Part shown: in pieces, positions 1 through 64,000 of the stretch
How the letters are laid out: every line of letters begins with the position of its first letter
Numbering within the stretch: the stretch's first letter is position 1
Assembly: GCA_033442325.1 (NCBI GenBank)
Contig: JAWQFM010000004.1
Location: 490,979-554,978 of the forward strand
Source: Salpingoeca rosetta
Lineage: Eukaryota; Protista; Choanoflagellata
DNA length: 64,000 nucleotides
Reading direction: 5' to 3'
Translations under genes and position numbers: made by a program
The notes under the pieces: model-generated
Seen by the model: the letters and a program-made list of their open reading frames with translations, nothing else
What the model was told of the DNA's origin: nothing
Database searches by the model: none

Positions 1-582
1 TCTCCTTTCTTCGACCTCTTCCTCTCTTTCCCTCCTTTTTTCTGTTGTACATATTGTTTGCTACCGGGCGCTTGTCTTGCTGGGCCACTCCTGTAGCGCT
101 GTGCTGATGTCATTGTTGTCATGATGTATTGGTTGTTTGAGCGTCGACAAAACTCCTCTGTTCATCGAACAGCTGCACCATTACCAGCACACGCGATGCT
201 GTTTGTGGTGTTGAAGGTGGTGCCTTTCGAGTGCTTGGTTGTGGTGCAGTCAGTGATGGGCGCAGCGTGATCACAGTTCGGTTACATCTACTTGCGTCGA
301 TCTAACCGCGTAAACACGAACACGAGAGAGGGCCAAACAAGCAAACATACAGACACACATACAACACTCCAGCGAGCAGCGAACTAAGACACAACACCTA
401 TACACTCACACCAACCAACCAGCCAACCGAGCAAACAACTAGACAAACAAACAAACAACTAGGCAAACAACCAAACAACCAACCAGCCAAACAAACCAGA
501 CAAGCAAGGCAAGATAACCAAGGCAAGATAAGCGAGCCCGCTGTGCGTGCAATCCTGATGATGTTATGCCTTGGGGGCATGG

Positions 583-1172
583 CTAGTTGAGCGTGCCACG
601 GCAGGTGCGCGCACCGCAGAAACACGGGATCTTGTTTGGTCCTTCCTCCCGCGGGAACTTGTAGTCGTACGTGATCTCCTCATTCGCCGCAATCGGCCGC
701 TATGCATTGTGTGAGTGAATGAGTGAATGAGTGCGTGAGTGAATGAGTTAATGAGTGAGTGAGTTAATGAGTGCGTGTGTGTGAGTGTGCGCGAGAATGC
801 GTGTGAGCGAGAAAGTGCGTGCGTGTGTGTTTGTGGGTGAGTTAACGTACGTGCGAGCGAGGACTCATCAGTGTAGCAACGACAATGTCACATGTTCGTG
901 GTTGATCACTGACCTTTGAATAGATGCCGATGCGCTTCTTGCCATCCACAGACACGACCTGGGCGTAACAGTTGGCCTGAAGAACAAACGAGACAACCAC
1001 AACAACTTATCTGTCAGGCTAATCCATCATGCAAAAGCACGTACACACACAAGTATACACACGCAAGTATACACACGCAAGTACACACACGCACAGACAC
1101 ACATACACACACACAAACACAAGCACACAAAAACACACAGAAACGCACACACACACACACAAAAACACCCAG

Positions 1173-1251
<79 letters not shown>

Positions 1252-2005
1252 GGCCCATTCACGTACGTCGCACGAGTGGTTGATGAAGCGGGCGATGGAG
1301 CCCATGCGCGTGGCGTCAATGACGTAATCTTCGTCAATTCGGAACAGGTAGGAGCTGCCGATGCCAATTCTTGCGTAACGGCGCTCGCGGTCCTCCGCCA
1401 CCGTCTGCCGGACAATTTCGCCGACGTACTCAATCACAAGCTCGTCCTTGTCAATCGGCTGCACGCGCAACAACAAAAACAGGAATTGGTGGTGGGGAGT
1501 TGTTTGGGGAAGGGCGGGTATCAGCAATGAGGGTATGGGGAATTGGGAACAAGAAGATGCAGCGCCGGGTGGCACAGCACAGCACCGACTGAACACACAG
1601 ACACAACTAACTCAGTACGGCACGGCAACAACACGTCCAAAGTGACAAGTTGGTGTACTTGTGCATGTGCATGAGCGTGAGCGCACGTGTGTGTTTGTAT
1701 GTGTGTGCGTGACCGTGAGCGTGAGCGTATGTGTATGTGTATGTGTGTGCGCGAGCGTGTGTAATCTCCACACCTCTTGTGCGAAGAGGCCCCATTCGTG
1801 GATCATGCTCCGTGCGAATCGAAGCAGTTTGCGGCGGCGCTGCGCCGTGGACGTGATGATGATGTGGGTCAGAGGGTGAGATGGTTACAAATTGAATAAA
1901 CAAAAGTGCTCAACGTCGAGGGAGAGGAGGACGGAGCACTGGGTGCGAACGCGTCCAAAACCCATGACAACTCAGCCAAAGCCATCGACATAATATGGGC
2001 GTGTG

Positions 2006-2103
<98 letters not shown>

Positions 2104-2837
2104 TACTTTGAACTGGTTGGCCTTGACCAAGTCTGCGGCGAGCTCATTGAGGTCGCCCAGCTGCAGGGCGCGGTGCTCCTTGCGGACGGCGCTGCGCTGC
2201 GTGCGGGTGGTCGATGTTGTCGTCTGCCGCACCTGCAGCTGCCGTTGCATCGCCCCTGCACGTGGTGATTGATGGTTTTGTGCGTGTATGTGTGTACGTG
2301 TATGTGTGTATGTATGTGTGTATGTGCGTGTATGTGTGTGAATATGTGTTAAATCGTTTCAAAAGCAAGAACGGCCGTCAGACGAGAACATGGTTAATAA
2401 GAATAACCCACTGCACACACACACGTGCACACACACGTGCACACACGTGCACACACACACACATGCGCACGTTCTGACCTGCAGTGATCTTCTTTCGCTT
2501 GTCGCTCGCTTCGATGAAGTAGTAGCCCTGCGTCCGCGCACACCCTGTCGAGTGGAACTCGTGGGAGTGATCCTGAACACACGCACGGACAGCAAGCACA
2601 AATACGTCAGCCGTAAGCAACACTTGTCAAGCATGCTCCAATCATCACCCCCACTGAAAACAGACAAAACAAACAAGCAGACAACCTCTGTCTCTCTCAT
2701 ACATATCAAACCACTTACGCACATACGCACATACGCACACATGCACACACACACACACACGCATAGCACACACACGCATAGCACACACACACGCATAGCA
2801 CACACACGCATAGCGCACACACGCATAGCACACACAC

Positions 2838-2926
<89 letters not shown>

Positions 2927-3131
2927 GTACACCTTGAAGTGGCCGCTGACGACGACGCGCGGGGTCCAGGAGGAAGAGGACGAGCCGGCTTCCCAGTGAT
3001 GCAGTGCTCCGTGGAAACTGTGTCCAAGCACATGCTGTGCACGCGGGCCAAACACGGCGCCAAAGAACCCAAGCGTGTTGCCGCCAACCTCCCCCATACG
3101 CGCCCCGTCGAGCCACATCCCAGACTGGCGC

Positions 3132-3163
<32 letters not shown>

Positions 3164-3244
3164 GTGAAAAACAAGTGAGCAACGGAGAGCAATGATGGAC
3201 TGGTGATGAACAACACAAGCTGCAAGCAGATAAAAACGTGGCTT

Positions 3245-3305
<61 letters not shown>

Positions 3306-6300
3306 TACACACCCACTTGCACTCACACACACGCACACACATGCGCCATCTGCGTGTGGTGACGGGTACCTCTGTCTCTTGTTGCCATATGACGAGGGTC
3401 TTGTCTGCAGAACGTAGAGCATCTTGCGTGGTGCTGGCGTGGACCCGCGACAGAGACACCTGGTGAACATCCAGTATGTGTCATGGTGGCAGCGCTGCAC
3501 ACACAGCTGCACTGACATGAGCGNNNNNNNNNNNNNNNNNNNNNNNNNNNNNNNNNNNNNNNNNNNNNNNNNNNNNNNNNNNNNNNNNNNNNNNNNNNNN
3601 NNNNNNNNNNNNNNNNNNNNNNNTCATCAGCATCAGCGTCTGTTCTCGTACGCTGCTACCACATGTGCTGTTGGGACTGTGTTGCGATGACAGGACGATA
3701 GCGTGGATGTGCGCGTCTTGCTTCGTTTCCACGCCACGGCCCACTCACCATCATCACCTTCCCCATCGTCATCTTCATCATCCGTGCTGTCGAATCGGCG
3801 GCTGTGTCTCCGCTTCGCTCGATGCTGGAATTCAACATCATGGTCGTGCGCTACATCACTCTCGTCCTCTTCGTCCTCGTCTTCCATTACATCCTCCTCC
3901 TCCTCCTCCTCATCCTCCTCCATGTCATCACCCTGTTCCTGTTCCTCCTCCTCATCCGATGACGACGACGATGCAAGCTCCATATCTGCCCACCAGTCGC
4001 CCTTACCCCCCGCCTGCGGTGCAATTGGTTTGCGGCGGCGTCGTGCCCCGTCCACGTGTGATGTTGGCGCCACTGCTGTTCGCCGCGCTCTCGCACGCAC
4101 GCCGCCGGTCACGCGTGCACGTGTGTGCGACGGGAGGCGTGAGCGCGTGCTTGCAGGCAAATCCTTGCGCCGCTCGATGGTGAGGCTGGAGAGGGACGTG
4201 ATGGAGACAGCTTTTGGTGTCGCCAAATGCGCCCGTGCGTCTTCCTCCTCCTGCGCCAGCTGCTGCTGCCGGCGGGCGATGGCAGCAAAGTGATTCTCCA
4301 CCACACGGCGCACCTCAGCCTCCACAACCTGACAGGTTGGCCGTGTTGTGTGTGGGTGTGGGGGGGGGGGAGGGAGTGAGTTTTGGCAGAGGGAGTGAAG
4401 TGGGGCGAGATGTGGGTGGAAGGACAGGACAGCAGCACAGCAGGGCAACAAGAGGAGCGATGAGGAGACACGTGAGCACACACACACACACACAGACACA
4501 GACACACAGACACACAGACACACACAGACACAGACACAGAGACACACACGCACAGACACAGACACACACGCATACGCACGGATTGGGAGAATCTGAGGAC
4601 AAAGGAGCGCTGGAGGAGGTGTGAGAGGCGCTGCTTGCAGGCTTCCTTCCACGTCATCACGCGCACGTGCTCATGTCCATGTGCGGATTCACGAGCACCG
4701 CCAGCGCCACCACTCGCGTGCTGTTCGTCGTCACTGCCACGGCCCTCGCCTTCAACGATGCCGCCGGGACCAAGCTTGTTCCGTAGCAGCGCAGCAAGCG
4801 CCTTGGGAACAGCCGTCAGCGTCGTGCCATCATACACACCCGCACCACCACCACCACCAGTGGTTGGTGTCATTGTTGTCATCGGTGTTGTCGCTGCTGT
4901 GGTCATTGGTGTCGATGGAGATGGTCTCGTCACCCACGTTGCTGGCGACGTGACAAGTGGCGAGCTGCCGGGTGCGGGCAAGAGGCCCTTACGTGCTGGT
5001 GCATGCCGCTGTTGATGCGGTGTTGTTGGTGTCGTTGGTGTTGTTGGTGTTGCGGATGTCGACCCCCACGATGTTGCAGCAGCTGCCCCCCACTGCTGGC
5101 CGGGTGCACCTCCGTTTGCTGTTGGTGTTGGCGGTGTCGTCATCGCATGCGCACCCCATGAGCCACCCCGCTGCTGTTGTTGCTGCTGTTGTTGGTGTTG
5201 TTGCTTGGAGTGGGGAGTGCCGTTGTGGCTGTCGTGGCTGGCGTTGTCGCTGGTGCTGTTGCTGCGTTGAGGGAGCACACGCGGGCGCGAGAGACGGTAG
5301 CCAAGCAGCTGCGAGTGCAGGCAGTGGCGGGCAGCAGCGTCAGCATCGCGCTTGTCACGAAACGACACGCGCCACACGCTGTGACGAGTGTTAAACCTCG
5401 CCTGGACAGGGTGGTACTCGGAAAGAAAGTCCAGCCAGTCACTCGGCGCAACGCGTCTTGGAAACGGTCCTGGAATCTGCAGCACCACCAGCGGTTGGTG
5501 CGATGTTGGGGTTGACGTCGATGGTGATGAGGAGGCCAGCTGTGGCGGTGGCAGTGGTGGTGTTGCCGCGGCGGCAGATTGCAACGGCGACGCAATGTGG
5601 TCGCCACGGTCACCATAGCGCCCGTGCGGCTGCGGCGTGTAAGGAGAGCGGCTAGTACCTGAAATGGGGCTGCGCATGTGTCCGTGCACATCGCCACCCG
5701 CTCTGCCACCGCTGTTCCAACTGGATGATGGGGAGTTCCACCCCCCAACACGGCTGCCACCGCGACTGCCACTGCGACCCCCTCGCCTGCTACCGCCACC
5801 GCGGTGGTTGCGGCGGTGGGAGTGGGTGTGGTCCCTCCGGCTGGCGTGGTCACCATAGCCGTGATCACGGGTGTCATCGTGCTGGTGTCTGCTCTCCCCG
5901 TCAAAGCTGCCGCTGCTGTATCGCCTGCTCTCATCGCGATTGTGTCCATGTGCGTGTGAATGTCCATGTGCGTGTGTGCGTGTGCGTGTGCGGCTTGGCG
6001 AGCGCGACCAGCGGCCACTTCTCTCCCCCGAGCGGCGCCGATGCGACGAGGGCTCGCGCTCACGGTCATCACGGTGGTGGTGGTGGTCACTGTCGCTGTG
6101 GTGGCGGTCACGGCCACGTGTGCGCTCATCATCGTGATGGCGGCGGTGGTGGTGATGGTGCGGTGTTGTGTGGGTGCTGCTGTTGTTCTGCTGCATTGGC
6201 AAGTGGTCGGCACGAGCGTTGGATGCAGGCGAGGTGCTGGCTGCTGCTGCTGTTGTTGTCGTCGTGGAAGCAGCATCGGCGTTGGTGGCGTTGGTGGTGG

Positions 6301-6504
6301 TGGTGGTGGCGCCAAACGAGGAAAACTGGTACTCTGCATCCGGGGATGGGGACATGCCCATATTGGACGACGTCGGCGACGCTACAGAGATGCAGAGAGC
6401 AGGGTTCATTTGGGGGTGGGGGAGGGGTGGGGTGAGTGAGTGAGAGTAAGTGAGAGTAAGTGAGAGAGAGAGTGTGTGTGTGTGTGAGGGAGAGAGAGAG
6501 TGTG

Positions 6505-6556
<52 letters not shown>

Positions 6557-7167
6557 TGTGTGTGTGTGTGTGTGTGTGAGTGAGTGAGTGAGTGAGTGAG
6601 TGAGTGAGTGAGTGAGTGAGTGAGTGAGTGAGTGAGTGAGTGAGTGAGTGTGTGTGTGTGTGTGTGAGTTAAGTACCTGGCATGTCCTCTGGTCGAATGA
6701 GCTACAAATTGCAACGTGAACAAGAACCAAAGCAATCAGATGATGAGTTGACACGCGCGGAGGAACGAGAGGGGTGACACAATCATGTCATGTATCGACA
6801 CATGCACACATGACACAGACACAGACACATACACAGACACACACATACATACACACGGATCAGCCAGGCGAGCATGGTTCATGTGGAGGTTCACAGCACC
6901 GGGTCTGGGTAGAGCTGGGTGAGGGCAGGGAACGAGGGGGTGTGGCCGCGGCTGGCGTCTGTATGGTACTTGCCCATGTACACCTCGCTCAGCGTCGCTA
7001 CAAACACGCAGAGGTGGAATTGGTGAACGAATGTGAGCACTTGTGTAAATTGACTTTGTCTCATGTTTGGGCATATCAGCGCAGCACTTGAAACACACCC
7101 ACACCCACACAGACACCCGCACACACAGACACCCGCACACACAGACACCCGCACACCCACCCACACC

Positions 7168-7227
<60 letters not shown>

Positions 7228-7689
7228 CCGCTGGCGCCGTCGGCCTTGTAGTTTGGGATGGCGTGGTCCATGTGCACATACACGGACTGGTTCTCCAGAC
7301 GCAGCTGCCCCGATTGCAGCGCACACATCTTCGCAGCCTTGGTCGTGGCAAACGTAACCGTTGCAAACCCGGTCGGCTCGCGTGTGAAGAGGCGCGTGAA
7401 CACCTGCAATCACAAGCAAGCACACACATGCACACATATAGAGTCGACACGAGGGTTTATGAGACGAACACGGTGTTACAATGTATGGAGGGCCACGGCA
7501 TCCCACCGCCACCACCAGCAGCGCCAGCAGCACGAACAGCAGCAGCAGCAACAGGATCACGGACCTCAACGGTTGCCACTGGACCGAACTGGGCCATGGT
7601 GTCTTTCAGCTGCTCCTCAGTAACGGCTGTGCTGAGGTTGGCGATGAACACCGACCTGCGCGTGTGCGTCGCATGTGTTGTTGTGAACG

Positions 7690-7745
<56 letters not shown>

Positions 7746-7845
7746 NNNNNNNNNNNNNNNNNNNNNNNNNNNNNNNNNNNNNNNNNNNNNNNNNNNNNNN
7801 NNNNNNNNNNNNNNNNNNNNNNNNNNNNNNNNNNNNNNNNNNNNN

Positions 7846-7926
<81 letters not shown>

Positions 7927-8592
7927 TGTGTGTGTGGATGCACGCTCGTGTGTTGTGTTGTGGTAGAGCGTGGTAGAGTGGTTTGCTGTGTTTCCCGGAC
8001 ACGCTGTTTTGCCAGCTGTGCATGTGGTGGGTTTGTCGCTGCTGGTTTTGTTGAGCATGTGGGATGATGTGTGTGCATGTGTGCATGCCTGACCTGATCT
8101 CTGGAGTGGCATACTATAAAGATGGAGAAGAAGAAGGCGGAAGTGAAGTTGTGGTGTTGTGTGGTGTTGTAGGGAGGAAAGGTGGGGTGAGCGAAGACAA
8201 AGTATGGGTGCATGAGTATAAACGAGCAGAGCATGTTACGCAAGCGGGGCGTGTGAGATGTCGCCTTCAACAACCTCGGGGTTTTGCGGAAGGCTGCGCA
8301 GTGTTGGCGTGGCTGAAGTGGCATTGGGGTCACGTGGGTCCTTGGCGCGTCTCCCCTGCGCACGCGAGCAGACCAAACCAGCACACAGCGATGTGTTTGA
8401 GGTGTCGAGATGGGTATACGAAGGACAGGTGCGCTGAATTGGTGTTTGATGTGGCTGCTGTGTGTTGTGTACTGTGTGTGTAACGTGTATGTGTGTATGT
8501 GTGTGCTGTGTGACAAGGGGGAAAGCAGGTGGACTTACGTCTTGGATGGAAATGCGCATGCGCTTTCCATCCAGCGTCACCAGCCGCCATCT
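583..8592 (-). CDS. SET1: SET1/SETD1-family histone H3K4 methyltransferase (multi-exon; 5' end uncertain; spans two N gaps)
   Basis: Reconstructed exons: RRM (7565-7655 [24 protein letters not shown]; 7229-7403 GFATVTF), low-complexity exon 4580-6381, exon 3749-4328, WIN motif GCARTQGY (2479-2572), 2107-2255, SET domain (1774-1839 IHEWGLFA; 1267-1458 EYVGEIVR...YLFRID...ARFINHSCD; 914-976 ANCYAQVV), post-[12 protein letters not shown]...[13 protein letters not shown]-stop (583-699). GT-AG junctions are phase-compatible where they can be checked. Confidence 0.93.
2933..3459 (-). other. ELP2: ELP2 (Elongator WD40 subunit)-like exon pair embedded in the SET1 locus
   Basis: Exons 3370-3459 and 2933-3124 splice to ...[14 protein letters not shown]|[27 protein letters not shown]...[10 protein letters not shown]...[12 protein letters not shown], closely resembling the ELP2 segment SMDKTMILW...[20 protein letters not shown]...HAFHGALHLW...WTPEIVISGHF as I recall it. 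Only a fragment is present. Confidence 0.8.
3524..3623. other. Assembly gap (100 N)
   Basis: Run of N. Confidence 1.
7746..7845. other. Assembly gap (100 N) inside a (GT)n tract
   Basis: Run of N flanked by (GT)n on both sides. Confidence 1.
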
Positions 8593-10337
8593 GTAGATGA
8601 TGCGCAGGTTGGAAAGTGAGTGTGAATGCGTGCGATGCCTTGGTGGTGCAAGGCGAACAAAGAGGGAAAGGAGAGGACACAAGAGTTGTGGGGCACCGCC
8701 AGCAACCACCACGGTCACCGACTCCAGCATTGTTCGCAGCAGTGGCAAGCACCACATGCACGGCAGCAGCACAAGCGTTGCTTGTACCCTTTCTCCATTC
8801 GTGTGGCTGTTCAGAGGACAGACAGCAGGTCCCTGTGACTGTTTGTGACTGATGCAGACAAAGCCAGCTGCCCCACAGCAGCTATTGCGATGGCTGTCGA
8901 CCCTTGCGCGTCCCCTGCACGCGCAATGAACAAGAGGGGTGTGTGTGTGTGCGTGTGTGTGTGTGCGTGTGTGCGTGTGAGTGTGTGTGTGTGTGCGTGT
9001 GTGCGTGTGTGTGCCTGCTGCCACGCGTGTGCACGCGTCGCTGGAGTGGTGGGTGGTTCGGGGTGGTGGTGTTGTTGTGTGGCGTGTCTTCTTCTTGGTT
9101 GTGGGGAAAATTTGGCGGCACAACGACAGGAGAAAGGAGAGGAGAGAATGGGTGTGGTTGGTTGGTTGGTTGCTTCACTTTGGCTTCTGCTTTGAGATGC
9201 GAATTGGCGGCGTTGCTTCTGCTTTGGCTCTTTGGATTGGTGGCTGGCTTTCTGACTTGTGTAGTGTTGTTGGTGTGTGTGTGTATGTGTGTGCGTTGGG
9301 GATACATAGAAGGGAGGAGGAGGAGGGGAAGAGAGAGGACGAGAGAAAGGGAAAGAGCGCGGTGGTCAACCACGAAGAGAAGGACAGCAAGACAGCCACG
9401 GAGTGTGGCTCGTGCTTCTGGGCTAGGACTGGCTGGCTGTTTGTGGGTGCCTGCCCTTTGTACGGGTCGACCACAGACAGTATTTCTCAGCGAACAGCAT
9501 ACATGTGTGCCCCGCAAAGGCTACCAATGACTGGACAACGGTTGGTGGTTTCCAGTTGGTGGTGGGCGTTGGACGGTTGGACTGTCGTGTGCGTGTGTGC
9601 GTACTTGTGCGTGCTTGTGCGTGCTTGTGGGCAGCTCATTTGATTTGGTTTTGGAGTGGAGGGAAGGGAGCGACGCGTGCGTAGGTGCGTGTGTTGATCT
9701 GACACAGTGGGCTGTGAGGTGGAGTACGCGAGGGATCCCAACAGCACGACACACTGACATAAACAGCACGACTCATCGCCACTTGTATCGGCTTGTGTCA
9801 TGGTGCACAGGGGGATACGTTACCATAACAGAAGACGGAAAGTGAAGCTTACAGTGCCAGTACAAGATGAACACGGGATGCATCCACACCACATCCACAC
9901 CACACTAGACCACATCCACACCACCATACCAAAGTCATGACAGCAGGCAGAGGAGGGTGTTTGGGTGTTGTGGATAATTCGCCGTATTTTCATACATTTA
10001 TCGTATCATTGGCAACAAAGGTGTGTGTGCCACAGATGAAGCAGAAGAAGTGCACTGCCGCCTGTGGTGGTGAGGGGGGACAACAAGCAAGCGTCAAGTG
10101 TCTCGCTTGTGCCGTATGCGTTGTTGTTGGTGGTGTTGGCGTTGCTGAGGTGGTTGTAGTTGTTGTTGGTGTTGTTGAGGTGGTTGTCGCTCCGTGGCCT
10201 CGCTGTTGTCACCACAGCCGTGCCTGTTTTGTTTCTCGCTGCATTCATTCCCCTCACACACGCGCGCAACCACAACTGCTCCACCTTCTCAGCTTCGCAC
10301 CAACTCAAACAAGCCAAACAAATCAGGTCGCCACGCC

Positions 10338-10432
10338 ATGTCCGCGACAAAGCACCGCCCCGAGGAGTGGCAAACACGCCGCTCCCAAGTGACCACCACC
10401 GCACGCACCACCCGCTCCCTCTCAAACGTCAG

Positions 10433-10519
<87 letters not shown>

Positions 10520-11866
10520 GAGGGACATGTGAAGGGAAACTTGTGGAGGGGAGGCGTGAAGGTGTTTTGCGGTTGTGGCTGTGGTGTGGTGTTGAGCAGT
10601 GTTGTGGTGTTGCTGTGCCAGCGACGTTTGTGCAAGGGATCGAATTGAATATTTTTTTGACTCCCTGCGTTTGGGCGTGTGTTTGTGTGGTTGTGGTCAT
10701 CATCGCTTAGGGCATTCGTGCAGAGGCATTGGAGACTGCTCGGCAGACGACACAGCGCGTGCAGCGTGTTGCTCGCGACACCGGTACGAGTGTACCGCAG
10801 CCACCAACACACACACACACACACACACACATTCTTCCTTTAAACCGTTCTTTGCGTCACGGTTGCCGATGTTGTCACACGTCCAAACCGGAACCACAGT
10901 CCATGCCAACTCATGATGCCGCCATTGCCCCTGCTCTCTTCCTTCGTGTGCTTGTGTTGTGGCAGAGAATGAGCTGAACCTGCGCATCGACTGGGTTGAG
11001 CACCGGCGCCGCGACCTCAAGCTCAGCATCGAGGAAACTCTCGACGAAATTGGCCTCCTCAACAACGTCAAGGTGTGTACGCGTTATGTGTGTGTGTATG
11101 TGTGTGTGTTATGTGTACGCAGACACACAAAACGCGTACCACACGCGGGCGCGTAGATTGCGGATGTACGACTTGCTCACCTTTGAATGCCTGACCAATG
11201 TATTGCCACATCAATCCCACTCCCCTCCCTCCAATTCAACACGTGTGTGCCGGGTGTGCAGGAGCGTGTTGAGGAGGAGCGGGCTGCCAAAGCGGAACCC
11301 ACGGACATCAACAAGGAGTGCCAGGACCTTCGCGCGCAGCGATATGGGATTGATCTCGTTGATGACGAAGTAGACGCAGAGCTCGATCACGTGCGTGCGT
11401 GCGTGCGTGTGTGTGTGTGTGTGTGTGTGCGTATGTTCGTGCGTGTGTGTGCGTGCGTGTATGTGTGTGCGTGTGCGTGTGCGTGCGCGTGTGTGCGTGC
11501 GTGTATGTGTGTGTATGTGTGCGTGTGTGTGCGTGTGTGTGCGTGTGTGTGCGTGTGTGCGCTGATGGTTGGGTGCTTGATGTGGTGGGAACATGCGCTT
11601 CCAGACACGTTCAACGTGGTCTCAAGATACACGCGTACTCACCTACACCTGTGTGTGTTGGTGTTGATGTTGTGCAGGAGGCCAAGTTGCTGTCTGATGT
11701 GGAGCGACTGCTGACAGAGGCGATGGAGGACGCGAAGGAGCAGCTCAGGTAATGACAGTGGTGGTGTTGCTGCTGTTGTTGTTGTCGACGTTGACTTGGG
11801 TTCCACAGGCGCGTTTGCACTGCCATCAACACGCATGTACATTGCATATTACACTGCCATCACTGG

Positions 11867-11899
<33 letters not shown>

Positions 11900-12458
11900 C
11901 ACGTACGTGTTCGTTCGCTGTTCAGGCTGCTGCGTGCTGCAAAGTACTCGCTGGAGAAGGATCTTGAGGCGAAGGACGCGGCGGTGAGCATCGACGCGGA
12001 GTGCCGCTCGCTCGACCGCTCCTCAAACACAATCACACAGCAGCTCGACGGCATCAACCTTCAAGACGATGAGTGAGTGCGCTGGATGCTTGCTTGCTTC
12101 GTCGGTTGTGTGCCCTTGCACGTCAGCGTGTCAGCGTGCCGCAATCGCCAGCACACGTATTGCGCGAGCACACATGTTGCGATGAGTGTGCTTGCCCTCG
12201 TTCTCACCTGCTTGACCTTCCTTCTTTTTCTCCTCCTTTTTTTTCCCGCGAATACCTATGTTGCTACGCAGCGGCATTGATCCAAGCGACTGGGACGTGA
12301 ACACGCAGCACAACCTCGACCAGGCAGAGCAGGAGCGCATCAACGCGCGAAACCTGAGGGAAGACATCGAGGATCTTCTGCAGAGCGCAAGCGATCGCCT
12401 CACCCAGCAGGCAAACAAGGTGTGTGTGTGTGTGTGCGTGCGTGTGTGTTTGCGTGCA

Positions 12459-12490
<32 letters not shown>

Positions 12491-13616
12491 GGGCGAGGCG
12501 GTAGCTGTGAATGCCTGCATGCGCGTGTGTGAACTTGTGTGTTTATATTTGCGTGTGGCCTGTAACCGCAATCGCTCATGACGTTTGCTGCTCTTTTTGT
12601 GTTTATTTATTCACGTCTGTGTGTGTGTGTGTTGTCGTGTTTGTTGTGATTGCGTCCATCTGCGTCCATCTACAGGTTGAGGACGCGTTCAACCGCCGCA
12701 TTGGAGAGTGCAAGGACGCCCTCGCCGACACAGAGAACAATCTCGACAAGGTGTGGGGATTGAATGCCACACTTCTCAATTCCTTTGCGTACCGACACAA
12801 CCCTTGATATCATGTGAACAGCATACCAATCCACATCACCACACCTCACATCGGAAATCACACCCACCATCACAATGCCCCCTCAATCACCCCCCCCCCC
12901 CCAAACCCAGACGCGGCTTGAGATTGAGTCGATGGAGCGGCTGACGGAGGACTTGAACGCGTCCATTGACGACAAGGTGCCGACGTTGCAGCTCGCGCAG
13001 ACGCGCCGGCAGAAGCGAACACTGCGCCCCGGCCACGAGCTCGTCAAGGACCCGGCCCAGGCCACACTCAGCAGGTGCCCGCCGCATGCGTACATGCTTG
13101 CATGCTGGAGTGTCGGTAGTGGGTGGTTCAGTTTTTGCATGTGCGTGTGTGTGCGTGTGTATGTGTCACAGTCCTGTGCCGTTGGGTTCGTTTTGTAGCT
13201 CACACCCGTGCGTTCCGCTCCCTCGTTCACTGTTCACACACACATACAACCCACAGGGAGGTGCAAGAGGTTCAGGCTGCCATGGGTGACCTGCAAGCAC
13301 AGAAGGATTCAGCGGAGAAGGCGCTTCTCTCGCTGCGTCGCACCGCCCTCGAGCTGGAGGAGGACGTCAAGTGCAAGACAAACACGCTCAATGTCGACAA
13401 CGCGTAAGTGGGGACGCGCGCGCGCGTGCGTGCGTGTGTGTGTGTACGTGCGTGCGTTTGTGTGTGCACACGTTCTGGTTTGTTCGTGTGTCATATCACG
13501 TGTCGTGTGCCGCTCGGTGTGATACGCTACACCTCAATACGCTCACACCATCCTGCCATCCACAACCACACAGCTGCATGCAGAAGCGCCAGCAATACAA
13601 GTACAGGCTCGTTTGA
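10338..13616 (+). CDS. Tektin (axonemal microtubule inner protein), ~11 exons
   Basis: Spliced coiled-coil protein [12 protein letters not shown]...[23 protein letters not shown]...[26 protein letters not shown]...AFNRRIGE...[22 protein letters not shown]...[15 protein letters not shown]...CMQKRQQY; tektin motifs RxGIDLVxD and RPxxELxxD. Stop TGA 13614-13616. Confidence 0.92.
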
Positions 13617-13623
13617 TGCGCGC

Positions 13624-13747
<124 letters not shown>

Positions 13748-13881
13748 ACTGTCAACGAAACAACCCACTCCCTCCGCTCGTCTGCCTTGTTTGTGTGTCC
13801 TTTGCACTGCCTGTGTTTGCTGATTTTCGTTTATGTTATTCATAAAACCAGTGCGCGAAAAATTTGAAATTGGTGTGGGAG

Positions 13882-16832
13882 ATGGCGGACGTTGTGGAGG
13901 TGTTTCGGGAGGCGTGCGAGCGCTTTGGCTGGAGCAAGTATGCCAGCATCCAGGCGGCGCTCACCCAGGTCGGTGGTGGGCTATGGGAATCGCAGTTGTG
14001 TGTATGTGTGTATGTGTGTATGTTGTGTGTATGTGTGCGTGTGCGCGCTTTCATTCAGCTTGTCGGCACCCACATCAACCCTGTGTTTACCACACTCACA
14101 CACACGCACACACACTCATTGTTGCACTTGCAGCTGGCCCGGGATACGGCATCAGGCAAACCCACGCATGTGCGGGGAGCCAGCAGTTGTAGCGACAAGG
14201 AAAACGGAGTCACTGGTAATGGTGCGGACGTGGGGCCGAAAGAGGCCCACAACAAACACTTGACTCAGCCGAGAAGGAGAAGCTCGGCAGTTGGCGGAAG
14301 GGACCTGCGATCACGCCTGCGTCGCCGCAGCCACTTTGTGCACGTGCGCCAGGAAGAGCTTGAGCAGCTGAGGATGGAGGACGGCTGGCAGAGCCCAACG
14401 TCTCCAAATGCAGAAAGGGACAGCGACTTTGACATTGACGGCGAAGAAGACGAGGAAGAGGAAGAAGAAGAAGAAGAAGAAGAAGAAGAAGAAGAAGAAG
14501 AAGAAGAGGAGGAGGAGGAGGAGGAGGAGGGGGCCGAAGACGAATTGTATGACGAGGAGGAAGAGGAGGCAGAAGAAGAAGAGGAAGACAGCGGCGAGGA
14601 AGAGGGGCAAGAAGGGGCAAGCAGTGGTGAACATGGAACCGAAAACGAGGATGATGGCAGGCAAGAAGACAGCGATGAAGAAGAGAGCTTCCAGGATGCG
14701 TTGAGCGAGCTTGAGGTCGGCACCAGCCCCATCTGTCCACTGAGGAACACACGGTCACAGCGCAGGGCTCGTGAACAGCAGCACAACGGACAAGACACGG
14801 CACCTGCATCCTCAGCAACCACACAACCATCGACTCGCCCACAGCCGCAGCCACGCTCACACCAAAGGAAACACAGAAAGCTGCAGGCAACATCGACGTG
14901 GCAGGAGGTGCGTGTGCGCCAGCACGCCCGCGGCAGTGGTGTGGGCGACGATCATGGCAACGGTGATGGTGATGAAGATGACGACTTTGGTTGTGGCCAC
15001 GACAGTCAGGCCGAGGAGATTGACAAGTTCGATAGTGATGCGGAGGTGAACACGAGCGGCAACAGCAGTCGGTTGGCGATGGCGGATGCCGAGGACTTGG
15101 CGGAGACGCGCGACACTGATGATGATGAGCTGCACAGCGGCAACGACAACTGCTACCAGGAGGACTCGTTCTTGGAGATGGAGAGTGATGGAGGCGACAG
15201 CGCAGGCGACTCGGATGCTGATTTTGTCGTTTCCAGGGGCCAGCAGGGCCGCAGTGATGGCGATGACAAGGAGTTCACGGATGACGATGACGAGGACGAT
15301 GACGACGAGTATGCAGATGATGATGCGGATGGTGATGAGTGTAGCCATGATGAGAATGATGAAGATGGTGCTGAGTATGAGGAAGAGTATGCACATGGCG
15401 ATGCAGCGATGCGTGATGTTGGTCGGCGCAGCCAGTTCAGCACTTCGCGAGCTGACAGCAGCTTTGACAACGCTGAGGCCGATGATGAATGGACGCCATC
15501 GCCAATGCCAACGCGCACGCACAGACGCACACGAGAACACGCGCATTCCCGTGGATCATACGCACCACCGCCTTCATCATCACCGTCACCGTCAACTTCA
15601 CGGATGCGTCGTCGTACCGACAGCTTTCAGGACGAAGCAGACGGTGCTGACGAATTGCAGCTGCACAGCCGCCTGCCACCAAAGATGGTTCTCTCAAGCG
15701 ACGACGATCAAGGCAGCGATGATGACGAAAGCACACGACATGGTCATGTTGTGTCGGCAGCCACCACAACAAAAGACATTGAGGCAAAGGGATTTTCGCC
15801 GCATGTCACGACACCACCCAGCTCTGTTGATGGCAGTCCACTTGTCATTCGGGCGCGCCCCACCGCGACGGCAGTAGCAACAGCAACAGCAACAACAGCA
15901 ACGACAACAGCAACGACAACATCGGCATTCAAGACAGTGCTGATTGTCTCCAGTGACGAGGATGACGAGGCAGATGTTGAGCTTGATGACGATGAGGAGG
16001 ATGAGGAGGAAGATGAGAAGGAGGATGAGAGTAAGGAAGAAAAAGAAGGCGGGTATGTGCATGGGTCAAGCCGCAAGTCAGATGATGATTATGAGGAAGA
16101 GAGTGATGGCAGTGATGGCAGTGACGATAGCGAAGTTGAGGCGTTGGGGACACGTCTGCTCAAGCGGTTTGGGCAACTTGACATCAGCACAATTAAGGAC
16201 GACAGCCACGGTCGTGCGGACAAGAGTTATGGGACCACGGACAGCAACAGCGGCAGCCGCAGCAGTCGAAGCAGTTGTGGCGACTCGCCCGACACCGGGT
16301 TTCAGTTTCACACGCCCGAGCGCAAGATCCCGTCATGGGTTGACCTGACACCGCGCCGGCGCGACGGCAGTGGCAAGCGCCTCACCGACACGCCCTTGAC
16401 GCCGCGCAACAAGCAGCGCAGCACGTGCAAGACCGCACGCAAGGGGCGGGTGCGGTTCTCACAGCGACGCGAGGAGCGTGCGCGAGAGCTGTATGCCCTG
16501 TACAATCAAAAGGGCTTTCGCAACGCGCTTCCCCACGACTTGCGGATTGAGTGGAAGAAGACGCTCAACACCACCGCTGGTCGCGCCATTCTTCAGCGCA
16601 GGGCAGGGCTCCATTTCGCCTTTATCGAGCTCTCCACGAAGGCAAGTGTCTTGTTTTGGCGTGCGTGTGTGGGTGTTTTTGTGTATGTGTGTTTGTGTAT
16701 GTGTATGTGTGCGTGTGCTTGTGTGTGTATATGTGTGCGTGTGTGCGTGTGCGAGTATGTGTTTGTGTGCGCGTTTGTGTGTGTGTGTGTGTGTGTGTGT
16801 GGGTGCGTGTGCGTGTGTGTATGTGTGTGCGC

Positions 16833-16868
<36 letters not shown>

Positions 16869-17745
16869 AAGCATCCGTGGCTAAATATCAGTTGCGCCCT
16901 GGTTGTTTGTTTGTTTGTAATCGTCATCGTTACTGCCTTGTTCTTGTCGACTACCTTGCTTGTGACATTTCCATGTCTTACCATTGCTTTTGTCCTTTGT
17001 TGGCATGTGCCAGGTGATTGATGACGACGAGCGATTGCAAAACACGCTGGCGCACGAGATGTGCCACGTGGCTGCGTGGTTGTTGAAGGGCGTGTGCAAG
17101 CCTCCGCATGGCGCGGCCTTCAAGGCATATGCGGCGCAGGTGATGCAGGCGTTTCCTTCGCTCAACATCACGACGTGCCACTCGTACGACATCCAGTTCA
17201 AGTACCAGTACCAGTGCACGACGGCATGGTGTGGGCATGTGTATGGCCGGCACTCCAAGTCCATCAACGTGGAGCGCCAGCGGTGCGGGCGGTGTATGGG
17301 CACGCTGCAGCTCCTGCCCCAGCTCAAGGCAGACGGCACGCCACGCAAGAAGCGCGCCCCAAACAAGTTCGCTCTCTTCGTCAAGGTGTGTACATGTGTG
17401 CGTGTGTGTGTGTGTTGTGTGTGTGTGTGTATGTGTGTGTGTGTGTGTGTGCTGCGTGTGTGTGTGTGTGTGTGTGTGCTGCGTGTGCTGCGTATGTGGT
17501 ATCGTTGAACTGTTGTGCTGCTATGGATGACTTTGGCGGTGCAACGTGATGAGCAATGTGATGGGTGGTGACTCATCCTCACGTGTCCGCTGCTGCAACG
17601 TGCATTCACACACACGCACACACACAAACACACACAATTGCAGGAGAACATGAAGGCGTTCAAGCAGAGGCATCCTGGCGTGCCACATGGAAATCTCATG
17701 AAGTTGTTGGGCGAGGCCTATCGAAGTCAACAGGGCAGCAGCTGA
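13882..17745 (+). CDS. GCNA: GCNA/ACRC: long acidic disordered region + SprT protease + Zn finger + HMG-box-like tail
   Basis: Exons ~13882-13968, 14134-16641, 17014-17385, 17644-17745. Long D/E/S-rich region with SIM-like motifs ([10 protein letters not shown]), then LNTTAGRA...IELSTK|[22 protein letters not shown] (HExxH), [15 protein letters not shown], Cxxxx[22 protein letters not shown]. Confidence 0.92.
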
Positions 17746-17929
17746 CGCAAGCACACGATGTGACACATCCGTGAGAGAGAGTGACCAGATAGAGCGTGTG
17801 TGGGGGGGGGGGAAGAGAGAGCGTGTGAGTGAGTGAGTGTGTGGGAGGAAATGGATGTGAGACAAAACCACAGGCACACAGACACAGACTCACAGACTCA
17901 CACACACACACACACACACACACTCACAG

Positions 17930-17963
<34 letters not shown>

Positions 17964-17970
17964 ACTCACA

Positions 17971-18007
<37 letters not shown>

Positions 18008-18273
18008 ACACACACACACAGACACACACACACACCACAAATAAGTTGAAAGTGCCCAGTTGAAATCCCTTCGTTGGATATCGTTTTTTTTTGCCGCAGA
18101 AAAATAGAAAGAAACATCACGATTTATTGCGACTTGTGTCACCGCCCACTGCCGCTTTCCTCTGCACTTTGCTTGCTTGTTTGTTGCTTTGTGGCCTTGC
18201 TCCATATCCGCCCGTGTGTCATCCACCCCTTTTCCAACCTGCCATCAGTTAGCACGTCGAGCAAACAGCAACC

Positions 18274-18320
18274 ATGGGAAACGTTCACGTCGTCGGCCCA
18301 GACCAAGTCATGGTCGTGTC

Positions 18321-18359
<39 letters not shown>

Positions 18360-19928
18360 GTGCAGCGAAGGGAGGTTGAATCGTCGGTGGTAGTGGTGCA
18401 GTGCACTGATGTCATGCTGAAAAGAGTGTTGTGGTGGCGTTTGCGCAAGTGTTTTATGTGATGTGATTCACCATCTCATTGTGTGCTCTTTGGTCTTCGC
18501 CTGTTGCTTGGCTTCGCTTGTCTGATTAGGTGGCTGCTGCAATGCCACGAACAAGAAGACCATCATCGGTGGCTGTGCTTGGGCATGGTGGTTTTGCACG
18601 GACGTGCAATCGTGAGTTTATTGGGTTGGTGACAATTGCGTTTGGTTCGTGGTGTTGTATTCGTGCAAAAGTGTGTGTGTCCGTGCGTGGTGTGTGTGTG
18701 TGTGTGTGATGCCAGAACTTGACTTCCCTCCCTCACTTGATGCCATAGCATGTCTGCGCTCTTTGCCGTTGTCTCGCACGCCTTTCGTCGTGTTCACTTC
18801 CACCCTGTTTCATGCGTTCTCGTGTTGCATCTTGCAGGCTCTCACTGAACGTGATGACGCTGCTGCCGCGCTGTGAGGACGTGGAGACGCTGCACGGTGT
18901 GGCTGTCACTGTAACAGCAGTAGCGCAAGTGATGGTAATGGCGGAGAATTCGCTATCCGGGAATGAAGGCGGGGAAGATCGAGACACCTTCCTGCGCAAA
19001 GCCCTCGAGCAGTTCCTTGGCAAGTCGCCCTCGGAGATCCGCGATACCATCCTGCAGGTGTGCACCTTGAATGTTGTGTGTGTGTGTGTGTGTGTGCGTG
19101 TCATGTGTGGATTTGACTGTACATTTGTTTGATTCGTGTTGGTGTTTGTTGTGCTTGTGTCTACATTCACGTGTGTGTGTGTGTGTGCGTGTGGTTCACG
19201 TGCGGGTTGTTCATCCATGCAAACTGATGAGTGACTGTGCGAGTGGCAATGCTAATCGTGTCCCTCCCTTTCCACAACCACCACCGACAACGTGCCATCC
19301 ACCAGACCCTCGAGGGTCACCTTCGCGCCATCCTGGGTACGCTTACCGTCGAGGACATCTACAAGGACCGCGAGAAGTTTGCAAACCTCGTGCGCGAAAC
19401 CGCCAAGCCCGACCTGGCAAAGATGGGTGCGACTCTGTGTGTATGTTTGTGTGCATGTGTGTGTTTGTGTGTGTGTGTGTGTGATCGTGTGTGTGATCGT
19501 GTGTTTGTGTGTGTGTGTGTGATCGTGTGTGTGTGTGTGTGATCGTGTGTGTGATCGTGTGTTTGTGTGTGTGATCGTGTGTTTGTGTGTGTGATCGTGT
19601 GTTTGTGTGTGTGATCGTGTGTTTGTGTGTGTGATCGTGTGTTTGTGTGTGTGATCGTGTATGTGATCGTGTGTGTGTATGTGTACGTGTATGACACTCT
19701 TTCCTTGAAACAAGTGCTTGCTCTGTGTTTTCACACATCTCTCACCCCGCCTAACCCACTTCCTCCCCTTGATCTTATGCAGGGCTTGACATCCTGAGCT
19801 TCACGATCAAGGACGTGTACGACAGCCTCGAGTATCTCGACTCGCTCGGCAAGACGCAGACGGCCAACGTCATGCGTGATGCCGACATTGGCGAGGCTGA
19901 GGCCCAGCGTGACTCCGGCATTGCCGTG

Positions 19929-19988
<60 letters not shown>

Positions 19989-20361
19989 TGCGCGAATATG
20001 TGCTTGCTTGCCTGTTTGCTTGCCTGTTTTCTTGCATGTGTGTGTGTGTGCTGCGTTGCAGCGAGCACGCTTGCTGTATGACATCTTGCCGCCTCTGCCA
20101 AACATCACCTCATTGCCACAAATACCCCTCTCCTTCCCTCCCTCGCCCCAATACCCTTTCTTTCCCCCTCTCCGACGAGTGCAGGAAGCAGAGGCAGAGC
20201 GCGCGCACCAGGAGAAGGCCAACTCTGCCAAGACGGCCATTGCAAACGCCCGCCGCGCCTACGAGACAGCAAAGGTGCAGTTGACCGTTCTTGTGCAGTT
20301 GTGTGTGTGTATTTGCGATTGCCACGTGTCGCTGGTTCGCTGCATCGTGCTCTTTCTGTGA

Positions 20362-20399
<38 letters not shown>

Positions 20400-20938
20400 T
20401 CACACATACACAATCACACGCACACACGCACACACACACGATCACAACGCCACACGATCTCATTTTTCGCGTGACGGCAGGCCGTGTACGACGAGGAGGT
20501 GAACAAGGCGCGCGCAGAGGCGGACCTTGCATACACACTGCAGGCCGCCAAGTGCCAGCAGGACATTCGCGCCGAACAGGTCGAGATTGAGGTCGTCGAA
20601 CGCCGCCGCCAGATTGAGGTGCGCCCTCTTGCACGTGTGATGCGCTGAAGACGATGAAGGAGTTCGGGGGGGGGGTGTTGCTTGGTTTTGTTTTGTTTTG
20701 CCATGCGTGTGTGCATGCGCGTGCTCGTTTCAGTCGTCGTTGCGGTGTACATTCTTTCACCATCATCTTTCACCATCCCTTTATTCAACTCTTCCATCCA
20801 TTGCGTCACGCCCTCCCCGTCGCAGGTGGAGCAACAAGAGGTGCTGCGTACTGAGAAGGAGCTTGTGGCCAAAGTCAACCGCCCCGCAGAGGCCGAGCGC
20901 TTCAAGGTCCGCTCACACCACATCTTATCACACATCAT

Positions 20939-20974
<36 letters not shown>

Positions 20975-21990
20975 GCGACACATACGCCACTGCTGTTCTT
21001 CTTCCTTGTGGTTGCTCCCACCTCCCCACCGCCCCTCACTGTCATTACCGCCACCACCACGCTGCCACAGGTTGAGACGCTTGCCGAGGCAGCGCGCACC
21101 AAGCAGGTGTACGAGGCACAGGGTGAAGCCGAAGGCATCAAGGTGCGTGCACTTGCCTCTTGTTGCCCATTGCTGTGGCTCCTGGTGTCGTGTGCCAGTT
21201 GTCACGTGTTGCTGCATAGGTTGCACGATCACACAACTGGTTGTGCTGGTGTGTCATGTAGCGTAACCCCTCGCAACAACTTGTCCCCACACGTCTTCCC
21301 TTCATCCTGCTTTTCTCACCACACCTTCCCACCTCGCTCGAACCCCCCCACCCAAAAAAAAAAATTCCCAACATCAGGCGGTTGGTGCTGCGGATGCGTT
21401 CTCGATCAAGGCTGTTGGTGAAGCACGCGCCTCTGCCATGGCCGCCCGCGCCGAGGCCTTCTCCAAGTACGACAAGCAGGCCAAGGCCAGCCTCGTGCTC
21501 GACGCCCTGCCAAAGGTCCGCCGCAACACGCCGTCGTGCCGTGCGCGGTGTTGGTTTCATAACGCTGCTGTTGTTGTGTCAGGCCTGTCCATTACACAGA
21601 TGTACACACACACATGCTGTGGTGCTCTTGCTGTTGCTTTGTCTCACGTTTGTCCTCTTTCGCCCTTTCGGCATTCATTCAACAACCGCCGTCCTAAACG
21701 TCTTACGTTAACCCTCACTCACCCCACCTCACCTCACCCCACCTCACAACCCCCCCCCCCCACACACACACTTGCCCCCCCACACACACACACACACACT
21801 TGCCCCCACACACACTTCCCTGCCCGTCAGCTCGCTGCTGAGGTTGCTGCGCCGCTCGGCAAGACCAAGGAGATTGTTGTGCTGAGCGGGGACTCTGAGG
21901 GCGTTGCTGGGCAGGTCTCCAAGCTCGTCAGCCAGCTGCCCCCCGCCGTCCAGGCCCTCACCGGTGTCGACCTCAAGGACGTGAGTTGTT

Positions 21991-22065
<75 letters not shown>

Positions 22066-22317
22066 GTGTATGTGACTGTGTGTGTGTGTGACTGTGTGTG
22101 TGTCTCTCTCTCTCTCTTTCTGTGACTGTGTGTATGTGTGACTGTGAGTGCGATAGGGAGATAGAGAAAGTGTGTGCTGTGCTTTCTTCTGCTCTCATCT
22201 ATATCTTGTATGATGTCTGTATTGTGCTCTTGTTGCCTTGCTGTACTCACCGCAATTCCTCACCTCCCACATATCCTCCACCAGACCATGCGCAACATGG
22301 CCAGCTCAAGCGTCTGA
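18274..22317 (+). CDS. FLOT2: Flotillin-2-like SPFH-domain protein (multi-exon)
   Basis: [20 protein letters not shown]...GGCAWAWW...[17 protein letters not shown]...EQFLGK...[27 protein letters not shown]...[11 protein letters not shown]...[16 protein letters not shown]...[13 protein letters not shown]; the N-terminus matches the FLOT2 pattern (Gly2, CC). Confidence 0.95.
19475..19675. repeat. ~20-bp minisatellite (GTTTGTGTGTGTGATCGTGT)n in a flotillin intron
   Basis: About 9-10 near-identical units visible, derived from (GT)n with GATC and TTT interruptions. Confidence 0.9.
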
Positions 22318-22618
22318 TGCTGATGATGCGATGGTGCGCAATCACCTCTGTCCCACCACATCACATCACTGCACGCTTGCTTTGCTTGCTAGTTTGCTTC
22401 CTTGCTTGTTCACAACCCTGTTCACATCATGTCACAGTGTCACACACAAGCCCACACACAAGCCCGCACACAACAACACGCGGCACTGCTTCTTCTCTTT
22501 CCTTTTTCTGTTCGCGCATGTAGATTTCCATGTATGATTTCAGTAAATCTTCCGTAACGCTCAAACGAGTGGAAGAAGAAGGCAACAAACCACAACAGCG
22601 AGTTGTTTGAGGTGCACC

Positions 22619-28441
<5,823 letters not shown>

Positions 28442-28736
28442 CGCGACGTAATTGAGACAGCTGTTGTGGCAACGTGCTGTTGTGTTGCAGCACTGCCCCA
28501 TGTATCTCACGTTGTGGACCGCTGGCCGGTCGCTCGTTGGTGCTGTTGCTTGTGGATATGGGAAGCGATAAGGAAACGCAAGTGGCGTGGTAGCTAGCTA
28601 GCAAAGGGAGAGAAGAGGGAGACGGAGTAAACGCAGCAATCAAGCAAGCAAGCAAGCGAGCATTGCAACACGAAGCAGGGTTTGCCATTCTCCCTCCATC
28701 CCCATTCATCCATCACCACCACCAACATCCGTGGAG

Positions 28737-29512
28737 ATGCAGAGTGTGTTTGTGACTGTCGGCTCAACGCAGTTTGATGAGCTGACACAGCTTGTGACCA
28801 CAGAAGCAACCCTGCAGGTGAGCGTGCCGTGACCATGCCATGTGTGCGTGCGCATGTGCGTCGACGACACAATGCCTGTGCGCTCCTGTCCCAACACCCA
28901 AGCAATTGCCCCAGCCACCCCTTGCCTCAACTCACACTGCGATCTGCTCCCGTTCCTTGCTGGCACCACGCGGTGCAGGCGTTAGCGAGGCTTGGGTGCC
29001 GGCGGCTGACGGTGCAGTATGGGACAGCAAAGGCGCCGCGCGTGCCGCCTGTAGCGAAGAGGGCTGGGGTGGAGGTGGAGACGTACGACTACAAGGCGAG
29101 CATTGCCAATGACTTGGCAGCCGCAGACGTGGTCATAGGCCACGCCGGCGCAGGCACCATCCTCGAGGCGCTGGGTGCTGGCAAGAAGATGGTCGTCGTG
29201 GTCAACGACAGGCTAATGAGCAACCACCAGACTGAGCTTGCCTTCAAGATGAAGGCGTTGAACCACCTGGACGCGTGTACGTGCGACACCTTGCTCCACA
29301 CCCTCGCGGGCTTGCCCGCGCGATCGTTTGCACGGTATCACGGCGGCGAGGACGACCGCGCCGTCCTCAACCACATCGCGGGCGTACTGGAGGCTCGCAG
29401 GGCCGATGCGCTTCGCTCTGCACAGGGCCGCGGCAGACCAAGCATAGCACTCTTCCTGGTTGCCGCTGTCTTGGCGTTTGCCCTCGCACACACCCTCTTC
29501 TTCCTCACCTGA
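28737..29512 (+). CDS. ALG13: ALG13 UDP-GlcNAc transferase catalytic subunit with C-terminal hydrophobic tail
   Basis: Exons 28737-28817 (MQSVFVTVGSTQFDEL) and 28979-29512 (LTVQYG...ADVVIGHAGAGTILEAL...VVVNDRLMSNHQTELA), GT28-C motifs. Confidence 0.95.
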
Positions 29513-29533
29513 CTCGCTCGGTGTGCCAGTGCT

Positions 29534-29635
<102 letters not shown>

Positions 29636-29803
29636 GTGTACTTCCCCTCTCCCCCACCCTCTCCCGCGCTCTGTTGGGCCTGTGCTCGCTTGCATCCCTC
29701 TCTTTTTCACATAAGCAAGCAATAGACGAACTCAATCAAGCACAGCATTGCAACAAACCATTCCCCCATCTTGGACCGTTACAGCAAACCACTAACACCA
29801 CTG

Positions 29804-30339
29804 ATGCTGGAGCAGCTGGACCTGCGTATCCATCCGGAGACGGCACGCACGCCGAGCCATGGCTGGGATGACGGGGAGTACAGCGTAACCGTGGATGCTT
29901 ATCCGCAGATGCAGGCACCACAGCACTCTGGTGGCCGCGAAGAAGAAACAGGAGGAGGAGGAGGAGGAAGCGGTGTGACAAGGGGAGTCAAGCGCACACA
30001 ACAGCCGCAGCCGGGCAGGCCAGTGTCGCCATCGCCACCGCCGCCAGCGCGCAGTGAACGCGTGGTGGTGATGTTGGACGAAGGCGGGGAGCAAGCAGGG
30101 CTCGTGGCAGGCCCAAGTAGCCACCCCCGCCACCAGCAGCACCAGGATAAGTATCACCACTACCCTGACGCTGCTGCTGGTGGTGGTGGTGGTGTGCGTG
30201 GCCCATCTCGACGGCGAACACAACCGCCGCAACGACGACGCCCTGCCCGCGCATCCATGCGACGGTCCAAGCCACCACCGAAGCACACCAACCCTCCATG
30301 GAACGACCGCTTCTTTGCCAAGGATGATGAAGCAGGTAC

Positions 30340-30429
<90 letters not shown>

Positions 30430-32089
30430 GTGTGTGTGTGTTTGTGTGCGTGCGTGGATAACGGCTCCCCGTGTCCTCTCTCTGTGTCCCTTCTTCCCGT
30501 GCCTCTGCCCCCCCCCCACCCAACCACCTCAATCTCTGCATCTGTTTCCGTGTCTATCCCACTCTTCTCCTCCCCGACTGCCCCAGCCGTCGTCTTCTCC
30601 CCGCGTTCCTCTGGTTGCCACTTGCTCACACCCAGCATCGTATGCGCTCCAGACGAACAACCGAGTGCCGTGGCCCGGTTCCAGGAGAAGCTTGCCCTGC
30701 AGCTGCAGTCGCCAACACACCCACAACAGCAGCAACAGCGTCGAAAGGCGACGGGCGCCGGTTCCAAGAAGGGTAAGGTGAAGAAGAACACAAGACAGCA
30801 GCAGAAGAAGAACACCGCGAAGAAGCAACCGCGAACGCAGGGGGTCAGGGCAAAACCAACGCACATGATCCCACGCCAGCCGTCACACCGCCCACCAACT
30901 GGTGCAACTCCTGCCGTGCCAACAGCAACAACACCGACACCAACAACGCGAACGACGGCGGCACCCACGGGTCACCATCCAGCACGCCCTGTTGCAAAGG
31001 GAAGCAAGGGCGCTGCTGCTCCACTCACGGCGTCGCAACGGCTACGACTGCGCGTGCGACAGGAACGGGCGATCCAACACCACCACGCCAGACAGCAAGG
31101 CCATCACCTCCAGCACCACCACCACCAGCAGCACCACCACCAGCAGCAGCAGCAGCATCAGCAACCGAGACAACAGGCAGACCGCAGCCGTACCAGACCT
31201 CAGGTCCCACGTCACCGACCGTGGCATGTTCACCGACAGCACGGCGGTGCGATCGAGGGTGTCAACCACCGTGTCGATGACGATGATGTCGATGGTGATG
31301 GCAATGATGGCGCAGTGTTGGCGGCAGCAACGGAGCGTGGCCTTGCACTGCTGAACAGAGCACATCGCAGCCGTCCTCACCATCAGCATCAGCGACAGGA
31401 GCGAGGGCATCATGGCCACGTGCCATTATCGCTGCGCACGGCGGCCACCGGGTATGCGCGCGTCAGTGGTGATGATGGCTATGATGGAGGCTACGCAGGC
31501 GGTGGTGGTGATGACGATGGCGTGATGAGCACGGGAATGCGCACACGAACGGTGACACCCACAGCGTCCATCAGAGGAGACACGAGAGGAGTCACAAGGA
31601 CAACAGGCGGAACGCCCGCACGAACATCAACTCAGCACAGCAACACTCGCGCACACAGACCGTACCAGCCACCACATCACCAACAACAGCCCCCGTCACA
31701 GCCGCAACGACAGCAGCGAAAGCGGCAGCAGCAGATGCAGCAACGACAGCAGCAACAGCAGCAACAGCAGATGTTTGCGGCTGAAGGGCTTGGGTATGGT
31801 GTGACGGAGGAGGAGGAGGGGAGTGACCGTGCGGACAGGCAGACAATGACGTGTGGGGTGCAGGTTGACATGGACACCATGGCAGATGCCCCTGCGCGCA
31901 CAGTTGAAGGCGACCGCGCATGTGCACAGGATTCACTGCGGCGCATGGACGGTGGCGGACAACCCGTCCGGTCGAGTGCGCTGGAGGCGTTTTTGGAGGA
32001 GTCGATTCGATTCATTTCACACGCGCTGGCAGACGACGCCGATGCTGCTGCGGTGGAGGACGTGTATGCGGCTGGCACGCACCACTATC

Positions 32090-32177
<88 letters not shown>

Positions 32178-33439
32178 GCAGCAGCAGCAGCAGCCATCAT
32201 TGCTGCCGCAACAAGTTGGCCGGACAGCAACAGCAGGAACAACTAAAGCGACAGCAACAGGAGAGAGCCGGACGCCACACACCGTTCAGCGAATGAGCGA
32301 GCGGGATCTGAATGCGCTGGTGGACAGGCTGCTCGGCGTCTCCGTGCGCAGCGACGACGAGGAGGACAACGAAGGCGATGACGACGATGACGACGAGGAG
32401 GAAGATGCTCATCTTGATGGCCGCGGTACTGGTGGTCGCGATCGCTGGCAATTCCGCCACCGCCACGATGGAGGTGATGGAGGTGATGGAGGTGATGGTA
32501 GTCGGTTTGGTCGCACTGGTACTGGTATCGCTGGCAATGGTGTGGCTGCAGTTTCCACGAGACACACGAGAACACACGCGCCACCACTTCACATCTCGGG
32601 CAACCAGGATTCCATCCACATGCACCACCCTCTCCATCACCATCACCGCAGCATCAGCGAACGGCAGCACCACTCGCCTTCAAGCGTCCCCAGCGGCGGT
32701 GGCAGCGACGTGAATGTGTCGCGTCACATCATCTCGTATGACGGTCGTCCACACGATGCCAGGGAGAACCAACGCGCAGCAAGCAGCAGCGGCGATGCCA
32801 GTAACTGCGCCCACCATCCCCTTGATCATCATCATCACCATCATCGTCATCATCATCGTCGTTATGGCGGAGAGCGGGCGCTGGGAATGCGCCCCTTTCC
32901 CTCTCAGGAATGCATTGACCGCCTGTACCGCTACCAGGTGAGTTGTGTTGTGTTGTGTTGTGTTGTGTTGTTTTGTGTTGTGTGCGCATGGGGCAGGATT
33001 TACTGTCATGGATGCGGTGTGCGTTGCGACAATAGTGGCATGCACGCGATGTTTCTGTTTTTAGTTCGCCATACACACACTCACACGCACACACACACAC
33101 ACACACTCCCTCCCTCCACCACCCCCATCAGCGGTCGATGCACGTGCTTGCGCCGGGACCGCCCGCCGCCGCCGTCAACAGCGCCGTTGACGATCTCTTT
33201 GCAGCGGCGCTGGAGTCGGTATTGGGGGAGACGATTGATGCAATTGACAGCAAGGCACTGCGCCTGCTGCAGGACGAGTTGGGGAATGGCGCCGTGTCAT
33301 CGCGGTCGAAGGGTGCACCAGCACCGACAGAGCAGCCACCGCTGCAGCCGAAGTGCTATCCATCGCTGTCCTCGCCATCGTCGTCACTGGGGCTGGGCCA
33401 GGAGAGCAGGGGCCACGCTGCACGGTGGCAGCAACGACG

Positions 33440-33503
<64 letters not shown>

Positions 33504-33517
33504 CGACGACGACGACG

Positions 33518-33616
<99 letters not shown>

Positions 33617-34235
33617 ACAACAACAGCAGCAGCAGCAGCAACACGGCGATGTTGCAGCGCTGGAGCAGGCGTATCTTGATGAGGAAAGCTTTGAAGACGT
33701 TGATGTCGCGAGTCACAGCAGTCATCATTCCGACACCGGCGCGTCGGACCTGGAATCCGCATCCATTGCGCAAGAAAGCGGACAGAACCGCCGCCAGCGC
33801 AGGGATCACGTGGATGGGAATGGTCGCGTGTCCAGTGCACGGTCTGTTTCGTCATCCGTCGCCTCATCAATCGCCACTGCAACCAACAGCCACGACGACG
33901 ACATCAAGGCCAAGCACAATGATGATAGTAGTGGTGGTGATGATGGTGATGGTGGTGACGGAGCTGCTGCGCAGTACTCTGATGACTTTGACGATGACGA
34001 TGACGATGACGATGATGACGGGGTGGTGGGTGGAGAAGGGGAGGAAAGCAGCGGTGCAGATGCAGGCAAGCGAGAGGAAGAGAGTGACAGCATTGCACTG
34101 AGTGACGATGACGACGTGATGCAAGATTCGACCACGCATGACGAAACACAAATGTTTGACAGGTCCGTGGGCAGCCAGTTGCACTTTCATCTCGGAACCG
34201 CCGCAGACCTCTCCTCCATCAGCTCCGAATCGTGA
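29804..34235 (+). CDS. Large Q/H/D-rich low-complexity protein, unknown function (weak resemblance to the Moonraker/KIAA0753 C-terminal helix)
   Basis: Phase-compatible exons 29804-30335, 30653-32937, 33132-34235; poly-Q tracts near 32089-32193 and 33430-33640; one structured-looking segment ECIDRLYRYQ...AVDDLFAAALESVLGETIDAIDSKALRLLQDEL. Start codon uncertain. Confidence 0.7.
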
Positions 34236-34544
34236 CTTTGGTGTGTGTTGTGTGTGTGTGTGTGTGTGTGTATGTTTCCTTCCTCACCCAGTCAGTCGTG
34301 CGTGCGTCCTGCATCTAATGCAATGCAACCCCTCGCCATATCCTTTTTGTCTGCTTCATTGACTGTCGTTGTCAATTATACTGTCCTTTCACGCCCCACG
34401 CCCCCACTAGACCCACGCCACTTCCCCCTCCCAGCACACGCAAAGCAGCAAACAAACAAACCAAACAACCAACCAACCAAACAAACAAACAGGTCAACAC
34501 GCATCGTCAGCAGCAACAGGAACACACGCGTAAAACCCACAAGC

Positions 34545-34643
<99 letters not shown>

Positions 34644-35031
34644 AACACAAGGGAAGTTGGGGAGGAGAGGTCACACTTCGGTCAGCACAGCACAGCAACG
34701 TGAACACTCACACAACAGCAGAGACACAACGGAACGACAACTGGATGGAAGAATGGAGGAAATGTAACTCAGAGGAACACACCACAAGAGAAAAAGGAAG
34801 AAAACCAGGAAGAAGAAAAAAAGAAGCGTCAACAGCAGAAGGGTCAGCACAAACACAGAGAAAGTCAGCACACGCACACAAAACAAGAGAGAACACAACA
34901 ATGGAGCAGGTGCGGCGTGGCAGCGACACCAAGCGTGTCATGCCAAAACAGCACACCACAAACTCCACCACCAGCACTTACTGCAACAACACACAACACC
35001 ACCACCACCACCACCACCATGTTTGCGCGCA

Positions 35032-36394
35032 TCACATGATGCAGATGGCGGAGGAGAGGCGGTGCTTCTCGAGCGGAATATCGGGGCCGAGCAAATCCTT
35101 CTGGATTGTGTCGCAGATGGCAAGCATGGCGCAGTCGTTCTGCCGGCCCTCAAAGGGATCGGCGAGGTCGCTGCCAAAGCGTTCCATGGCGAGATAGGCC
35201 GTGCCAATGAGGATGCTGGCCACCGCGCCGGGGTATCCGTACGAGTTGAACATCTGGAAGGGGAGGATGAGCAGGAAGCACGCCAGCACAAAGCGCAGGA
35301 AGAGGAAATACGTTGGCGGGAAGGGCGTCGTCTTGATGCGCTCGCACGCGCCCTGCAGATCCAAGCACGTGCCCGTGAGGCGGAGGAGGTGGATGCGCGC
35401 GTACGAGTCAATGAGCCCATCCCGGTAGAGCTTGTTGATGGCGCGGGACTGCACGCTCAGGAGGCCGACGGCCGGGTTTGGCAGGTGCATCAGCTGCATC
35501 TCGTCGTTCTGGAGATAGCGGCCCGCGGTGCCGGGGACTTGCTCGCGGCGGAGCTGGTGCACAACAAGGCGGATGTACGCAATGTGGCGCTGCACAATGT
35601 CGAGCTTCTGCTCGCGCGTGAGCTTCTTGCCGGGGTCCTCCACGCCTTCGAGGTAGGTGGGCACGGTACGTGACAGGTTCACAATGCCACCCCACAGCAT
35701 GCGGGCCTCCCACCAGCGCGAGTACGCCTGCGTGGCGCGGGGTGTTGTTGGGGCGGGAGGAGTGGGTTGTGGAAGGTGTGGGTGGAGGGGAGAAGAGGGG
35801 GTAGACACAAGCGTGTTGGATGTGAAGGTAAGCAAACACAGTTGGGAGAACAGCAAGCGCGGGCGCGAAAGAAGCGTGGAATAAGCGCGCGCATACAACA
35901 CATACGGAAACACATACAATCACACACACACACACACACACAAGCAAACAGATACGTACACACACACAAGTACGCACGCACAACACACACACAAGCAAAC
36001 AGGTACGCACACACATACGAACACACCTGGTTGTTGCCAAAGGTCTGGAAGAAGGTGAGGGAGACGCCAAGCATGGAAAGAAAGTCGCCCTCCGGTTTGG
36101 TAGAGATGATGTCGTACTTCAGGAGAAAGTACACCAAAATGTTGTACAGGATCAGGGTCAGCAGCTCAAAGCGGAGATTGTAGATTGTCGACATGAACAC
36201 TGCGGCGTGTATGCGTGCGAGCGTGGCATGGCGTGAGTGCACGAGCGGGATCACAGGTGACAGTGGAGAGAGGGGGGGTAGGAACAGTGAACGTTGGAAG
36301 CGGTCGCGAGAACGAACGGGCATCACATCACGGCAGTGAGCAGCTGGGGGTGCATACATTTCAGTCGCTGGTGAGAAGTTGACGCGGCCAGCAT
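35032..36394 (-). CDS. Bacterial-type bestrophin (YneE/VCCN-like) channel
   Basis: Exons 36358-36394 (tentative), 36027-36199, 35032-35727; motifs NQAYSRWWEARMLWG, GACERIKTTPFPPTY, LADPFEGRQND; four hydrophobic segments. Confidence 0.9.
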
Positions 36395-37000
36395 CTTGGC
36401 GGTTGGTCGGCGCTTTCGATCACAACACACACACACACACACCAGGTCAGCAACGATGTTCAGGGTCCGTGAGGGTACTGGGCAAAACGATCACAAGAAG
36501 GGGCGACGTGAGTTTGCATGTGGTGTGACGAGTGACATGACATGACATGGGTTTCGATTTCCACAGCAGTGAGTGTGTGTGTGTGTGTGTGAAGAAAAGA
36601 TGAAGCAGATGCCAGTGTGCCAACCCTCTCACATTCTCACGCGCACGAGACACGGACCACTCCAACACCACCCACCAACCAACAAGCACATCAATGCATC
36701 CACAGTCAAGCACAACAATCCATCACAGCACCGCTCTGCACTCACTTGAGCGAGGATGATTGGATGGAGCGTGCGAGCACATTAAAAAATTATGCATAAA
36801 GATTCGAAGGGAAACAATAGGAAAGAAAATTGGGCGTGAAACAAACACTCAAGCGGCAAGTTGACCATTAATTCAGCATCGAATCTTTTCTTGAAGCGCG
36901 AAGGGCAACAACGCACCGAAGGCTGCGGGACGTGCGGTGGCGTTGCTTTGGGCGCACATGAGCAAGGTGGCAACGGAAAGGACGAAGAGGAGCAAGCAAG

Positions 37001-37422
37001 ATGCGCGATGACACGCCGCTGCTGTTGGCGCCGGCGGAGCAGGGCGAATTGTGAGTGCGCCGTGGTGTGATATGGAGGAGGGAAACGGGGGGGGGGGGGG
37101 GGAAGGGCTCATCAAAAACAGCGAGACATGGCAGTGGGGTTGTTTGTTTGGATTGGTTGTTTGCTTTTGTTTAGAGATTGTGGGGGATTGGTGAGGCAAG
37201 GATCAGCATGGAGCGATGATGCGATGTGACATGATGTGCATCGCTCACCCAAGTGCTCCATGACACTGTATGTGGTGGCACAGCCAACCCTTGCTGTGGG
37301 CTCTGATGCTGCTGGAGGGTGTGGGCGTCTTGTTTCCGTGGAACGCGTTCATCACTGTCACCGAGTACTTCTCAACCAAGCTCGACGGCTCCCATTTTGA
37401 GGTCTGTGTGTGTGTGTGTGTA

Positions 37423-37475
<53 letters not shown>

Positions 37476-39050
37476 TGACATCACGTGCAGAGCACACACG
37501 ATGCAGCATTGTTGATCATCAAACAGTTCTCACACGATAGCCGATCCCGTCTTGATCCAACTTACATACATTCACACACACACACATGCGCGCACATGCG
37601 CACATGGGCGGATTGCAGTCGAACTTTGAGAACTACTTCTCGTTCACGTTCCAGCTGTTCAACATCCTGTTCCTAATTGTGGATGTGCTGTATGGCAACA
37701 AGTTCAAGACGCGCACGCGGATCCTGATTCCGCTCTGTGTGCAGCTTGTTGTGTTTGCGCTCATGACAGTCTTTGTCAAGGTCAGTGTGCGTGTGTACGT
37801 GTGTGTGTGTGTGTGTACGTGTGTGTGTGTACGTGTGTGTGTACGTGTGTGTGTGTGCGTGTACGTGTGTGTGTGTGTGCGTGTGAACCTATGTGCGCAA
37901 GCGTGCAAGCTTAATCATGTGTTCCTCTTCGCCTCCCTCTGTTTGACTTCCACTCAAAGCACTACTGACATGACCACGTTGCTTGGTGTTGTTGGGACGC
38001 TTGTAGGTTGACATGGCACCCAACACGTTCTTTGGGGTGACGCTTGTGCTTGTCATCTTTGCTGGAGGTATGTGGGAAATGAGCGTGTGCTCACTGTACG
38101 TGCCGTGCCATGAGTGTGTGCACCGCTTCTTTGCAGCATCGCTCACACCACTCCCCTTCATCACCCTCACATCACTTGCAACACACCACTCGCAACACAT
38201 CACTTGCAACACATTACTCGCAACACATCACTCGCAACATATCACTCGCAACACATCACTCGACCTCGCGTCACACCTGCATGTTGCTGTTTTGTTGGGC
38301 AACAGGGGCGACTGCGTTTTTGCAGGGCGGGTTCTTCAGCCTTGCTGCTGTGATGCGCAGCAAGTACACGCAGGCGCAGATGACGGGGCAAGGACTTGGC
38401 GGGCTGATTGTGTCGCTGCTGAATGTGCTGACACTTGCAGTTGGCGGGAAGAAGAACAACGCGGAGAACGCGGCCTTCATCTTCTTCATCATCGCCGTCG
38501 GCCTCATCGCCATCTGCATCGGTGAGGTTGCAGTCGTACTCGTGCAGTCGTGCACACACTCCCGCAGACACAATGTGGCTCAAATGACCACAATACCACA
38601 CGCAAATACATTCACACGCTCATGCACACACGCTCACACACCCACGCGTACGTGCAAATGTTCCTCTCGTTCCCATGATCACATTTGCCTTGGAACACAT
38701 CCATTGTTGCGTTGATAGCCGGTTTTTTGTACATGGTCAACCATCCATATGTGAAGCTGATGCTGCGCAGAAACCACCTCATTCGACAAGAGGTGCGTGT
38801 GTGCGTGCATGTGTGTGTGTGTGTGTGCATGTGTGTATGTGTGTGTGCGTGTGTGTGTGTGTGTTTGGACTTGAGTTTGGTGGATCACAATCTCACCATC
38901 ACGATCTCACCATGGCTTGTCTTTGGCGTCGCAACATCACATGCTGTCGTCATCGTCGCCGCTATTCTCTCTCATGGTGAACACGTGCGCCTCAGTCCAT
39001 CGCGAGTATTGTGAGTATGAACGCACGAGTGAGCCGAGGAACAGAGAGAG

Positions 39051-39111
<61 letters not shown>

Positions 39112-39603
39112 GTGTGTATGCGAGAGAGAGAGAGAGAGCGATTTGCTGAAATTGTTGCTGGAATGGAATGCCTGGCCTGTGCGGTTATGCATGTCATTCC
39201 CCTGGCTCTCTGATGGCCTGGTTGCTCACGTCGATGTGTTGTTTGAACACGTGCTTGTGTGCACCCAATGGTTTGTCCATATGCGCGCTCTCTGGTGTGT
39301 GTGCACCATCCAGCAATCCCTCGGAGGCGACACGTCCACGTGGGCGATGGCAAAGTCCGCCGTCGCGCAGGTAGTGATGCACACATGCGAATGATGTCTG
39401 TTGGAGATATGAGGGTCTGTGGTTTGCTTGCAGGCACCCTGTCGCTGACGTGATGAGCATGGTTTTGTGTGAATTTGCTTGTGACTGCACAGACGAAGCT
39501 GCCTGCCATCATGGTGATGACGACGTTTGCCATCACCCTCGCCATCTTCCCTGGCATCACAGACCGCATCCAGTCCGTACGTTGAGCGTGCGTGTGTGTG
39601 TGT

Positions 39604-39663
<60 letters not shown>

Positions 39664-40419
39664 TTTATGTTCTCTGAACTCAACTTGATGCGTGACCAAA
39701 TCTACCACCCATCAAACTCGCTCACCCGCCAGCTACCACACACACACGTGTGACTCCCCGAGTGCAGACTGCGGATCCTGAGACGCTGTGGGCGAAGCGG
39801 TACTTTGTTCCTGTGACGTGCTTTGTGTTCTTCAACCTCGGCGACACGATTGGGCGGTCGCTGTCGCTGTGGTGGGAGTGGCCTGGAGTGCGCAACTATC
39901 GCAAGCTCCGCATCCCCGTGTTTGCCCGCGTTGTCTTCATTGTCCTCTTTCTCTTCTGCAACGTCCAGCTCAGCGACACCGTAAGTGTGCGTGCATTGGG
40001 GTGGGATTGTGTGTAGATGTGTGTGTGATTGTGTGTGTGTGTGGGATTGTGTGTGTGTGGGATTGTGTGTGCAATTGTGCGTGTTCATGTGGTTGTGTAC
40101 ACGTGCGTGTTTCGCCATGACCACAACTCACCTGTGCCAATGGTGTTGTCTTGTGCATGTGCGCAATGCGTAATGCGTGTGTGTGTTGGGTGCGCACAGG
40201 GGGAGTCGAAGATACCTGTTGGGTTCAAGAGCGACGCGTGGCCGTCTGTGTTTATGCTGGTGATGGCATTTACCAACGGCTACTTTGGCAACCTGTGCAT
40301 GGAATACGGACCACAGTGAGTGCTGTGCGCATGGCGTGCGTATGTGTGTGTGTGTGTGTGTATGTTTCAAGGTTGTTTGCGTGTGTGTTTGCGTGCGTGC
40401 GCTTGTTTGTGCGTGCGCT

Positions 40420-40451
<32 letters not shown>

Positions 40452-40769
40452 AGTTGCGTGCACACTCCCGCACACATCATACACGAACACGCGAACACTG
40501 TGACACTCACCAATTACACAACACAACACAATGCGTCAGGATTGCTGATGAGCACAACCAGTCGATGGCTGGAGCGTTTATGGTGAGTTGTTTGTTGTCG
40601 TTTGTGGTCGTGATGGAAGTGGGTGGTGGTGTTGCAGTGGTGCCGTTATGCACGAGCCACAGTGCAGTGTCGTGTCACTTTGTCGTGGCATGGCAGTTCA
40701 TGCTCCTGTTGTATTGTTTCGTTTGCTCTGTATTCCCATCATCTCACACGCTCACACACACACACACAC

Positions 40770-40813
<44 letters not shown>

Positions 40814-40927
40814 ACTACACTTGTGATGCAGGCGCTGTCGCTGACGGTTGGCTTGCTGCTGGGCACGTTGATCAACTTTGCTCTCAAGGCCATTCTGTGC
40901 GGATGCAACCCATTTGTGTCCGGGTAA
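37001..40927 (+). CDS. Equilibrative nucleoside transporter (SLC29/ENT), tandem copy A
   Basis: GVGVLFPWNAFITVTEYF, NFENYFS, YTQAQMTGQGLGG, ITLAIFPGI, FNLGDTIGRSL, MAFTNGYFGNLCMEYGP, GLLLGTL; stop TAA 40925-40927. Confidence 0.92.
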
Positions 40928-41430
40928 CAGCAGTTTCGCGCGCACACACCACCTCCCATCACACATACATACACACACACACACTCCCACGTTGGTCCTT
41001 GTTGTTTGAGAAGCATGGCAAGCAAGCTTCTATGTATTGTGATTGAGTGCTCTTTGTTAGTGATTGATGACTGTGGATATGACCCTTCTTGTGATGGCGC
41101 GCTTGCAAGCAAGCGTTTGTTGTGTGTCGCGTGTAACGTAACAGTGGCGTTGTGATGTGGTTGTGGCATGTTCCCTTTGACTGTTTTCGTGCCATGTCCT
41201 GCGTCGTCTCTTCGGCAGCAGGGGCTGGGCCAGCTTAGCGCGGCTATCATCATCTCACCTCTTGCTTGAAAGGGCAACCACTCTTCCTCTCGTTCCAGTA
41301 AACAAAATGAAGGGGCTAAGGGAGGGCTGGGTAGGAGGGGATGTGAGGGGGAGACACCAACGTGCATAAAGTGACAGCGCACACAGTCAACACACAAGGT
41401 GACAGCGCACACAGTAATGTAACAGAGCAC

Positions 41431-41469
<39 letters not shown>

Positions 41470-41666
41470 CAGAGATTGCTTGCAAGCAAAATTTCTTTGG
41501 CTTGTGTTGTGCGCCGTCCTTCCAATCAACACCCCGCATTATCACACCACCACCACTCCCCTCCAGACTGCGACGTCATCGTCATCGCACATCACATCAT
41601 CGGACACGTGAGTGTGCTTGGACGTGTGAGCGCTCGTGCTTGTGCAATAACGTCACAGCGCCGTGC

Positions 41667-42318
41667 ATGCCATTTCTGCCGTGCTGCAAGCCGCGACGAC
41701 CCCGCCTTGGCCGCATCGGACGCCAGCAAGCCATCGACGAGGGCGACGGCGACGACGACACCACCAGCAGTGACATGGACGAGGAAACTTCTGTGCGGGC
41801 GCCACTGGTGCCGGCCCCAAAGTCGGATCGCGGGGACTTGTACGTACTGGTCGTTAGTGGATGTGTCGCACTGCTGTACTTTGCAATCGGGGTGTGAGGT
41901 GATGCTGGTTTGGGTGCAGTTGGATGCATGTGTGGGGTGCGATCTGATCGCAGCACTTGTGGGTGGAACCCGTGTCCTTCGTTGGCATCTCACCGTGTTT
42001 GTCACACGCACGCTGTTGGTTGTCTGCTGTTGCACTTGTGTCTGATACAGTAACATGTTGCTGTGGGCTCTGATGCTGCTGGAGGGTGTGGGCGTCTTGT
42101 TTCCGTGGAACGCGTTCATCACTGTCACCGAGTACTTCTCAACCAAGCTCGACGGCTCCCATTTTGAGGTCTGTGTGTGTGTGTGTGTATGTGTGTGTGT
42201 GTATGTGTGTTTGTGTGTGTGCATGTTTGTGGTGACATCACGTGCAGAGCACACATGATGCAGCATTGTTGATCATCAAACAGTTCTCACACGATAGCCG
42301 ATCCCGTCTTGATCCAAC

Positions 42319-42388
<70 letters not shown>

Positions 42389-43257
42389 CGCACATGGGCG
42401 GATTGCAGTCGAACTTTGAGAACTACTTCTCGTTCACGTTCCAGCTGTTCAACATCCTGTTCCTAATTGTGGATGTGCTGTATGGCAACAAGTTCAAGAC
42501 GCGCACGCGGATCCTGATTCCGCTCTGTGTGCAGCTTGTTGTGTTTGCGCTCATGACAGTCTTTGTCAAGGTCAGTGTGTGTGTGTGTGTGTGTGTGTGA
42601 ACCCATGTGCGCAAGCGTGCAAGCTTAATCATGTGTTCCTCTTCGCCTCCCTCTCTTTGACTTCCGCTCAACACACTACTGACATGACCACGTTGCTTGG
42701 TGTTGGTGTTGTTGGGACGCTTGTAGGTTGACATGGCACCCAACACGTTCTTTGGGGTGACGCTTGTGCTTGTCATCTTTGCTGGAGGTATGTGGGAAAT
42801 GAGCGTGTGCTCACTGTACGCGCCATGCCATGAGTGTGTGCACCGTTGCTTTGCAGCATCGCTCACACCACTCCCCTTCATCACCCTCACATCACTCGCA
42901 ACACATCACTCGACCTCGCGTCACACCTGCACGTTGCGTGTTTTGTTGGGCAACAGGGGCGACTGCGTTTCTGCAGGGCGGGTTCTTCAGCCTTGCTGCT
43001 GTGATGCGCAGCAAGTACACGCAGGCGCAGATGACGGGGCAAGGGCTTGGCGGGCTGATTGTGTCGCTGCTGAATGTGCTGACGCTTGCAGTTGGCGGGA
43101 AGAAGAACAACGCGGAGAACGCAGCCTTCATCTTCTTCATCATCGCCGTCGGCCTCATCGCCATCTGCATCGGTACAGAGCGCCACATGGTCTGGGATGC
43201 AGTCCACCTTGTGTTGCACGCGTGCTCGCACCCTCCCCTTGCTGCTTCTAATTCATT

Positions 43258-43306
<49 letters not shown>

Positions 43307-44108
43307 CACACACACACACATACTGTCCGTCTGTGTGTGTGTCTGGTCGCTTACGTGTCGCTCCCTCCTCTTCACTCTGATTTCTGGCTTGTGCCACGAC
43401 AGTTGGGTTCCTGTACATGATCAACTCCAGATATGTGAAGATGATGGAGAAGCGAAACCGCCTCGTGCGCAGACAGGTGCGTTGTCAATCCTGCCTGCAT
43501 GCAAGAAAATGCGTGCGTCAATGGATGGAAACGTTTTTGTGCAGATGCGCTGGCTGACATCTTGCCCTGCTGTGTGATGCACCACACTCAATTGCCACTC
43601 CGGTCTGTCTTTGCCACCAACTTTCTTCAAGTCAATTGAAAGCATCGTGAGTTTGGGAAACGCTGCTGGCTTGATTGCGTGGTTGTGCTGTTGTGTGCTT
43701 GACGCCGATGACCTGCACGACTGCACTGCCCGCATGCTGCGAGGTAGTTTTGTGAGCGACTGACACATGTGTGTGCTGAAATGCATCACATCCCACTGCG
43801 TGATTGCCTGACTTGTAGCAATCATCTGGGGGCGACACGTCCACGTGGGCGCTGGCAAAGTCCGCCGTCGCGCAGGTAGTGATGCACACATGCGAATGAT
43901 GTCTGTTGGAGATATGAGGGTCTGTGGTTTGCTTGCAGGCACCCTGTCGCTGACGTGATGAGCATGGTTTTGCGTGAATTTGCTTGTGACTGCACAGACG
44001 AAGCTGCCTGCCATCATGGTGATGACGACGTTTGCCATCACCCTCGCCATCTTCCCTGGCATCACAGACCGCATCCAGTCCGTACGTTGAGCGTGCGTGT
44101 GTGTGTGT

Positions 44109-44182
<74 letters not shown>

Positions 44183-45284
44183 TTTATGTTCTCTGAACTC
44201 AACGTGATGCGTGACCAAATCTACCACCCATCAAACTCGCTCACCCGCCAGCTACCACACACACACGTGTGACTCCCCGAGTGCAGACTGCGGATCCTGA
44301 GACGCTGTGGGCGAAGCGGTACTTTGTTCCTGTGACGTGCTTTGTGTTCTTCAACCTCGGCGACACGATTGGGCGGTCGCTGTCGCTGTGGTGGGAGTGG
44401 CCTGGAGTGCGCAACTATCGCAAGCTCCGCATCCCCGTGTTTGCCCGCGTTGTCTTCATTGTCCTCTTTCTCTTCTGCAACGTCCAGCTCAGCGACACCG
44501 TAAGTGTGCGTGCATTGGGGTGGGATTGTGTGTAGATGTGTGTGTGATTGTGTGTGTGTGTGGGATTGTGTGTGTGTGGGATTGTGTGTGCAATTGTGCG
44601 TGTTCATGTGGTTGTGTACACGTGCGTGTTTCGCCATGACCACAACTCACCTGTGCCAATGGTGTTGTCTTGTGCATGTGCGCAATGCGTAATGCGTGTG
44701 TGTGTTGGGTGCGCACAGGGGGAGTCGAAGATACCTGTTGGGTTCAAGAGCGACGCGTGGCCGTCTGTGTTTATGCTGGTGATGGCATTTACCAACGGCT
44801 ACTTTGGCAACCTGTGCATGGAATACGGACCACAGTGAGTGCTGTGCGCATGGCGTGCGTATGTGTGTGTGTGTGTGTGTATGTTTCAAGGTTGTTTGCG
44901 TGTGTGTTTGCGTGCGTGCGCTTGTTTGTGCGTGCGCTTGTTTGTGTGTGTGTGTGTGTGTGTGTGAGTTGCGTGCACACTCCCGCACACATCATACACG
45001 AACACGCGAACACTGTGACACTCACCAATTACACAACACAACACAATGCGTCAGGATTGCTGATGAGCACAACCAGTCGATGGCTGGAGCGTTTATGGTG
45101 AGTTGTTTGTTGTCGTTTGTGGTCGTGATGGAAGTGGGTGGTGGTGTTGCAGTGGTGCCGTTATGCACGAGCCACAGTGCAGTGTCGTGTCACTTTGTCG
45201 TGGCATGGCAGTTCATGCTCCTGTTGTATTGTTTCGTTTGCTCTGTATTCCCATCATCTCACACGCTCACACACACACACACAC

Positions 45285-45330
<46 letters not shown>

Positions 45331-45444
45331 ACTACACTTGTGATGCAGGCGCTGTCGCTGACGGTTGGGCTGCTGCTGGGCACGCTGATCAACTTTGCTC
45401 TCAAGGCCATTCTGTGCGGATGTAACCCATTTGTGTCTGGGTGA
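41667..45444 (+). CDS. Equilibrative nucleoside transporter (SLC29/ENT), tandem copy B (start uncertain)
   Basis: Same exon structure and motifs as copy A; distinct first exon (...MDEETSVRAPLVPAPKSDRGD); stop TGA 45442-45444. Confidence 0.92.
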
Positions 45445-45918
45445 CGCCAGTGTTTCCACCTCCACCAGTCAACGTGCCGTTGTTCTGGGCCCCCTCCCTT
45501 TTCCGCTCTGCTTCCCTTGTCTTGTGTGGCTCTGTTGTGTTGTGACGTGGAGTGCCTGATGTGTGAGTTGCGATTCCCTTTTGTATGATTTGCTTTGCTT
45601 GTCTCTGTGTGTTCATGCATGCACGATGTAGTTGTGTGCAGTTGTGTGTTCCTTGTGAGAGTTGTTCTTCGCATTGTGTTTATCGTGTAATTGGCAACCA
45701 TGAATGAAGCATCAGCGCGTATCAGTCAAGGAAGAAAAAGGCCCAAAGGGGAGAGAGGAAGGCACGGGGATGAAGGTGACAAAAGCAGCAACTGATGAGT
45801 GAGCAGAAAAGGCACGTCGTTGTGGTCATGTCAATGGGGTGGAATTGGCAAACTAAAACGGAAGGAGAGGTCATGGCACGCGCGTGTTGGCCACTTGTGA
45901 CTACAGCACGGCCGTCAC

Positions 45919-46054
45919 TTAGCCCTTCTTGACAGCGACAACGTTTTCGTTGACTTTCCTGACGTAGATTGACCTTTGGCATGCACGCAACATGGGCAGC
46001 CAGTGTGAGCGTGCGTGCGTGCGTGCGTGCGTGAGTGCGTGTGTTGTGTTGTGT

Positions 46055-46096
<42 letters not shown>

Positions 46097-46508
46097 GTGT
46101 TGTGTGCGTGTATGTGTGTGTATGTGTGTGCGTGCGTGCGTGAGTGAGTGTGTTGTGTTGTGTGCGTGTATGTGTGTGTATGTGTGTGCGTGTGTGCGTG
46201 TGAGCCTGTGTGTTGTGTGTGTGCGTGCGTGCGTGCGTGTGTCTTGTGTATGTATGTATGTGCGTGTGCGTGCGTGTGTACTTGATCAACAGATCTCAAG
46301 CGGTGGTCGCAGATGTGATCATGCATGAGAACGAAACGTGTCGAGTGGGATCGGCCGAGCGTACTGTGATGTCGTTGAATCGATGCAAACGGCGACAGGC
46401 TGGTCCGTGTCGAAGAGTTGTCTCGACAACGTGTGAATGGCATGCAGGCTGCCAGCGTCAGCCTCTGTCAGATCCCCCGACGCTATGAGAGAGAGTGAGA
46501 GTGAGTGA

Positions 46509-46583
<75 letters not shown>

Positions 46584-46825
46584 GATCAACACTCGCGTGA
46601 ATCGCCGCAGCCAAACCACGATATCCCCTTCAACACGCACACGCACACACACACACACCACACACACATACACACACACATGCACACACACACATACACA
46701 CACACATACACACACACATACACACACAAAGCCGCTTCCCGCCTTTGCGCGCACGTACAGGTGATGCACAGGCCGTTGCTGTCGGTGCACACGGCACCCT
46801 TTGTGTTCCGTCCATCAGCCATCAT
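45919..46825 (-). CDS. LAMTOR5: LAMTOR5/HBXIP Ragulator subunit (3 exons, 79 aa)
   Basis: Exons 46759-46825, 46365-46482, 45919-45973 give MMADGRNTKGAVCTDSNGLCITSSGDLTEADAGSLHAIHTLSRQLFDTDQPVAVCIDSTTSQSIYVRKVNENVVAVKKG*, matching the LAMTOR5 pattern GVLCTDSQGL..G.L....AG...P.VCLES...I.I.K....VAV.K. Confidence 0.88.
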
Positions 46826-47136
46826 GTGTGTCTTGTGTTGTGTGTGTTGGAGAAACGTGGAACTGATTTCAGTTTAATGTGATGTGAGACTGAAATAAGT
46901 CTACTAACGAGCCAAGCTGCTCACTGCGCACTGGCTTGCTCTTGCTTGCACGCATTTTGGCTGTGCAGCGCATTTTGTTTGTTTGCCTGTAGGCCTGTGC
47001 ACATGCTTGGTGACAGGACGCACTTGCGCCCTCACAGCCAACAAACAGACACAGCAGACACAGCGTGCATTCATTTTACTTCACGCCACACCCCACTGTG
47101 TCTGCAACCGTCAGCACAGCAGGCAAACGAGCAAAG

Positions 47137-51829
<4,693 letters not shown>

Positions 51830-52236
51830 TGTGTGTGAGTGTGTGTGTGCATGCTTGTGTGTGCGTGTGTGTGTGTGCGTGTGTGTGTGTGCGTGTGTGT
51901 GTGTGTGTGTGTGTACATGCTTGTGTGTGTGTGTGTTCATGCTCTTGTGTGCGTTTGTGTGTGTGCGTGCTTGTCTTGGTTGCACCATGTACTTGTCTTC
52001 AGGTCTTTGTGCATTTACACGTGGACGTCTGTTCCACCAAAGCAATGTATGCCGCTTCTTCCACGGCAGCCATAAGAGGCAAAGATGGGCTGCCTTACAG
52101 TTTTCAACGTGCCTTGCTTTGCTTCGCGTTGCTTTGTGTTGTTAATTGTGGTTGTGGTGATCGAGTCACGGTTGAAAGTTGCTCTCCCTTTATCCGAGTA
52201 CACACTTAAAATCAGCGTCTGGATCCAACCACGGCA

Positions 52237-52301
<65 letters not shown>

Positions 52302-52441
52302 AAAGTGCAAAGGCAGCTTTGTGCAGCTGTAGACAGTGGGTGGTTGTCGTGTCCTTGAGGCATGAGACACACGAGAAACGGAACAGAGATATGCAAACAA
52401 ACGCAGAAACATACACACACACACACACATAGTATCGGTAA

Positions 52442-57061
<4,620 letters not shown>

Positions 57062-57353
57062 TGTGCCTCAAAGTTTGACACACTTAAACAAGAAGAAGAA
57101 GGCAAGGGCAAGCTCTGCAAGCAACAAGGCAACAAAAGAAGAGCACCAAGAGCGGTGCTTGATGTGGCGCTTTGCTCTTCTTTGCTGCTGTTTGTGGAAA
57201 ATCACCTGAAGCCATTCACGATCTTCGACAACACAAGGCAGCAAAGAGAGAGAGAGAGGACTGCTGCTGTCTGTTTCCTTGCAGCACTGCTTGCTTGCTT
57301 ACTTGCACCAAACAAGAACAACATCTCACACACCAACATCCCATCACACCAAG

Positions 57354-58010
57354 ATGTGTGTGCGCCTTGTCGCGGCCTTCCGTGCCTGCATGCTCCTCGT
57401 TGTTGCTGTGCTTGCCAGCCTTGCGCTGTTTGGTGCTGCGCAAACGCAAACGCAAACGCAAGCTGAGACCTCGGACGAGGAGCTGTGTGTAGACCACCTT
57501 CGGCGAAGCATCGAGGACTTTGTGGATGCCATCACCACGTCTTCATCTGGGGACGAGGGCGTCATGCGAACGCGCATCCAGGAGCATGTGGACAAGTTCT
57601 ACACAGAGGACCTTGCTGCAGAGTTTCCGTCGTTCATGCCACGCACGCACGCCTCGATGGTGGACGCGTACAGCCAGGTGAACACGCCGCCGGGGTGCGG
57701 CCTCAAGGTGACGTTTGAGGTGACGGACGTCATGGCCGTCAACAACAGCGCCGTGGCCAGCAACAACCCGGAGGAGCGGCGCATCAACTGCGTCATGGCC
57801 ATGACGTTTGCCATGGCCACGTACTCCACGGAGAAGCCCGGCCCGCCGTGCCTCTTCACCGTCCCCGAGCGCCTGAACGCCCGCCTCAACCCGCACCTCG
57901 ACAAGATGGAGGTGTTCAACCTGAACGTGGACGGCCCGCTCATGGGCCAAAAGCTCGGCTCCTGCTTCAAGACGTGCTTCAGCGGTCATGGGGGGCACGA
58001 TGAGCTGTGA
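57354..58010 (+). CDS. Intronless 218-aa protein with signal peptide and C-terminal HDEL; possible NTF2/SnoaL-like fold
   Basis: Hydrophobic N-terminus (MLLVVAVLASLALFGAA), GC3-rich coding-like codons, six Cys in the mature part, ends GHDEL-stop. Confidence 0.85.
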   Translation: MCVRLVAAFRACMLLVVAVLASLALFGAAQTQTQTQAETSDEELCVDHLRRSIEDFVDAITTSSSGDEGVMRTRIQEHVDKFYTEDLAAEFPSFMPRTHASMVDAYSQVNTPPGCGLKVTFEVTDVMAVNNSAVASNNPEERRINCVMAMTFAMATYSTEKPGPPCLFTVPERLNARLNPHLDKMEVFNLNVDGPLMGQKLGSCFKTCFSGHGGHDEL

Positions 58011-58026
58011 CGAGGAGGAGTGGAAG

Positions 58027-58057
<31 letters not shown>

Positions 58058-58085
58058 GGAAGGTGAGGGGGGCGGATGGTTGTGC

Positions 58086-58162
<77 letters not shown>

Positions 58163-59525
58163 CGTGTGTGTGTGTGTGTGTGGTGGGATGTGGGCAATGA
58201 CGTGTTTGCATCTGTACTTCTTGTCCGCTCTCGCTGCCCCTCCTTCCTGTTGCTGTTACATTCTCTTCTGACTTGAGGCACAGTGACCGAGTGCTTGCTT
58301 GCATGCATGTGTTCTTTGTGTGCTTGTTTTGACTTGTGCTTCTTGCGTCTCTTCGTTCATCCCTTCATCCACGCCAGTGCATCCTCGTTTCAAAGTCATT
58401 CTATGATGTGCACGGTCGAGCAGCACACGCAAGTTGAACAAGTGCCATTCGTACACAAGCAAATCACAAGAAGCACCGAAGCAAGCCACAGTGTACACAG
58501 CCACCACCAACCCATCTCTCTTGATAACAACTGCACAGGTCAAACGCTGCTACGACAGAAGAAGCAGGATGAAGGAGAAAGTGTCGCGAAATGCCACACA
58601 TTGGAGTGAAAGCGAGGCGGCACCGCTCGACACTCGACACGACTGCGTGTTGCTGCAGTGGCTGCTTTGGTGGGTTGGAACTTTGACTGGGGGAATAAAT
58701 AACGTGCTGTCGCCTGTGCGCTCGCTCTTGTGTCGTCTCACCATGCTCCACGTCCTGGCGCAAAGGGTTTGCACAAGAGGGGCAGTCGAGTGGAAGCAGC
58801 GGACGAACGGGGGAAGCGTCCAGCACGTGTACGCCATCCTCTCAGTTGCGCATTGCGGTGCGTTGTGTTGTGTGCAGGAGCAGATGCGCATCACATCACA
58901 GCACACATTTGTTTGGTTCCATTGCCGCCGTCGCCGCTGCTGCTGCTTGCTACTCGTGCAATGTATGGGATGCCACTATCTGTGATAATCATCATGCCCA
59001 TCAGCAGTGTCCATGTGTTTGAACCACATCAAATGCGCCTGCGTGATGCAGTTCATTCGGCACATCCATCATGTCGCCATCCCTCCATAAGCAAGCAGGT
59101 GTGATGACTGACTCACTGACATGGAATGGTAGTCAGGCAGTCGCTTCTGAACGCTGCCTGCCTACACATTCAGCCCACAGGGCGACTGCTGCTCGCTGTA
59201 TTGTTGGTGCTGCTGCTCTGCAGTGGTTGGTTGTGTAGTTGCTATGGCTTGGTGATGTGCACATGGAGGCTGCACAAGACGGACGACAACAAACAATGAG
59301 TGTGTGTGGGGGGGGGGCTACACACAATCAACCAGGCAAAGAAGACAGACAGAGAGAACAGAGGAGAAAGAAACACGGGGCGCAGTAATTGGGGCGAGGA
59401 GACAGAAGGAAGTAATTGTGGTAAGAACAACCATCACACACGACATGGACAGGGAACGGGTGGCAGCGGAGCTGGGTGAACGTAATGATAGCAGCAGGAG
59501 CGAGGGGTGTGTCCGTTGGACGGGG

Positions 59526-60991
59526 TCAGCACGGCGATGGGCAGTTGTGCAGGGAGACGCCCGCATCGTAGCGGATGCACGTGCCTACGCCCTTGCAGTC
59601 GAGGCTGGTGACGCTGGTGTAGCGAATGTCGATGAATCCACCCACGCTGGTGATGCTGCCAAAGTCGATGTTAGCGAGGGCACGGTTGGATCTGACGTTG
59701 ACATCTACACCCACGCTGGTGATGCTGCCAAAGTCAATGCTGGTGAGCACATCGTTGCTGTAGATCGCGACGTATCCTTCCACACTAGTTAGGCTGCCAA
59801 AGTTGATGCTCGTGAGGGCGTCGTTCTCGCTGATGTCGATGTGTCCTCCACCCGCGCTGGTGATGCTTCCAAAGTCGATGTTGGTGAGGGCACGGCTGGC
59901 TCTGACCAAGATGCCTCCCACACCGCTGATGTTACCAAAGTCAATGCTGGTGAGGGCGTAGTTGCCACTGAAGCTGATGTATCCGCCCACGCTGGTGATG
60001 TTACCAAAGTCAATGCTGGTGAGCGCATCGTTGTTGTAGATCGTGACGTGTCTTTCCACACTAGCGAGGCTGCCAAAGTCGATGCTGGTGAGGACGGCGG
60101 TGTCAGTGATCTGCATGAATCCACTCACACTAGTGAGGCCGCCAAAGTCGATTGCAGCGAGTGTATCGCCGTCGACGTTGATGATACCCACAACCTTCTG
60201 CACAGACCCAAATTGCAGGCTCGTCAGCGTGCTGTTCAGCGCAACAGAGCCTGTCACAGACTCCAGGTTGTAGAACTCATCACAGCAGCAATTCACCACA
60301 GCAGCAGCTTGGCGCAGCTTGGCGCTCGCAAACTGGGCCCGAGACTTGAGATCGCCACAGTCCAGGGTTGCCGAACTGCCACCCATGCCCAGCACAGCCA
60401 AGGGCACCGCAACTGCAACGCCCACCACGACCGCCACCGCAAGCGCCACCAGTATCCTCTTCCAGCCACACCCGCGCTTGGTCACAACTGCATCGTCAGC
60501 AACCTCCATCGAGAACGCCTTGATGCCCGCCGGCGCCGCCCGCATCGACAGCGATCCAGACGAGGGCCGCCCGCTCCGCAGAAAAGCGGCGTCATCCACG
60601 CCAGCATCGGTATCGTCACCCACATCGCCACTCATCGTGCCATACACCCCAAAGCCAGCTGCATCAGGACAGGCATACACCTGGTCATCGTGCCCACCGG
60701 CAATCTCCTCGTATTTCTGCTCTGGGTTCCACGGCTGCTGTTGCTGATGCAGGCGCTCCGCGCGGGCCACGCCAATGCAGGCATCCGGGCCAGCATGGTC
60801 CTCGGCCTCGTCCGCGCGTCCCACATCGTACACCACCTCAGGTGTCGTCCCACGCTCTTCACCGGCCTGCCGCTGCTGCTGTGACTGCGTCTCCACAACC
60901 CGGCACTGCAACTGCATGCACACAAGCACCGTACATGTCAGGCACGCGTGAGTGCCCCGTGTCTCGCACAAACACAAACACGCACACACTT

Positions 60992-61034
<43 letters not shown>

Positions 61035-61310
61035 TGCCAGGCTTACCGTGCGTGTCATGGACTCGCGGTTCGTGGACAGGTGCTCCAACATGGCGGACAG
61101 TGTGCCGCATGCTTTTGCAGGCCGCGTGCCGTTCACCACATAGCTGCCATCCAAGCCTCTCTCCAACACGTGATGCTCCACAACACCAGGATGCGCAACC
61201 TGTCGGGCAGCAACATGGTGGCAGTGAGATCGATATCGTACCCATGGACACACACGCACACAGCACACCATACACACACACACATACACACACACGCACA
61301 CAGCACACCA

Positions 61311-61352
<42 letters not shown>

Positions 61353-61829
61353 CAGGCTGACGATCACAGCAGTGTTGCGTTTCTTCTTGCGCCTCACGAG
61401 ATAGTCCCCAGGCATTGCGTCGTCTCGGTCCAGTAGGATTGCCTCCGCCGCCTCGCGCGACATCACGGGCACATTCGGCGGCGGCAGCGCCCCATACCCG
61501 TGCCGTCCACGCTCAAACGGTGCCGCGTCCGCCGGTGCTGCTGTCTCAGGAATTGTCTGTCATGGGCAATACAAGAAACACAGGCATAGTTCAGCAAAAC
61601 TCACACACAGACACACAGACACACAGACACACAGACACACAGACACACAGACACACAGACACACACACAGACACACAGACACACACAGACACACAGACAC
61701 ACAAACACACACACAGACACACACACAGACACACACACACACAGACACACACACAGACACACACACACACACACAGACACACACACAGACACACACAGAC
61801 ACACACACACAGACACACACACACAGAGA

Positions 61830-61860
<31 letters not shown>

Positions 61861-62333
61861 GCGCACGAACACAATGCAAAAAGAATCACCTTCAGCTTCG
61901 CCACAATTTCGTCGACCAGAGCCGCAGGGACCTCAACGTGCGGCGCACCCTCGTCAGGGGTCCATGGGAAGTACGAAATGTCCTCTGACAGCCGAAACTG
62001 CGCCTCAGGCTCAGCAAAGTCGTCACACATCTTCACCAAAAAGAACGGCTTGCTGCGGTTGACAATGTATCGCAGCTCCTCAAACGTGCTGAACTTCGTG
62101 GCCGTCCGCTTGCCATATGTTCGCGTGCCCAGAATCACAGCCATCCGACACCCATGCAGTGCCCGAATCACCGCGCTCGCAATGTCATCGCCAGGCGCAA
62201 CGTCGCACAAAAACGTCTTGATACCGCGCTCCTCAAGTGCCCGCTCAAGCGCACGCCCCGCGTTCCTCGCCTCGCTGAAGCGAAGCGAAATAAACACATC
62301 AAACACCCCGTCTGTGCTCACAACACCAGCCAT
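59526..62333 (-). CDS. Type II membrane receptor: TIR - SH2 - Tyr motifs - TM - extracellular L-domain-like 22-aa repeats (728 aa)
   Basis: Phase-0 GT-AG exons 61890-62333 (TIR: [11 protein letters not shown]...RGIKTF...STFEELRY), 61353-61556 and 61047-61199 (SH2: [11 protein letters not shown]...PGDYLVRR...VEHHVL...SYVVN...TLSAMLEHL), 59526-60911 (YDV, YEEI, YAC, YGT; [24 protein letters not shown]; ~10 [14 protein letters not shown] repeats). Confidence 0.88.
59590..60270 (-). repeat. ~66-bp coding tandem repeat (L-domain/LRR-like solenoid)
   Basis: Recurring GCTGGTGATGCTGCCAAAGTCGATG-type core on the + strand at ~66-bp spacing. Confidence 0.9.
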
Positions 62334-63089
62334 CGTGAGATCGTGGTTGCTGTCCTCGCTCACTAAATTCGAGTCTTCACAGACGAACGTAAATGCACGC
62401 CACACACACGCACAACAAGACAGCAAATCACCGGAACCACATTTTCCTGTCTCCAGCCATTTCCCCACAAAATTCATGACACAGCGCAACCACGCCCACT
62501 TCACCATTAAATAATTTCAGCATTTCGCGATGATACCCGTAGTCGACCAATGTAGGAGATGTGTATTGGAGTGGACTTGAGGACTTGATACAGCAATGGG
62601 CAATGAACACAGACAGTAGGCAAGTGCAAGTGCAGGTGCAAGAGCAAGCGTGGTTGGTGTTGTGTGTATGTGTGTAGTGTGGTGTAGAGTAGTGGTGGTT
62701 CGGAAGCAGGGAGTGCTGGAGTGGAACCACTACAATACCGCTCGCCGTAGCCGGCAAACGACCTGCCCGTCCCTACACAGGGCTTGGTCGAAACTCACAC
62801 ATGCCAGCGCAAACACATTGAATGTGTTTGCGCGCGTACTCTGCTTTGCCACACAACCTTTACTGTCGTCATCGATCCACTGGCAGGATGCATTTTGTTT
62901 CTTGTTGATTTTCATTCAATTCTGTCTCTTCGTGTGAGATCACCTGATCATGTACAGCGACAATTACACGGATCTCGTGCGTGTGGAGCACGGCATCGAC
63001 GCGGACGTCGATTGGCTGCACCGGCTCACACGCTGTTCCAAGGAGGATGACTGAGGAGGATTAGGAGGACTGATAGCAGTTGCACTGCT

Positions 63090-63997
63090 TTGCCCACCAG
63101 TTTGCCTAGTCATCCAGAGAGACCGCCGCGTATCCTATCGCGAGAAGAGGAGAAGGCGCGAGTACGACACGACAAGGCGATTGCTCACATGGAGAAGGCG
63201 AAGGAGATCTTCATAGCGACGCTGGGAAGCAGCAACCCAACCACAGCGGCCGTTTACATGAACCTGGGCGTCGCCTACACCGACAGCGGTGTGCCCATCC
63301 CACAGTCCCTCAAAGACACGCTGTCCCGCATCCAGCCGTTTGCCAACACCCGCATGGCTGAACAAGAACAAGAACAAGAGCAAGGAGAACAGCAGCAGCA
63401 GGGTGGAGGTGACGACGAGGCACACGGTGTTGCTGCCAAGCCCACGGCTGTGCACGACCCTCATCAGTACAAGAAAGACGGCGATGCTGGCAGTGACTAC
63501 AACAAGAGCAGCGACGCGTCCTCCGAGACCACGCTGCAGCGCGTGTTTGTGCTGGAGACGACAGACACGCGTGCGGCGCATGCGTGCGTGCGCAAGATGC
63601 CTCTGTCTCGCACAAGTTTGTGGCGCGGCTGTGCTACCCAAACGACGTGCATGTGGCGGTGCTCGACCCCAAGCTGGGCGGCCTCCTGTCGGACCTCGTC
63701 GACGCATTCACCAAGAGCAGCGTGGCCAAGGACCTCGATGTGCTTGCGGCTGCAAGCATGGGTAACCGCATCTGCTTCACGGGCAGCAACGCCGTGCCGG
63801 TGTGGTCGCAAGCCAAGCTGTTTGCAAGCTTCCTCGCGCCCGCCTTCCACCCGTTTGCCCGCAGCGACCGCGTGCTGGGCGACGACAAGATCATGGAGCA
63901 TGTCCTGAACGACTACGGCCTCAGGCTCGTGCGCTACCCGACGCCTGGCCTGCTGCCCCACGCCGACACGGCACACGGGGCCATGCGGGATGTGTGA
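63090..63997 (+). pseudogene. TPR-containing gene fragment with apparent frameshift near 63590
   Basis: One kinesin-light-chain-type TPR (DKAIAHMEKAKEIFIATLGSSNPTTAAVYMNLGVAY); coding-like sequence then moves to frame 63584-63997. No clear start; at window edge. Confidence 0.45.
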
Positions 63998-64000
63998 AGT

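What the first reader, a model, noticed from the sequence alone, without database searches (positions are those of the whole stretch)
61890..62333. TIR domain keeps a Glu at the catalytic position: candidate NADase
Seen: compact TIR with FDVFISLR and STFEELRY, in one phase-0 exon. Established: enzymatic TIRs (SARM1, plant and bacterial TIRs) use the Glu of the WCxxEL helix. Inference: the receptor may signal by NAD+ cleavage or cADPR-type messengers rather than through an adaptor, and the self-contained exon is a shufflable module.
Basis: partly seen in the sequence, partly recalled or inferred. Interest (0 to 1): 0.7.

Follow-up and report, generated by a model that had tools for sequence, protein, structure and literature searches.

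The report
Choanoflagellate receptor TIR keeps catalytic glutamate
The stretch is the first coding exon of a Salpingoeca rosetta membrane-receptor gene and encodes a real TIR domain that keeps the glutamate used by NAD-cleaving TIR enzymes, so enzyme activity is plausible but untested and, after a 2026 preprint on eukaryotic TIRs, no longer surprising.

Summary

Glu86, in the motif STFEELRY, lies in the first turn of helix alphaC. It is Glu in 84 of 85 family members. Three sequence alignments place it on the catalytic Glu of known TIR enzymes. A true 3D superposition on SARM1 E642 could not be run.

RNA contigs confirm the phase-0 intron directly after the domain. The TIR belongs to a divergent family that Pfam barely detects. 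The family has at least 35 loci in this genome and 760 cluster representatives in public data, and it is fused to many different partners.

The NADase reading is plausible (about 0.55) but untested. Hurieva et al. (2026 preprint) showed that most non-TLR eukaryotic TIRs keep this Glu. A TIR of a different S. rosetta family makes cADPR, yet only about one in six tested Glu-bearing TIRs was active.

"Rather than through an adaptor" is not supported, because the same protein carries an SH2 domain and Tyr motifs. The scan has already reported several Glu-bearing TIRs elsewhere in this genome. Verdict: a new member of a known kind, of modest interest.

The parts
61890..62333 (-). Coding part of exon 1: a complete TIR domain, residues 1-148 of PTSG_02597. 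Model elements are betaA 13-16, alphaA 19-34, betaB 40-42, alphaB 51-61, betaC 64-69, alphaC 83-92, betaD 97-101 and alphaE 137-147.
62076..62078 (-). Codon of Glu86, the candidate catalytic glutamate in the first turn of alphaC.
   Evidence: It is Glu in 84 of 85 family members and in 25 of 29 S. rosetta paralogs. It aligns to Roq1 E86 and to the Glu of a SAM-TIR that in turn aligns to the W-x-x-x-E-L Glu of Cat1, PdTIR and AbTir.
62184..62207 (-). BB loop, residues 43-50 (C-D-V-A-P-G-D-D). It carries a box-2-like D-x-x-P-G with Gly48.
   Evidence: Gly48 is kept in 83 of 85 and Cys43 in 84 of 85 family members. Its equivalence to SARM1 G601 is read from primer-derived SARM1 sequence in PMC8266388 and is an inference.
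61557..61889 (-). Intron 1: 333 nt, phase 0, GT..AG, filled with a (GT)n microsatellite.
   Evidence: The join is seen in contig X4 record 4 and in one X16 read; exon map.
61353..61556 (-). Exon 2 (phase 0-0): linker plus the N-terminal half of the SH2 domain, with the YLVRR arginine at 61389-61403.
61047..61199 (-). Exon 3 (phase 0-0): the C-terminal half of the SH2 domain.
59526..60911 (-). Exon 4: cytosolic Tyr motifs (YDV 60822-60833, YEEI 60702-60713), a transmembrane helix (60387-60455) preceded by K/R residues, an extracellular repeat solenoid, and the stop codon.

Best explanation
The exon encodes the cytosolic N-terminal TIR domain of a type II single-pass membrane protein of Salpingoeca rosetta. 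The protein order is TIR, SH2, Tyr motifs, transmembrane helix, extracellular repeat solenoid. The TIR is of the enzyme type. Glu86 on helix alphaC is the homologue of the catalytic Glu of SARM1, plant and bacterial TIRs, and it is held almost invariant across a large, mostly choanoflagellate TIR family. The inferred mechanism is as follows. Ligand-driven or phosphotyrosine/SH2-driven clustering brings TIR domains head to tail through the BB loop. This opens a composite active site in which Glu86 cleaves NAD+ to nicotinamide plus ADPR or a cyclic ADPR isomer. The product could act on receivers such as the ADPR-gated TRPM2 channel that this organism has. Shown here: the domain, the fold, the exon structure, transcription, the conservation and alignment of the Glu, and the architecture. 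Inferred: the catalysis, its product, the clustering trigger and the receiver.
For: - **Closest solved relatives:** a family-profile search of the PDB finds only the plant TIRs Roq1, RPV1 and RUN1 (E 6e-5 to 2e-3) and then SARM1 TIR (E 5e-3) as top matches, all of them NADases.
- **Conservation of Glu86:** it is Glu in 84 of 85 members, whereas neighbouring Glu85 is Glu in only 50 of 85.
- **Alignment of Glu86:** it aligns with Roq1 E86 in the EEL motif. hhalign places it on the Glu of a S. rosetta SAM-TIR, and that Glu aligns with high posterior probability to the W-x-x-x-E-L Glu of Cat1, PdTIR and AbTir.
- **Helix pattern:** Glu-hydrophobic-x-x-hydrophobic-hydrophobic is the same as in Roq1 and in SARM1 KEIVTAL, read from primer sequences in PMC8266388.
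- **Other kept features:** D-V-F-I-S-x-R is identical to the SARM1 start, and the BB-loop Gly48 is kept.
- **Natural variants:** four paralogs carry Gln or Ile at position 86, so the fold does not require Glu.
- **Intact and expressed:** all 23 family signature residues are present, and RNA reads and spliced contigs cover the gene.
- **Precedent:** a S. rosetta TIR (F2UB80) makes cADPR in a Glu-dependent way. MyD88 and IRAK are absent from choanoflagellates.
- **Possible receiver:** an ADPR-gated TRPM2 channel exists in S. rosetta.
Against: - No enzymatic test exists for any member of this TIR family.
- The tested S. rosetta TIR belongs to a different family; hhalign probability against this one is 8.6%.
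- In Hurieva et al. only 12 of 61 animal and 4 of 29 protist Glu-bearing TIRs gave a detectable product. TLR2, IL-1R9 and IL-1R10 keep the Glu but turn it away from the pocket.
- The Trp of W-x-x-x-E is replaced by Phe81 at a spacing of five, and SARM1 Tyr568 is Leu17 here.
- The posterior probability of the Roq1 alignment across alphaC is only about 0.5, and hhalign probability is 23%.
- The C-terminal half of the domain finds no solved TIR by sequence.
- No 3D superposition could be computed.
Confidence: 0.55

Rival explanations
1. Scaffold-only TIR. The domain signals by homotypic TIR-TIR assembly with some of the many other TIR proteins of this organism. The real output would be the SH2 domain and the phosphotyrosine motifs. 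The conserved Glu would serve structure or an interface, not catalysis.
For: - The protein has an SH2 domain with an intact FLVR arginine, plus YEEI-type motifs.
- Most Glu-bearing TIRs tested gave no product.
- Some human TIRs keep the Glu yet are inactive.
- The canonical Trp is missing.
Against: - Glu86 is nearly invariant (84 of 85) while its neighbour Glu85 varies. Paralogs with Gln or Ile exist, so the fold does not demand Glu.
- The closest solved relatives by sequence are all NADase TIRs.
- No MyD88-type adaptor is known in choanoflagellates.
Confidence: 0.3
2. An enzymatic TIR that uses the same Glu for a different chemistry or substrate. Examples are 2',3'-cNMP synthetase or nuclease activity, ADP-ribosyl transfer, or base exchange on NADP+, rather than simple NAD+ hydrolysis or cyclisation.
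For: - Plant TIRs and SARM1 are reported to have such side activities (titles and abstracts listed).
- This family has its own invariant residues with no counterpart in the classic motif: Glu21, Cys43, Gly74 and Cys103.
Against: Nothing specific points to another substrate. NAD+ cleavage is the activity common to all Glu-dependent TIR enzymes.
Confidence: 0.1
3. A decaying or non-functional paralog of a large gene family.
For: The family is large (at least 35 loci), some members have lost the signature residues, and RNA depth over this gene is low.
Against: The reading frame of 728 aa is intact. All 23 signature residues are present. Splicing at all three introns is correct in RNA contigs.
Confidence: 0.03

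Closest known systems
SARM1 TIR domain (human SARM1, C. elegans TIR-1)
   Different: This is not an orthologue, because there are no ARM or SAM domains. Tyr568 is Leu here, and Trp638 is replaced by Phe at a shifted spacing. The sequence match covers only the first half of the domain.
Plant TNL TIR domains (Roq1, RUN1, RPV1)
   Same: These are the best sequence matches among solved structures (E 6e-5 with the family profile). The F-x-S-x-R start and the E-E-L of alphaC align residue for residue with Roq1. Structural-alignment identity is 26%.
   Different: There is a four-residue insertion before alphaC and no W-C motif. There is no NB-ARC-LRR partner. Here the TIR sits on a membrane receptor that also carries an SH2 domain.
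S. rosetta F2UB80 TIR (family with motif CDNVLLEW), shown to make cADPR in bioRxiv 10.64898/2026.04.20.719644
   Same: Same organism, also multi-copy (at least 16 loci), with a Glu on alphaC and experimentally Glu-dependent cADPR production.
   Different: It is a different TIR family: hhalign probability is 8.6% and only alphaA-alphaB align. Its TIR is split by an intron after betaA, whereas the TIR studied here is never split.
Choanoflagellate TIR-SH2, TIR-Ank and TIR-Arm proteins noted by Richter et al. 2018 (PMC6040629)
   Same: That paper lists TIR combined with SH2, Ank and Arm in several choanoflagellate species, and notes the absence of MyD88 and IRAK. PTSG_02597 and PTSG_03080 are such TIR-SH2 proteins.
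   Different: Richter et al. described them as intracellular proteins lacking a transmembrane domain. This one has a transmembrane helix and an ectodomain in type II orientation.
Toll-like receptors
   Same: A single-pass membrane protein with an extracellular repeat solenoid and a cytosolic TIR.
   Different: The orientation is reversed: the TIR is at the N-terminus, there is no signal peptide, and K/R residues lie on the N-terminal side of the transmembrane helix. The ectodomain does not pass any Pfam LRR model (LRR_5 E 0.11). An SH2 domain sits between the TIR and the membrane.

Membership tests
TIR domain superfamily (Pfam TIR_2 / TIR) | Profile HMM score above the curated cut-off | tested here: met
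   The excised exon scores TIR_2 28.5 bits against a cut-off of 28, and TIR 25.1 against 21.3. In the full-length protein TIR_2 falls to 24.6, below the cut-off, and TIR to 21.5, barely above it. 78 of 85 family members match TIR_2 at E<=1e-3.
TIR domain superfamily (Pfam TIR_2 / TIR) | Flavodoxin-like five-stranded alpha/beta fold with a BB loop | tested here: met
NAD+-cleaving (enzymatic) TIR domains | Glutamate on helix alphaC at the catalytic position | tested here: met
   This was met at the level of sequence and profile alignment and secondary structure. Glu86 lies in model helix 83-92. It aligns to Roq1 E86 and, by a bridge, to the Glu of Cat1, PdTIR and AbTir. It is Glu in 84 of 85 members. 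A coordinate superposition was not possible.
NAD+-cleaving (enzymatic) TIR domains | Aromatic Trp four residues before the Glu (W-x-x-x-E) | tested here: not met
   Position 81 is Phe (Phe 67, Tyr 10, Cys 7 of 85) and lies five residues before Glu86. Two S. rosetta paralogs have Trp there.
NAD+-cleaving (enzymatic) TIR domains | BB-loop glycine needed for head-to-tail assembly (SARM1 G601) | tested here: met
   Gly48 sits in D-x-x-P-G and is kept in 83 of 85 members. SARM1 G601P data come from PMC8266388. The residue equivalence is by reading, not by superposition.
NAD+-cleaving (enzymatic) TIR domains | Glu-dependent NAD+ consumption or ADPR/cADPR production on oligomerisation | not testable with these tools
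   This needs a biochemical assay. None is reported for this family; its accessions are absent from the held supplements of the 2026 preprint.
SARM1 orthologues | ARM - SAM - SAM - TIR architecture | tested here: not met
   The architecture is TIR - SH2 - TM - solenoid.
Toll-like receptors | Signal peptide - LRR ectodomain - TM - C-terminal TIR (type I) | tested here: not met
   The TIR is at residues 1-148, the transmembrane helix at 420-442 and the ectodomain is C-terminal. No Pfam LRR model is significant.
S. rosetta cADPR-producing TIR family (F2UB80 type) | Sequence membership (CDNVLLEW motif, intron after betaA) | tested here: not met
   hhalign probability is 8.6% and the gene structure differs.

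The most novel reading that the evidence does not exclude
This barely detected TIR clade has the signature F-I-S-L-R-F-x-E-A ... F-S-T-x-E-E-L ... K-P-F-F-L-V-K-M-C. It has at least 35 loci in S. rosetta and no relatives found in about 185,000 bacterial and archaeal genomes. It could be a eukaryote-born family of receptor-coupled NAD+-processing enzymes. In PTSG_02597 the enzyme would be switched on by phosphotyrosine/SH2-mediated clustering, wiring tyrosine-kinase signalling directly to an NAD-derived second messenger (ADPR or cADPR acting on TRPM2 and calcium) in the closest relatives of animals.
Probability: 0.15. Interest if true: 0.65.

Novelty: new member of a known kind. Interest (0 to 1): 0.3.

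Why it matters
If the domain is active, PTSG_02597 would be a surface receptor whose cytosolic output is a small-molecule messenger made from NAD+. That would add a protist example to the emerging view that TIR enzymology is ancestral and that adaptor-type signalling is derived.

The practical gain here is narrower. A large choanoflagellate TIR family sits at or below the Pfam cut-off, so surveys based on annotation are likely to under-count it. None of its members has been assayed.

The general idea, that a eukaryotic non-TLR TIR keeps the Glu and may be an NADase, is already published. The scan has also reported it several times in this genome.

Tried and rejected
- **Coordinate superposition on SARM1 E642.** The session exposes no model or PDB coordinates, and fold search returns ranges only, so this was not done.
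- **Alignment to the assayed F2UB80 family.** Local hhalign reaches only alphaA-alphaB (probability 8.6%). Forced and global modes give alignments with no confidence, so it was rejected as a bridge.
- **Profile of the C-terminal half (A2) against the PDB.** Only chance hits appeared (CspZ, 14-3-3) and no TIR.
- **Back-translated pattern for the first residues of the F2UB80 construct.** No hit, because an intron splits that TIR. A second pattern did find the family.
- **Scan of bacterial and archaeal genomes with the family motif.** 14 pattern hits, none confirmed. This rests on a single motif, so it is weak evidence of absence.
- **PADLOC and NCBIfam.** Only weak partial TIR hits.
- **ESM Atlas.** It returned generic bacterial TIR_2 clusters, which say nothing about the family's range.
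- **SARM1 orthology and the TLR reading.** Both rejected on architecture.
- **Joined exons.** Where a spliced product was needed I used the public protein P0001 by reference.

Full report
**What is there**

On the minus strand, 62333..61890 reads as 148 codons starting with ATG. The motif FDVFISLR is at residues 11-18 and STFEELRY at 82-89.

A search of 1.84 billion cluster representatives returned a 728-aa protein identical over residues 1-148. It is Salpingoeca rosetta PTSG_02597 (XP_004996095.1, UniProt F2U2R8, named only 'uncharacterized'). The window is G000:C4:490979-554978.

Mapping that public protein back onto the window gives four exons: 62333-61890, 61556-61353, 61199-61047 and 60911-59529. 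The three GT..AG introns are all phase 0 and are 333, 153 and 135 nt long. Where a spliced product was needed I used the public protein by reference.

RNA evidence:
- A contig of run X4 and one raw read of RNA run X16 join 61890 to 61556.
- Another X4 contig spans the two other introns.
- X16 covers 25 of 30 bins at low depth, with the first mate on the plus strand. In most stranded libraries that fits an RNA from the minus strand.
- Depth stops near 62400, so 62333 is a start codon in a first exon, not an acceptor.

**Is it a TIR?**

Yes. Pfam gives TIR_2 28.5 bits (cut-off 28) and TIR 25.1 bits (cut-off 21.3) on the excised exon. Inside the whole protein TIR_2 drops to 24.6 bits and TIR to 21.5, which probably explains the uninformative public name.

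An AlphaFold2 model built on an 85-sequence family alignment (A1) has pLDDT 92.5 and pTM 0.87. Its elements are betaA 13-16, alphaA 19-34, betaB 40-42, alphaB 51-61, betaC 64-69, alphaC 83-92, betaD 97-101 and alphaE 137-147.

**The glutamate**

- **Conservation.** In A1, Glu86 is Glu in 84 of 85 sequences (one Gln), whereas Glu85 is Glu in only 50 of 85. Leu87, Ser82 and Thr83 are also nearly invariant.
- **Alignment to Roq1.** phmmer and the family profile both align F-E-E-L-R-Y-I with Roq1 L-E-E-L-V-K-I, which puts Glu86 on Roq1 E86. The posterior probability there is about 0.5. From established knowledge of the plant W-C-x-x-E-L motif, that residue is the catalytic Glu; several papers use a mutant written E86A, but I did not open them to confirm that it is Roq1's.
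- **Closest solved relatives.** With the profile, the closest solved proteins by sequence are Roq1, RPV1 and RUN1, then SARM1.
- **A second route.** hhalign of A1 against the TIR of a S. rosetta SAM-TIR gene (L031) puts Glu86 on that protein's Glu and Phe81 on its aromatic residue, with a one-residue insertion at Glu85 (E 9e-4, probability 23%). The L031 Glu in turn aligns, at high posterior probability, with the Glu of the W-x-x-x-E-L motif of Cat1, PdTIR and AbTir.
- **Helix pattern.** The pattern Glu-hydrophobic-x-x-hydrophobic-hydrophobic is shared with Roq1. It is also shared with SARM1 K-E-I-V-T-A-L, whose local sequence I took from mutagenesis primers in PMC8266388.
- **Other SARM1 features.** The same primers show that the SARM1 start D-V-F-I-S-Y-R-R is identical to D-V-F-I-S-L-R here apart from Tyr568. 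They also show a BB-loop Gly (G601), whose counterpart Gly48 is kept in 83 of 85 members.
- **What is not canonical.** The Trp of W-x-x-x-E is Phe81 at a spacing of five.
- **What I could not do.** No coordinates are exposed and the structure tools return ranges only.

**The family**

The TIR is one of a large, distinctive family. There are 760 cluster representatives at E<=1e-3 and 421 at E<=1e-10.

In the S. rosetta genome there are at least 35 matching places, of which 29 were aligned. Of these, 25 keep Glu, three have Gln and one has Ile. The four variants also tend to change Gly48, Ser82 or Lys101, which hints at a shared functional site. They also show that the fold tolerates loss of the Glu.

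Named members are from S. rosetta and S. urceolata; the rest are metagenomic. A motif scan of about 185,000 bacterial and archaeal genomes confirmed no relative. That rests on a single motif, so it is weak evidence.

Partners of this TIR are very diverse:
- SH2-TM-solenoid (this gene);
- TM plus a DUF5074-type repeat (PTSG_02868);
- SH2 plus LRR (PTSG_03080);
- ankyrin repeats;
- a SecA/ResIII-like helicase (PTSG_06287);
- LRR-Roc-COR (PTSG_12838);
- an NHL-LamG ectodomain with a C-terminal TIR;
- WD40 repeats.

**The exon as a module**

The TIR is uninterrupted by introns in all 29 paralogs. In 7 of them (L001-L004, L009, L022, L023) a GT donor follows the last residue of alphaE in phase 0. 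In the others the frame runs on without an intron.

PTSG_02597 and PTSG_02868 share the TIR exon and a near-identical juxtamembrane-plus-TM segment, but differ by the two symmetric 0-0 SH2 exons and by the ectodomain.

Modular reuse is therefore real. The TIR piece, however, is a start-codon exon rather than a classic internal shuffling exon.

**Context and mechanism**

The N-terminus has no signal peptide. K/R residues precede the transmembrane helix (residues 420-442), and the repeats follow it. The TIR and SH2 are therefore cytosolic, in a type II layout.

Residues 177-260 match both SH2 domains of SYK (E 5e-6) and keep the FLVR arginine. YDV, YEEI and two further Tyr motifs lie between the SH2 and the membrane. 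The protein thus also has the parts of an adaptor-type phosphotyrosine pathway, so 'NADase rather than adaptor' does not follow.

The most likely mechanism, by inference, is that clustering assembles the TIRs head to tail and that Glu86 then cleaves NAD+. Choanoflagellates lack MyD88 and IRAK. S. rosetta also has an ADPR-gated TRPM2 channel, which could receive the product.

**What is already known**

Hurieva et al. (bioRxiv 10.64898/2026.04.20.719644) report the following:
- Most eukaryotic TIRs outside TLRs and IL-1 receptors keep this Glu.
- 12 of 61 animal and 4 of 29 protist TIRs tested made a cADPR isomer.
- One S. rosetta TIR (F2UB80) makes cADPR.

I located F2UB80 at locus L050. It belongs to another multi-copy family (motif CDNVLLEW, at least 16 loci) that is split by an intron and is not alignable with confidence to this one. 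The accessions of PTSG_02597 and three paralogs do not occur in the held supplements, though one file is truncated.

Richter et al. 2018 had already listed TIR-SH2 combinations in choanoflagellates. Earlier notes of this scan report several other Glu-bearing TIRs in this genome.

**Verdict**

- This is a new, unassayed member of a known kind, from a family that annotation under-detects.
- My probability that it turns over NAD+ is about 0.55.
- Interest is modest.

Noticed in passing
L050 (G000:C13, about 1706402) and 15 other places listed: There is a second multi-copy TIR family in S. rosetta (motif CDNVLLEWMAM, at least 16 loci). It includes F2UB80, the TIR shown to make cADPR in the 2026 preprint. 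In all nine copies read, an intron separates betaA from the rest of the domain.
   Followed up: partly
L031:1009-2220 (+) (G000:C14, about 847123): This is a SAM-TIR gene whose TIR is closest to bacterial-type TIRs: Cat1 at E 5e-9, then PdTIR and AbTir. It has the Glu in a C-R-K-E-V motif and gives the best TIR_2 score in the genome (75.9 bits).
   Followed up: partly
window 60912-61046, 61200-61352, 61557-61889: All three introns of the gene are phase 0, have lengths divisible by three (135, 153, 333 nt) and consist largely of (GT)n microsatellite. As a result the whole gene reads in a single frame with only two stops inside the introns. Retaining an intron would add Cys-Val repeats.
   Followed up: no
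window 59622-59843 and 60066-60089: RNA runs X15-X17 pile up here with loose ends, and they show a 'goes back 446' joint carrying 37 foreign letters. These look like reads from more highly expressed paralogous repeat genes, not from this gene. A G>T difference at 59719 goes with them.
   Followed up: no
window 60387-60500 compared with P0002 (PTSG_02868, L002): The juxtamembrane segment (M-E-V ... K-R-G-C-x-W-K-R) and the transmembrane helix are nearly identical in PTSG_02597 and PTSG_02868, although their ectodomains are unrelated and only PTSG_02597 has the SH2 exons.
   Followed up: partly
window 60702-60713: A Y-E-E-I motif lies in the cytosolic linker of a protein that itself carries an SH2 domain. 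From memory, this is the optimal Src-family SH2 ligand. Self- or trans-binding is conceivable.
   Followed up: no
window 63090-63908 (+): An open frame just upstream of the TIR gene, on the other strand, has a TPR-like stretch near its start. It was not examined.
   Followed up: no
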